Source: Fistulifera solaris
Lineage: Eukaryota
Assembly: GCA_030295235.1 (NCBI GenBank)
Contig: AP026126.1
Span: 1,364,001 to 1,428,000 of the forward strand
Length of the DNA stretch: 64,000 bases
Direction of reading: 5' to 3'
The notes under the pieces: generated by a model
The model's database searches: none
The model's input: only the letters and a program-made list of their open reading frames with translations
Told to the model about the DNA's origin: nothing
Position numbers and translations under genes: made by a program
Shown: one piece after another, positions 1 through 64,000 of the stretch
Layout: every line of letters starts with the position of its first letter
Numbering within the stretch: position 1 is the stretch's first letter

Positions 1-582
1 TTCGGGTACGAGCCAGCTTCGACTAAATCGCTCACTCCCGCTTCTTCAGGAGACATGATTTTCAAGTGTTCTAGGACAACATCGTCAATCAAGTAATTCG
101 CTAATGCATTGGAGCTGTCTCCCACGACTTCCGAGAAACCGCACTCTTTCGTCAAGCCCCACTCTTCATCTGCTTTCTTAGCGCCAGCCTCACCTTCGCT
201 CGTCCACCCAATCAACAAGCATTTTTCGTCTTCTTTTTGTTGTGCTTTGAGGAAGTTTCCCAAGCGTTGAAGATAGTATTTGTCGTACTTACACCAGGAA
301 CCACGGAAGATGACTAAACAGAGAATATCCGGCTCTGTGGCTTTTTCAATTATCCACTATAATTAAAAGTGCGGGCGATAAAGGAATAAAGAGAGGTTTT
401 AGACGATGTAATGAATTAAAATAATGCATCGGTAATTCTTCAGCCGTTCAACATTAAAATTAACTGTGCTCTTCGCAACGGGACACGAAGAATCTACCTC
501 GCGTGCTTCGAAAAAAAACGGTGACGAAAGGCATGAAGTTCCTTACCTTTTCCGGGTCGGATACAAACGTAGCTTCAGACAT
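1..582 (-). CDS. Thioredoxin-fold AhpC/TSA (peroxiredoxin-like) protein, 3' end outside the window
   Basis: ATG at 582 (MSEATFVSDPEK), GTAAGG donor at 546, AG acceptor near 357, then WIIEKATEPDILCLVIFRGSWCKYDKYYLQRLG. This resembles the FxRGxWCPxC motif of AhpC/TSA-like proteins. The frame stays open to the window edge. Confidence 0.6.
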
Positions 583-1134
583 GATTAAAGACGTGATTTA
601 CGATGACAAAGCTCTTTCTTGTTGATTCAATTGTGATGATTGCGTTGCAATTGCACTGCAGGTGCCATCAACATCAAAAAAGTAGTGAGAGGCGGTGTTT
701 GTGTTTGCGGGCTGTTGGTACCATGCAAAGGAGTACCAGTATACTCCTTTGTACCATGCTTCGATCATTACCAGCTACCGGTCCCTGGTACAGTACTAGC
801 TAGTACTTGTACAAGTATTATCGCATCGATCATCGACCGCCGTGATGTCCGAGAGAAGGCCGCAAGCCGCAAAGGACTGTGGCTTGTGATGTACACTCTA
901 TTTGATACAGGTGAGTTAGACGAAACGTATTACACGGATCCTAAATAGGAACGAAAGAATTTTAGCGATACGAAGTACCCGAACGCGACTAACCGTAGTC
1001 GGCCAGACGAGTGATGAAAAGAAATAATAATAATAACAAAAACACGTCAAATCCGAAAAGCGTCATGTCTCCTTGCATTCTATTCGAACTCAAAAGTCTT
1101 TAGTGAGCGTCTTTGATTATTTTTAATCTATAAA

Positions 1135-2412
1135 ATGAAAGCATATATGACATTTCAGCATGGCAGCCAGCCGCTGGGGATATTGTACATGGAATTGGAA
1201 CCGAAAGTCGTTCCCAAAACAGTGCGAAATTTTGAGACATTTCTTCGAAAGGGTTACAAAGGAACGAATGTGCACCGACTGATCAAAGGCTTTATGCTTC
1301 AAGCGGGTGATATCACAGCAGGCGATGGAACAGGAGGATATTCTATTTACGGGAAAACATTTGCGGATGAAAATTTTATTCTTCGACATGATCGCCCCGG
1401 GCGTTTGAGTATGGCGAATGCGGGGCCGAATACAAATGGAAGTCAGTTTTTTATTACGTTCAAACCGACTCCTCATTTAGACGGGAAACATGTTGTGTTC
1501 GGCAGCGTAGACTTGCAGAGAAGTGGGGCGTTGTTGAAAACTCTGGAGCAAATTAAAACGCTATCAAACGACAAACCAAAACAAGAGTTGACAATTGTCG
1601 ATTGTGGTATCCTAGAGGAGGCCTCCAACAGCGCAAAAACGACAGCGGTCGCTGAAGCTGCTGATGTTGATGCAGATGAAATCGACTTGGAAGAAGAAGA
1701 GGATGTTGAGACTGGAAACGATGTTGTAGAGGAAGTTGTTGAACCGGAGGAGGAGGAGGAGGAGGAGGACTCGAAACCGTTAAGTAAATCAGAAGCGTTG
1801 AAGAGGCGATTAAGGAAGCTCAAACAAAAGGTCAACCAAGCGAGACAACTTAATAAACAGGCAGTGAAAGACGAAGGAGAACGGTCGACTGACGAGGGCA
1901 GTGCGTCTGCTCGGAAGAAATTAGCGGCTTCGAATAAAGAGGGCAAGAATTTCATCTGGGCACAACAGAATGCTAAGGCTTTGTCCATTGCCAACGAATC
2001 GGGGGTAGATGCGAAGCATCTGACAGAACAAGCTGTAGATTCAGTTTATAAGGCACGACTAGCCGCTGAACGAGCGGAAACGCAACCTCACAAGTATCTA
2101 CGAGATTTGAAATCTATTCCTCGAAATTTGCCTCAATCCTCAGAGACTGGTATTTTAACCTTCAACCCACTACAGAATGAAGTGAATCCCGACAAAGAAC
2201 GAGAGGGGGCGCGGCGGTTGGCTCTGGAAATGCACAAAAGAGTGGAGAAGAATACGAAACGATTACTTTCTGTCAAGCGCAAAGGTGGCGATGGCGGTGA
2301 CGTTTCTTACATCAACAAGCGGAATAAAATTTTCAATGAGAAAATCAGTCGTGATTATGATAAGCACACGGCGGAAATTCGAGAAAGTTTAGAACGGGGC
2401 AGCGCTTTATAA
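1135..2412 (+). CDS. Cyclophilin-type PPIase fused to a C-terminal SYF2 splicing-factor domain
   Basis: N-terminus has cyclophilin motifs ([40 protein letters not shown]), followed by an acidic linker. C-terminus [34 protein letters not shown] matches the SYF2 end motif. Confidence 0.9.
1747..1769 (+). repeat. (GAG)n microsatellite encoding poly-Glu
   Basis: gaggaggaggaggaggaggagga inside the cyclophilin linker. Confidence 0.8.
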
Positions 2413-3083
2413 AAAAAATGTCTATCGATCATCTATGCCGAATGTTGGAAAACGCGCGGATCGTTTCCTTCCGACTTTACTATACTTTGTAGGCCCAAGA
2501 TTTTTCGAGCCAAACTGCTACCTAACTTCCGTTCATTCTACCAGTAGAAGATTATTGCGATGCAACGACCTTTGGCATTTTGGGTCGGTTATTGACGACT
2601 ATAACCCTTCAAGATCGCTGTGTTCATTATCGACTATATCATCAAATTGTAGGCGACGTTTCACCACGACTGCATTCAGTCATGAATAACGATTCTCTTC
2701 CGCGACGCTGAAGGAGCTTCGTAGGCTACATGTCATGCTTTTTCATTAGGATGAAATATTGACAGCTTTACAATGCGCATATCGGGCAAATATCCCGTTG
2801 GTCTCTCGTCTCTACGTAGAAACGTCAAGATCTTTGTGGATCAAAATCGAAGTCGCAATTACTATAGTTCCAGTATGTTGGCTTGATTGATTGATTGATT
2901 GAGGCGAGGGCCGCCCGCCCATCCATCGTCCGTCACATTTCGCCGCTCCGCATTTGCCGCCTTCACAACAACAAAAAAGTGTTACAAGTACTTTGTAGTT
3001 GTTGCCATACCTCTAGTACTCCGTACAAAATTGTTTCTTTTGATTGAGCTTTGTGTATTTACTCTGCATATATTTACGAAAAT

Positions 3084-5561
3084 ATGACGGCCATGGACTG
3101 GAATGACCTCGCGGCTCGACCTCTATCAAGTGTTGGAGGAACTTCGGGAAATGCTAGAACTCCTCATGATTTCCTCCCTTCTTCCGGAGATCAGAATCTA
3201 ATGGGAGACCTGCCGCGCTGGATGAATCAAAGCTGGAACACAAATGCACCAGAATCATCATCCCATGGACAAGCGTCTGAAACGCTTAACTTTGAAAGCT
3301 TGGAAGATCATCTGTTGCATCACGAACAAAGTATCATGACCAGAATCTTACACGAGGCAACAGAACAAGCCATTGCTAGTGCAGATGCGATGATTGAAGC
3401 GCAGCTTCAGTCTGCTTGGGAGAAGGAACGCGAACGCTGGAAGAAAGAATGGTTTGGTTCCGTTGTGCGTCGTCATCCGAACCGTCACGGTGCTCTATTG
3501 GAAACCAACAGTGCCGCAGCGGGCCTGCTGGTTGCCAAAAATGACAATGATCCTTCTATTGAAACCTCCACCCGCGGATCTACGTTACTTGCGTTGCCGT
3601 CCTTGTGGCAGCCCAAGCCCGCTGACGGACGATTGCCTCCTACCCAGGCCCCACTGGACATTGCGTCGGCATCAGCTCACCTCCAAATCTTTCAGCGGAT
3701 GGAAAATTCTGACAGGGCAGTGAACGAATTTCTCAATTTACTTACACCCCAACCAAATATTCCAAGCTCTCCTGTTGACTTGGGATATCGGTTTGCCTGG
3801 CAACTTAACAGAGACTTGCTTCGTCACAAACGATCTTTGACGCTGTCACCGGTTGCGCAAGCAACGGCCGCGTTGGAGCATCTTTGTTTGAACTTTCAAT
3901 CCATGATAGCGAATCGTATTCGTATTGATCAAACAATTGCACCACATCATTTCCGGAATAATATAGCCAATCAGTGCATGCTTTTCTGCAAGCTGCTATT
4001 GGCTGGGGATCAGCAATCCGTGTGGCCGCCCGTGTTTTATTGCTTGCGCTGCGGTGATGCTGTGGCCGCTCTCGAAATTTACCAAACGACTTTAGAACCA
4101 AATGCTGCCGTGCTCCAACTACTAATGAGTCTTGCCGGTAAGCAAGGGAGCTTACCGACAGTTTGGTCTCCTCCAGACACTACTTCGCATGGATTGATTG
4201 TTACGCCGTCTCCGGCAGACCGCCGATCCGTCGGTGATCTTTGGGAAAACTGTCAGTATCGAGACAGACCGGTTGATCATCACGAACAAGGTGTCTATGC
4301 CTTACTGTCTGGAGTCGCGTTGCTCCCCGCCTCCGAAGGCAGCAGTGTCCCTGGGCTTTCGACCATCGAGGACTATTTAGTGGGCGCCATTTGGAAATGT
4401 TTGTCACAGCCAAACCCTGCTCAAGAATTAGAGAATCTTGCTGCTACGATCCGCGACTTTGGTCCGGACTACTTTGGGAGCCCTGGCTCCGGAGGATGGG
4501 ACTTTGCTCGTCCCCTTTTCTTGACTCAGCAGTATGAGCGAGCACTGTTACATTTGACCGAGTCAGGGGGTGTCAATGGTCTTTTGCAAGCCACGCATTT
4601 GGCTTATGTCATGATTACCAGTGGTGTTTTACCCCGAGAATCTCTGAGTGATTCGATTGTTACCTCGTTGTTGGTCTCGTACGCACAACAGCTTGTGGGA
4701 GCGGCAAATCTGGGTCCCAAAGCATCGTTGGAATATGTTGCCCGTATTCCTGATCGACGTCAAGCGCGACAAGAAGTTTCGAAAATTATTTCGAGTACTG
4801 GCAAAATCTTTGAGTTGGTTGGAAGTATCAGTTCCGAAGGAACAAGGGTTAGAAGTGAATCGGTCATAGACATGTACTTCTCAGAGTCCGAAGTTTCCAT
4901 GTTACTTGCGGAAGCTGCCGAACTGATGCTTCATGGCAACTACCAACAGGGAACGTCGAAGACGCATTCGGTAGGCCTCGCGGCCATGTGTTATATGTTG
5001 GCTGGACGTTACAGTGATGTCGTGAGTCAGCTCAATCAAATGATTGCACCTCCCGAGAAATCCGATGAGAACCGAACATTTTGGTTGCAGCAAGTCAAAG
5101 ACTTTCGTGATACATATCTGAGCAAGAAGACAGAAGTTTTGGTAGCGTTGGAAAGGGATGGCGCCCAGCTACTGGACACAAACAACATATTGGTCGAATT
5201 GAACAAGTTCTTCATCGCGCAGCAGCAAGGCCAGTTTCAAGAAGCTTGGAGTATGATCGACCGACTCAACTTGCTACCAACTGCGCAAGCTGATTTGGGT
5301 TCGAAAGAACGCAGCTATCAGAGTCTCGATCCGCTGGTGAAACAGTCCTTCCCTGCGATCCTCGTCGCATCAATGGAAATGCTTCATGGCGATTATCGTC
5401 GATTGAAAATGCAAGTTCAACCCAATACTGAGGGAATTGTGCGCGATCGTTTGGGGCAGATTCGGGCAAGAGCCAGTTTGTTCGTCACCCTAGCTGGCTT
5501 GGTAGACGTTGCTCCAGACGAAATGGAGAAGATTTCCCGGCTAGGATCGCTCATGATTTAA
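3084..5561 (+). CDS. NUP93: Nucleoporin Nup93/Nic96
   Basis: WEKERERW coiled segment, VWPPVFYCLRCGDAVAA, STIEDYL, LFLTQQYERALLHL and ATHLA are Nic96-family motifs. The first ATG is at 3084. Confidence 0.85.
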   Translation: MTAMDWNDLAARPLSSVGGTSGNARTPHDFLPSSGDQNLMGDLPRWMNQSWNTNAPESSSHGQASETLNFESLEDHLLHHEQSIMTRILHEATEQAIASADAMIEAQLQSAWEKERERWKKEWFGSVVRRHPNRHGALLETNSAAAGLLVAKNDNDPSIETSTRGSTLLALPSLWQPKPADGRLPPTQAPLDIASASAHLQIFQRMENSDRAVNEFLNLLTPQPNIPSSPVDLGYRFAWQLNRDLLRHKRSLTLSPVAQATAALEHLCLNFQSMIANRIRIDQTIAPHHFRNNIANQCMLFCKLLLAGDQQSVWPPVFYCLRCGDAVAALEIYQTTLEPNAAVLQLLMSLAGKQGSLPTVWSPPDTTSHGLIVTPSPADRRSVGDLWENCQYRDRPVDHHEQGVYALLSGVALLPASEGSSVPGLSTIEDYLVGAIWKCLSQPNPAQELENLAATIRDFGPDYFGSPGSGGWDFARPLFLTQQYERALLHLTESGGVNGLLQATHLAYVMITSGVLPRESLSDSIVTSLLVSYAQQLVGAANLGPKASLEYVARIPDRRQARQEVSKIISSTGKIFELVGSISSEGTRVRSESVIDMYFSESEVSMLLAEAAELMLHGNYQQGTSKTHSVGLAAMCYMLAGRYSDVVSQLNQMIAPPEKSDENRTFWLQQVKDFRDTYLSKKTEVLVALERDGAQLLDTNNILVELNKFFIAQQQGQFQEAWSMIDRLNLLPTAQADLGSKERSYQSLDPLVKQSFPAILVASMEMLHGDYRRLKMQVQPNTEGIVRDRLGQIRARASLFVTLAGLVDVAPDEMEKISRLGSLMI

Positions 5562-5616
5562 ATGCTAACATCACAAATAATAGGAGATGCGTTGATTAGT
5601 TGTTTTTACAGCGCTT

Positions 5617-6442
5617 TTACTTCAGTCTCTTCCTTCGCCATTTGTACTGAGCTGGCTGCCCTTGCTCGGCTTCCTTAATTTTTCGTTTTCGGCCCTTTCC
5701 TGCCACTAATTTCTCTGTGAGTAGATGTGCTTCTGCTCGACTCATTGCAGCCGCGCGTTTCTCCCTTGCTTTCAGTTCACGATACGAACTTTCTTTGGCT
5801 CTTGCCAACTTCTTTGCTGCTTTTTTTGCTTGTACCATTTGAGCCACCAAATCTTCTCGAGACTGCACTAAGTCTTCATCGTCGTCCGACTCCGCACCCC
5901 CAAGACATTTGACTGTAAGCTTTCGATCTTTTGACGATTGTATGCTCGTCCAACAAGCTCTGGTAATGTACCAAAGTGAGAAGCTGCATCAAAATTCTCC
6001 GCAGCCTCCTTGTCAGCAACAAAAATGGTATGTTTTCTCTTTTGTGCTGGCACATCCAAGCCGTGCAGAGTCGCTCGCAATTTCTCGACCTTCTTTTTGT
6101 CTTTTTGTTTCTGCATACGAATGTAACTGAGGTCCTGGTCCTTCATGATTCGTATAGTGTCGGATCCGAGTTCTTCCTCGAATTTCCGTTGCTCCGCTTC
6201 CTTCGTTCTCCGATGCTTTCCGTCCTGAACTTGCGCGTTGTGCATCCCAAAATAGAATTCTTCAGGATTTTTCATGGATGCTTTTAGCTTCATCGCGTTA
6301 ATGCGATCTTCCTTTTGTGATAATCTTTCGCTCGAACGACATAGTCTTTCTTCTTTTGCAAAAAACCCATGTGCGATCGGTGCTGCGGCTGCGAGCGCTC
6401 CTTGTGCGTGATGCGTTTGACCGCATTCCGAAGCGACGACAT
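5617..6442 (-). CDS. UTP11: U3 snoRNA-associated protein 11 (apparent frameshifts)
   Basis: ATG at 6442 reads [42 protein letters not shown]. After a slip at an A-run near 6313 it reads [14 protein letters not shown], and it ends [10 protein letters not shown]...[10 protein letters not shown]. There is a second slip near 5880. Confidence 0.9.
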
Positions 6443-6833
6443 GCTTATCACGCAATGTTCGGTAAAACGGAGTACAAGTCCTTTCTTATTCTGTTTTCGA
6501 AAAACGAGTTGATGTTGCTCAAGTGCAAGTTCTGTTCAATAAAAAAAGCAAAATTTCCTTTTCGTGGTCAAGATTCAAGATTGGTGATTGAGGCACATGG
6601 AATACGGAACTTGTTTGTGATTTGAAGTTCAAGAGTAAAATTCCTCATTCCTTAGCAACGGAATATCACTGACGTCACGATTGGCCTGACTTTGTATGTT
6701 GCAAAAGTGTTCAAGAATAATCACTATCCGTGCGAGCGTGCGGACCTGTGCGGAGAGGCTGTGTGCAACCGTATTATGAACCTTTCCACCATTCATAAAA
6801 TAATTGCAACCCGTGCAAATGTTGATATCGAAA

Positions 6834-7548
6834 ATGAAGCTCTTCAAAGCATCTGCATTTCTTTCGGCTGTCGCACATGCGGCGGCCTTTACTTGTCGCA
6901 GCGCTTTCGGTGTGCGCTCAATGTCTGCTCTCGGAATTGCCGTAGGCGACAAGATCCCTGACGTTGGTCTTATGAAAGGCTTCCCTGATGTCAAGACGAC
7001 CAGTGTTGCTGACTATGCCAAGGGCAAGAATGTTATCATTGTTGGGCTCCCCGGAGCCTTTACACCCACCTGATCTTCAGTGCAGGTCCCGGGTTACCTC
7101 GAGAAGGCTGGTAAGTCAAGTAGAATGCTTTTCGACCTCCTGAATTTATTCCATAAAAACCTAACAATTCATTTACTCTCACTTCAACCCAATAGATGCC
7201 CTCAAGAGCGCCGGGATCGACGGAGTACTTGTGTACTGCGTCAACGACCCCGCTGTCATGCAGGCCTGGAGTGAAAACCAGGGTGTCAAGGGTGACTTTG
7301 TTACCCTCATGGGTGATCCATCGGGTGCCTTCACCAAGGCCCTCGACTTGGAGATGACCCATCCCGGCCCCGTTTCGGTCGGTATCATTGGTCGCAGTAA
7401 GCGCTTTGCTTTGATCGTCAAAGACGGTACTGTGACTCATGTTGCCGTCAGTGAGGCCGAAGGTGACCCAGCCGGTGACTCCGATCCTTCTGCATCTTTG
7501 GCTGAAGCTATGCTCGAGGCCATTGAGAAAGGTGTCCTTTCCAAATAA
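6834..7548 (+). CDS. Plastid-targeted type II peroxiredoxin (Prx5-like), selenoprotein with Sec at TGA 7071-7073
   Basis: Presequence MKLFKASAFLSAVAHAAA-F. The active site reads GLPGAFTPT-TGA-SSVQVPGY where the family has PGAFTPTCS. Intron 7111-7195 (GTAAG..AATAG), then YCVNDPAVMQAW, MGDPSGAFTKAL, RSKRFALIV. Confidence 0.9.
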
Positions 7549-7583
7549 ATTGTAGGCTATAGTTGGCGAGCACCAATATTAGA

Positions 7584-7663
7584 ATGGTCACACAGAGACT
7601 ACGCATCGAGCTGAATGATGTCCATGTCGTCTATGACTATGGGCTGAGCAAGCATTTGACCGT
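7584..7663 (+). promoter_or_regulatory. Candidate SECIS element 1 (no apical AA)
   Basis: ATGA 7615-7618 pairs with TGAG 7645-7648 as the core. Upper stem GTCCATGTCG/TGACTATGGGC, lower stems GCT/AGC and ATGGTCA/TGACCGT. Lies in the 3' UTR of the TGA-containing Prx. Confidence 0.5.
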
Positions 7664-7711
7664 ACTTTCTTTGTGGTTGTTGTTGTATTGGTGCTTGTCT
7701 GTGGTTGATGC

Positions 7712-7784
7712 TGTTTCCAGTATCACGGAATGACGTCGCTCTTGTAAAATCTCCAATTCAACCCGAGAGACTGATATCGAAACG
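7712..7784 (+). promoter_or_regulatory. Candidate SECIS element 2 (canonical AA spacing)
   Basis: ATGA 7730-7733, 12 nt, AAAA 7746-7749, TGAT 7772-7775. Stem GTCGCTC/GAGAGAC with one mismatch, lower stem GTTTC/GAAAC. Confidence 0.55.
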
Positions 7785-7919
7785 AATTGGCCAAATGGCG
7801 TCGGTTACAGACTCTGCAGTATATGTAGCCTATATTCAATTAACTTAGAATACAATCAATCATATGTGGAGTATTTTAATATCGTGTAAGGTAGTTACTG
7901 CTCCACATGTGCTGATTGT

Positions 7920-8998
7920 TTATTCGACGGGTTCAAATTTGCTGCCGAGTTCGGAAAGCTTCTTGTGAGCTTTTAGCGTACGACTCGAAGAAAGCATCTT
8001 GCGAGTCGCGAAACTTTTCGGCGAATGGTTTGAAGCCGTCGTCGTCAAACAAAGTTTTGTCCGTAGACAACTTGAGAAGTTCAGGGTCAGCCTTCGAGTC
8101 CGCCATCGTAGTGAAGTACGAGTTGTCAAAAACGACTATCCAATGAAAGGAAAAGAACAAAGGATGTGTGAGTGTAATACACGAAGCCAAGGACGAGAAA
8201 ACGATCATCACTTACGCCAGCGCTCGGTCCAACTGCTGCCACCAGGATTGTACTTGGCTTCAGTCCCATCAGCTCGAATTTGCTTACTTCCGTTCGTGAA
8301 CTTGGTTTCTGTTGCGCCGAGACCCGAGCGATCCTTGTACGCGCGTCCGAATGTATGAGCTCCGCTCAAGGCAACAATCTCTTCATCGTTAAGTCCCATG
8401 CGGTAGAAAACTTTTCGCAAGTGGCCATTGGGAGTCTTGTCCTCAGTTGATGCCGTGCCACCCGGTCCGCCGTATTTTCCCTCCGGAGAAGGCTCGGCAT
8501 CGGGAAGATTTCCTTCCTTGCTGCACTGGTGCGGACCAGTAGTGTCGCAGCGACCGTACTTCATATCGATTTTGGGTCCACCCGCGAGTTCGATGGAACG
8601 CGCTGACGCCATTTGGAAGATGTCAGCGTAACTAACATCAGGGAAGGCAGCTTTGACAGGCTCTAAGAGTTTAACGGCACCTGCCAGACCTGCGTTTGCG
8701 CCGTGATTGATTTCGGGCTCGAATCGGATAGAGCCAACAGCACCTCCTGCAGCGGGCCACTCTTCCTTGATCGATGCATCATAGGTACCTGCATCGTGCC
8801 AAGCGAGGCGGACCATGACAGGGCCGCAGTTTCGCTCGAGAAGGATCTTGTCAATCATTTCTTGGGCTCCTTCGAGGTCGGCCCGGGTTACTTGAAGAGG
8901 GAGACACGCGACGAAATGGCAGGCTTGTTCTGCACGAAAGCCGCCACATCGCTGGTGCAAAGAGCAAGGACGAGGAAGGTGAACGTGGAAAGTTTCAT
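7920..8998 (-). CDS. APX: Plastid-targeted ascorbate peroxidase (class I heme peroxidase)
   Basis: ATG 8998 MKLSTFTFLVLALCTSDVAA-F presequence. Motifs VRLAWHDAGTYD, HGANAGL, SYADIFQMAS, EIVALSGAHTFGRA, FDNSYF and HKKLSELG. Intron about 8138-8215; single-base slips near 8900 and 7972. Confidence 0.9.
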
Positions 8999-9473
8999 GA
9001 TTGCGCAAAGATGCTGAGAAAGTTGCCGTATCTTGTATGATTTGTAAGACAATAATGAGATTCGAGTCAGAGGTGCGAAGGTCGGCAGTTTTTTTACCTT
9101 TTCCTTGCACAGACATCATCCGTCAGCCATCATCACCATTATCTTGTGGTTCGGACCTACAGTGAGCAGTCTACACGTTAGGCCTATACGATCGATTTCG
9201 AGGATCTTCGTTGGCGTTCCCTTGTTCTCCCATTGGCACAAATTCTGGACCCGAAGGTTCAGGTTCAAACAATTTTAGTGATAACCTTAGTCTAGAATGC
9301 AAAGTTTCACTTTATTCACCACTAACGCGTTACGCGTTGCCAAGGTTGATACAATAATTTATTTGATTGGGAATAAAACGAATAGCGCACCAGGATTTAC
9401 CTTTTGATCAAATGTTGTTTCTTGAAAGACGACTAAATAACCAAGCTTAAGGTACATTAACTCAAGCTATTTA

Positions 9474-10748
9474 TTACCCAATTCCGGTTTGCAAGTTTCT
9501 TCGACAAAGCGGGCAAGTTGTTCGTTTAGCTCGCCTTCTTCGCCACGATGAACTCGTTTCTGGATTACTACTACCTTGCCATCTTCCTCCAATCCACCTT
9601 GCAATGCACTGCTGATGAAATAAATGATCACACTTCGTAGCACGCACAATTTCTTCGTCAGCGTCTCCCATCTCTTCCTTCTCGCCGCTTTCAATATCGC
9701 ACTGGAATCTTTCATCCTCTTCTTTGATTTGAAAATCACTCATACAAATGGCGCACTCGTGAACACCCCGTGCATCACGTCCTTTTTCCATCTTTTTCTC
9801 GCCCTTCGATATAATCCAGACCGAATTTGTATAGCCTTGACCTCCACCTTCCTTTCGTCTTACAAGTTGCACTGTCTCTAGTTGGTCGATTATCTCCCCA
9901 GCTGATACGGTCGGCGCACCTGATAATAAGGTCTCTTCCTCTTCTCGAAAACGTTCTTGTAACAGATTCAGCGCTTCCTGATCTGCCGTCACTTGTCTCA
10001 GAAACCAAAGATATACACACGGCAAACAAAGAAGAGGCAGTATCAAACTCAGTGTAAAAATCTCCAATGCGGCGACATATACCGAGAGCGCGGGGTATAA
10101 ATTAGGACAAGTAGCAGTACATGTCCCCAGGTGTTCGCCGCTTGAGTTGGTGTCATCTCCTTTCTGTCCAACGGGGATACTGTCTTCGTCCTCTCTACAG
10201 GTCTGTACCAGTGTTATTCCAGCATAAACGTACAAAAGAGCCAAGGTGTGAAAAATTTGATCGTATCGTCGAACAATCAATGGGCGATTCGGTCCATCTC
10301 GTGATCGATCGTATGAAAACATAAAAGCTCGAATGCTGGTGTGCGTAGGTACATAAACTATCCAGAAAATTGTGGCCGCCGCAAATGATTTGATAGGTCG
10401 AGAGCATGGTTTGTTGATGTCGAGTAAAAGTGCGTATAGGAACCACAAAAGGGCAAGGAACGCAAGAGTACCTGTGGGTACGATCGGCCACGTGATGATA
10501 GCAAACAGACACCGCAAACGTGTTGTAAGCGTAGACAGTGTCCTGTTTTCGGTCTCATCATCACTTTGTACAGATTGCTGCCCATCATCATCGACGTTAT
10601 TTCCGAGTAGATGGTTATTACGGGTCAATGCAGCATCAAGGTGCGTTCCGTAAGAGAATCGAGACATTTCATCAGCGTCTGATCTGCTTCCCGGATCACG
10701 CGGTGAACTGGATCGTAAGCGAGTGCTTTCGTCCGGCATTACATCCAT
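9474..10748 (-). CDS. Multi-pass membrane RING-H2 E3 ubiquitin ligase
   Basis: About four hydrophobic segments, then CAIC...CDHLFHQQC..W...CPLCR (RING-H2 with loop insertions). Confidence 0.85.
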   Translation of the reverse strand: MDVMPDESTRLRSSSPRDPGSRSDADEMSRFSYGTHLDAALTRNNHLLGNNVDDDGQQSVQSDDETENRTLSTLTTRLRCLFAIITWPIVPTGTLAFLALLWFLYALLLDINKPCSRPIKSFAAATIFWIVYVPTHTSIRAFMFSYDRSRDGPNRPLIVRRYDQIFHTLALLYVYAGITLVQTCREDEDSIPVGQKGDDTNSSGEHLGTCTATCPNLYPALSVYVAALEIFTLSLILPLLCLPCVYLWFLRQVTADQEALNLLQERFREEEETLLSGAPTVSAGEIIDQLETVQLVRRKEGGGQGYTNSVWIISKGEKKMEKGRDARGVHECAICMSDFQIKEEDERFQCDIESGEKEEMGDADEEIVRATKCDHLFHQQCIARWIGGRWQGSSNPETSSSWRRRRAKRTTCPLCRRNLQTGIG

Positions 10749-11298
10749 TGTTGAGTACCAGGTACGATTGGGTGACTTCAGCCAGCGTTGTATTCGTGTA
10801 ACGTCGATGGTGGTTTGGCTCGGTTCCTTTTGTCCATTTTTGATCTTTCGACGTGATGATTACTTTCGTTTCGGTGCGTGAATACCACAAGAAAATGTCG
10901 GACGTCGTACCAGTACCGCCTACTGTATGACTGACACTCTTGCTTCCAGGTCGACACTTGACACCACGGTCATTCATTACAATAAGCTGCACAGTCCAAC
11001 TCCAACAGGTATCCGTTGGGTTCAACTGAAAACAATCGCTTAAGTGTTGCAACCGCAAATAAAATACTCGTATACGATAATGAATATATATAAAACTGAA
11101 TGTTGACTCTCTGCATAGCCACATTTTGCGCATCGTTGCAGAACGTTGGAGGTGCGCCATTTGTTCTGCTGTCACTGAAAAATCAAACTGCTCACAGTCC
11201 TTGCAAGGTTATTGCAAAGATTTCACACCTTGTGTTATTTTGTTGCATTATTTAGCAACTGTTTCAAGGCGTGTTTACTCGGAGAAAAGATTGCAACC

Positions 11299-12698
11299 AT
11301 GTTCAAGAGAGAAAACTTGGCTGCTGTTGTCACCTTGTTGGTTGGTCAGGCAATCGCCGTCGATGCTGGATACAACATTATCCCCAGAGATACGCATCAG
11401 CGCCATCTGCAACCCCCGGCTGCATCTCCACAGCCAATTAGTTTTGATGGAGACTTGGACAGAATCATTTCCCTTGCGCTGGAACGTGCTGAGGGCTTCA
11501 ACCCCGATGAAGCGTCGTCGCCGACAGTAACTCCCGCGCCTACGATCACTCCCTCACCTACGGTTAGCCCGGTGCATTCCCCCCAATGTCTGTGAAGGAG
11601 CTGATTTGAGTCGGTTAGAGCTGTTCAAGTGGAAGTATACGATCGAGACCGTCGCGCAGGCAGACGTGAATGCCGTGATAGGGCAGGTGGAAGAAATGTT
11701 GCAAGAAAGGCTTGTTCCCTTGGTGCTGTCTTGCAACGCCAAGAATGTCGCAAACGCTTCGATTGTAGCAATTGATTGCACGCTTCCTTTGGATACTATT
11801 TCTTTAGAAGGTGAGTTCTTATTGTGCTATTCAACCTTTTGATCAGTGCTCTTGACTAACATTCCGTAATCCAGCTGTGTGTGCCCCTGAGCTTAACTCC
11901 GACCACAATTGCACTGCAGTTGATGGAACAATGCGTGTCTTCCTCTCAGATCCTGAAACTGCCTCGGAAGCACTTTCTCTCACCGATCAAATGGTTAAGA
12001 AAGTTATCGAAGATCCTGCATTCGTTGATGAAGTAGGCAAAGGGTTGATGAAAATTACTCTAATTGACAACGATGTGCCAGTCGACAGTATATCTCCAGA
12101 CCCAGAAAGAGCTGTCGGCGAGCAAGGGTTTAGTCCGTTCTCGTTTGTCATTGTTGCCGTAGGCAGTGCCGCTCTCATCGCCTTTGTCGGCTCTGTGTAC
12201 TATTGGAGACGAGGGGGCGAAGTGGATGGTGATGCTGCAGGAGCGGCAGGTTCGTCCCTCTACACAGATACTTTTACGTCAGGTGGCAATACTGAATCAC
12301 CTTTCGCCGAGATGGTACCTTCAGCGTATGCATTTAACGGAAACATGAGTGTGTTGACTCCCCCGAATGGTATGAGTCCTGTTTTGGAAGACGACAATTC
12401 TTCTCAAAGTCCTCTCGAAATGGACTCATTCGACATGCCAGCAGCATATTACGACTCAAATTCCGAATCACAAGATACTTTGGGAGCTCGAAAGCGTGCA
12501 GGAGGTACTTTGACTGCGGGACATCACTTATCAGACAGCCTGGATGCAGAAGAGGGAACTCCGACTGAAATCGATGATACGCAGGGTCCTGCCGACAATG
12601 AAGATTTGCTTGGTCTTCAAGACATTGACATCTCCACGGATAACGAAAGCAAGGTCTCGGAGACGATATCTCAACAGCTCTTCAGCGACTTTGTCTAA
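11299..12698 (+). CDS. Type I membrane protein of unknown function
   Basis: Signal peptide MFKRENLAAVVTLLVGQAIA, TP/SP-rich linker, slip at a C-run near 11580, intron 11810-11875, TM segment FVIVAVGSAALIAFVGSVYYW followed by RR and an acidic tail. Confidence 0.7.
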
Positions 12699-12868
12699 TT
12701 ACATGTTACAAAAGTGTTCTGGGCTGGAATCGCGTCGTTTGGATGATTTTTTAGAGATTTATGAGAAGGAGGTCTAGAAATAACAACTAAGGAATATGTT
12801 TAGGATATAAAGTCTCTTAACACAATGCTTCTTGTGCTTGCATCTCCGCGTCAATAATTCAGAAACAT

Positions 12869-15800
12869 TCATTCCAGAGACCGGTCCATTGTTTCGCGTA
12901 AAAACAGCAGAAATAGCTCGTCACTCCCAGATGTTTTCTCTCCCCAATGAGAGCGTTTGCGAATGTAACTTTCAAGAAGCCTATAATTTCTCCTAGAATC
13001 GGTTGTCGCTCCTCCTCGGCACAAAGAAAGAATCAAAGGAAGTGATCCATCCGTGTCCTTTATTGAAAATCCTTCCAACAGACTTAGCGAAACCTTGTCT
13101 GTACTTCCGTTCTGTGCGAGCAAAACTCTATCGAGCGAAACCGAGGTTTGGGACCTGGTGTTCGATAAGAGTGATCCACATGTCGTAATGACTTTGTGAC
13201 AAGATTGGAGACCATCTAATGGAGTCGATCGTTTCTTGACAAAGATAGTGCTACATCCTTGGTAATCTTTAAATCGAAGCTTCAGAGGAAAATACTCTGG
13301 CGATGCGATCTTCATTTGTTGCCGTTTTAGATCAGAATTTCTCAAAAGAGCTGGAACGGTGACGCGATCCGGGTCCGCGCAATCATCGGACAAAATTTCG
13401 AGCTGAATGGCAACGTCTCTACCAGAATCGACATCCACGGCTCGGACCTCTTGTCTCTTGACTGCTAAAGCGTAAAGATGTCGCAGAGGCTGAAGATGAC
13501 ACTGGTTGTCCGAAGTCGTAGATGGGAATCTAGGGAAGAATGATACTAACAGAACTGCGATATCCTCAGGATCACGTCCCAGTGTACTGGTTCCGCCGCC
13601 GAGAAACAGAAGACCTATCGCCATTCCACAAATCATGTGGAATCCATATCGCGCTTCTTCGTCGCAACGCCAACGGAGCATTTTAAAGATCTTCAGACAA
13701 TGGATATCGCCAGTCCCGGTCATTACCATGGCAAGAGAAATCGCAGTGCATCCTAGAGCCGTCTCTAGAATTTGAAGCTCAGGCTTGGAAGCCACGGCAA
13801 CTGGATCTTTTGATTCGCGGAGCGCGTAAAGCTCAAGAACAAAATATTCAATGGCTCTTTGCGCATCTTTGTTTCCAGTTCCGGCAAAACGCAGCCCCAT
13901 GCCAAAGCAAGCACCTGCGATAGCGTGTACATAGATCTGACGAGTAGCTCGTCGATCAAAAGTCATGTCAGATTTGATTGTTGCGAGAGGGGCCTTGCCT
14001 TCTGTTGCACGCTTGGCCATTGTGCGCATAAGCGCGCAGGCTTTGTTTACAACGGAAGGAACCTGGTTCTCAATCCATTCGATAGATGCTACGACATCGT
14101 CCCAAAGAATCAACGATCTAGCAATGATTCTGTATGTTAGAAGATCGGGTCGGACAAATTCCAAGAGAAAATGTGTATCAGGAAGCGCAAGCGCAGATGC
14201 CAACGTGTGATTCCCAGATTTCATGTGCATTAAGCCCAATGCGAGAGTTGCACCAGGAGCAGTTACTTCTGTGTTAATTAGATCCCCTTCATGAATCGTC
14301 GAGCATTTCTCGTTGTCGCCACCAGGAACGGTACTAGGTAAACTAAAGCGGTCGTTGGCTTCTCTCGTTCGTTCTCGTTCCTCCTTGTCGACACCACCCA
14401 CCACGTATTTATGAAGTCTTTCTTCCAGGTGAAGATCCGCCAGACCTGCTGCGCGATCAATTCCATCACTTTGGTCAGAAAGACATAAGTTGACCATTCC
14501 CAGAGCTATGCCGCAAACCAGATTGTACGATTCCCTATCGAAGGCACTAGCATCACTGTCGGGGCGCTTTCCTATTTCATTCAAGAGGAACTCCGTCATC
14601 ATACGATGTGAAGAGCCCTGAAAAAGTAAGCCCGTTCCAAGAATGGCTGCTGCTTGAACGGTACTAGCCACATCTACAGCACTGAAATGTTGGGGAATTA
14701 ATGACGGTATGTGGAGGCACAGCATCTTGGAGACAGCAATGTCGCAAGAGCCCCGCTTATCGGCAGCTAGGCCCAACAATATACCTACTGTGGTAGTAAC
14801 GGTGCCTTGGGTCAAGTATTCATATAGATCGGACATCTCCAGGGCGGTAAGGTGCCCCCGCAACCCTAAAGCCAGGAGAACACCTGCATGAGAATGATTT
14901 TTAAAAAGGACCTCACTGTTTGGCTCTGCTCCTTCGGTAGTCTGTTCTTGATGAGGTGGTGGCTTGTTGTAAATTATCCACGTTCGAGAAATATGAAAAC
15001 CCGACGTATCCTTTTGCTCGGTAGTCTTAAGCCGGCAGCAACTCCATTGTGAAATTCGGGCCAAACTCTCAAATCAGAAGGACTATCCGTCAAATCTAGG
15101 GTAATACCTGCGTTTGTGGGAGGCACGCGTCCACGAAGACAAAGCTCGGGTACAGGCAAGGGCTCAGCTGGAATTGGTTCAAGATTTCCGATAGTCAACA
15201 TACCACGACCAACGGAGAGTGCGAGACTCCGAAGAATTAAAGAATGAAGTCTCTTTTGTTTGAGCCGCTCAAAATCGTGGTCATTGAGTTCAACTGCCCT
15301 CGCCACTTTCAAAAACACTGGACGTGATGAGCGCAGGAGTCGAGTGGCTTCGTGAATTCTATTATCTTCACGAAAAAGTAATGCCGAGCTTAACTCAAGT
15401 GGTACTAGACCGTCCATGTCGGTATCAGCAAACGTCTTCACGTCGACTTCCTCAATCATCTTTTCTGATAACCCTCCTTTCCATCTTTCGAATAGATCTG
15501 TTTGGTGTATCGTATTTTCTTGCTGGGCAAGATTCATGCTAATATCCTCTCTTCCAACTAACTTCCAACTTTCTGGGGTCCATGATTGCATCATATCACT
15601 TGAAATATAATTGAAATCTCGAAATTTCCTGAGGACTTCGATCATGGGCAAAACAAAACCGGGTGGAAAACTTTCATTCAATTCGAGAACGCTTGCGTAG
15701 CCTTCAGTCAGAATGCGACTAACTACATCCTGGCAGTTCCGTTTACCATTCAAAGGAAAGAGTACTTCCGCTATTCTAACGAGCGAATTCGTTTTTCCGA

Positions 15801-17958
15801 AATGTGAACTTAGTAAATAGCTTGGAAAGCCAAAAGGTTCTCCATCCTGCAGATCTCCGCTCATTCTTTTCTCAAACCAACCAAAGATTGAGGGAATTTG
15901 GTCGGTATGAACTAACGAAGAGAGCACCGCGCGGCCACTAGTGGATGCCTTTGTCCCAGTGCTTGGTTTATCGTTATCTTTTGAGTTGAAATCAGCATAG
16001 TAGAATCTCCGAAACTTCAGAACATTGAAATTATCTGTGTCCGGAAAAGCTTGACATAATTTCACAAGAAGGCCGTTCACACTTGCAGCATCCATCCCCT
16101 GTGATTTCGTCAGTTTCATATCTTCATATAGTAAGTGGAGATGATCGAACACGCAGGGAAAAAGACCACCTAACCTTTCCGACTTCAAAAAATTAATGGA
16201 TAAATGTGCCGTTTCATTTAAAAAATCCTGTAGTCCACGCTTTGCTATGAAGCTTGTGTTCTTGCTGAACGGCGTTTCATAGCCAGATTGTTCAAACTTT
16301 CGATGGCAATCGGAAGCGAGCAGAAGTTCCCACGAAGACAAATCACCTCCTGTACTATCCTCCGACGCAACGGAATCATACCATTCGAATTTTGCGAGCG
16401 CAACAAGAACATGTTCTAGTGCTGTGAACGTCGAAGCGATTTGGTTGGCGAGCCTGTAGCAGTCGGCACGAATTTTCAGTGCTAGGATTCGGTAGTGGTG
16501 TTCCTTTCCCTCGTTTTTCGAGGCCAACCAATCAAAAGCCGCATCTAAAGTCTTCAAGACACGATCAGTCAGTAGATCAGTATCTATGTTAAGTGAGAGC
16601 TTGGCACGAATTCGCCGATCAGAAATTTGTAGAGTGACACGATCACGGAAAGGGTCTTGCATACTCAGAACCGGATCCAAAACGGAGCAATCACTCACGA
16701 GGTGCCATGCACGAAAGCATGACAATGTCCCATCTACTTTGTGTACAAGCAATTCGGTACTCCCTCGTATCGTTTGCAAGGGAGTGCTCCAAGACATGCA
16801 ATGCTTGGGTAGGATATTACTTTGACGGCATTGCTGGCATCCCTTTCGAGAGACCAAAACTGTAAACTTTTCGCAGAACTATTTGGAGAAACACAGCAAA
16901 GCACACTGTTTGATGTTGCGGATGTATTCGAAACGAGAAATGACGACTCCACTTCGAGTTGGACCGGAGAAGCATACAAAAGCTCCAATGCTATTCGCGC
17001 GTGTAGGGGTGCGAAAGGAGTGTCACTATTAGAGGATCCTCTCGGACGTGGTGACAAATATGCCGTATCTGCTTTTCGTGGAGACCTTCTGAGCCCCAAG
17101 GCATCGGCCAATGCTTCTTGGCGAGAAGCAAACGGAGTGAGTTGCGAGGAGCCCAACAGGTCCATGTCGAACACCATCAAATCGTCGTGCGCCGGAAATC
17201 GCGTCTGTTCATACACAGCGGGTTCTCGTGGCGGTGGAGGTGCATCACGTACTGCCCACAAGCGGTGGCGTTTTTGCAGGGTGTGGTAGGATAGGACTAA
17301 TAGCAACGGTTCCTCCCCGTGTACGGTCCCCATCCATGTCCATTTCTCGTGTACATCCGTCACAGGAGGACAATCCATACCAGTTTTTGTCATGAGACAC
17401 ACCGGTAACAAGTCTTGCAGCGGATGAGTTAGAGAAAATAGGGAAGGAACTGCCGAAATGACACGCCGCGTTGCCGTGGGTGGTGACTTTAATATGAAGC
17501 CGTCTACAGCTGTCTCTTCATCCTCCGTGTACTCGAGCCGCTGCAGTAATATTCCGCGTCCTTGAATCGCCAAAATGTTCAAGCACTCAAACGGCAGTGA
17601 TATCGTCCATCCTTCTGCGGGTAAACTCAACGAAGCTTCCGACTGTTGCGGGTAAACATCCCAAATGCATACTTGTGTTGTGTGTAGCAAGGCACAAAGC
17701 ACGGAATGGTGAGGAGCATCTCGAAAGTCGTCCACACCACGTCAAGGATATCGGTGTGGACAGCAAACGAAGCATGTAAAATTCTCGGTGAAGAGTCGGG
17801 ACCACTGTAGACGCAAATTTTCCCATTGTTCCAGGTCGTTTCGAGCGAGGCGTCGGGAAAGAGGGGTGCGCGGTGACGACACGTTGCGACGGCGGACAGG
17901 TGGACGCGTCCTTCAGTTCAAGCAGTGTCTGCATAGAAATTGCAGCAGGGTCTGTCAT
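12869..17958 (-). CDS. APC1: Anaphase-promoting complex subunit 1 (split by apparent frameshifts)
   Basis: LFREDNRIHEATRLLRSSRP, WPEFHNGVAAGLR, HAGVLLALGLRGHL, HRMMTEFLLNEIG, TAPGATLALGLM and DNQCHLQPLRHLYALA (PC repeats) are spread over four consecutive overlapping ORFs. Confidence 0.92.
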
Positions 17959-18319
17959 TGTTGTTGCGTTGCATTAATTAATTCACAATTCAATATCCTT
18001 TTTCTATAAGTAATTATACAATACGGAGTAAACAACGGCGCCTCTTTTCTGGTCATTTAATTATTTTTTTGAGATCGGTGGCTCCGTCGTCCGTGCGGCA
18101 CATTATTATTTTACATGGTATAACGTATAACCTCAAGCCTTACTTGATTTCAATACCGTCTGTCCGTCTAGGCCTCACATTAATTCTCGTCCCCCATTCT
18201 TATTTCCTTGTCATCTTCCCATCACCTTCTTCCCATCATCATCATCATTATTGCTTGCCAGTTCATTCAGCAAATCGCCGTTTCTCTGTATTTCTTGACA
18301 GTTCCTTGCAAGAAGAAAG

Positions 18320-19796
18320 ATGTTGCGAAGGTGTCTCCCATCTCCCAGAATAACAACGAGGCGCGTTCGACTCCTGTCGACTACGGCGTCCGATCGTCTC
18401 GTGGGTTACTCACCGATGGCGCAGGGAGGACCGGTAAACACCAACAGCACGTATATTCCTACAGAGAAAGATGTCACAACTGCGGGAGGCGTTTGGGCAC
18501 CGACTTCTGCCAAACGGGATGCTTTAGCTGAGTTCAAAACGGCCGCGGCGGGGAAATCACTTGACGAACAAGCGACGAAAGAAGAAAAGTTGGATTTGTA
18601 TCTTGTCGATGGAATGGTTCTTATTGGAAAATGTACCGATGGTTCTTTATTAAATTTATCAGACCCAGCTGACAAAATGAATGCAGTCGAGACGTGGTGG
18701 ATGAAAGAAAAGGTTACTGAAGATACCCTATTGTATCAAGTGCAATGGAAAGAACGACTCACAGATTTGAGCAAGAAGATGGATGCACTTTTGGCTTCAA
18801 TGCCGGCCGATCGATGCCTTCGGGATATTCGCGACTATATGGATGCGCAAGATACGTTAACTGACGAAGACAAGAAACAAGAGACGCCACTTGGCGAGCG
18901 GGCATTTCCCCTAATGACTGGTTTGGACGGAGAGGAGCTAACACAACAGAAGGTAACGGAGGAGAATCTGGAACAAGCAATTTCGCGATTTCGTCTAATC
19001 ATGGCACAAGAGGCGGCCAAAATGTTGATCGAGCGATGGGATCATTTGACAACGCCGTCGGATCATGATGTCGACCGGGCGGCTGTCCAGGGGATCGATT
19101 TGACCAAGCAAGACAAAGTACTTTCGCACCTACAGATGCAATTGGTTCTAGAATCATTTATTCAAGGTGACTGCGCCAGTAGAGTAGAGTCGCTTTGGGG
19201 AATGTTCAATAAAGAAGGGGATGGTTTACTCGATGAGGATAAAATGAACATGGTGTGCGAATTGGCTATAGAACCAGTGGGAAAAGCTCTCGAGCGATTG
19301 CACGACGAGTCGCTGGCTGCATCTCCTGCTCGAAAGGTACTAGAAGAGTTCTCTGCAACTCCGCCTTCTATGGGATGGAGAGAAGGTCGCAAAGACACTG
19401 CAATTAAGAAGAATTTGAAAAGATGTTTCGAACAACATGTAAATATCACTTTCGCGATGAAGTAGAAGTGAATCATAGATTACGGTGCATTTATGCATGG
19501 GCGAATAAAAACATCAAGACAACAAGATAGAGTCCGTTCATGTGGAAGAACAAGGGCTTACAGGACGAAAACGATATGTTGAGTTAAAGCCAAAAATAAG
19601 TTTGGAAGAATTTCGGGAAGTGCAACGTATTCATTTTACACACCTGGACCGCGTAGCTCAAGAGTTTTTGAAGAGTTATCGGGAGGATATTCTCATTAAA
19701 CAGGGTAAAGGAAGGCGGCGCTCTGAATTTTATCGTGAATCGGCACTCTTTCTGACTGTTGTTGCTATTGCTGACTTCATCATAACGTCCTTATAA
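18320..19796 (+). CDS. Hypothetical protein with a mitochondrial-type presequence, a degenerate EF-hand-like segment and a C-terminal TM anchor
   Basis: Arg-rich N-terminus MLRRCLPSPRITTRRVRLLS. LWGMFNKEGDGLLDEDKM is EF-hand-like, and the end ALFLTVVAIADFIITSL is hydrophobic. Frameshift(s) at 19420-19540. Confidence 0.6.
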
Positions 19797-19906
19797 TGAA
19801 TAATTATTCTAAACATCTAAAAATCTGGGAAACTCAGCTTTTACTTTGACTTAATGATGCGAATAGTCTACCAGAAATCCTTTCATTGTACTCTCTGCAA
19901 TTGTCT

Positions 19907-22354
19907 TTATATTCGCGGACGCTTGCTTTGCGACCGATCAAAATGGAACCGACCATAATGGTCTTGCGTCATGATCGGTTCAAACGCGTTTTGCTCAAAT
20001 GACGGAGACGGATTTTCGACGTCCTTCCAGCTCGTCGGCACTCCCAATGCTGTTTGGCTCAAAAGAGCACTGGCCTTCTTTTTCATTTCCTCATCCATGT
20101 AATTGAGCATGTTGTAGCGATGTAGGGTACGATATTGATGGCAAATGAAATCAGAATCAGGATCATCACAAAAGTCAATGGTCATTGGATCGCAGTATGA
20201 TCCATCATGGTCGTTTCCATCGAATCCACCGCACGCAAATGCAGTGCATTCCATTACTTCCAAAACAGCCACAGCGTCTTCGAGTAGTACTACAGAACGA
20301 AACATGAGTCGTGCGTGGGCTTGCGATAACCTGATCAGCGATTCGAGGAATCGAACAGTTACAGGGATCGTTGTATTTCCATTACATGATCGGCACTTCT
20401 CGTAGTGCCGCTCGAGCAGCAGCGCCGCCTCATCGCTGATTGAAGGCTGATAGCGATCCTTGACGATCGAAATGTAAGCACGAAGCTTTTCCATGTTCCA
20501 AGGTGTGTTACTAGATGAGTTTTCCTCTCCTTCAGGGGCGTTCATCTCAAAATTACCACTTTGGATGGATTGATTCAGCAAGTAAGTTGTCACATTGTAG
20601 TCTCGATCGGCATCGGAGCTATCGATAAGTTTGAATATTAAATCGAACCGAGACAACAAGGGCGTTCCCAGACCAGTGTTGACGGAAAGACTAACGTGAT
20701 CATCGTACAGGCAATCACGCGGATTCATGACAGCGATGATGGTTGCACGGCAGTTTAATTTGCATACGATGCCAGCCTTTGCTACAGAAAGCGTCTGTTG
20801 CTCCATAGCCTCATGAATCGTAGTTCTGTCTTGATCACGAATGCAACCGAACTCATCGATACAACAAACTCCTTTGTCGGCCAGCACGAGCGCTCCGGCT
20901 TCTAGTGAATACTCTTTCCCGTCACCATCGCGTACTGCTGCACAAGTAAGACCAGCTGACGTAGTCCCCACGCCAGTCGTCAAAACTGAACGGGGAGACA
21001 AAGCAGCTGCAAAACGTAAAAATTGTGACTTACCCGTCCCAGGATCTCCCACGAGTAGCAAATGAGACTGGTGACGACGACGAGTTTGTACTTGCTGGGG
21101 AGTACGGGGCTGTCTTGCTTTTCTTTGACCGTCATAATAATTCGTGACCGGTTTTTCCCTCGTTTGATTTGTCATGACCTGGAAAGGTATAGGACCTTCC
21201 TCATCTTCACCAGTATGACGTTGTGTTGAGTTTTCTTCCGTAGCATCGCTCGATGCACCACCAATAATGGTCAGCAGCAAACCTAACTTGATCATTTTCA
21301 TTCCGTACAATTTGGGACAAACGGCTCGACAGATAAAATCGCGCGCCTTGATACCGTGATTGTTTCGCCAGTAGGTCTCAAATTCTCCCCTAAAGTGGTC
21401 GGTACTCTGCAGAGCCGATGTCTCAGCTATTACTCGAACCGAGTGAGCGGATAATGCCAAACCCACGGAACATTCTTCGTCGGGAAATACTGATTGCCAC
21501 TGCGCGAGTAGACTGCCAACAATCACCACTTCATCACCTGGCTGACATGTATCCACCAGATCATGATGCAGCTTGACTAATAATGATCTTGGTAGCTTTT
21601 CATCGGATGCTGATTCTTGCAATTTGATTTCTTGGTAATCGGTGTGAACGGAACCTTCGGGGACAATTTGAAACTTGCATTTTCCTTTGCACTGATGAGG
21701 ACAACTCGTAGGCGTGGGCAAAGCATTGTGTCGTTCTTCAAGATCCGCGTGAACAATAAATGGACGCTTGCAGTTGGAACACGTGTACGCTCGAGCGGAC
21801 TCGTACATTTGAACGGGTCGAGTGCGAACCACCGTCCCCGACACTTGAAGAATCTTGCCCACGCTCGCTGCCGACCAAGTGGTTTGACAGCAAGATGGCG
21901 GTAAGTGCACGAGTCGCGCATGCACGCGGGTGACGCTGGGTCCTTGTTTTAGGCCTTTAATGGAGAGTGCTTCCATGTCAACACTGTCTTGAGGGTATTC
22001 TTGTAGGAGGGCTTTCTGTCCCCGAACGATCGCGTTTTCGAGTAACGGTAACAAGGTAGCAGGAAAACGGAGAAGCATTTGCCCTAATATCGGATCGTTG
22101 TCGAGTAGATCGAATGCATCGATTGTGACAGAGTAATCTCGGGTCGTTGTACTATTCTCTGCCAAAAGGTTCCGCATCGATTGCACACAAGACGGGTCTC
22201 CCATTAAATGCCGGTAAAATCGCTCTTCTACCACCGCAGGACTTCCCAGATCTTTGTAGGAAGCCTGTACTAATTTCTCGGCACTCCATACTTGTTGCGT
22301 TGTATCGTCTTGGACGAAAGAATCTTTTTCGTCGTCATAGTCGTCGCTGTCCAT
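19907..22354 (-). CDS. MCM9: DNA helicase MCM9
   Basis: HLLLVGDPGTGKSQFL, VLTTGVGTTSAGLT, LEAGALVLADKGVCCIDEF, LLSRFD, TVRFLESLIRLSQAHARL and a zinc finger. The motif variants fit MCM9 best. Confidence 0.88.
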   Translation of the reverse strand: MDSDDYDDEKDSFVQDDTTQQVWSAEKLVQASYKDLGSPAVVEERFYRHLMGDPSCVQSMRNLLAENSTTTRDYSVTIDAFDLLDNDPILGQMLLRFPATLLPLLENAIVRGQKALLQEYPQDSVDMEALSIKGLKQGPSVTRVHARLVHLPPSCCQTTWSAASVGKILQVSGTVVRTRPVQMYESARAYTCSNCKRPFIVHADLEERHNALPTPTSCPHQCKGKCKFQIVPEGSVHTDYQEIKLQESASDEKLPRSLLVKLHHDLVDTCQPGDEVVIVGSLLAQWQSVFPDEECSVGLALSAHSVRVIAETSALQSTDHFRGEFETYWRNNHGIKARDFICRAVCPKLYGMKMIKLGLLLTIIGGASSDATEENSTQRHTGEDEEGPIPFQVMTNQTREKPVTNYYDGQRKARQPRTPQQVQTRRRHQSHLLLVGDPGTGKSQFLRFAAALSPRSVLTTGVGTTSAGLTCAAVRDGDGKEYSLEAGALVLADKGVCCIDEFGCIRDQDRTTIHEAMEQQTLSVAKAGIVCKLNCRATIIAVMNPRDCLYDDHVSLSVNTGLGTPLLSRFDLIFKLIDSSDADRDYNVTTYLLNQSIQSGNFEMNAPEGEENSSSNTPWNMEKLRAYISIVKDRYQPSISDEAALLLERHYEKCRSCNGNTTIPVTVRFLESLIRLSQAHARLMFRSVVLLEDAVAVLEVMECTAFACGGFDGNDHDGSYCDPMTIDFCDDPDSDFICHQYRTLHRYNMLNYMDEEMKKKASALLSQTALGVPTSWKDVENPSPSFEQNAFEPIMTQDHYGRFHFDRSQSKRPRI

Positions 22355-22698
22355 GGTCGATGGAGAAAACTAAATTACGGTACCGGTACAGTACCAGGTA
22401 AAGGACAACAAGCGCTTTTCGAAATTCATCAATGAAAAATTGCTGGTACAATAAGGTACCGGGTACCGGTACCGTAACTCACACCTCCCTCCACAGAAAC
22501 TAACACTCGCGATTCAGATTTGCAGTCACGGGTCAAGCATAACCTGGAACCTGGAACTATAAAACGCGATGATCCAATGCCGTATCGGTACTGGCAGTTG
22601 GCAGACGACGGTGAAGGATCCAACAAAAACCACAAGATCTTTTCTCTTCTTTCTTCTCCTTTTCACCATAAACGGCTCTCCCTGCAACGAATCTCGCC

Positions 22699-24219
22699 AT
22701 GAATACACAAGCCACTAAATTCTACCGCAACTTCTTTTCCGATCTATCTATCGATCGATCCGAAGCCGGCGAGCTAACGGCGTTTCTGAACAAACTGCAA
22801 CCGCCGCCAGGGAAACTCGTTTGGTTGCGCTCACAGGCCTTCCGCGTTGGTAATGAGTTCTTGACGGACGACAAAGAGAAGAATAAGTCATTGTTGCGAG
22901 CAATTAACTATATCGTGCATGCCATCGAAACAAACTGTTTGCAGTAAGTAACGGATGCTTCCGCTTCTATTGTGTCTTTACTCTCCCTCATCGCTCATAC
23001 TGCTCAGACCCAAGAACGTGGATCGCGTCGATGTAGAAACGGATACACTCAAAGAGTTTTATGCGAATCTTTATCAAGACTTGACTGTGAATGCGGCGGA
23101 GAATCAAGATATTCTCCGTTTTTTCCAGAAACATCCTCCCAGTGATTTGATCACTGCTCGAGCTACGGCATTTCAAGTGGCTTGTGATTTTCTCAGTGAG
23201 GACAGAACCACGAATGTCGCTTTGTTGGGCTGTATCAATGCGGCTGTTAACAGTCTGGAGTCAGCTTTGTATGAGCCACGCGATTATCATTTGAAGGCGC
23301 CGCAAGAAGACTTGTCCGGTTTTTCGTTGGAACAAGCTGTTCAGAAACTTTGGGAGCTCGACGCGAACCGATTGGAATCCGGCGATGATTACGTTATCAA
23401 TGTTCAGGGTGGCAGAAGCCCTACTGGAAAGAAGACTCGGCAACCGATCCTTTGTTCCAGTCAGTAGATAGCGAAGTTTGGCAACGACCCACTTACAAAG
23501 CCTTTCACACGCTGTTGGATAATTATTCCAGCGAAATTGGTGCCTCGGAAAGCGTTTCGGGAGCTGAAAGTCGTGAAGTTCTCGCATTCTTGGACGCTAT
23601 TTGCCAGACTGCGCCCATGCAGTTCTGTCATTATTATTGCCGGGCAAAACATCCGGACCGTACTCCAGAAGATTTGGCTGAGTTTAAGACCCTTCTCAAC
23701 AAGATCTGGTTTGAGTTGTATCGTCGTGGCGATACCAATGAGAAGGACAGTTCCGGATTTGAGCATGTTTTCCTGGGTGAAGTTCGCGACGGTGAAGTCA
23801 CTGGGTTTCACAACTGGATTCAGTTTTACCTCGAGGAAAAGAAAGGCGAGCTAGACTACCGCGGTTACCTTAAGCCCAAGGCGAAGAATGATGCCGAATC
23901 CAACGGCAATGATCACTTGTTGACCTTACAGTTTCATTGGAAGGGTGTCGAGAAATTCGCCGGCACTTTCTTTGTCGGCGTTAGTCCCGAATTCGAAATG
24001 GCCTTGTATACAATGTGCTTCTTGATAGGCGAAGAAGAGAATAACGTCGAGCTCGATACCGGTGTCGACGTGTTTGGCCTGTGGTAAGATCCTGTATGCT
24101 TTTGTTGTGTTGCTTATTTCGTGAACCTCTAATAGATGTATAGTATCAAATGCTACCGGATGGCTCAAGATAAAATCGGTACAGCTTTTCCGGAAGTAAC
24201 CTCTCAATCGGAAGAGTAG
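22699..24219 (+). CDS. ENDOU: Poly(U)-specific endoribonuclease (EndoU/XendoU family) with a duplicated N-terminal domain
   Basis: LWELDANRL, RPTYKAFHTLLDNY, SSGFEHVFLGE, GFHNWIQFYLEEKKG, GVSPEFEMALYT and KIGTAFP. Introns about 22944-23007 and 24084-24143; slip near 23412. Confidence 0.88.
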
Positions 24220-24301
24220 AACTTCGTTTTCATGAAATGTGAAAGACGATCTTTTGGGATACAACTGAAAATACATATGATAAAGATACTTTCTTAAAAC
24301 T

Positions 24302-25531
24302 TCAGTCCTCGTCTACTAATGCAGGATTAAGCAACGGTGCTTCTCTCTTCCAGTCCGGCCTCCTTTTTGGTTGCTTTCCCATTATCCAATCACAAACTTC
24401 TTGAACAAGTTCATTCAATTCATCTTCGTCACCGTAGCTCGCTTTTTCAAACCCTCCCATGGCATCTTTCACCATATTCCGTGCGTCAATATCCGGAATG
24501 GTATCCAAACCAAGCTCAAAAAAGACCGGTGTCAAATGCGTCCCGTTCAGACCTGACACATGAATTGAAGAGCACGCCTCGGACAATTGAGCACTATTGT
24601 GAAGCGTATCACGGTCCATGGCAAACAATCGCGTCTTTCTCTGTATTTTCTCGTCAAATTTACTGGCTATCAGTTGATAAGTCTGAGACGGAGTAGGACT
24701 GAAATCAATACCCATAGCCGACACGGCTGTTTCTGCAAAGCCGAAGAGTTGGTTGAAAAGGGCATCGCTTTGTGGTGGCATGTTTCCACCCGGTCCGCCG
24801 ATATTACTCTGCAGCTGCTGCGCAAACTCACGCGTCATACGGACCGTTTCTCCGAAACCAAAGTTGTTGAAACCGATGATACCCATTCCGGCATATTCGG
24901 GCTTCATGGCACAATAGTGAATGATACTCAGTTTGCCTCCTAAACTGTGTGACAAGGAGTAAACGGGGAGTACTTCTGGATACTGGAATTTGTCTTGACA
25001 ATGCAAGACTGCCTGCAAAGCCCGTTCTCCCGTTTCTTTCGCCAACGCGAAATGGTCCAAGGCAATCGTGTAAGGCACCGCCAAAACTGCGGCATTGAGT
25101 CGATTCGACAAACGCAACAGGAGTTCATTATAGGCAATTTGCGGGTATGTACCCAAGCCTGCTCCTCCCACAAACAGAATAATACAGCTCGGTATTGATC
25201 CGTACGGTGGTTCCAGTAGATATACTTTGTCTTTACCAGTACTATCAGCAAAGAGAGCCCACAAAGGATCGCTCGATGTTGGTCCAGAAGAGTTTGCGGA
25301 CGATTCCGAATCTAGCCGTAAAGTCTTCCAGCGCGATGCACCCGGTTTCGTCCTTTGCTGAATCTTCCATTGTTGATCAAGTCGGGCTAATGTGTTGGTG
25401 AGTTCTGAGAAGTTATCGCTGTACAATCGTGTCCTGGAAATTCGCTTTTCACGATTCAAGACCGAAAAAGCAAAGGTGCGTTTGAGACAAAAGAACAGTA
25501 GGATCGAAGCAACGCGATATCCCGCAACCAT
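24302..25531 (-). CDS. DUF1350-type alpha/beta hydrolase, probably plastid-targeted
   Basis: Presequence ending RTFA-F. Motifs FVGGAGLGTYPQIAYNELL, DHFALA, SHSLGGKL nucleophile elbow, FSPTP and GTHLTP. Confidence 0.75.
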   Translation of the reverse strand: MVAGYRVASILLFFCLKRTFAFSVLNREKRISRTRLYSDNFSELTNTLARLDQQWKIQQRTKPGASRWKTLRLDSESSANSSGPTSSDPLWALFADSTGKDKVYLLEPPYGSIPSCIILFVGGAGLGTYPQIAYNELLLRLSNRLNAAVLAVPYTIALDHFALAKETGERALQAVLHCQDKFQYPEVLPVYSLSHSLGGKLSIIHYCAMKPEYAGMGIIGFNNFGFGETVRMTREFAQQLQSNIGGPGGNMPPQSDALFNQLFGFAETAVSAMGIDFSPTPSQTYQLIASKFDEKIQRKTRLFAMDRDTLHNSAQLSEACSSIHVSGLNGTHLTPVFFELGLDTIPDIDARNMVKDAMGGFEKASYGDEDELNELVQEVCDWIMGKQPKRRPDWKREAPLLNPALVDED

Positions 25532-26122
25532 TTCTAGATATCTTTTGCGAAAGATGTGTTGTATTTTACTCTAGATAGGAGGTAATGATCGTCGGAAGTC
25601 GGATGAATGAGTCAAATCTAATTTCGACGATTTGCGTAGACTGCTCGTGCAACGCGTTAATGCGCCCCATGCCTGGAGAACCCAGTCACGTACACTTTAA
25701 AACTACAGTGAACTTGGATACCATCGATCCGGATGCGTTTTGACGCATTTTATAATCAACATTGCGCGAATTTGCAAATCAGCTTTGTTTTTCTTATATT
25801 GGTATTTCGAAAGTTGAGTTGGCGCTTCCAGTATACTTTCGATGGTGAACCTAGTGTCATTGCTGCTGATCCCTGATCCTTTCAGATTTATTCATGACTG
25901 AAATTCAGTCGTGGCGAATGTTGAGTTGGAATTATCCCTATGCTAAAAGGCTTCCCGTATAGGGATAAGTGATTTTATGCTATACGAGTGAGTAGATGCC
26001 CACAGATACCGGTACCGGTACCAGTACCAGTCAGCCGCCGCGCAACGCCAGCAGCACACTATCGCAATAAAGACACAAGATACATGATGATACAAGCAAC
26101 CAACTATTAACCAAATCCATCA

Positions 26123-27067
26123 ATGTCATCCGATTCGACAAATACAGAAGAAGCTTTGCGAGAGAGCCTACGATCTGCGCTGCAAGCGCTGAGTCGCCGA
26201 GAGCCTTTCGATCCGACCTACAAGCGCCTCCTCGCCAACAACAATCGTTTGGCAAACCCTCCACTTTTATCGAGGGATAAATTCTATCGAAAGGTTGGAT
26301 CGGATTTTCGAGCGCGTGTTGAAGTCTTCCTTGCGCAAACCGCTGGAAAGGAACCTTTGGATCGCATCGCACAGCGCCAGCCACTAGAAGACTCGGCCAT
26401 GAGAGCATCTTTTACGTTGCGAGAAGCGAAAGAACACGAGCAACAAGCTCTTCTGGAAGCTACACTAGCTTCATTTCCGAAACGAAATGGGTTGGATGCT
26501 TTACAAAGAAAGCGTTACTTTCATGAAATAGTGCTGGGCTTGCAACATCAAAAGAAAAAGATCAAGACAAAAGCTTCCTCCGGAATATCGGAATGGGAGC
26601 GTCAACGAGATCAAGCCAGAGCCAGAGAAGAAGCAAGGAGACTAAAGGAGCAGGAAGAAAACAGACAGAATGATTATATGAGAAAGGCTCAGACACCTCA
26701 ACAAGCGTTGTACAAGCATTATTTTCCTATTTTCAAAAAACTATGGGAAATGGAATTCGCGCACTTGGGAGGTATCAACCCATTCCGCGTGGTGATTGAT
26801 CGAGAAAACTGTGCTTCGGTGGGAGCACCAGACTACTTTGATATTATTGAAAAACCAATGAATTTGACCTATATTCAGCAAAAAGTAGAGGGCCGGAAGT
26901 ATGAATCGTTACGACCCTTCTTCGAAGACGTCGAGCTGATGCTCCGGAACGCAATTACTTACAATAGCGACGTCTCCAATCCCTACCGAATCGCTGCAGA
27001 GGAAATGAAGAAGATGTACATCAAACTAAAGAAACGGCTACGTGATGCCATTCAAAAGAAAAGATAG
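26123..27067 (+). CDS. Bromodomain-containing protein
   Basis: NPF...APDYFDIIEKPMNLTYIQQKVE...Y...FEDVELMLRNAITYN. Confidence 0.9.
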   Translation: MSSDSTNTEEALRESLRSALQALSRREPFDPTYKRLLANNNRLANPPLLSRDKFYRKVGSDFRARVEVFLAQTAGKEPLDRIAQRQPLEDSAMRASFTLREAKEHEQQALLEATLASFPKRNGLDALQRKRYFHEIVLGLQHQKKKIKTKASSGISEWERQRDQARAREEARRLKEQEENRQNDYMRKAQTPQQALYKHYFPIFKKLWEMEFAHLGGINPFRVVIDRENCASVGAPDYFDIIEKPMNLTYIQQKVEGRKYESLRPFFEDVELMLRNAITYNSDVSNPYRIAAEEMKKMYIKLKKRLRDAIQKKR

Positions 27068-27163
27068 TGTTTGATGAACAATTCATAAGGCAATAAGTGC
27101 TTATTTCGTCTACTAAGCTAAACATTACGGAGTACTTTCTGGTGTATTTTTAGTCAGGGGGAC

Positions 27164-30100
27164 TTAAGCCAGAGTTCGAGCACTAACTAGTCCACTTTCA
27201 CTAATGTTGAGCAGTTCAAAATGCTTTTCAAGAGCTCTTTCCATGTCACTGCGGGCTGCTAGCAGGTCTGCCAGGAAGACGCTCTGAGCGTTAGCTCCTA
27301 CCTCCAATTCAATGGAATTCCACAAAAGGTCTATTTTGCGATGAGGGACGTAATCGATGTCACCCCTTTCTGGAAGGCGGGAGGATGCTTTCGTCTGACG
27401 ACCCCAGGATCCTGAGCCGCTTAGCACGGAGCTCACAAGCCTGCACGCTTCAATAAACATACCACGTTTCATGTACAAGCTCAATAAGGCATTTGGGTCC
27501 CCCGAGTATAATGAATCGTCTTTAGTTGATCGTTTTGCGAAAAGACCGGGTCGTTCAATATCAGCATTACCGTAAGTCAAGAAATATTCGAGCCATGCTG
27601 GTAACTGCGCGGCGCCGATTTCTGAGAAAAGAAAAGCTTCGGCAACTTCTTTCGCAATATTGTTTTCAGGAGTTGTATATAAAACGATCAGACTGTGACA
27701 TAAAGCATTGGCACCACATTTTACAGCATTCGCATATAAACCAGACAAGAAGATTCCTGATCGTAGCGCCAAGACTGGAGGGCGCGTAGTAAGTAAACCA
27801 GTTATTGTTTCATGGGCTGATTGGAGTTGCGAAAGGGTCGGTCGTGTGGTAGGCACTAGTTCACCGGATGCCAGCGGTACTAAATAAGTGCACAAAAGAT
27901 GACCAAGAGCATCGACAAGGACGTCTCGACCACAGGGCTTGCTCTGGAGCAGCTTCTTTGCTGATAGGCAACAATCAGTCCGTCGTGATAGTATCCGCAA
28001 GCAAAAAGGGTGTCGACGCATGTCTTTAAAGTATCACTTGTAATCGATTTTTTAGCAAGAGCGGAAGTCGCAAAAGCTTTCCCAACAGGTGTTAAGTCTT
28101 CATACAAATTCTTCAAGGCGATTTTCCAGACTGCTCTGGTCGCAAGCTCGTCTTTTGTGTGAAAGGCGACATCATTGCCACTTCCAACCAGTAATGCTTT
28201 AGAGCCCATGCTGGGTGCTAGAAAATCCCCTTGCGTACCTGCTACTTGATTCAAGGCAAGACGACACCCAGATGAACCCAAGACGAGATCTTCGATGATC
28301 AGCTGTTCTCTGCGGTCTAACGCTTGAGGGGATAAATCCAAAATGTCCGTGGTGCTTAGGAAAGCGATTTGAGCTCTTTTGTATCTAACGTGCATCGAGT
28401 GAGCCGCGTTCTTCCATTTACCCTGCGACACATGGAGGGAGTAAAGAGCACCGAAGTAGTCTGACAAAGGCTCGGGTTCAATCGCAAGGTGTGAGTAATG
28501 ATCACGACAGCTATTCTCCTGGAACGTTTCGACGGCTATAGAATACAACTCATTGTTTCTCTGGAGAGCTTCGATAAGGCCTTCTTCTTCGACACTATTG
28601 TCCAAAAGGAGACTCATATCGCAAAGAGTAGCCAAAGCACCACTATCAACCATGGCTCTGACGAGCCTTTCGATACGTTCACGCCGTGCTTGCGCATCGG
28701 AACAACTTATGGATGCCTTCATCGCTGTTTTCCAGTCCCTTACCAAAATTGGAAACAGAAAAGAGAGACAGCCATAGTTTTTCCACCCCTTCTTCGCCAT
28801 CGACAAGCGTGCAATGAATTGCTTCCATGATATAATCCTGCAAGACACTCGCATGTCGGTATTGTCCTGCAAGGTGGTGGCACAGCGTTTGCAAATTTTG
28901 CATCGACACGCCCATATCAGAGGTATCAAATGCCAACAGGACCACTGCCCGTTCAACCATGTAGACGGCTTCTGAGTCGTTCGCCGTACGAGACGCAGTC
29001 AACAAACACATAGCGAAAACGTGCTTCCGTTTATTATCTACGATTCGACTGTCGACCGAGTTGGGCAGTGACATACTGACTGCCAAAAGTCTTAATGCGA
29101 GCTTAGGTTCATCAGTTACGTTCCCAGTCGATGGAGGAATCGATGCCAGCTCTGGAAGTCTGACGTCGTTGAATGGCGAGCCATCTGCGTTCGCGTCGCA
29201 CATGTAGCGGTGGATGGCATCAACAGTAAGCTGAGTTACCGACGTGGTAAAGGCTGGCGATGTCGGTGAAGTTTCAAAGTCGGAAAGATAAATCAGTAAC
29301 GAGTCGATTGAGACCGTTTTCTCATGCATGCCATAGACCTCTAAGACACTGCTCAATCCCTCAAAGGGCATACGTATTGGTCTTTGTGATCCAAACGCTA
29401 GTGACTGCAAAGGACGAGGCCCGGAGAAGACAAAGCGCATATTTACACGCTGAGCCGATACATACAAGCCCGTCACAGCTTTAAGATAGGCCCGCAAAGC
29501 GGCTACGGCAAAATCACCTGTCACTGTTTTCAGAACAACCAATCGACCCAGGAATACACGACGGAGAATATCAAGTGTGCGAATAGTCAGACCTGCTGCA
29601 GCAAGCCTTTGTTGTGCGGACAAAACGCCTTTCCCATTAGAAGCACCAGAAATTGAAATATCCTTTGAAGACAGCAATTGAATAAGCGGAAGGCGCTTAA
29701 TCCTTTGAGCATCTTCGTGTGCAAATTCAATTTTTTCAATCTCCGAAACTTCGTTCGCGGTCAAAAGTGTATCTAGAAGCGGCGAAGCTTTCCTGCATAC
29801 TTCAGCAAGGTATATTTCAAGACGGCTAACACTGTCAAGGTCAATCCCAAGTTTACCTCGACGAACACAATCACACGCGATACACTCAAACTCCGCAAGC
29901 GCCGAATACTCGTTTGAACATTCCATAGCGTTAAAAGCTTTCCAACTCACTTCGTCGATAAGACTGTTACTCTGTGAAAGTCCTGCGCATCGTATAATTG
30001 AAATAGACCCTGCACGGACTACCACAGCTTTGTCGCTATTAGCACTGATCGCAGCAAAACATAGCTGTACTCGCTCGCGACACTCTTGCTCCCAAATTTC

Positions 30101-31958
30101 AGATAAGAAAGATCTCCACCTACTCTCATGATCTTGGCATGCAATGCGCCAATCCCCATCTACTTGTATTTGTTCGAGCTCAACTACATCTTGAGCTTCC
30201 TGCTCACTTTCTTGACGAGATGACTTGTTGACTGAATCATAGATGGAAATGCTGCTACTGTTCCCTGTAATGAAGCTGTGTTTCACAGGTGTATTGGGTT
30301 GCATGCGCGACGCGTCCTTACGACGCCAAGCTTGCACAGCCTGCAAAGTCTCAAGCTCGATTGAAACGCTGTTATTAGACGGATAGCTTTGGAGGGTTCG
30401 ATCCATTTTCATTAATCCACGTCGAATGTAGAAAGGCAACGGTGGGAGAACTGTTCCTGTCCCTCGAGGATGCGAGGGTCGAAACAAGAAACTTAGGAAG
30501 CGCTGGTCAATATGCTGGATTCTGTCTTCAACTGATACAGGGCCGTCGGAGTCCCTCGTGAACGTAAGTTCACTCATGAAAGTTAGCTTCTCTATTTGCT
30601 GTCGTTCTCTTGTTGCTAGATTTTCGAGAAAGAGGAATTCCGATTGAGCATACGGTTCACTTCTCATCATTGAATTTCCGTCTTTCTTGAATTCGGCATG
30701 GATGGAGCACTCGGATAAAGTGCTCTGAAAGACAACACTGAGCGAAATAATTCCATTGTCTCGGAATGACATTGCGAGCACAGAAGTAGCTTCAGCTGGG
30801 GTCTGAAGTCGCATGTCGATTTCCTTTCTGGCAGAATCACCATCTAGAGGTCCTTCCAAAACAAATAAATTCGCATACCCCCCTGGACATCAAGGACTCG
30901 TTAGATTCGAGCAGCTCTATGTCGGTGTCTTCCTCCATTTCAACTTCATTATCGGGAATGCGTGTTCGAATATGAATAGCCAAAGCATAATTGTCCTGAT
31001 AGCGTTTTGCTGTCATGGATATAGCAAAACTATCGTTCCCATCCCAAAGTTCTCCTCGTGGAATGCCCTGAACCGAAGGTTCCGTCACAGCCCACGGTAG
31101 CATTGACGGCAGTGGCTCATTTGAGTCTTCGAGTGTCCAGTGTCGTACAATCCCATCAGTATGCAAAGAGAATACGTGACGCGCATCATTATCCGCAACA
31201 GCCAAAGCAGAGACGGGCTGCATATCAAAAAAGGTTTCATTAATTGCAAAAGCCGAAGCGCGAAAAACACTAGTGTATCGAAAAAGCACGGATGCGCGTT
31301 CTTTCATTCGTTCCTCACATTTCAATTTGCTCCATTGACACGTCTCCCGTGTCTCCAAATCACCAGCAAGCAAGAACGGATTCAAAGCAAGCAATACCCG
31401 AGCATGCGAAAGAACAGCTACCATCGAAGAGTTTAGATGAGCACGAGTCACGGATTCAAGCTTCTCCGCCAACTCTTCACCAGCTTTCCATAAAATAATA
31501 TCTTCGTGCGGTTCTAAAGATTTGAGATCCAATTTGATTCTGAGTATGGTTGCCTCTTCCGTTGCGACGATCAGGCCTACTGCATCGGACTGATCCCACG
31601 GAACAGCTTGTACTTTGATAGGATTAATAAAACATGAAGCTTGTGAACCGAGGTCGATTTGGATCATAGATGACGCGGAGCCATCATCCGGTAATAAAGT
31701 AACAACCAACACAGACGGGTTTTCCCCAAGCGGCGATGTCACAACCTTGCAATTCGCCAACGACGAAACGCTGGCCATGCCTCGTAAGCGAGACAAGTCA
31801 TCCTCCAGAAAATTATCAAGGGGAGAGTTGTATAACGTCAAGGACGAATCATTGCTAACCAATCGTAGAGTATGGCTGATCTCATTAACAGCATATCGCC
31901 GTATGCCAACCTCCAACGAGGGAAATACGACGGGAACTTCAATAGCAATTTCCTTCAT
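27164..31958 (-). CDS. NUP160: Nucleoporin Nup160/Nup120-like (split by apparent frameshifts)
   Basis: About 1,600 codons over four overlapping ORFs. N-terminal beta-rich region with VFSLHTDGIVRHW; helical C-terminus with YFGALYSLHVSQGKWKNAAHSM, LPAWL and LLSLYMKRGMFIEA. Confidence 0.7.
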
Positions 31959-32552
31959 GGAGCAAAGGTATCGTATATCTAGTAAGAAAATGAAGATTTA
32001 CTTGGCAGCGTTAGCAATTTCAACAACCTTGTGGTCCATATGGTCGATAAACCATGTGAGATGCGCTGAACAATGAATCCTTGCGAGCAAAGGCCAGACG
32101 ATATTTTTGATACGTAGTATTCATGAATGACTGAAATGCAATCTTGGTTACGTCGTGGAAACACCGCAATGAATTTCCGACGTTAAGCATCGAGGCATTC
32201 AATGAAGATGATGCCGATGACAACTGCATTGGGATAGCGATATACCAAGCTAGCAGAATAACCACAGAGTTAAGGTAGCAATCTGACTATGACTTCCTAA
32301 ACAAGTCCAACAATCAAATATCTTGATCAAAGTTATCAGTCACGAATCACCGTGATTTGCCTAGTTGTTGACGTTAGTTTTTGTTCGGTCAACTAGATTG
32401 ATAGAGCAACAAACAGAATCGAAATGAATTATCTACATAAAGTCGACCACAGCTAATGATTAAATTGGGCAATCTCTACCGATCAATACAGAGTAAAGAA
32501 CAAAAGAGAAGTTGGCTTAATCCGAAGCGTTCAGCACGAGATCTGGTCTCCA

Positions 32553-35040
32553 CTATCGCATCATTTCACGTTCGAATAGAACCGCGACGAGTTTTTTGAT
32601 CTCATTCATTTCACTCACAATTTCATGCTTTTTCTCTGCCACGAGAGACTTCATTTGCATTACTTGCGTTCGGTCCAATGCAAGTTCTTGCAAGAGTTCA
32701 TACTTAAGGCCGTTTACTTCCTCTTCAAGCTTTTTAACCTGAGTCTTTCGGAGCTCATCTTCCATCTCAATATCTGAGGAATGTTTCGAAATCACGCTAG
32801 TAAACACAGCCTCACGGATCTGAGGCGGCCAGAACCAACCCATCGTTAAAAGTCCCAATAAAATCCATAGCGGAATGATGAATACAGCTGCCACCACCCG
32901 AAGCAGTGTGTAAGCAAGAAAGTCGAAGGAAAAGTAGCCTTCTTCGACCTCGTCCTCAAAAAAGTTCTGTGATCTGCTTCCACAAGTCTTTCCCAAAAGG
33001 GCGACTTTTAGCTTGCGAAACGCCCAGAGGGCCCAAGTAATTTGCAATAGCGTCCATCTCAGACACGAAATCAAGGCGATTGGTCCAAAAGACAATAGCC
33101 GCGCGTTGATCCTGAATAACCTTATAAGAATCTGATACAATCGCAATAAGGACATTGGCCAAAAGAATGACTACCAAGAACATAAACACGATAAAGAGTG
33201 CTGTCGCTACTCCAGAATCCGAAAAGCTGCTCTCATCGACTTCTCCCAATAGCATAGTATAGACACTAAGGAACGAATCCCATAAGTTGCAATATGGCTG
33301 AATCTGACTGACTTCGCATCGAGTTTCGTGCAAGGTTAATTCAGGATCTTGTTCGGGTCTCATCAAGCAGTACGGGGTTTGTTGAAACGTCGTGTGAAAC
33401 ATTTGCGCAAAGGCGATCAATATGACAATCAATGCTGTCAAGAACGCAACAAGCCGACGGACAACGTAGAATACACCACCGACAAAGACAGCAAAGTCAA
33501 TCATCATGTTTCGTAAATAGGAAAGCAGCTTCAACCACATGATCGAAGCGCTCACAGCGGCTGCTACTCGAAAGTAGTCTCTGTCACCCGTGCCCGTGTT
33601 CATCCTTATGATCCAAAAGAAAACCAAGAAGACCAGCGATAAGTTGACGGAGTTACTCGAATCATACAAGTACAAGTTCAGTGACTTGAGAGACATTAAA
33701 CTGATAACCTGAACAATCTCACGGAGAGTGAAGTAAGACCCACCAATATATAACGGCAAGAGTTCAATCAAGCCTAGAGCATCATCATTAGGATCGTCAT
33801 TGAATCGTAGCTTGATTGACTTTTCCACAGATCTGAAATAAAAGACAATTATCATGACGAGCACGTAAAAGTCGAGCATGAGAACTGCTGTAGGAAAGCG
33901 CTGTGAAATTTTTTCGTTCAATAAATTTTGCACGATAGGCATGACGACAGCTTTTTCTGACAACCAAACCGGAAGAGACTGGAGAGCCGTCAAAAAGTCA
34001 GCACTAGGTTCTGGATTTGCATTTAGCAAGTGTTCTAAGCAGCGAAACACAGATTCTTGTTTTTCTTCCCGCTTATCGTCTTCTGTTCGAACCGTCGAGG
34101 CATACTCGGCCAAGACACGTAGCGGGAGGGGTCCGTTGTCGACCGAATTGACAATCTCTCGATTAAGACTCAATAACAATCGGACCGCGGAAGGCACAGA
34201 CTTTCGTCCTGCATTCGACAGTGCGAAGTGAAGAGGTGTTCGATCACGCTTGTCTTTTGTTTGAATCGCTTCAGGGTAAGCGTCCGTGAGCACATAAAGA
34301 ACTTCTTCCGACGCACCAAAAGCACAAGCGTAATGCAAGGGCTGATAAATTGTAATTTCATGAGAAATTGTGAGTTGCAGAACATGATGAATGGAAGATT
34401 TGCACAAACGATAACGTACCAGCATTCCAATTTCGTCAGGAAGTTTCGCTGCTCCCGATGAACTCAGCAGAAAAATAACATCCGGGGAGGCAGGCTTGTC
34501 ACCCAATGCAAAGTGTAGCGGCGTACGCCCGCGTCGATCGACAGCTGTCTTACTTTCCGGATAAGCGTCCGCCAAGGCCTTGATGACCTCTGCCGAGGAT
34601 CCCGAAGCGCATAAATAATGAATGGGCAGCCAACCGAACGAATCCGGCCATCGTACAGTATCAGCCGCGATAGACAAGAGAACATCAATCACATCCAGAG
34701 GAGGGACGTGTCGACACGCAAAGTGCAAGGCCGTCAAGCCGGACTCTCCTCGTTGTTCCGCAGCAGCTCGAACTTCAATGGCGTTGCGAGATGACAGCCA
34801 CTCTCTTACAGGATGCCAGGATTCTTCAGCTTCAATGTGTGATTCTGGGGTGTCTTTTGGAGCTTTGGCTCTTGCACAGAGAAAGTTGAGTAGCATCACA
34901 TCGGGCACGCTGTCATCAACTGTTGTGAAAGTGTCATTCGCATCGCTGAGGAAAGAAGCCTCTTCACGCATGTTGTGCATTCTCTCGTCCTCTTGGCGTG
35001 CCGGACCCATCTCGTACGATTCATCGTCATCCTGCGACAT
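32553..35040 (-). CDS. Ankyrin-repeat, six-TM TRP-like ion channel
   Basis: Ankyrin repeats (GLTALHFAC, GWLPIHY, GRTPLHFAL), then S1-S6 with pore SFLSVYTMLLGEVD and S6 ILLANVLIAIVSDSY, then a coiled-coil tail. Intron about 34343-34419; slip near 32960. Confidence 0.85.
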
Positions 35041-35421
35041 GATTTTTCACTTGTTACTAAAAGTAATGAGGTAACTATTGTTTTTCCGACTGCAGTTTCT
35101 TTGATCTAAACAACAAGAACTCATTCGATCGTCTAGCTCGTTGCGAGGTGTCGAGAGACATTTTTACTGGTACGCTTTTTTGTCCCGCCTATTAATCTCG
35201 ATGACTTTTCTTTCATAAACGAAAAGTATCTTAGCGGTATAAAGCTAGTAACTCAAAACTCTATCGTTGATTGGAGTTCCTGGTAATGTGCGCGCACTGC
35301 AACAACATGCGAACATGGACTTTTCTTGTCTTTCTCGTCGAACAGGTGCTGACGCTTTTCTTATTCATTCAAAGGAAACAGGAAATAATAATGAAGCCAG
35401 ATCATTTTTAATAATACAAGC

Positions 35422-36981
35422 ATGACTACCGCGTCAATTTCATGTGCCATAGACCGTAATGATGCGAGCATCCCGGCGGATACTTATTGTTCACGAAAGG
35501 ATGAACAAAGACTTCAACAAACGGCGGAGGACCGTGACGCAACAGAATATCGCAATCCGCTCATGAATTTCTTTGGAAGCAATAACACCCAGCGTCTCGA
35601 TCACGACGAAATAGAGTTGGATGATATTCGTGTTCTTTCTTTCGTCAGCCGAGAGCGCGAACCCGAATTCGACGATTGCCCCGAATACAGCTATGATTCT
35701 GACAATGAAAATACCTCGCAGGACGATTATCACGTGACACATGGTTCCGACGAGGCAGACGAAGTCAAATCTTTGCAAACCTACATTCTCGGAAAGAAAT
35801 ATCATCCCGTTAACGACTACACGCTTCGGAGAGAGGACGAAATATCACTATTTTGGTTCACCTATCGCTGCGATTTCCCTGAAATGAAGCCATATCGAAT
35901 TCAAAGCGATGCCGGCTGGGGTTGTATGCTGCGATCAGCTCAGATGATGGTCTGTCAAGTCCTACGACTACACTACAAATCACGTACATGGAGACCTCCC
36001 AAGTCGTTAGCAGCACGGCGACAAGACCCGTTCGTCAGGAGATTGATGACTTGGTTTGCCGATTTTCCATCGACCACAGAATGCTTTTATTCCTTCCAAA
36101 ACATGGTAGCGGCTGGACTGAACTATGATAAATTACCCGGCGAATGGTACGGACCTGGCACGGTGAGCTTTGTCATTCGCGATTTAGTAGCCATGCACGA
36201 CCAACAGCGGCAAGAGTTCGGCAAGCCTCTATTTCGAGTGCACGTTGCAAGCCAAGGGACTGTGTACCGTGACGAAATTCGCCGACTAATGATACAAGGC
36301 GCAGTAACCGCTGTTCTTACAAGTGGACAAAGTGCATCGAGGCCCCGTGCTGCGCATCCGTTGGACCACGCTGCTTGGGAAGAAGATCGTCTCGAAAAAG
36401 TACCCGATTGGGACACTGCTTTGCTGCTGTTAATCCCTTTGCGCTTGGGTCTGAAAACGTTCAATTTGGACTACGTCCGACCACTTGCTCATACCTTTTC
36501 GTTGCCCCAGTCTGTCGGCGTTTTAGGGGGTCGCCCACGGGGAGCGCGGTATTTTTACGGCGCATTTTCCGATGGATCGAAAATCTTTGGTCTCGATCCG
36601 CATACTGTTCAAGCTGCGCCGCAGCGAGCTTCTGTTAGCATCAACGGAGAACTGTCGTCAGTGATAGATTTATCGGACAACTATCTTCGGTCCATACATA
36701 CAGCCGACCCCGAATCTATTTCCCTCGAGAAGATGGATCCGAGCATCACCCTAGGTTTTTATTGTGAAAACGAACGTGATCTACAATTTGTTTTTGAAAG
36801 CGTACAACAGTGGAAGAGGACACACCCTGGGTCACCGGAGTTGTTTACGACGGCAAATTATTCGCCGGACTACGCAGCAAATGTTTCGTCAACCATGAAG
36901 AAAATCATGCTATCCAGTTCCTCGCTCATTGACACGGAAGATGATCAAATAAGCGATGAAGATGACTATGTCATGCTGTGA
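35422..36981 (+). CDS. ATG4: Cysteine protease ATG4
   Basis: FWFTYR, SDAGWGCMLRSAQMM, PGEWYGP, LIPLRLG, PQSVGVLGGRP, LDPHTVQ and MDPSITLGFY. Confidence 0.95.
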   Translation: MTTASISCAIDRNDASIPADTYCSRKDEQRLQQTAEDRDATEYRNPLMNFFGSNNTQRLDHDEIELDDIRVLSFVSREREPEFDDCPEYSYDSDNENTSQDDYHVTHGSDEADEVKSLQTYILGKKYHPVNDYTLRREDEISLFWFTYRCDFPEMKPYRIQSDAGWGCMLRSAQMMVCQVLRLHYKSRTWRPPKSLAARRQDPFVRRLMTWFADFPSTTECFYSFQNMVAAGLNYDKLPGEWYGPGTVSFVIRDLVAMHDQQRQEFGKPLFRVHVASQGTVYRDEIRRLMIQGAVTAVLTSGQSASRPRAAHPLDHAAWEEDRLEKVPDWDTALLLLIPLRLGLKTFNLDYVRPLAHTFSLPQSVGVLGGRPRGARYFYGAFSDGSKIFGLDPHTVQAAPQRASVSINGELSSVIDLSDNYLRSIHTADPESISLEKMDPSITLGFYCENERDLQFVFESVQQWKRTHPGSPELFTTANYSPDYAANVSSTMKKIMLSSSSLIDTEDDQISDEDDYVML

Positions 36982-37037
36982 GCAGGGAATAGGGAGACGT
37001 GGATGTCATACAACGTTATTTCTTTACACCAAGGGGA

Positions 37038-37136
37038 CGTCTTGAAAAAGTACCCGATTGGGACACTGCTTTGCTGCTATTAATCCCTTTCTGATTGGGT
37101 CTGAACAACGTTCAATTTGGACTACGTTCGAGCACT
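37038..37136 (+). repeat. Diverged copy (about 100 bp) of an internal ATG4 segment (source 36388-36485)
   Basis: Shares gaaaaagtacccgattgggacactgctttgctgct...ttaatcccttt...ttgggtctgaa...aacgttcaatttggactacgt with the source, with a few substitutions and a 1-nt insertion. Confidence 0.9.
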
Positions 37137-37326
37137 ATGTGGTGCAAAAGCTGCGAGAGCGATGCGAGACGCATAGATTGAATACCGCACCGGCAAAGAA
37201 AGTGCATCCACAATCGCACTGGTACCCAATTGTTTGCTGAAGCATGTGATCCGTTTGGAAGCACCACAACAATAAAAAAATGCACCATGGCGCGCAAAAC
37301 TTTTATTGCTAGTAACAAATGAAAAC

Positions 37327-37331
37327 AAAAA
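37327..37331 (-). terminator. Pol III oligo-T terminator
   Basis: TTTTT on the minus strand, 7 nt after the end of the tRNA 5' half and right after the AGCGTT trailer; a further TTTT follows. Confidence 0.7.
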
Positions 37332-37338
37332 GAACGCT

Positions 37339-37419
37339 CATAAGACCGGCACTCTAACCACTGAGTTACTAGGGCATTAGCAATACCCTAGACGGGGTTT
37401 GAACCCGTGGCCTCCGGCT
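37339..37419 (-). tRNA. tRNA-Ile(TAT): Circularly permuted tRNA-Ile(UAU): 3' half 37419-37384, 8-nt spacer, 5' half 37375-37339
   Basis: The joined halves give GCCCTAG TA ACTC AGTGGTTA GAGT G CCGGT CT TAT G|A GCCGG AGGCC ACGGG TTCAAAC CCCGT CTAGGGT A. All four stems pair, invariant residues are present and the discriminator is A. Confidence 0.92.
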
Positions 37420-38968
37420 CACTAGCGTTAGGATTAATTATCTTATCCCCAACTCCCGTGTGGATATTAGCAAAACGCGACATTTTTATTGTATATAAAA
37501 TGTACAAATCTATAAAAAGCACATAAAACAAATTATCTGGTGATGTAGTTCATCCGTAACTTTTCTTTTCAACCGTTCCACCTCAAAATTCTCACCCTGG
37601 TCACTATCAGCGCCATGGTCGTATAGTCAAAACAGGTTTGCGAAATCGTCGGAGGCACTATTTGCACGTCAAAGTTTATGCGGTTTCAATACAAGTGCTT
37701 CTTTCGATGCTCTACTGCTCTTTCCCTTGCTTGCTCTTCCCCCAAATCTGGAGTAGAAAATATGCTGGTCTTGGAATTGAACCAGTGGGTCTGCTTGGTG
37801 TATATTCACAACCCAATGCCACCCAGGAAGCGTGTTTACTGGCGTCCTTGTGGGTCCTGAAAACACCAAGTACTGTCGTTGCCCTTCTGTTTGATGTTTC
37901 TTTTGGTTGTTGGCTTGATGGATAACCCCTAGCGGCAGGAGATTTCCACATCTATTGTTTGTACAGTCTATGTCAGCATGGTACATGTTTGGCCTCTCTT
38001 CAATTTTTTCCAGTATGACATTCAACGGCGAATCAAGAGAAACTTACAGTCCTCCTTATAACACCCGCAACCGTAAAGTGATCTGAAATGAAATTTTCCC
38101 ATCCACTGTGCTAACCTTCATTTGGATGGGGACGTGTCTTCGGGTTAGGGAGTTATAGGCATACGTCTATTCGTCATTGACATGTAGAAAGAGGCTTTCC
38201 CGCCAATTATCAATGCCTTTGCGGAAGCGATTCATGTCGCGAAACAGTGTGTGTGTATCATACATTTTCTTCTTTTCAATATCAGAAGAAATTCAGAAGA
38301 AGATTCTGATGAGTCTCGATGGCCTTTCAACAGGCAAATGATAGTAAAACTTACCTTTTGTTTTGCATCAGATTGTGTTTCTTGTTGTTATCTGACCGAG
38401 AAATCCAAGCTGGCTTTTCAGTTCGACCGTCGTAAATTGTCAATAAAGACCGACAAAGCACATCTCAACATGACAATTTTGTGGCTCTCCAAGACTGATA
38501 TCCCTCAACCTATTTTCAATGCTCTGAGAGGGTTCCTTTTAATTCAATTGCAATATTCCAACTGTCCTCATTGACAGAGAATGGTTGAAGAGACATGTTT
38601 TGCGAGTTGCGAAATGTGTGTCGGTGCGCCAAGGAGAACTGTCCCAATTTCCGGCCTTTGTCATACATGTTAGCCCGGCTTCAACTAAAACAATACAAAA
38701 GAATCACTAGAGTCGCGATCAAACTATCATTCTTCGACGAAAAATACTGTCAGAACTAGCATCGTTGTCGAAATGAGTGTACTGTTAAGCTGTATGTACA
38801 AAATAAGAGTTAAGGATATCTCCGCGAACAGCAGCTGTAATAAAGCGACCATGGTGACCAGTAACCACACATCATGAATATGAAAAAGTGTGGCCGTTTC
38901 TGTCGCCTCCGCATTTTTACAAACAATCTTCATTCGAATTACTTCATCCTGGCTTACCGATAATACAA

Positions 38969-39347
38969 ATGGTAAAACGATTATCGATCGCAGGGCGAAA
39001 CCCGTGACCGAATTGGAATCGCGTTCTAAACTTTATTCTTTTGCAGATCTTCCTTTCTTTCTTCCAAAACGCTGGTTGGCAAAGAGGTGGCTGTGGAGTT
39101 AAAAAATGATGTGGTAATGATGGGGACACTTCATAGCGTAGACCAGTATTTGAATGTAAAATTGTTAAACGTTCAAGTCGTTCAGCCAGAAAAGTATCCG
39201 CAACTTACGGCTTTACAGAGTTGCTTTATTCGAGGAAGCGTCGTGCGGTATATCCAAATTCCACCGGAACACGTTGACACCGAATTGTTGCAAGACGCAG
39301 CGCGCAAAGAAAATGCACCCGCTTCTGCTAAGGCAGTGAAATCTTGA
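38969..39347 (+). CDS. LSM2: U6 snRNA-associated Sm-like protein LSm2
   Basis: ATG-only first exon, intron 38972-39046, then IFLSFF..TLVGKEVAVELKND...GTLHSVDQYLNVKL...CFIRGSVVRY...VDTELLQDAARKE. 1-nt slip near 39066. Confidence 0.92.
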
Positions 39348-39433
39348 GATTAGCGACGTCGTTAATGAAGAATGGGGACAAGTTTCGATTAAAATGAAAT
39401 TATTATCTTATTGGACATACGAATTAAGTTATA

Positions 39434-42025
39434 TTATTGAGAAGATTTGAGAACTTCTACAGTGAGGACCCAAAATTTAGTACCAACGTGCAGCCCGTAT
39501 GGATTCGCATCAGTCCCTATTTCTCCAGCAACAAGCTCTTCTTGGTAAATAATGCGGCCAAGGACAAAGTCGGGTGACCCCTTGATGCAATCGGTCGACA
39601 GGTAACGATGCGGACAATTCGTATGAAACGCAAGATACATCCGCTTGCCCCCTGTACCGCGACCAGTAGGCATGAAGAGACCAACATCCCCTATGCGGAA
39701 GCTGCTATGACTTATTTTGTCATTGAGCTGATTCGATGCCTCTAATTGATGCGTCGCTTTTTCCAAAAGAACCTTGGTCTTGTCTAGTTCTTTTCGAAGG
39801 GCCACAACTTCCTCTCCGGCAACATCAGCCGCACCATCCTTAGCGCGTGCTTCTTCAATGTAGGCTCGAGGTGGCTTGGCGCCTAAGCGTTCCAAAGTTT
39901 GTCGCAGGATGCAGTTCTCGTAAGCGAGAGTCTTTGCTTCGGCCTCAATAGCAGTGTTTGAAGCAGGATCGAGAATGATCTCATCTCCACTTTGTTCATC
40001 CGCACTGACAATCAAGTGTTCCGGCTGTTGAGCTGGTTCTTGCCCCGCTACCGCGGCACTTGTCATCATATTCGCACTTTGCTGCGGGTGATGACTCTCG
40101 GTGGTAAGTGTTGATGCACTGCCCCCTCCTTGCTCGGCAACTGTGGCGCTTTGCTGCATCAAAGCATCTGCGGCTGAATCCGCAGCGGACGACATCCCAA
40201 CGTTTGGTATTGTGTCCAACTCCACTAGCGCCGGAAGCTGCGGTGTAAACAAGGGAGGAGGTGTAGCCAAAGTAGGTACAAAAATGTCATAAAACGCCGG
40301 CATCAAATGTCGCCCTGCCCCCCTCAAAAACTTTTCTCTCGCTCGGACCTCGTCATCTCTCATTGCCGCCACGCGATCCATCATCGCTGTTGCCGACGCC
40401 ATGACCGCCTGACCATAGGCTCGGCGACGGCGGAGCTCCGACAGGAAGACTCGATACGATTCAGGAAGTTCAGAAACATGTTCTAAGTGAATCATATTTT
40501 CGGCTTGCTGCACAAGCGCTTCCCGAAGAACACCAACGCTAGACAGAACTTTCTGTATCGATGACTGAGCCACACTGACTTCCCGCAGCCTGGCTTTCAT
40601 ACGCCTCATCATACGATTCTTTGCATCAGCCACACTCGCCATCAATTCTTTAAGTTGTTCATCATCTTTCCGCATTTGCGAAACCAAATCCTTTGTCGAA
40701 TTCGACATCTCGCGAAGAGGAGTAAAAACATTCTGTATCTCGTCATCGCTCTGAGAGTTCATAGCATGCGTTATCCTTTGAACAGCATCCCGATGAGCAT
40801 TTCTTAGCATATCCAGTCGCTGCGCTTGCGCTTCATTTATATTTTGGACTGCCTCTTCAACTTTTGACCAAAGGTTGTTGATTTCGTTTTCGGCGTCGTG
40901 ATCTCTTTGTGCAATATCTTCACGGGAAGACGGAGAAGCAAGCTGATTGAATGTGATTTCAAGCTCTCCAAAAGGGAAAGGAGCCTCTGATGAGAATGTA
41001 GGCATTGCGTAGCCCATGCTCGCTCACGCTCTACAGGAACCGTGTCAAGGAGGTTATCCATATTGCGTCCAGCAGCTCGTGCTATCGACACTAATGATGG
41101 ATGCAAAGGGATTGTAGCCAAATTCGAAAGAATAGAATCAAAGCGCTGCAAAAGAGCTCCGTGTGCGGACGTTTTTGCTTGAAAGTTTGCCGTAAATTCT
41201 GCACGTGTTCGGGCCGCCCCATGATAATGGTCTGAAAGATTCGAGACTGCGGCACGCAGAGATCTAGCCATGACCGCCTGCTCCTGCACGCATGATCGAC
41301 AAGCTGCCATGCGAAGATCTGCCCCGTCGGCTAAAACACGCCCTTGGGACATGTGAAGCATAAATTGTCGTTCAAAAGCAAACAAGGGAAGATGCAAAGG
41401 CGGGGCCCCGCTGGGATCGAGCGACAAAGGACTCGGTCCAGGTGCTTCCGTTGGTAGCGTAAGAGTAGTGGGTTCCAGATGACATATAGGAGGGTCGGGT
41501 GCATTTTCAGACAAATCAAGCTTCGAGAATAGAAAAAGGCGTTTCGCACCCGAACGCTCAGATCTTGTCAAAAGAGTTCTTGGTTTAGTGACATCTTCTT
41601 GGATGGGGTCATCTTCCATATCCCCCAGACGCAAAGCATTTAATATTTCCTCTGATTGTAAAGTTGTATTTTTGGGGACTTTGTACGGTGGTCCTAAAAG
41701 AAGAATTTGATTTTGTGGAGGGACAGCAGCGGCCAAATGACTGCGAAGATTTGTCACCCTGCGAAGCAAGAGGCCCATCAGAGAATACGATACAGAACGA
41801 TGGAGGAAGTACAGGACCGCACTTCTATACGAAGCAGTTTCGGAATCAAAAGAGAAACATGAACAGAATAGCATTTCCATCATCTATCACTACCAAGAGT
41901 CTTCCGCAGTCACAGAAATTGCTGACTTACGTGAGTTCTGAAAGCTGCAGCTTTATCTTATAGGTCATCCCTGTACTCGCAGCGAGCACGCGTATCGTCA
42001 CCGACTGCGAATGATTGCTTGTCAT
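39434..42025 (-). CDS. ATG11: Autophagy-related protein 11 (RB1CC1/FIP200-like)
   Basis: N-terminal ubiquitin-like region (IRVLAASTG, VPPQNQILL, RLFLF), coiled coil with ELRRRRAY, and C-terminal Atg11 domain (ISHSSFRIGDVGLFMP, YLAFHTNCPHRYL, FVLGRII, NPYGL). Intron about 41763-41930; slip near 40975. Confidence 0.85.
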
Positions 42026-42891
42026 GATTATTTGTGCATTCTAATAAAAATAAGATTAGATGTCAAGGAGTAGGAACTGCATCAACGCCTCAAGTCAAAC
42101 ATGTTTTCTTTCACTCTCCTGTCAAGCAGACGAAATAAAAAACACAACGAAAACGCGGCGAAACCAAGACCTGAATACTTTGTACGAAGAAGCAGACTGC
42201 ACTTACCGCTACGACTTTTACATACATCATTGTAGAACCGCTTCTCCTATTTATAAAACATGCTAGGAGTCTTGTTCTTAATTTGCCGCATTTTTTTAAA
42301 TGGAAGACGAGGAAGGTGACACAGGAAAAGCGAGAATTCTGTCCTCGTGCTATTGTGATCTTTGAGGCTTTTTGATTGCCGGGACTGAAAACCTGTTGAG
42401 TTGAAATCGCGAGTGTCATACTTTGTAAAAGATTTGTAAAGACAGTAACAGCAATCTTGAAATAGCCGTACCAATGGACCACGAGTAAATTAATGAAAGT
42501 GATACAAATGGCGGTGCCACAAAAGTCGCGTCAATTTGATTAAAGAGAGAGCCTGGCGTTGGAGGAAAGTACTTGAACAAGTCCACAACGACCAAGGTGA
42601 CGCTACTGACTTCCAAAAGCCCCAGAATCTCAGATTTTCTGTGAACGTAAAAACACCACATCCATAGATTTTCTGTGGACGTGTTGACACGACATCCACA
42701 TACTCGGAGTAATATTTCCGCCCACGTGAAGACACGAAATACACAGATTTTCTGTATACTCATCAAGACAACAAGAACATTGAAACCATGAGGACGACGA
42801 CTGACTTTCAAACTTTGCAAAAACTTAATTGCTATTGCCTTTGTAACAACTATCGAGGAGTCGTATTCACAAATTATATATTCGATGATTC

Positions 42892-43518
42892 ATGTCGTGC
42901 CCTAATGACTTGCACCACCAAACGGCTGCACTGACAGCGATTGAGGCGACATGTGACAACGATCTTCGGGTGCCTTACTTTTGTGAAGAAAACGTCTGGC
43001 GCCTCTGCTACCGCAAGATGCGCGAGCAGCCTGACAATCACTTCTTTGCTGTGTTTATCTCCAATAGCAAGCAATGTGTACCAATCTTTCATCAACTTGC
43101 CGCCTCGGATCCTAGTAAGCCTTGCTGTTGGGATTATCATGTTATATTGCTTTGCGCAACGCGGAGCGATGGAGTTTTTGTTCATGACATCGATAGTACC
43201 TTGCCGTATCCAACCCCGTTACAGACCTATCTCGAACTGTCTTTTCTACAAGACGAAACCTCGCCGTTTGCTCCTATGTTTCGAGTAGTCCCTGGACACG
43301 TCTACATCCGAGAATTTGCCAGTGATCGTAGTCACATGTACAATGCCGAAACGAATAGCTGGAATGCCGCTCCGCCTACCTATGATTGCATCAATATGAG
43401 CCACGGCAGACACAGTACGTTTATACAGTATAACGATTTTGCTCATGATAATGCGCGAAAGCAAGATCCCATTATGTACGGAGCCGTTATTACGAAAAAA
43501 AGATCTGGAGGGGTATGA
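42892..43518 (+). CDS. NTAQ1: Protein N-terminal glutamine amidohydrolase
   Basis: YFCEENVWRL, AVFISN, WDYHVIL, DIDSTLPYP and FASDRSHM. Confidence 0.93.
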   Translation: MSCPNDLHHQTAALTAIEATCDNDLRVPYFCEENVWRLCYRKMREQPDNHFFAVFISNSKQCVPIFHQLAASDPSKPCCWDYHVILLCATRSDGVFVHDIDSTLPYPTPLQTYLELSFLQDETSPFAPMFRVVPGHVYIREFASDRSHMYNAETNSWNAAPPTYDCINMSHGRHSTFIQYNDFAHDNARKQDPIMYGAVITKKRSGGV

Positions 43519-43600
43519 TTACATTGGAGTCGAATAAAAGAAGTGTTAGGTATCGCAACGACGATCGTTCTGCTGTTTCTTGATCAAAATTTACGTTCGA

Positions 43601-44565
43601 CTATGAAAAAGCCATCTTGATTCCTGCTTTGGTGCTTAAATGGTTGGCAAGGACTTCGCATGCGACAGCCATGGAATGAGGATTTTCATTGTTGACAATC
43701 ACATCCGCTTTGTATTTGGAGGGTTCGACGAACTGTAATAGAAAGTGAGAAACAGCCGGGTTGTTGCGATGTCCCGACTAGCTTTTCAACGTACCATCTC
43801 GTGCATGGGACGAACCGTTTCATTGTATTGACAAAGGACATCATCGACTGTGCGTCCTCTTTCTCGTAAATCTCTCGAAAGACGACGAACTAAACGAATA
43901 TCTGCCGCAGCATCCTGCAATTGTAAACGAGAGAATGAGTCGGTAATTCATTTGCTCGACTCGGCAAATCATTTACTTTCACGTAACGCACCACGTAGAC
44001 CATGACATCCAATTCTCGTCTTAGATTTTCATCGCTCAGAATGAGAATACCCTCAACCAAAATAATTTTCTGCGGTGTCACACTTTGAGTTCCTTTGGCT
44101 CGCGTGTGTGACGCAAAGTCCCATAGCGGTACATCCACAGCTTCGCCTCGCTTGAGACTTTGAATATGTTCGATCAATAGCGATGTTTCCAGCGAATCCG
44201 GATGATCGAAGTTGTTTCGAGCCCGGTCTGTGGGTGTTAGATGTGAAAGGTCCCGATAGTACGAGTCATGGTGCAAATAGGATACATTCTCACTTTCGTC
44301 GAGTTTCTGGAAAAGGCGATGGGCTAAGGTTGTCTAATTATGGCGCGAGGCAAAATTAAAATGTAAGAAACGCTTCTCACTAAGAAAGAAGTTTGACGAA
44401 AACTCTCAATCTTACTTTGCCAGCTCCTGTTCCTCCCGCGATGCCTTGTTGTTTGCAATTGATGTAAGCAATGAAAGCATTGTAAAGAAGCAGGTGAGTA
44501 GGGACTGTGACGACCTTTTTCAGGGATCATTCCAACGTACCAATGGTTACAACTGGAATCGGCAT
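43601..44565 (-). CDS. Uridine/cytidine kinase (several introns)
   Basis: ATG 44565 [19 protein letters not shown]-loop. Also [46 protein letters not shown] and [13 protein letters not shown]. About four short GT-AG introns. Confidence 0.9.
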
Positions 44566-45090
44566 TTTCTGTGATATTCTTCTTTTCGTAAATAAATTTC
44601 GCGTAGTTTTTGTTGGCTAAGCTACAAAAGTCTAACTGATTGCTTTGTTGCAAATTTGTTTTTCTCGTTTCGTCGTCCTGCTATTTTGGCATTTGTCTGC
44701 CGATAATGAGGGTGCAGGAGGGTCGACGAGGAGTCGTCGACGAGAGAGGATGATAGGTGCGCAGGGGGCAGGGGGCGACACAATCCTACAAAACTAACCA
44801 TTGTGCTGGTACCAGTACGTCTTCACATTGCTATACGGAGAAAGACCTAAAAACGTCGCAATACAAGCTAGGGAGAGAAAAAGCGACAAGCAACAAGACT
44901 TGGAAGTCGACGGATCGCCTCGTGACTCGTGACCTTCGTTTGCAAGAAAGAGACGCGAGTGCACATGATTCTAATTCAGCTCATGCCTTTAAGCGACTTT
45001 GATCCACTCACCAGTTTGTCCTTTGGCTTACTTAATTAAATTCTTTCAAAGCTTTTATTGTCCGATGAACCATAGAATTGAAGATTTGTA

Positions 45091-47552
45091 ATGCCAGCCA
45101 TTTTACTTTTTTCGAGAAGGACCGCGTTAGGGGGAGACGACCTTCAGCCTGCCGCATTTGTGTCTATTATTCTCCGCATCGGGCAGTTCTTGGTGCTACT
45201 AATCCCCATATTCGCACGAATGCGTCTAGATGTAGTACGAGCCGGTGGATTTATCGAATATCTCCTTTATGATCCCAATGACCAAGATTCGACTTGTCGC
45301 AATTCACATTTCTACTGCTTATTGACGTTGATTTATGCTCTCTTGACAGCATTATACATTATTGCTGCTATTATTCTTGACCAGAGAATAGCTTTCTGGT
45401 CCAGTCAAGGTTCACCGACCGAGCGTGAACCTCGATCATCCAAAGTCGCCCATTTACTTGAATTGAAGCTACTACCTGTTACAATTGTGCTCCTCCTCGT
45501 TTGGGCAACAGGCTTGAGCACAATATCTACTGGAAAACGGTACTACCGTTGCGTGTACGAAAGCGAATTGGCCCATGATCCAACTTCCACGCCAGTTGTT
45601 TACTGGTGGGTCCCGTTGGTTATATTGCTGTCCTTGCAATTCACCGAGATGCTGTTTTCTTGGAGATTCCTTTTCGGTCTGTGTCGACAACCGAGAGTAA
45701 TAAACTCCGCATCATGGCATGGAGACGAAGAAGCCTATTTAACGGATCCAGTCAATCACGAACTGATTGAGGAAATGTGGGCGGAACGATGTGCTTCATT
45801 TTGCCAGTGTTTGTCGTGGATGAGCTGCTTTCTGTTTGGAGGACGCGAGTTAGCAGGGCAAGCTGAATTCGGAGACGTGGCTAGAGCGCTAGCAGATTAC
45901 CTTGAGTATCGAGGAGTGCTAGATGTAGTGCCATCGGATATTGTCACTGGGCTGATCCTCGTCCGAAATATTCAGCAAGAAAGGATTTTGAATTATCGAA
46001 GAGAATTGCGATCGAAAGCCACTAGCACGTTGAGCACAGCATCAACGCCAGAGGGACGTACATATACGACCGAAACTGGCGAAGACAGCGGGCTACTGGG
46101 AAGTGATACTGTGTCACCTATCAATCTTCCAGCTGCCATCAGTTCTACTCAACCACTAATGGATGAAATTGATCCACTCGACCCAGCTGATCGAAATGGA
46201 AGGCTACTGGACAGAAATAGTTTTTCGGATATGCAATGTTTAGAAGAAGGCGCCCGCTACGCTAGTTACGCGCTAGCAATCTACACGTGGGTTTTGTACG
46301 TCTATGAGCGCCCAATTTCCGGTCCGTTCGAACTCTTGGGTCGGGGGTGCATAGCATGCTGTCGAGGAAAATACAAAAGAGCGCACTCTCCGGACGGACT
46401 GAACATATCAGGGGAGAATGAGATTGTTGAAATAGGAGAAGCTGAGTTCCATGGCGATAATATGTGCCGCACACACCGCAATGCATTACTCCTCAGTGCA
46501 AATCTGTCCGACGCTGACTTGGTATATGCTCAGTTGCGCAGCGGCTTCCGCGATAACCCATACTGCATAATTTTAGACCACGCATGGAAGACGGTGGTCG
46601 TTTCGATTCGAGGACTTTTAGTCTGGAGGATTGTGTGACCGATGTCTTAATTCAACCGGAGTCACTTGAGAAACTTGGTGTAGATTTTGGCTTTAACGGA
46701 CACGGACAATTCTGCCATGGTGGAGTTATGAATTGCGTACGAAACATTTACAGAGACTTGGAAAGGCATCACCTCCTTGAGAGACTTCTACTGGGACCAA
46801 ATGCTGCATACCCTGACTATTCGCTGCGAATAGTCGGTCACAGTTTAGGTGCGGCAACTGGTACGCTTCTTTCTTACATGCTACGGAATAAGTACCCAAA
46901 TCTGAGGTGCTTGAATTATTCGCCAGTAGGCTGCGCATTCACATGGGATCTGGCAACTGGTTGCTCTGAATGGTGCGACTCTTTTTTTGTTGACTCAGAT
47001 ATTGTACCCAGACTTTCACTTGAATCAATGGACAAGCTCCGTGATGATATGCTTGAAGGAATTGGACGGCTCAAGGTGCCGAAGATTCACGTTGCCCGCC
47101 GCGCCGTTGGTCACTACGGTTTACTCGCGTGTGGTGACTTTTGTTACAGATTTTTTTCAGATGAACATGCCTTACAAGATACGGCAGAGCTTCTACATGA
47201 ACCTGAAAATGTGCCTGATTCTGCGTTTCAAGATCAGTTATCTCGATTTAAGTTGATGCAAGCTGAACGAAAGCGTTCTCGAGGTGTGATTCGTTCCACC
47301 AAGCTCTATCCTCCTGGTCGTATGATCCACTTGGCAAAAATAGGAGAAAAGCGATCTTGTCTTCACGGATGCGCTAGATGCTTGACGTGCTGTTCGACCA
47401 GTTTCGGCTCCGAATACGTTCCGGTGTGGGTCAGGAATGACGAGCTTCACGAAATTGTGGTAAGCCCAACAATGGGCACGGACCACTTTCCGAATCGTTT
47501 GCGCAAAATACTTGTTGATGTTGCATCGAGTCATGGAATGAATGCTTCCTAG
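45091..47552 (+). CDS. sn1-diacylglycerol lipase-like protein (4 TM + class 3 lipase)
   Basis: MPAILLFSRR..GGDDL start, four TM helices, LDVVPSDIVTGL, VVVSIRG(T)FSLEDCVTD (slip near 46616), IVGHSLGA, DIVPRLS, LYPPGRMIHL and DHFP. Confidence 0.88.
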
Positions 47553-48041
47553 GCTCGCGTCTATGATCATCTGAACTTTCTATGCTTACCACTTTGCTGG
47601 TGTCCTTAGCTATCCATCAATTATCCATGCATACTCAAAGAGATAAGCTAAATGGGCGGAAGGAAAGGGCGCGGACGGAGTTGCGACAGTGAAAGGATTT
47701 TCTCTGACGACGGTGCCCGATTAAGGAGGCTTTGGCTCCCGAAGACCCTACATAGCAATTCGAATTCCAAATACAGATGATAGGTGATCGGTGGCAGATG
47801 ATAGGATCACGATTTAGAAACGTTAGTTGTAGAGTCTAGAGTTCTAGGTTCTAGGTTTTCATCACGCAACACTACAAGAGCTACTGCTATGGTTAGTCGT
47901 AGTCTATTAATACTTGTCATTTATTTGTTGCAGGCTCCAAGTCCTGCAATAACAAAAAACGAAGGAATCGGAAGGAAGAACTAAGCAGCGAGCGGCCAGC
48001 GGGGCGTAAGGCGTAAACGAGTTGCACGATGTTTATGATGA

Positions 48042-48128
48042 TACGGGAAGGACGTTAAAATTCTTCCTCCCAGTACAAGATTCTACGTAGCGTCTACAAC
48101 GAGGCAGAATTTTAACGCCGTTCCCGTA
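48042..48128. mobile_element. 28-bp imperfect inverted repeat with a 31-nt loop; MITE-like element or hairpin
   Basis: Left arm tacgggaaggacgttaaaattcttcctc versus reverse complement of the right arm tacgggaacggcgttaaaattctgcctc (3 mismatches). Both outer ends are TA. Confidence 0.5.
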
Positions 48129-48627
48129 CCTGGTAATTTAAAGCGGACTAAAAAGGATAAAGAATCGTCGATGGTCTTGTGTCCAACAGGCCCTAAAGAC
48201 TGTGAGGAGTACTTTTGAATCATGAATTCGTTGAGATACAGTTAGCCAAGGGGCCGTTAAGACTCAAGAAAGCCCATAAATCCCACTCCTTCAAACACAA
48301 GAGTGAGGTCGTCAGATGTCCGATGTCCTCTGTCCGAAACCGGAAAGGTCATTGTGAACTTTTTACGCTCTGACTGTTACACATTCCATCCGTTGCACAT
48401 TAAAAATCATTGCGATAGCTGAGAGCATTCTGCGCTTTGCCGAGGTCGTGAAGCGTGAAAGTCGTCAAGTGACCGTTTTCTTTGACGGCACGAACAAAAC
48501 GCATGCCGATCCCCGCTCACAAAACCCACCGTTTATCGTTTCTTTCATAGAAGTAGGACCCGTCCAAATCATTTTTAGCAGCACCCTCTTTCATAACCAA
48601 CCAAAGTTTCCTCTCTAGGAGCTAGCA

Positions 48628-48981
48628 ATGTGCATGTCAACCACAAATAATAGCTGCGAAATGGAACCTACTTCACGAACTTTATCTGAGCCAGTCCCGA
48701 AAAAACCAGATGTGCAATTTGCGATTGGCACCGCTGGATCCGTTCATGACATGAAATTGCAGTCACACAACAATCGGCGGAAATACGCTCGAAGAGGCTC
48801 TAAGACTCCTTTCATGTTGATGCTGAATGTGAAGCAGCTATCGCCAGTCAGTGATTACGACATTTCCATGACCGACAACACCTTCAACCGCAAACGCCGC
48901 ATGTCTGTCGTCTCGTCTCTCATACTGCAGTTTGAAGATTCAATATGCATTGAAAGCAAGTGTATAAAGAGAGACCGCTAG
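48628..48981 (+). CDS. Small hypothetical protein with RRKYARRGS / RKRRMS basic phospho-site-like motifs
   Basis: 117-aa ORF with an ATG start, downstream of a long intergenic region. No recognised domain. Confidence 0.45.
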   Translation: MCMSTTNNSCEMEPTSRTLSEPVPKKPDVQFAIGTAGSVHDMKLQSHNNRRKYARRGSKTPFMLMLNVKQLSPVSDYDISMTDNTFNRKRRMSVVSSLILQFEDSICIESKCIKRDR

Positions 48982-49259
48982 CAATTTTGTATGCCTGCTT
49001 AAGCCATATGTTTAATAATGCTTAAAAAACGCTATTCTTTCACCACTCTGGTCTTTTCATTTCCGCTTTTTCTTCAGACTCGTACCAGGTTACGTGCGCC
49101 TTGTCTGCATGACATTACTCAAAACAGACTACCTGGTAGAAAGCAAAAACCACCGCTGCAAGACGCAGCGTTAAAATTCAAAGGTAAAAGCTGAGTTGAA
49201 GAAAGAAAACTTAGGATGTATTACGGTTCTTTTATACATCTCGCCTCTCGTACAGACTT

Positions 49260-49946
49260 TTACTCGGATTCATCTTCAGCGTCCTCTTCTCTCGCGTAAA
49301 TGACATTATCGATGACTCCGAATGCGAGCGCTTGCTCTACATTCATGAAGTAATCACGATCCATACGACGCTCAATTTCTTCCAAAGATTGACCCGTGTG
49401 ATAAACAAATAGATTGTTCAAATTGGCCCTCGTGCGCAGAATTTCCTTGGCTTGTATATCAATGTCGGCAGCCATTCCTTGTGCTCCTCCGCTGGGTTGA
49501 TGAATCATGATACGCGCATTTGGCAAAGCCTTGCGACAACCTTTGGCGCCTCCCGCCAACAAAAGGGAACCCATAGATGCTGCCTGACCCATACACATGG
49601 TGTGTATTTCCGGCCGAATGTATTGCATAGTATCATAAATCGCCATACCCGCCGTGACTAATCCACCTGGGCTGTTAATGTACATGTGCACGGGCGATCG
49701 GGGGTCTTCGGCTTCTAAGAATAAAAGCTGCGCTGTCACGAGAGATGCCATCTGATCGGTGACTTCTCCATGCACACAAATGATTCGTTCTCTCAAAAGG
49801 CGCGAATAAATATCGAACGATCGTTCACCCAACGCCCCACTTTCTAATACAATTGGGACAGTATAAGATCGAGTCGTTGCGATAGCGGATCTGGTGCTCG
49901 GCGCTCGTGCTGCTTGCGCAAGGTATTTCATCAGCAAGCGTGTCAT
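49260..49946 (-). CDS. CLPP: ATP-dependent Clp protease proteolytic subunit, probably mitochondrial
   Basis: [43 protein letters not shown] and MDRD, with an Arg/Ser/Thr-rich presequence. Confidence 0.95.
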
Positions 49947-50413
49947 AGTAGGATTACTCTAACGGTGATGGGAATGAGTACGATTACAATAGTTTACAAA
50001 GACATAAACTGAATGATCAACTGCAATAAGACTGATCCCATTCATCATGGCGGAGTGCATCGAGCATCGAGAGACGAGATATCGTCGTCGTGGTGACGAC
50101 TGACACATGACTGAAATCCGATCGTAGTGAAAGGTCGTCTACTTATTGTGATATAGTAGAAGCGTACGATATGATTTTATTGTGAGCCGTCCTTTATTCG
50201 TCCGTCGACGTGCGATTTTTCGAACAACAAAGAATTCAACGAGCAGGCACAACAACCGAAAGAACAGTCAAGAATGCAAAATCAAAGCATTTTGATCACA
50301 ACAAGACCACTATTATCATTCTTTGAAATACATCCTCATAAATCTGGGAAGTTTTGACTGAACGCGCACGGTAAAGCATTACACGCGTCACTTGCAAGTT
50401 GACGCATTTGAAT

Positions 50414-51408
50414 ATGCAGACGCTACGTTTACTTTGTGTTGCTCTCCTTTCGAGGCCCTGGTCGTTTACCTCCAGCACCGTGATGCAACCTGTCCTTGGT
50501 TTCACACAAGCGTCTTCGGTAAGGTACAGCGGAACCGGAATTGCGTTAGCAGATACGGAAACAACGTGTAAAGCCGTTCCTACGTCTCAGTCAAATGCAA
50601 CGAACCATCCGCTTACATGGCGACAAAAACTTCAAAAAGGGATTGAATCGTCTCAGTTGAATACGTATCATTTAATTTGGTCAAAGGGGCGTGGAAGAAG
50701 CTTACGACGGGAACCATATCTCTATTTGCGGCGAATACTCTGTTTTCTCTTTACCCACAAGCAAATATCTTTCAGACTATATTGGATTACTTGAGCAAAT
50801 CGCAATTCGAGCCACTCTCTGCTTTGGCTACGGGCATTATTCTGCCTTTTTTGGCCAGTGCATGCTGTCTCCTGCAGCTTTGGATTAACCTACTGGCAGG
50901 TGGTTGTGCGGGATTTAACACGATTTTGGGGCCTGTACGTCCTTACTTTCTCTCAATTCTATTCTACATCACGCTGACCACTGGGCGGTGGCATTCTGGA
51001 AAATGGTATTTAGTGACAACGACTCGATGGCTAGTTGCGCTGTCGCCCGAGTTGCTGCATATCTGGAATGCTTGGAGTGAAAACAGTCGCCAGCACATCT
51101 CTTCCGACGTTTTAACGATGCCTTTCCAGGCCACTTTGAAGTTGGATATACCCACCATGGGATGTGTGGCATGTATCAACAAAATTAATTCGGCACTAAA
51201 CACAGATGGACGTATCTTAGAAGCAAATTCCGAACTAAATCCGTTAGGCGCGAAAGGAGGATACGCGACTGTTCGTGTCGCGTCGCAGACACGAGAAGAA
51301 TTAGATCAGTTATGTGAAAAGATTGTTCAGTCGATTGAAAAGGCTGGCTTTGAGCCGTGCCGTATTGAATCGATGGAACTGGTCAAGACTCCCGATCTTC
51401 TGCAGTGA
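50414..51408 (+). CDS. Membrane protein with a TM Cys-Cys motif and a C-terminal heavy-metal-associated (HMA) domain
   Basis: Signal-like N-terminus. ILPFLASACCLLQL..GGCAGFNT.LGPVRPYFL membrane region, then LKLDIPTMGCVACINKINSAL...IEKAGF HMA domain. Slip at a G-run near 50688. Confidence 0.75.
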
Positions 51409-52789
51409 CGCAAAGGTAGTTTGAAGCCAATCTATATAAACATCACTTGGCTAGCCATGAAATTGAAAATAACTTCGGCGGAAATGGGTGATAAACGTCT
51501 TTTAAATTTAACTAATCGCACTGCTTATTAGACATTGAGCAGTAATTGTACAATATTCATCAAGCATATGTAGGCTGCATCAAGCTGGATAAAGCACGGC
51601 AAACCTGGCAAAAATAATCATTTTTCGAAAAATGATTATGGCAAACGACCGCCGCACCCACAATCCTATGATCGTCAAGCAGAAAAACTTCCGAGCAGCA
51701 TCAATCCTGAAATACAGGGTTTTAGTTGAAAGAGATAATTGTTGCCAATCGGAGAGATGGCCGATATCGGAAGTGTATCTTTCAGAGTAGGAGGAGTCGG
51801 CGGCTTGCAGAAGCGTTTCGACAGCAGAATCTGATGCTTGACAACAGGATAATGACCACAACATGTTTTCTAAAAGCTATATGAGGAAGTCGCCGCAATT
51901 TATTACAAATAATACGGTTGATCATTGCAAAATGTGCCGTGACCTGATAGATGCGTCAATGAGAACAGTCGACACCTTGTCACAAAAATAGGAAGAAACG
52001 GGGCACCGAACTGCCTTTGCGTCATTTTTCGTACCCTCGATGTGTCTCATACTATGGTTGATAGGTAGGTATCCGCAAATCGCCATGAAATTGGAAAGAT
52101 ATCTATGCTAAGGTCATCGATGGCCTGAAAGTGGCAAGAAAAGGGCCAACAATCGTTTCCATCAGCATTTTTTAGCCCAAGAACACGGTTTGCTCACACT
52201 AGAATTAAATAGTTCACGTAAGGTCAAACTACTACTAGTTCCATTAAAAAAGTCAAGGTGGCTTCGGAGCGGTACTCCTGCTTTTGGGATTGTCGCAGTC
52301 GCCTTGGGTGCATGGACAGACTGTACCCGTTTATGGCTCGTGACTAAATATTTGTTGACCTCTTCCGGGACTTGATGTTTAGTGTACAATTTGTGTGGCA
52401 GTGAGACTGCAAAAATTCTGCTCTCTTTTTTTCTTTACGGTGTCTTTTCCGATGAACAGACGATTCGCTTTACGAAGATGTTCCTTCCAATGAAGGCAGG
52501 TGAAAGTAATTTGTGCTTAACGCGTCCACATAGCTGATCAGAAACGAATCGGCCGATGACTGAGGGATGATGATGCACCTTAATCTCATGTTGTTGCTCT
52601 TCTCTCCGACAAATGTGGAAGGATTCGTGAAACTAGTGTACCGCTCAACAGCCATCTTGTCTTTCTCTTTTGCTCGAAAATGGGTAAATTCTTCTCCTGG
52701 AGTCCTTCCGCGGCCCGCTTGACACGGGCTGTTATCGGTTCGAGCTGTGACAGTACCCGTTGAATCGATCAACTTATCGATTCCAACTT

Positions 52790-54491
52790 ATCTCATCCGG
52801 ATCGTTTTCTTACGAGCAATGGCTTTTGTGAATTTGGTGGCATTTTGGATTGCTTATAAGAAAATAAAGCACTGATCGGAGATAATGGTCTCACTCCGGC
52901 CCCGCGAAAATCTCGACGCTGCTGAACAAAGAGGCCGACAAAAGATGCAACTACGACTGGAGTGGCGAAAGCAGAATCATACAGAGCCCTCTATTCCGTT
53001 TTCTGTACGTTGAAGAAAAGATAAAATACCGCGGTGGATAGGAAAGTGCGTGAATCAGAATCCTCGTCTTTTACGTGCGAGGGAAGTTTTATGGGATCGG
53101 TCTAATTCACTGGATCGACCGCTCCCTACAATGTTATGGCTTGTCAAAGATCGAGAACGACTGAATCTTTCGCTGGATCGCATCGCCCTTACTGGATTAT
53201 CCGTATCGGGGAGATTTTCTTCTTGGGGCGGCCAATGTACCTCTCGTTTTGGCGGTAGGTAGGCTAGTTAATCGTTCGTGCTTTCGGAGAACAAGTCGTT
53301 ACTCATTTTCTGACTCAGCTCTGGCTCTGTCAACGCTCTCTGATGGCAGTTGGTGGACGTTGGCACAGTTTCGGGTGGGAACCTCAACTCGCTGAACTTA
53401 GCCTTCATTCTCTCTTTCTGGTGCCGTTTCTGCCTCTCAATCCACTACCCAAAAAGATGTTTCCGCAGCGACACAGTGGACGATTCGTTGGATGCTCTTT
53501 CGTATCATGATGGGGGCTGGATTAATCAAACTTCGTAGCAAAGACAAGAAGTGGAAAGATTTTAGCGCAATGGATCATTTTTACGAGACACAGCCCGTTC
53601 CAAATCCACTGAGACGGTATTTTCACTGGATGCCGCGATGGTGGCACAAGGGGGAAGTTTTGGCGAATCATTTTGTGGAACTCATAGCGCCATGGTTTGT
53701 CATTCTTCCCGGTATACCTAGGTCATGGCGCCTTTTCGGTGGATTGACACAAAAAAATATTTCAGCTCATTCTCATCATGGCGGGCAATTTTTTCTCAAC
53801 TGGCTGACAATGGTTCCGGCAATCATGACTCTGGACGATGCTTTCTGTCAAGAGCATTTCCACCACCTTATCGGCAACTAGCTTTAGAGCGAGCTTTGGC
53901 TCATGACTCATCTTTGCACACGCAAGCCATCAGCCTACTCTTCATTATTCTTATTGTAAGGTTAAGTGTTCCGGTGGTGCGCAACTTACTATCAAAACAC
54001 CAAAAAATGAACTCTTCCTTCGATCCCTTGCGCCTGGTGAACACGTGAGGTCTGTACGAATTGATTGTATCGTCTGCATCGAGTCAAACGGAGAATGGAG
54101 CGATTATGACTTCAAGGTGAAGATAGGTAATATCGACCGGTCTCCACGATTTATATCTCCTTACCATTATCGACGGGATTGGGTCATGTGAATTGCTGCG
54201 ACAGAAACACGAAGTGTGGACTAATGTCTCTGGTTGTATCGTTTGTTAAGCAAATTGTTACAACAAGATCGCGAAGTGCTTGGTCTACTCGAGAAGGATC
54301 CCTGGAAAGACACTTTCGTCAAACCAAAATACATCAAACTCGATATGAATTTGTATCGATTGCACAGAAAGCAACCCGAAGAAGAAAACCCACCCTACTG
54401 GGACCGCAAATTCATTAAACGCATATATCAAAAGGGACGTTTGGCATCTTTGAACGATCTAGACGAGAGAATAGAATTTTTGTCACGTTAA
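52790..54491 (+). pseudogene. Lipase maturation factor (LMF1-like) pseudogene
   Basis: RIVFLRAMAFV, NKALIGDNGLTP, FRIMMGAGLIKLR, YETQPVPNPL, FLNWLTMVP, FDPLRLVNT and PYHYRRDW are recognisable. They are broken by several indels, substitution stops (VNT-TGA 54046, VM-TGA about 54188) and an apparent deletion. Confidence 0.8.
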
Positions 54492-54556
54492 ATGACTTCA
54501 TCAAATAATTACTGTGAACATCACTAGCTACATTTCTAAAAAGCCCGATCACCATT

Positions 54557-55318
54557 CTAAACGGACATAAGTTCAAGAGAAGTTCCCATTCCCATGTTCA
54601 TCCCATTGTATTGAGCTACAGCCTTCTTGGCAGATTCGATGTCTTCAAAGGTAACCTTTCCTTTTAGAATCATGGGAAAATCTTCATCGACGGCGCATTC
54701 GAAATCCGCCACGGCACCGAGAGACTCCAAAGTCATCCTGCAGGCGGCTTCTCCCATGTTCGCGGGAAATCCACTGAACACAATAGTGGGACTATTCACC
54801 GGCGGAGGGGCATTCAAAGCCGCTTCACACTTTCGCAACAAACCCTTGTAGTCCTTTCCGTATCGCTGAAGCGCCAAGTCCGGGTTGGTGAGATACTCCG
54901 TGACGGCATTCATCGCATTGTGATCATCCTTCGCTTTGAGTCCGTTGTAAAATTCGGCAAAAGCGGGCTTGGTCCACATGGCCTCTTCAAATTTGGAAGA
55001 AAACTTCTCGGGTCGTTTCTTTTCCGTGGTGCCTCCCAACTTTCCGGAAAATCGCAAGCGTACTTCTACCAACATGAGTTTGACATCCATTTCATTCATT
55101 GCTTGACTGACGCGAATTCCTTTTTCTAAAAGTTCTTCTTCTACTTCTTCGAACGTCATTGGCTGCACATTGTTGAATTCTTGAGCGACCAGAGGATCGT
55201 TGTAGTCTAACGCCATTTTCAGCGCCGTTGCCTTGGTTCTCAGCACCAAGGCAGCCGGAACCTAAGCATGCGATACTGCTAGTGATGCAACGACGAAAAG
55301 AGAGCTGAGTCGTACCAT
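54557..55318 (-). CDS. Plastid-targeted protein with a C-terminal RRM-like domain; in-frame TAG at codon 19
   Basis: MVRLSSLFVVASLAVSHA*VPAALVLRTKATALKM presequence. C-terminus TIVFSGFPANMGE...KGKVTFEDIESAKKAVAQYNGMNMG is RRM-like. Confidence 0.7.
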
Positions 55319-55668
55319 GGTTGATTGCAAAAGAGGAAAATAAAGCTTGCAAATGTAATTTCGTGTCGAGCTTCGAGGACTGACGATGACGCTTTCTTGA
55401 TTTCTTGATGTGCGAGCGACAGAGGGCTTTTTTGTGGAATGGCAAGCTCCACGCGTTACAAAATTGTCGCACTCTACGTCATCAGCGGACGAGAACGTGT
55501 TGGTTACCGAAGCGATCTTTGACGGATAGCCAAAAAGGGAGAGATCCAAGAAACAAAGGACCAACGACGATTTTGATGCAGTCAAAACAAATGAAGCAAA
55601 ATTAAAATAATCACTCTTTAACGAATAGAAAGGTGAAAGACGCGCTGGCGAATTCGTATAAGAATAGA

Positions 55669-58634
55669 ATGTTTTACAGAATAAAGGAAAATTGCTCCCG
55701 GAAAAGGCGGCGATTCGTCGCATGGTGCGAACTTTTCATAATGCTGACGCTACCGATAGTCTGCGTCTTTTCTCAGGATTCGGAGGAAATCCTAGACAAA
55801 AATGCCGGCTCACACGCGCGTCCCGTCGTTGTAGATATTCCGCAATTCGGTCGGGTACAAGGCAAACGTCTTTCGGGTACTGACTTCTTTGGAGGCGTCC
55901 CTTATGCAGCACCCCGGTCGGAAATCTCCGATGGGCCCCTCCGGAACCAGCAGCTCCTTGGAGTCCAGCGAAACTCGACGCCTCTCACTTCGGTCCCGAC
56001 TGTTGGCAAATATACGATCCTCTTATCAACCCGACAGCGGATATTGATCAAATGTCCGAGGATTGTTTGTATTTAAATGTGTTTACACCAGCGGGGCACT
56101 CGGCACGGAGTGATCGGCTACCGGTTATGGTTTGGTTACATGGAGGCGCCTTTCGACAAGGCGGGGCCAGACGAGCTGAATATGACGGTCGACGACTCGC
56201 AGAACGGGGTACGATTGTGGTTACACTTAATTATCGGCTCGGGGCGTTGGGATTCTTGGTTAGTAGTTCGGACGGCTTACTTGGAAATTTCGGTCTGATG
56301 GATCAAAGAGCGGCCTTGTTTTGGGTTAAAGAAAACATTCGCTATTTTGGCGGCGATCCAGATAATGTTACCTTGTTTGGCGAGTCGGCGGGAGCTGTCA
56401 TGACGCTTCTGCATCTCATGATGGATGGCGCAGGAAAACTCTTTCACAAGGCCATCATTCAAAGTAACCCGCTGGGCTTTCAATTCCGGTCAATCGTTGT
56501 TGCAGACTTTATAGGTGAAGCACTAAAACATTCCGTGGATTGTCGTGATTTGGCTTGTTTGCGGTCCGAACGAGTTGAGGAAATCATGAGGGCACAGTCG
56601 AGTTTGATGGGCGTACCTCGAAGTGTGGTATGTATCAGCCTTGCTCTGTTTTCAACTATTGTTGCCCCATTGCTTATTGATCATTCATCTACGCTAGGGA
56701 GATTTTTTTACATGGGCACCCACATTGAGTGATTCTCTTAAACTTGTCGTGGGGATACCAAAGGGAGGCTTCGGAAACGGATCACCGTTGAGTCGCGGCC
56801 ATGACATGTTTCGCGACTTGGATTCGTGGAAGTGGCAAATGAATAGAGATACGGCATGGGCAGCTGTTAATGTCTCCCAGCCACTGAAAAACCTGGATCT
56901 GATTCCAGATGATATTCCTATTATTATCGGAGCCAACAAGCATGAGGGTGAAATGTTTGTTCACGGGGCTTTTCCAATTACAATGTCAAAGGCCGTGTAC
57001 TGGATGTTTGTGGGCGCTCTTTTCCGTGACAGTGCTTCGCGCGTTTTGCGACACTACCGTGGGTACGTGGATCAGATTGAGAGAGAAGCCCAGGAGCTTG
57101 CGCGATTCCAAATCGAGGAAGAAGAAAATCGCCAATACTACCTCGAAAATCGGGAACAGCTCGAGAAGGAGTATCAAATGCTTCTCGAAATGAATGTATC
57201 CAGTACAGATGACGTGACCGAAAGACCAGGGATAGAAGAGTTCGTTGCGACGTGGTCGAGAGGAGGAAGTATTGCGAGCAATCACGGAAACTCGAGCCGT
57301 AATTTTTTTTACTCGATTGTGGCCGTTCCCTAGCTATAGAACATCGCTTTCCGACGAGGAAAAGTCAAGGATTCGAGAAGAAAGGCGAAAAGTGAGAGCT
57401 AAAGAAAAAGCATTGCGCGAAGCGGCCAAAGTTGTAGTTGACTACCGGCCTGTTATGAGCAGAATCATTGACGATTACTTATTTCGCTGTCCTGCATGGC
57501 ATTTCGCTCATAAATTGAGCCAAATGAGGTTACGAAAAGGACATCCAAACAATGTCTACGTATACCAGTTCAGTCATTCGACACATATTCCAGGATTTAA
57601 AGAGTGCTGGGGAAAGGCATGTCATACAGCGGAAATTCCCTACGCTTTTGAAGCAATGGACATTATTCGGGCAAATTATTCTACGCTTAGTCCAATTGCT
57701 CAGAGAGAAGCACCTCAATCACCCGAATACCCGTACACGGATTTTCTTGCCGCATACCGAGAGGCGTTACAAGCCGCCGACCGCGACGATGCAGAAGAAC
57801 CTGGAGACTTGGGCGATCACAACTACACCCAATCAACAAATTTTCAGCGCATCTTAGATCATTTCTTCGGAGATTATTTTAAAGAAGACCCAGATGAAGA
57901 TATCGCAAATGACATGGCGAACCGGTGGTACGCATTTGCCCGGAACGGCGATCCTAACTATCTAGAAAGCAAGGCAAAATGGAGACCGTGGCGCTATGCT
58001 CTAGAGGAACAGGAAGGCGACAATCAACGCTTTGAGAAAGATTTTCACAAAATCGGAAAAGAATTTGACTTGGATCACATCTTCTCACTTGAAAATATTG
58101 GCGACGAGGAGCGGGACAATTCAACAATGACGGAAGGCTTCTCTTGGTCCGGGGCATTTGAGGAGCGAGTTTTTCGACGCCGAGTTCTCGACGAGCTTGG
58201 GATGGAAGTTGCAGCAGAGGATGTTTTCCAAACGATGCTTCGAAGGAAAGTAAAACCTGGCGAAGATCAAGATTACTCCTTTAACAGTCTACTATTTGGA
58301 AGCGTCACGGGCCCCAAATCTCGACAAGGAAGCCGGGAACAGCAAAGAAGACGTAAAGCCTTGAGGCAACTAGTTCAGATAGCTCAAGACATGAAAATTA
58401 TGGGGACTGGTATTCAAGGTGACCACCGAAGAGGGCAAACAGTTAGTTCATTGGAGGACGATTTCTTTCCACAGATATTGGAATTAAAATGGCCACCAGA
58501 AGATCGGTTGGTCGAACGAGACTGCACATGTGACATGTGGGACAGAATACGATGTAAGTACATTTACGTTTCAATCCATAAAGTGGCCGATCAACTGACA
58601 CACTTTCAATTCATAACGACTAGATCGATATTAA
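55669..58634 (+). CDS. Type-B carboxylesterase/cholinesterase-like protein with large insertions
   Basis: FGGVPYAAPP, SEDCLYLNVFTP, WLHGGAF, NYRLGALGFL, GNFGLMDQ, FGGDPDNVTLFGESAG, GANKHEG, CHTAEIPYAF and WYAFARNGDPN. Introns near 56628-56697 and 58554-58623; slips near 55913 and 57305. Confidence 0.88.
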
Positions 58635-58815
58635 TAATGGAAGCATTCTAAATTAAAAGAAAGTCACGCTATTCATTAAAGGATAACAATCTCCGGTACA
58701 TTTCCGTATCGTTCTTTCCCTTCGTCCAACATCACCTTCATATCAATAATTTGGGGAAACATTCTCAAAACGTTTGTACTTTGCGTGTTCGTTCGGAAAC
58801 GAACTTCTAGGCATT

Positions 58816-60282
58816 TCAGCTCTTTTCGCATATCACAACCAGCGGAATCATTTCTTCACTGTAGCGCCGAAGTCTTCTAAGGAGAAACTCTTGGTTAGCC
58901 AGAACTGCGAGATGCGAATTGTCTGGGCAGTGTTTCCACAAACCAAGATTCAACAGAGACGAGGCGTATCCTTCTAGCATCCTCCATCCGCCCTGGCGCT
59001 CGATCTCTTTCCTTACTTTAGGAGCAGTCCAGAGACTTACAAGAAATTTACAAGCCTTTGCGGCCGCCAAGAATTTGTACGCATATTCGATCTCAGTCAA
59101 TATCTGAGCGAGCTGATCGTCATCAAGCGAGATAGGGGTTCCTTTTAAATGGAAGCGAAGGTCGGGCTGTGCGAAGAACGTCTCTTTAAGCAAAGGCTTC
59201 TCCAGTTTCTCGTCAAGTAAACTTTGAAGCCCAAAGAAATTGTTGACGTGAAACAGTGCGGAGGACACAATTGCTGATATGCAATTGTCTTCCACTACCG
59301 CATTGTCAGCCTTTGATGCCACTTTCATTGACACAAATTCTGTGATCTTTGAATACCTTGCACTCCGTTCTTCGTAATGAATATCCTTAGGCGTCAAACG
59401 AGGTGGGGCGCAGTTGAAAAGTTTTCGAAGGTAGTACCGGATGCCATGGCCGAGCTTCTCGATCAATCGCCGTTCGGCAAGTAGGAGGTCGACCTCATGT
59501 ACACGACCCATTATGCGGTCCAAGACGTTTTCGACCTCCTTCTTATAGTCTCCCATGACTTTCTCAATACGCTTGGTGTTTTCAATCCCTACAGCTTTGG
59601 CACATTCTTCCAGCAAAGAGGTACTAGACGGAATAGAATTCTCTTTCTTGTCAACTGCTCCAAGAAAGTTTATCAGGTCCCTCATTTGAAACATAGTAGT
59701 ATTCATGATGACTGCATCTTTCATATCCGTCAGTGATTTTACACAAAGAACAACTTTGGTTAAGGCGCTGATTGCTTTGTGTTGATGCCCTGTTGAAGTT
59801 TCTCCCTCCCGATCGACGGGCACTACCACGGACGAACAATCGTGAGTACTAAAGGCCACACGTCGTTGCCCTGTCTTCTTGTTGACGCCATAGGATGGAT
59901 CTGCCGAGACAGCCTCTACTGCCACAAAAGCACGAAGAAGGTCCAAAAGGGGACTTTCGTTGTAGTCATATCTCTTGTTCGACGTTAAAAAGAAAAGAGA
60001 AAAGACTGACGGAAGGACAGCATCCTGTATACAGTCGAATTTGTGAGAAGAAGGAAGGGAATGGGCACAAAAAGCTGGCGTAAAACAAAAAAAAGTACTG
60101 ACCAGTCGGGCCGCATCGGGGAAAAGTTCTTTTTTGCACGCAATGATAGCGTCGGCTGTAACACCATTGTCTGGAAGAGTGCCACACGACGACGAAAATA
60201 AACGTTTGGGAGTTTTGTTCGAATCAGATGCCTCCAGAGCCTCCGCCTTGCGCTTGATGGCGCTCCTCGTTCTTGCGGTCAT
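58816..60282 (-). CDS. Hypothetical protein (NLS-like KRK at the N-terminus); 3' end uncertain
   Basis: Long open frame from ATG 60282 (MTARTRSAIKRKAE) with a probable short intron about 60026-60099. No recognised domain. Confidence 0.55.
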   Translation of the reverse strand: MTARTRSAIKRKAEALEASDSNKTPKRLFSSSCGTLPDNGVTADAIIACKKELFPDAARLVSTFFCFTPAFCAHSLPSSHKFDCIQDAVLPSVFSLFFLTSNKRYDYNESPLLDLLRAFVAVEAVSADPSYGVNKKTGQRRVAFSTHDCSSVVVPVDREGETSTGHQHKAISALTKVVLCVKSLTDMKDAVIMNTTMFQMRDLINFLGAVDKKENSIPSSTSLLEECAKAVGIENTKRIEKVMGDYKKEVENVLDRIMGRVHEVDLLLAERRLIEKLGHGIRYYLRKLFNCAPPRLTPKDIHYEERSARYSKITEFVSMKVASKADNAVVEDNCISAIVSSALFHVNNFFGLQSLLDEKLEKPLLKETFFAQPDLRFHLKGTPISLDDDQLAQILTEIEYAYKFLAAAKACKFLVSLWTAPKVRKEIERQGGWRMLEGYASSLLNLGLWKHCPDNSHLAVLANQEFLLRRLRRYSEEMIPLVVICEKS

Positions 60283-60576
60283 GTTACCGAAAATGAAAGT
60301 AAATATAAGCAACTGGAAACGTTCTTTCTGACACAAGCAAAAGGATAAACGCGATAGTGGTTTTAAACTCATCTTGCTGTGAGGCGCAGCGTTCCTTGTT
60401 GCCGCATTGTGACAAGCAAACAGAATGTTGGCATGCGCGCATTTAAATTCTGGTCGACTTTGATTTAGAGGTCTGAAAAGAACAAAGTACACAAATAAAA
60501 TATGTCAGTTCCGTTCAAAAGTTCCGTCTCTATCTGAAATCCAAGAAGGAGTGCTGTACTCAGTTCAATAGCGGTA

Positions 60577-61385
60577 TCGGTAAAAGTCCTAGGGGTGCTA
60601 CGTGAAACGTGAATCTTACGTAGACCGAAGCATTGTATCTTTGCTATTTTTTACGTTTCGATTTCAAATCGATTGTGAACATCGTTTTTAATAGTGCGAC
60701 TTACCAATGTGGGTTCAGAATTTCACTGCATTATGGAAAGTCTTGAATCATCATCAGAAAATATCCCAGTATCCCTTTGTCGATAAATTTCCCTACGAGA
60801 GCTACGTGAACTTTACGTAAACATTCGAAGCGTCGCATCGTTCGTTTTTTTCGTATTGATGTCAATCTAATGTCAGCTGTCGTTTCTTGGCACTATAAGC
60901 GATGAAGGTATTGGTGCACAATCGGCCTGAAAATGGTGGCATCGAAGTTTATGATTTTCTACTGAAATGTCCGCCTGCCTCCTGTGTCAATAAATTCCCC
61001 TTCGAGAGCTACGTGGACTGTACGTAACATTCGAAGCATCGCATCTGTTGTCCTCTTCATGTTGGGTGGGCTGTGTTCTTTCGTTTTTCGCCACGACTGC
61101 ACTTCAGTCATGACTACATATGCTTTGGAGCGACCATGCTGCCTCCAATACCAGGTACAAGTACGTTCGTTTAGCAGATTTTTTTGTTTTGGAAACCATT
61201 TGTCGTTATTGCAGTGAAATAGGCTTTAGCAGCGCTTGTACTACACGCCTTAATATTTGTATGTCGAAAGCCTTGTCTATGGTAAATACGCAGTTCACGT
61301 TTCGCAAGCCTTAATCTTATGACTGATCTACATCGATAAAATTCCTACTGGGGCTACGTGAACTTTACTTTCGAAACAATGCAAC
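60577..61385. repeat. Four degenerate copies of a ~60-bp motif in a divergent intergenic region
   Basis: Copies start near 60577, 60780, 60987 and 61333. Consensus TCGATAAAWTTCCCTACGRGRGCTACGTGAACTTTACGTAAACATTCGAAGCRTYGCATC. Confidence 0.85.
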
Positions 61386-61752
61386 TACATCAATTCTTTG
61401 TTTTGGCAATTAAATACAGTCCAATGGTGTCAACTACGATGATTTTACCATGTTTGGAGAAGTTGAATTCACGTGTGAGCCAAGCTGATCCAAAAGTTAG
61501 CATGAAACGGCAAGGATAGGACGTAAGCATGGTAAATATTTGTCATTTTGATATTTGGTACGACTTAAGCGGATTGCAGTCCCACGTGAATGGTCGAATG
61601 AATTCGTTTTTGCTTGTTGGTTGTTGATAAAGAAGTGCTGGTTGTGGTCTTTATTTGGTTTTTAGAAAATTAAAGCGTAACACCGATACTGCTTTCACTA
61701 ATAAGCACTTCAATTTAGCGTGAACGACCCGCTTCCAAGTATCTGCGCGCTC

Positions 61753-63509
61753 ATGAGTCCACCGAAGAAGCGTGTCAAACTCGCCGCCGCTGCAGCAGAT
61801 GCTGCTGCTGCAGCGGAGAGCTCTTTATCGGGTGATGTCAATTTGGAAAGCATTGACGGCTTGTTCTCTAAAATAATTTCCAAGCTGAAAACCATGAATT
61901 CTGGAAATGCAAAAGAGGATGGTACGAATCTCATGTTGTCTTTCATGAAACTTAAGGCGTGGCAGAATGAACTTCTAGAGAAGCTCGACGTATCTCAAAC
62001 GGAGCTGACACAGGCTATCACAAGGAAGGAACGACAAGAGCGAGCTCTAGCAGCCTTAGTCTACGAGAAAGATCAGCTAGATCGAGAGCTTGTTCAGTGT
62101 CGAGAATTCGAGTTAAAATACTTGAAAAAATTAGCCGGCGAGGAGGTAGGACCCGATTGTGACGGTAACACAGAAACGTTTGACCAAGAAGCCCTGTTTG
62201 TAAAATACTTGAACGCAAATGTTCACGATCCAAATGACAAGCAGAAAATTATCGCTACTCTGCATCAGGAAATCACGGCTCGCGGAAGTTTTGAAAGAGA
62301 CCTCAAACTTAATGAGGGTCAGCTAGAACGGATCAAAAAAGATCTGGCCATTAATGCTTCATTCCTCAAAAGTCTCCCAGATAATCTGTCCGTCATCGAA
62401 AGGGCGACGATGCCTTTGCAAAAATTCATGGCTCACAAAACACCGCAAGGAACATTGCCCGTTGCAAGAATGATTGGCACGGACCGGAGACGTCGTTTGG
62501 ATTTGGCTCGATTATTATGTGGACCTCTCTATACCTTGTTCGCACAACTGCAACATTATCTGGATCGCCCCGTTAGACCGGAGTCTGCAGGCAATTCGTT
62601 TCTATCGTGCGCGGAAACAATGTCGCTGAGTATCTCGCCGGATGATTCCACGCACAGTGAGGTTATCCTGCATATTCCGATTCCCAACATATTAAATTCA
62701 TCGACCGCACCAGGACAAACCAAAAAGTTTTAATTCACTTCCGCTACTACGAAAAGCATAATGTTATCACTGCATTTGCTAGCGGTGCAAAAACAACACT
62801 GAATCAGGAGATTCTTCTCGATGAACTTTTTCCAAACGATTATCCGGATTCAATTGCCGATACAGACGGAAGACCTTACCACTGGTGTAACTACCTTGGA
62901 GGTTTGCATGTTACCTACAAAAAACAAGAAAGCACGAGTCTTGGAGTTGTTTTGAGAGCCCTTGAACGACGCATACGGGCCAACGAGACGCTGAAGCATA
63001 TATTACATCAGCTAGAGAGGTGCTATGTGCCACAGACTTCTGGAAAAGAGACGCCTTGTCGACTTATCAAATTTGAAGCGACAGAGGAAGGAGAAAACAA
63101 CAAAAGATCATTGGAAAAGACCTACACAGTAGTGTTCGTTCCAAGAACGAGTGACGCTCAATTTATTGTCTCGGTATGTATCCATATGGCGCGCTATCCT
63201 GCAGTCCCTCCACGTTGGATGCTGAGTGGCAGCCATTTGGTTACATCCAACGACTGGAATGTAACCGATTCACCTCTTTACGATACGCATCTGGCTTCGT
63301 TGGAACGTTATGTCAACGCAGATGGATTAGTTGAGCTTCTGCAAAATAGTTTGTCGCCAATAAGAAACGACGAGGCAAATTACGAATGGATTCTTCTATA
63401 CCAGCTTCGATGTATTTGCGAACGCATTGCAACTAACTATAACGTTTCCCAAGCCGGTACTCGGCAGTTCAAAGGTCGCGATCATGCTCCAATCGACACT
63501 CAAAATTAA
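61753..63509 (+). CDS. THOC5: THO complex subunit 5
   Basis: LVYEKDQLDRELVQCREF, LHQEITAR, FLKSLPDNLSVIERATMPLQ and LARLLCGPLYTLFAQL. After a slip at an A-run near 62725: LDELFPND..GRPYHWCNYLGGL. Confidence 0.85.
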
Positions 63510-63649
63510 CTCTGTTTTAAACACCTTTCCATTATTTATTCGTAGCGCTTTCTTTGTAAAGAAATTCGGAAGAGGATTTTTATCGTAATATACAGCTATC
63601 CCGTTTGCGTAATTGGGTTGAACTCGCCCCAATCAGTCAGGCCAAGATT

Positions 63650-64000
63650 ACAAAATTCTACATTCCACCATCTCCAACGGCCTGACCCTGTTTTTGTTTT
63701 TCGATAGCACGCGCCAGCTCGGAACCCTCAATCGTACCGTCCAGGTGGGTATTCGTAATTCGCTGATTTTTTCTTTTCGTAGTATCGTCTTTTCTTTGGC
63801 TTGCCATCGTTGTCTAGATTGGTGCCCGTCCTGCTCAACCGTGGTCGCCGCACTGTTTCTCCGGGATCCAAAAGCTTGTGCTCTCGTAACTTTTGCTCCA
63901 GTTCGTGATCAGACTTTGGAACCTCTTTGCGCGTGGCCAGGTACATATCCCTGACATCCAGTGTGCAGCCATGACGACGCGCGTGATTATAAAGAGACAG
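63650..64000 (-). CDS. 3' end of an unidentified gene entering from the right edge
   Basis: Open, basic/charged reading (YLATRKEVPKSDHELEQKLREHKLLDPGE...) convergent with THOC5. The exact stop is uncertain. Confidence 0.35.

Follow-up and report, generated by a model that had tools for sequence, protein, structure and literature searches.

The window, the whole 64-kb stretch of DNA analysed here, is nuclear DNA of a eukaryote, rich in genes and with a GC content of 46%. Its genes include ATG4, an ATG11/ATG17-like gene, genes for an MCM helicase and for Nup93, a cyclophilin-SYF2 fusion and an LSM exon at 39087-39347. Among the 120 matches listed for the MCM protein, all 17 of the 17 entries that carry an organism name are from diatoms. 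The top named matches in this list are from the pennates Pseudo-nitzschia, Cylindrotheca, Nitzschia and Seminavis (52-55% identity), and two further homologues, also among the matches listed, reach 87-92% identity. Gene content and MCM homologues together bear out the initial impression, gained from the sequence before any comparison, of a diatom-like nuclear genome. In the eight Pfam-supported ORFs of the window, AUA accounts for 37 of the 216 isoleucine codons (17%), or 8.0 per 1000 codons; the codon is in use and a reader for it is therefore needed.

The gap of about 580 bp that follows ATG4 is richer in AT, and the tRNA gene described here stands alone in it. Read on the minus strand from 37429 to 37327, the sequence presents in succession a leader, the 3' half of a tRNA, an 8-nt spacer, the 5' half of the same tRNA, a trailer and a run of five T residues (Table 1). 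This order of elements had been proposed in a sequence-only reading of the window, and re-reading of the minus strand shows its coordinates to be right for every element. No run of four or more T residues occurs between leader and trailer. The 3' CCA is not encoded: A73 is directly followed by TTG, as in genes of the eukaryal type.

Table 1. Features of the permuted tRNA locus, listed from upstream to downstream on the minus strand
Feature	Position	Strand	Remarks
TATA-like element TTTATATAC	37491..37499	-	Some 72-80 nt ahead of the 3' half; candidate for an upstream Pol III promoter
Second copy of the spacer 8-mer TTGCTAAT	37466..37473	-	46 nt upstream of A38; membership in the gene uncertain
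AT-rich stretch ATAAGATAATTAAT	37433..37446	-	14-27 nt upstream of the 3' half; second candidate TATA-like element
Leader strand AACGCT of the 6-bp outer helix (h)	37424..37429	-	Perfect complement to the trailer (37338-37333); paired in predicted folds
Leader AGTG	37420..37423	-	A(-4) and G(-3) able to pair with U33 and C32; U(-2) and G(-1) form a 3-nt bulge with A38
tRNA 3' half, positions 38-73 (36 nt)	37384..37419	-	3' strand of the anticodon stem, variable loop, T arm, 3' strand of the acceptor stem, discriminator A73
Spacer TTGCTAAT (8 nt)	37376..37383	-	Between A73 and G1; without CCA and without a T run
tRNA 5' half, positions 1-37 (37 nt)	37339..37375	-	5' strand of the acceptor stem, D arm, 5' strand of the anticodon stem, loop C32 U33 U34 A35 U36 G37
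Anticodon TAT	37342-37340	-	In the 5' half
Trailer strand AGCGTT of the outer helix	37333..37338	-	From sequence and predicted folds
TTTTT-G-TTTT, Pol III-type terminator	37322..37331 (T5 37331-37327; TTTT 37325-37322)	-	Starts 8 nt after G37; a single C between trailer and T5

In this arrangement the B box precedes the A box, so that transcription would have to start upstream of the gene. The layout is of a known type, with TATA-like or AT-rich sequence upstream, T5 and T4 runs downstream and no internal terminator. The permuted genes of Cyanidioschyzon merolae have the same architecture, with a TATA-like element within tens of base pairs upstream and a T-stretch downstream (Soma 2007 via PMC3978253). 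It is by likeness to these genes (PMC3978253) that TTTATATAC is put forward as a candidate RNA polymerase III promoter.

Several features of the neighbourhood deserve mention in their own right. Two autophagy genes lie within 5 kb of the tRNA: the ATG4 cysteine protease gene (35422-36981, plus strand) and the gene for the ATG11/ATG17-like scaffold (39434-41883, minus strand). The latter is divided over two overlapping ORFs, probably by an intron or a frame change. The region 37566-38400 has no ORF longer than 118 aa and no Pfam match, and it is covered by contigs of two related sequencing runs (X3 and X4) that are 90-95% alike. In one of the X3 contigs 76 nt (38278-38355) are skipped, a segment whose ends on the plus strand are AT..AC. 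This region may correspond to an intron-rich or non-coding gene. Further away, a single ORF (1135-2412, plus strand) encodes both a cyclophilin-type isomerase domain and a SYF2 splicing-factor domain.

Reassembled tRNA and its detection

When the two halves are swapped by script, ARAGORN calls a tRNA-Ile(tat), that is, with anticodon UAU, of 73 nt. This is the check that the sequence-only reading had suggested for its central claim, a circularly permuted gene interrupted at position 37/38, and the claim is upheld both by the coordinates and by the call on the swapped halves. The complete cloverleaf that had been drawn is likewise recovered, since all 21 of the 21 stem pairs form in the reordered tRNA: 19 are Watson-Crick pairs and the remaining two are G1:U72 and U31:G39. 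The acceptor stem has 7 bp (including G1:U72), the D stem 4 bp, the anticodon stem 5 bp (including U31:G39) and the T stem 5 bp. The conserved positions U8, A14, G15:C48, G18G19, U33, G53:C61, T54-T55-C56, A58 and A73 are all present. In mature order, the minimum free energy (MFE) is -27.0 kcal/mol against -26.4 kcal/mol for the canonical cloverleaf, and the MFE structure is essentially the cloverleaf.

Two residues, which had escaped the initial description, set this tRNA apart. Position 10 is an A, which forms an A10:U25 pair; the determinant for m2G10 methylation is a G10-C25 pair (PMC9976931). Position 37 is a G. The modification expected of tRNA-Ile(UAU) is t6A37 (PMC9602550); it needs A37 and is therefore impossible here. 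For most eukaryal-type enzymes, t6A37 is not a determinant of recognition by IleRS (PMC9976931). If the tRNA works, it would do so with G37, probably as m1G, in place of the near-universal t6A37.

The gene is invisible to standard scanners, as had been anticipated: ARAGORN, with introns allowed or not, finds no ordinary tRNA gene in the 64-kb window, and Rfam at gathering thresholds returns no match over the same stretch. The tRNA model RF00005 retrieves a weak T-arm fragment in the 3' half (13.2 bits, model positions 43-63). An ordinary colinear tRNA gene was thus rejected, there being no contiguous match by ARAGORN or Rfam. The best permissive Rfam match over 37330-37429 is YrlA (RF02553; 25.8 bits, E 0.0013, gathering score 69), and its alignment follows T arm, acceptor and D arm in the same permuted order as the locus. 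YrlA is a bacterial Y RNA-like RNA with a tRNA-like module composed of a T arm, an acceptor-like stem and a D arm, as found here. The locus differs from it in its eukaryotic host and in the full anticodon arm that appears once the halves are joined. Membership in this family was rejected on the score, which lies far below the gathering score, and on the gaps in the alignment at model positions 13-21 and 90-101.

The significance of the permuted arrangement can be judged from a half-swap scan, in which each perfect 7-bp acceptor-type hairpin on both strands is taken, its flanks are swapped and the product is submitted to ARAGORN. A search of this kind had also been suggested in the sequence-only reading and was carried out within the 64-kb window. 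This locus alone was accepted among 11,446 candidates, its five accepted rows being five registers of one hairpin. The same scan of 24 dinucleotide-preserving shuffles of the window accepted none of 274,217 candidates, and a chance origin was rejected on this comparison. Moreover, the T-arm-like hairpin of the locus is the only one on either strand of the window. The 121-nt region as a whole folds at -41.1 kcal/mol (z -3.78), a value equalled by none of 200 shuffles.

Relatives were sought in other collections. A metagenome scan with an exact 24-mer (positions 42-65), a pattern that detects near-identical relatives only, returned four loci, all of them unrelated colinear tRNAs (three Ala(TGC) and one Asp(GTC)). 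In prokaryote and viral collections, neither the architecture pattern nor the core of the 5' half gave any match. As a side observation, one GC-rich metagenome contig (L002, 1444 nt) carries 12 tRNA genes in 1.2 kb; two of these are tRNA-Asp(GTC), one of which shares the 24-mer probe.

Order of the halves and flanking sequence

The public run X1, the records of which are contigs, carries 0.90 of the sampled words from 36400-38400. One of its contigs (record 6, 253 nt, 37342-37593) matches the window with no other letters and one gap, and spans 34 nt of the 5' half, the spacer and the entire 3' half. Among the records listed, no X1 joint touches 37327-37429; the sole joint leads from 36982 to 37163. 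The order of halves first read from the window is therefore reproduced, with zero mismatches, by a contig from a different pipeline, although X1 is perhaps the window's own source sample. Because X1 may be the sample from which the window was assembled, its contig is not independent of the reads; it excludes assembler error, though not a fault within the reads. The runs X3 and X4 have no contig that covers about 36939 to 37565 and are neutral on the order.

Other X1 records around the gene diverge from the window. Over its 194 nt, the record on 37163-37356 has 22 other letters, and it leaves out 180 nt. Loose ends are found, among the records listed, at 37038, 37437, 37478 and 37512, and depth approximately doubles across 37338-37404. 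On visual inspection, the loose end behind 37437 is similar to the upstream sequence of the window itself, apart from an indel. There looks to be a diverged version of the region in X1, either a heterozygous allele or a duplicate of recent date, with the tRNA core in common.

The same order of halves could be contained in a tandem pair of colinear genes, whose outer halves would lie in the flanks. No outer halves are recognisable in the 100-nt flanks, where 1794, 1851, 464 and 1888 of 2000 shuffles scored as well as the sequence itself; a tandem pair of normal genes was rejected on this ground. The flank does contain a second copy of the spacer 8-mer. On both strands of the 64-kb window TTGCTAAT occurs only twice, on the same strand and 90 nt apart. 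The alignment around the second copy is not significant (464 of 2000 shuffles are as good). This copy is possibly the relic of an ancestral tandem duplication or repeat unit.

Splice motif, proposed maturation and rival explanations

The leader AACGCT and the trailer AGCGTT form a perfect outer helix of 6 bp at the junction. The G(-3):C32 pair lies at the canonical place of the anticodon-intron pair, and A(-4) can pair with U33. The 5' cut, after G37, would fall where a 4-nt bulge (U34-G37) ends, and the 3' cut would lie in a 3-nt bulge composed of U(-2), G(-1) and A38. Where the standard motif has a central helix of 4 bp, the helix here has only 2, a departure that the initial description did not include. 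A hand-built hBH-type fold of the precursor, scored without the three extra spacer pairs, reaches -30.2 kcal/mol. The MFE of the 97-nt precursor is lower (-40.6 kcal/mol) and corresponds to a near-continuous rod, in which the leader GUGAG is paired with CUUAU, A(-4) is opposite G37 and U31 bulges out; the energy model used for this fold ignores tertiary tRNA folding.

In the proposed route, RNA polymerase III would start at the upstream AT-rich or TATA-like element and produce one RNA with leader, 3' half, 8-nt spacer, 5' half and trailer, stopping at the T5/T4 run. The body of this RNA would adopt a tRNA-like fold with the spacer closing the acceptor stem, and the 6-bp pairing of leader and trailer would mimic a canonical intron stem. 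The tRNA splicing endonuclease would then cut after G37 and before A38, and tRNA ligase would join the ends to give a circle of 81 nt. Removal of the spacer by RNase P and tRNase Z, followed by CCA addition, would complete the process. In the predicted circle, the spacer adds 3 bp and the acceptor hairpin is extended to 10 bp with a 3-nt loop, a stem that RNase P and tRNase Z would need to open. Circular intermediates, on a route that includes opening by these two enzymes, have been shown experimentally in C. merolae (PMC3978253); the route is proposed for the present locus, as is the expression of an intact gene that the sequence-only reading had inferred.

The splicing machinery that this requires is present in diatoms, since Phaeodactylum (P. 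tricornutum) has tRNA genes with canonical introns and Trl1 homologues occur in diatoms (PMC4090602). As far as the accessible text goes, the intron-containing tRNAs given for P. tricornutum do not include Ile; they are R, E, Q, Me, P, S, T, W and Y (PMC3531208). Intron context may matter for this particular isoacceptor. In yeast tRNA-Ile(UAU), pseudouridines 34 and 36 require the intron (PMC9602550). The leader-trailer helix would provide the anticodon with an intron-like context, and it may serve intron-dependent pseudouridylation of U34 and U36.

Judged by its sequence, the locus is very probably a genuine circularly permuted tRNA gene. We consider it probable that it represents a type II (37/38) nuclear tRNA-Ile(UAU) gene which is functional and decodes AUA in a diatom of the pennate type. 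It could instead be a dead relic, derived from a tandem pair of intron-containing tRNA-Ile(UAU) genes by loss of the outer halves and neither transcribed nor matured, with AUA read by another gene or by a tRNA-Ile(IAU). The unusual G37 and A10, the central helix of only 2 bp, the rod-like MFE fold of the precursor and the upstream repeat of TTGCTAAT, with its hint of a duplication history, would all suit such a relic, which we nevertheless regard as unlikely: none of the 21 stem pairs or universal positions has been lost, whereas the outer halves would have decayed beyond detection (at least 1794 of 2000 shuffles are as good). Moreover, neutral decay would not leave just the inner halves together with a perfect, in-register 6-bp leader-trailer helix and a terminator. 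An assembly artefact, in which a colinear or tandem gene had been mis-joined, is far less credible still. Nothing positive speaks for it, except that the sole run holding the locus (X1) is perhaps the source of the assembly; the contig that crosses the junction comes from a different pipeline and shows no mismatch, and a mis-join would not create exact complementarity between leader and trailer as well as a terminator.

It is somewhat less likely than the relic that the locus is expressed as something other than an ordinary isoleucine decoder, be it a tRNA of another identity or anticodon produced through a non-canonical junction (AGU or UGU, for Thr) or a tRNA-like regulatory RNA. In principle the junction is ambiguous, a point that the initial description had passed over. 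If the 5' side contributed fewer than four nucleotides and the leader the remainder, a Thr anticodon would result (AGT with 0-2 nt, TGT with 3 nt); under the canonical 37/38 rule the anticodon is UAU. A G at position 37 is atypical of tRNAs for ANN codons, and the top Rfam match is the tRNA-like YrlA, but this match falls at 25.8 bits against 69 with two deleted stretches of the model. The alternative cuts would hit paired nucleotides (C32:G, U33:A), and a Thr tRNA formed by a shifted junction was rejected for this reason. Furthermore, the ruler mechanism of the eukaryal splicing enzyme measures to 37/38 (PMC3978253). Finally, A73 and the anticodon fit Ile, and t6A37, missing here, is no determinant for most eukaryal-type IleRS (PMC9976931).

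Relation to known permuted and colinear tRNA genes

A review of 2014 counts 34 permuted tRNA genes, from six algae and one archaeon (PMC3978253). The closest parallels to the present locus are the type II genes of the prasinophytes Ostreococcus and Micromonas and of the Bigelowiella and Amorphochlora nucleomorphs, in which the 3' half also comes first and the junction also lies at 37/38, there with a relaxed hBH-type motif to which the leader-trailer fold of this locus may correspond (Maruyama 2010 via PMC3978253; PMC4494063). The spacer of such green-type genes measures 5-64 bp, compared with 8 here, and in both cases CCA is not encoded and the upstream sequence is AT-rich (PMC3978253). The host is different: the known type II genes belong to a green alga or a green-derived nucleomorph, whereas the present one belongs to a stramenopile nucleus and is predicted from its sequence. 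Ile(UAU) is absent from the 34 genes as they appear in the accessible text of the 2014 review (PMC3978253), and G37 is another difference. In C. merolae, junctions occur at four positions with varied BHB forms (PMC3978253), in contrast to the single 37/38 junction of this locus. The tRNA-Ile(UAU) gene of that alga is colinear with three introns (PMC9602550), while the one described here is permuted.

The locus also has much in common with the colinear, intron-containing tRNA-Ile(UAU) genes of eukaryotes such as yeast, with which it shares the anticodon and the break at 37/38 (PMC9602550). In both, the anticodon region lies beside a helix formed with non-tRNA sequence, the context for pseudouridines 34 and 36 (PMC9602550). 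It differs from the colinear genes in that the halves are swapped, the 'intron' is divided between leader and trailer, and G37 replaces A37/t6A37.

The taxonomic distribution of permuted tRNA genes is somewhat wider than the sequence-only reading had it. The list given there was incomplete, Auxenochlorella (PMC12633428) and Amorphochlora, the second nucleomorph (PMC4494063), both of which have permuted tRNA genes, having been left out. According to the accessible text of a 2026 review, such genes are known only in the red and green lineages and in green-derived nucleomorphs (PMC13578239). PlantRNA 2.0 includes two annotated heterokontophytes; permuted genes are mentioned, in its accessible text, for rhodophytes only. 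In the accessible parts of four publications in which diatoms figure (PMC13578239, PMC4090602, PMC12633428 and PMC8450103), they do so in contexts other than permuted tRNA. A permuted tRNA gene in diatoms or other stramenopiles is not reported in the searchable literature, made up of the main texts of openly accessible papers, and the initial statement that no such report was known agrees with this. The work of Maruyama in 2010 is said to have screened diatom genomes and to have found no permuted genes in them.

Permuted tRNA genes as such are already known. What is new here is the lineage, a stramenopile host nucleus, the isoacceptor Ile(UAU) and the unusual G37. Tentatively, and with the balance of probability somewhat against so broad a reading, it may be proposed that the sole dedicated AUA decoder of this diatom, and perhaps of many, is a permuted gene of independent stramenopile origin, the product of which matures through a circle, keeps an intron context and works with G37.

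A diatom case would extend a rare trait to a stramenopile host nucleus. It would bear on the question of whether permuted genes arise repeatedly wherever canonical introns occur together with upstream promoters. It would also be a warning that the tRNA sets of diatoms, when compiled with standard scanners, may miss a real gene. Moreover, it would offer a natural test of whether the intron context and the t6A37 of tRNA-Ile(UAU) are dispensable.

Follow-up and report, generated by a model that had tools for sequence, protein, structure and literature searches.

The locus analysed here raises the question of how a tRNA gene whose two halves stand in reversed order may yield a tRNA, and whether the short sequences flanking the halves pair into a substrate of the tRNA splicing endonuclease. 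The window, the whole stretch of DNA analysed, measures 64,000 nt and corresponds to G000:C6:1364001-1428000 of a 51.7-Mb assembly. Silicon transporter genes, scoring up to 742 bits, reside on paired contigs of this assembly, and we infer that the genome is that of a diatom with two diverged genome copies.

A tRNA-Ile(UAU) gene spans positions 37419-37339 on the minus strand of the window. The gene is circularly permuted, as the 3' half comes first and is followed by an 8-nt linker, the 5' half and a T5 run. Once the halves are re-ordered, ARAGORN calls a 73-nt tRNA-Ile(TAT) with 21/21 stem pairs; on the linear window ARAGORN detected no tRNA, and Rfam gave no match. A dimer scan of the entire window (1063 overlapping stretches) returned the permuted Ile(UAU) gene as its sole find. 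One match to the permuted pattern, at window positions 18365-18429, was rejected, as it is not a tRNA. The elements of the locus, listed 5' to 3' along the minus strand (L002 denotes the second genomic copy), are the following.

37433..37440, minus strand: AT-rich element, possible but uncertain upstream promoter, 21 nt before A38; a second TATA-like run starts at 37499, and neither is matched in L002
37424..37429, minus strand: leader strand (leader -10 to -5) of the outer 6-bp helix, pair probabilities 0.59-1.0; same in L002
37420..37423, minus strand: leader -4 to -1; A(-4) and G(-3) are able to pair with U33 and C32, while U(-2), G(-1) and A38 make up the 3' bulge
between 37420 and 37419, minus strand: predicted 3' cut, between the leader and A38; register retained in relatives, not the minimum fold here
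37384..37419, minus strand: 3' half of tRNA-Ile(UAU), A38 to discriminator A73, from the re-ordered tRNA call
37376..37383, minus strand: intervening sequence of 8 nt, from A73 to G1; a 3-bp hairpin extends the acceptor stem
37339..37375, minus strand: 5' half of tRNA-Ile(UAU), G1 to G37, including the D arm and its A box; TAT anticodon at 37342-37340
between 37339 and 37338, minus strand: predicted 5' cut, between G37 and the trailer
37333..37338, minus strand: second (trailer) strand of the outer 6-bp helix, starting with a 3-nt repeat of positions 38-40; same in L002
37327..37331, minus strand: T5 run, likely RNA polymerase III terminator, 7 nt past G37

The 3' half includes the 3' strand of the anticodon stem, the variable loop, the T arm with the B box, and the 3' strand of the acceptor stem. 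CCA is not encoded after A73. The linker is devoid of T runs, and measures 9 nt in L002 and 5-11 nt in the relatives described below. Runs of at least four Ts begin 0-19 nt past position 37 in 12/12 permuted copies tabulated. G37, odd at first sight beside U36, is the norm for Ile(UAU), being present in 33/34 metagenome loci.

The tRNA gene is flanked by two autophagy genes, ATG4 (35395-36981, plus strand) and ATG11 (39434-41883, minus strand), arranged tail to tail. Just 3' of ATG4, positions 37038-37136 host a 99-nt duplicate of an ATG4-internal piece (36388-36485, 92% identical, 1-nt gap), which the second genome copy lacks at the corresponding site. A single T-loop-like motif with a 3-bp stem, probably a chance occurrence, is located at 37785-37772 (minus strand), some 350 nt upstream of the tRNA gene; no tRNA was found around it by either linear or dimer scan.

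The same permutation marks contig C5 (L002), with a 9-nt linker, beside a syntenic ATG4 homeolog which is 91% identical. The tRNA bodies of the two copies differ at 8/73 nt and retain 21/21 pairs, thanks to three two-sided compensations (4-69, 49-65, 52-62) and a one-sided one. The flanks are unchanged over 10 leader and 6 trailer bases, against 78% identity (107/137) in the farther flanks (p ~0.02). The L002 region (G000:C5:1467810-1469170) carries ~1.3 kb of additional sequence upstream of the tRNA gene, and the TATA-like run upstream of the window copy is hence not shared. Three sequencing runs (X1-X3) were compared over 36900-37900. X1 contigs cover both genomic versions at similar depth, with no joint within the gene; as X1 resembles a DNA run, from which the assembly itself may derive, it was not counted as support.

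A scan of metagenome contigs, requiring an Ile(TAT) 5' half preceded by a 3' half, identified 34 loci. Stand-alone permuted Ile(TAT) genes account for 7/34 (L192, L195, L206, L209, L217, L221, L224), and correspond to 5 distinct loci, as L217 repeats L209 and L224 repeats L221. The remaining 27/34 are tandem arrays of complete genes, which mimic the permuted pattern and were excluded before pairs were counted. Such arrays (L191, L204, L205, L215 and others) are made by 2-3 identical intronless tRNA-Ile(TAT) genes separated by short spacers, and many are found within AT-rich, virus-like tRNA clusters. At least 120 viral stretches matched the pattern; the 80 examined were all tandem arrays, none permuted.

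The five distinct relatives have bodies identical to the window gene at 54-59/73 nt, with 19-20/21 stem pairs and 4-6 two-sided compensations each. In L192, as in the window, the tRNA gene follows ATG11 on the same strand; the linkage is thus kept, and the ATG11 proteins are 47% identical. The nearest named homolog of the protein encoded next to L209 is from Thalassiosirales (68%, vs ~50% for pennates), which would place L209 near this group of centric diatoms. The best named relatives of the L206 neighbour are also diatoms (53-56%). L195 features two permuted Ile(UAU) genes in tandem (~1420-1740, minus strand); the middle of the array, made by the 5' half of the first copy and the 3' half of the second, is formally a conventional gene with a 78-nt intron holding a T5 run. 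In L221/L224 the linker measures 5 nt and the 5' half runs directly into a T8 run, with almost no trailer. These loci adjoin a member of a large MYND-finger family (389 relatives), and their lineage is possibly not a diatom.

The original prediction had the leader and the trailer pairing into a relaxed bulge-helix-bulge (BHB). Its coordinates, and the perfect complementarity of leader 37429-37424 and trailer 37338-37333, all hold on the minus strand. At the sequence level the drawn structure is also possible, since A37423 may pair with U33 (37343) and G37422 with C32 (37344), leaving a 3-nt bulge of U, G and A38 (37421-37419) and U34 to G37 unpaired; it is not, however, the predicted minimum fold. 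Folding the locus, as had been proposed, gave a divided answer, as the outer 6-bp helix is well populated but the 2-bp C32/U33 register is disfavoured. The drawn register measures -33.5 kcal/mol, the minimum -40.7 kcal/mol, a gap of 7.2 kcal/mol corresponding to a probability of 6e-7. The reason is a competing helix, in which positions 36-32 pair with the final three bases of the leader and with A38 and G39, and U31 is bulged. The 3' site is buried inside a helix in this minimum fold, and constraining the anticodon stem to form does not bring the drawn register into favour. L002 shows an identical gap of 7.2 kcal/mol; in five copies from relatives the gap ranges over 0-4.8 kcal/mol. The mature body, like four conventional Ile(UAU) genes, shows a smaller slip too, so the slip is in part intrinsic to the Ile(UAU) anticodon arm and reflects in part the limits of the energy model; folding predictions ignore modifications and proteins.

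In the window copy the chance of an exact 6-mer complement, computed after the fact, is ~2e-4 per register and ~1e-3 over 7 registers, and the leader-trailer duplex is unremarkable, 129/347 upstream windows being as good. The fold z-score of -3.98 (0/200 shuffles as good) is mostly owed to the tRNA body. The junction is spanned by 5 repeated nt, two of them before it and three after it, as a result of which the window copy alone leaves the cut unfixed: paired cuts from 35/36 to 40/41 all give the same product. The central helix is only 2 bp long, as had been pointed out at the outset; with 2/4 pairs and a 4-nt 5' loop it is the poorest of the Ile set, relatives having 3-4 pairs. The window copy thus departs from the strict archaeal BHB (hBHBh', a 4-bp central helix between two 3-nt bulges). 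By sequence, and in a non-minimum fold, it conforms at the junction to a relaxed BHB, the 'no H' type in the terms of PMC3978253.

A clearer picture emerges from the comparison of lineages. Pairs were counted in six Ile lineages, L195 being represented by one of its two copies, and in one Cys and one Arg copy of the additional permuted genes described below; L217 and L224, which repeat other loci, were omitted. Among the six Ile lineages the leaders have no clear shared sequence, yet positions 32-35 pair with leader -3 to -6 in 19/24 cases. Slid registers give 6-12/24, and the composition null has a mean of 9.1 (p ~2e-5, a value which treats related lineages as independent). If the window gene is omitted, the canonical register still has 17/20 pairs and slid ones 5-11. 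L192 and L206 feature a full 4-bp central helix; the window gene has the fewest pairs (2). Leader-trailer duplexes formed by the gene's own flanks beat swapped ones, as only 91/40320 permutations (six Ile, one Cys, one Arg) are as good. Relatives lacking leader/trailer complementarity had been named as the observation that would speak against the proposal; the 19/24 register pairs and the advantage of own over swapped duplexes give no such refutation, though the signal is less clear for the window copy itself. The position of the cut is also better defined in relatives. The junction is free of repeats in L221 and in the Cys and Arg genes, and the cut is therefore fixed at 37/38; the four other Ile lineages narrow it to within 1-2 nt of 37/38.

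Pairing of C32 with G(-3), equated in the original prediction with the anticodon-intron pair of the TSEN endonuclease, was borne out in part. By sequence the pair is possible, with a 3-nt bulge, in the window copy, where it belongs to a non-minimum fold, and in 5/6 Ile lineages overall. It is missing in one Ile relative, L221, which has a T run as sole trailer, and also in both Cys genes, both Arg genes and one conventional Lys intron. A C32:purine(-3) pair is thus not a strict requirement in this genome. The flanks had also been viewed as two pieces of an ancestral 37/38 intron kept under selection. That flank pairing is under selection in the family is well supported by the comparison of sequences, as pairing is retained. 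Descent of the flanks from one ancestral intron is plausible, but lineages share no sequence likeness and no intron-bearing relative was found. Such an origin would correspond to the published duplication-and-loss model, in which the flanks of permuted tRNA genes are old intron halves (PMC3978253, section 10). Ile(TAT) genes with a canonical intron are described in Ginkgo (bioRxiv 10.1101/2021.12.21.473619).

The need for the permuted gene was evaluated by pattern searches of the genome. The Ile(TAT) 5'-half pattern gave 20 matches (control 13), which correspond to the two permuted copies, one Lys(CTT) gene and 17 non-tRNAs. With a conventional Ile(UAU) pattern, in which introns could reach 30 nt, there were 2 matches (control 9), and neither is a tRNA; a conventional gene could elude one of these patterns if its D arm were atypical, or if its intron were non-canonical or >30 nt long. 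An Rfam tRNA search of the genome scored 63/1922 candidates, mainly on small organelle-like contigs, and does not amount to an inventory. The Lys(CTT) gene (L010, G000:C6:500626, minus strand) is conventional, with a 16-nt intron at 37/38 without the C32:purine(-3) pair. ATA makes up 111/552 Ile codons in the 23 long ORFs of the window.

A general pattern, T arm followed by D arm, covered linkers up to 30 nt and junctions in the anticodon loop, and gave 61 matches (control 63): 30 were dimer-tested, 4 had the linear check alone, 13 nuclear ones were assessed by their matched string alone, and 14 reside on small organelle-like contigs. Six permuted genes were found among the 30 dimer-tested, namely Ile(UAU), Cys(GCA) and Arg(ACG), each on two paired contigs. 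When permuted genes were sought with a D arm of the Leu/Ser type, 6 matches (control 7) were obtained, none recognised as permuted by the linear check, the only one applied. The Cys and Arg genes are as follows.

G000:C3:1297531 (L031) and C4:1215553 (L035), plus strand: permuted tRNA-Cys(GCA), junction 37/38, 8-nt linkers differing between the copies
G000:C3:1501470 (L032) and C4:1431085 (L036), minus strand: permuted tRNA-Arg(ACG), 10-nt linker

In the Cys genes 3/4 central pairs are kept via base changes between the copies, and the motif is near-canonical. The Cys(GCA) 5'-half pattern gave 31 matches; two are the permuted copies, and none of the other 29, which were fetched, is a tRNA. The Arg flanks make 1/4 pairs in the canonical register. 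By eye, the Arg leader end resembles the Ile leader but is one base longer, so a C32:G pair would need a 4-nt bulge. A conventional Arg(ACG) pattern gave 12 matches, 9 nuclear non-tRNAs and 3 on organelle-like contigs. A cytosolic Cys tRNA is required by the cell, and Cys(GCA) cannot be replaced by another tRNA. It follows that one or more of the permuted genes very probably undergo processing in this organism.

Taken together, the data make it very likely that the window hosts a functional, circularly permuted nuclear tRNA-Ile(UAU) gene of a diatom, of type II (junction 37/38). The processing steps may be outlined by analogy with known systems. By analogy with Cyanidioschyzon and Ostreococcus (PMC3978253), RNA polymerase III would transcribe the gene into one short precursor. 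The halves would fold into a cloverleaf, and leader and trailer would pair, mimicking an intron with an open loop; in the window copy, the two ends are probably fastened together by the outer 6-bp helix. Taking its measure from the tRNA body, the tRNA splicing endonuclease would then cut between G37 and the trailer and between the leader and A38, and a ligase would join position 37 to 38, yielding a circle. RNase P and RNase Z would excise the linker, and CCA would be added afterwards. The tRNA-splicing enzyme can probably join the halves, given that flank pairing resembles that of intron ends. In the window copy the endonuclease would have to force the 2-bp anticodon-leader register against the more stable slipped fold, and use of this exact register, dependent on the enzyme, is plausible. 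In the human TSEN structure the helix beginning with the C32-intron pair stacks on the anticodon stem, three bases are flipped out at the 3' site, and the 5' side is flexible (PMC10539383), an arrangement that agrees with the geometry of the original prediction. Endonuclease catalytic domains (PF01974) are encoded at three places in the genome. Since the C32:purine(-3) pair is absent from several genes, the diatom enzyme seems to be tolerant.

Upstream sequences are heterogeneous. The Cys and Arg genes, L195 and L206 have TATA-like motifs 35-50 nt upstream of position 38; in the window copy such motifs lie at -21 and -80, and L002, L192 and L209 have no match. A search of the genome for the TFIIIC B-block family gave no candidate, a result which does not imply absence.

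Alternative readings differ in what they take from these data. The gene may be functional and joined at 37/38 without the enzyme reading the drawn flank pairing. The endonuclease would then measure from the tRNA body, acting on the slipped fold or on an open junction, and the 6-bp helix would be a by-product of the repeat, or protect the ends. The very low probability of the drawn register fits this reading, as does the fact that 3/6 trailer bases repeat positions 38-40, and so do the genes with poor flanks: L221, almost without trailer and with no C32:G pair, Arg with 1/4 pairs, and the conventional Lys intron without the pair. On the other hand, the canonical register is found in five other lineages with unrelated leaders (17/20, slid 5-11), own leader-trailer pairs surpass swapped ones (91/40320), relatives do not keep the junction repeat, and the catalytic pocket of human TSEN holds the C32-intron pair and the 3-nt bulge (PMC10539383). 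We regard this reading as unlikely, though as the most probable of the alternatives. A different order of events has been weighed as well, in which RNase P and Z remove the linker first and 37/38 is joined afterwards, the tRNA being assembled in trans from two pieces, with no circle. The order of the steps cannot be read from DNA, and the linear precursor has its acceptor and T arms whole; permuted tRNAs of red and green algae, however, give circular intermediates which retain the linker (PMC3978253), and linkers of 5-11 nt are within the range of these algal genes. Such a route is accordingly quite improbable.

The notion that the locus is a pseudogene is less probable still. A tandem duplication of Ile(UAU) genes, followed by decay of the outer halves, would have left the 5-nt junction repeat as a scar, and AUA codons would be read by another tRNA; the splice fold is not the minimum, and the genome was searched by patterns, which give no full inventory. 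Against decay stand the stems, compensated between the two copies and across five other lineages, and the same layout beside ATG11 at 47% protein identity. Moreover, pattern searches found no conventional Ile(UAU) copy, and the irreplaceable Cys(GCA) is arranged alike. The probability that the halves were swapped by an assembly artefact is close to nil, as nothing beyond the odd layout speaks for it. The earlier argument against a swap was confirmed on independent grounds: two diverged copies reside on different contigs, independent metagenome contigs carry the same arrangement, and two further permuted families are found in paired contigs.

By tests at the DNA level the Ile(UAU) gene belongs to the type II permuted tRNA genes, without a strict BHB. 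Genes of this type (37/38) are known in Ostreococcus, Micromonas and the nucleomorph of Bigelowiella natans (Maruyama et al. 2010, in PMC3978253 Table 1). They have in common with the diatom gene the order of the halves, 3' first, the 37/38 junction, a short linker (8 nt here, 5-64 there), BHB-like flanks, a T-run terminator and no encoded CCA, and Cys(GCA) is permuted in both groups. In contrast, the host here is a diatom nucleus, and the central helix of the window copy measures 2 bp. Layout, junction and linker length are also shared with the type II genes of Cyanidioschyzon merolae for Leu(CAG) and Gly(CCC), which have linkers of 9 and 7 nt, respectively (Soma et al. 2007, 2013, via PMC3978253), and the circular intermediate proposed is the same. 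C. merolae features additional junctions at 20/21, 50/51 and 59/60 (PMC3978253), whereas the present search concerned junctions in the anticodon loop; three introns are described in its Ile(UAU) gene (PMC9602550), which stands outside the permuted list.

As in eukaryotic intron-containing pre-tRNAs (TSEN, PMC10539383), C32 may pair with the third-last base before position 38, next to a 3-base bulge and a flexible 5' site. Unlike here, those pre-tRNAs have a 4-bp helix and a closed intron loop; the window copy has 2 bp (relatives 3-4) and open leader and trailer ends. Reversed halves missed by standard finders are also described in Auxenochlorella (PMC12636532; 2025) and Thermofilum pendens (PMC3978253 Table 1), which belong to other lineages; the T. 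pendens genes join at 59/60 and encode CCA (PMC3978253). Flank pairing is, in this light, the expected hallmark of a known class, not a new mechanism.

The 34-gene table of 2014 (PMC3978253 Table 1) lists no stramenopile, no Ile and no Arg(ACG). In the accessible text of a 2026 review permuted genes are named solely for red and green algae, a nucleomorph and archaea (PMC13578239), and the accessible pages of PlantRNA 2.0, which covers two heterokonts, mention them for one red alga only. The string 'permut' is absent from a study of tRNA-Arg in diatoms, and the description of one diatom genome states, in general terms, that all 20 amino acids have tRNAs, a set possibly including organellar genes. 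No report of permuted tRNA genes in diatoms was found in the searchable literature, to which subscription papers, figure panels and supplements may add one. Permuted tRNA genes are thus a known mechanism; what appears to be new, within the literature searched, is the diatom lineage, along with the Ile(UAU) and Arg(ACG) isoacceptors.

These data extend the permuted design, so far listed for some red and green micro-algae, nucleomorphs and a single archaeon, to diatoms, a major group of ocean algae, and add two isoacceptors to it. As ARAGORN and Rfam miss the gene described here, diatom tRNA sets obtained with standard finders are incomplete. The natural range of flanks, from a full 4-bp motif through a 2-bp one to almost no trailer, offers a means to probe the needs of a eukaryotic splicing endonuclease. 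Some diatoms have gene-editing tools, so transcription with reversed internal promoters, and the persistence of such genes, may be tested in these organisms. Tentatively, and with somewhat less than even confidence, centric and pennate diatoms may have inherited a fixed permuted set (Ile-UAU, Cys-GCA, Arg-ACG) from a common ancestor, with no conventional nuclear copies. Decoding of AUA, of all cysteine codons and of CGU/CGC in the cytosol would then rely on circular-RNA splicing, upstream promoters and A and B boxes in reversed order. The set may trace to the red-algal endosymbiont. If this holds true, diatoms would provide the first stramenopile case, and permuted tRNA genes would be in this group long-lived and essential components, rather than sporadic accidents.
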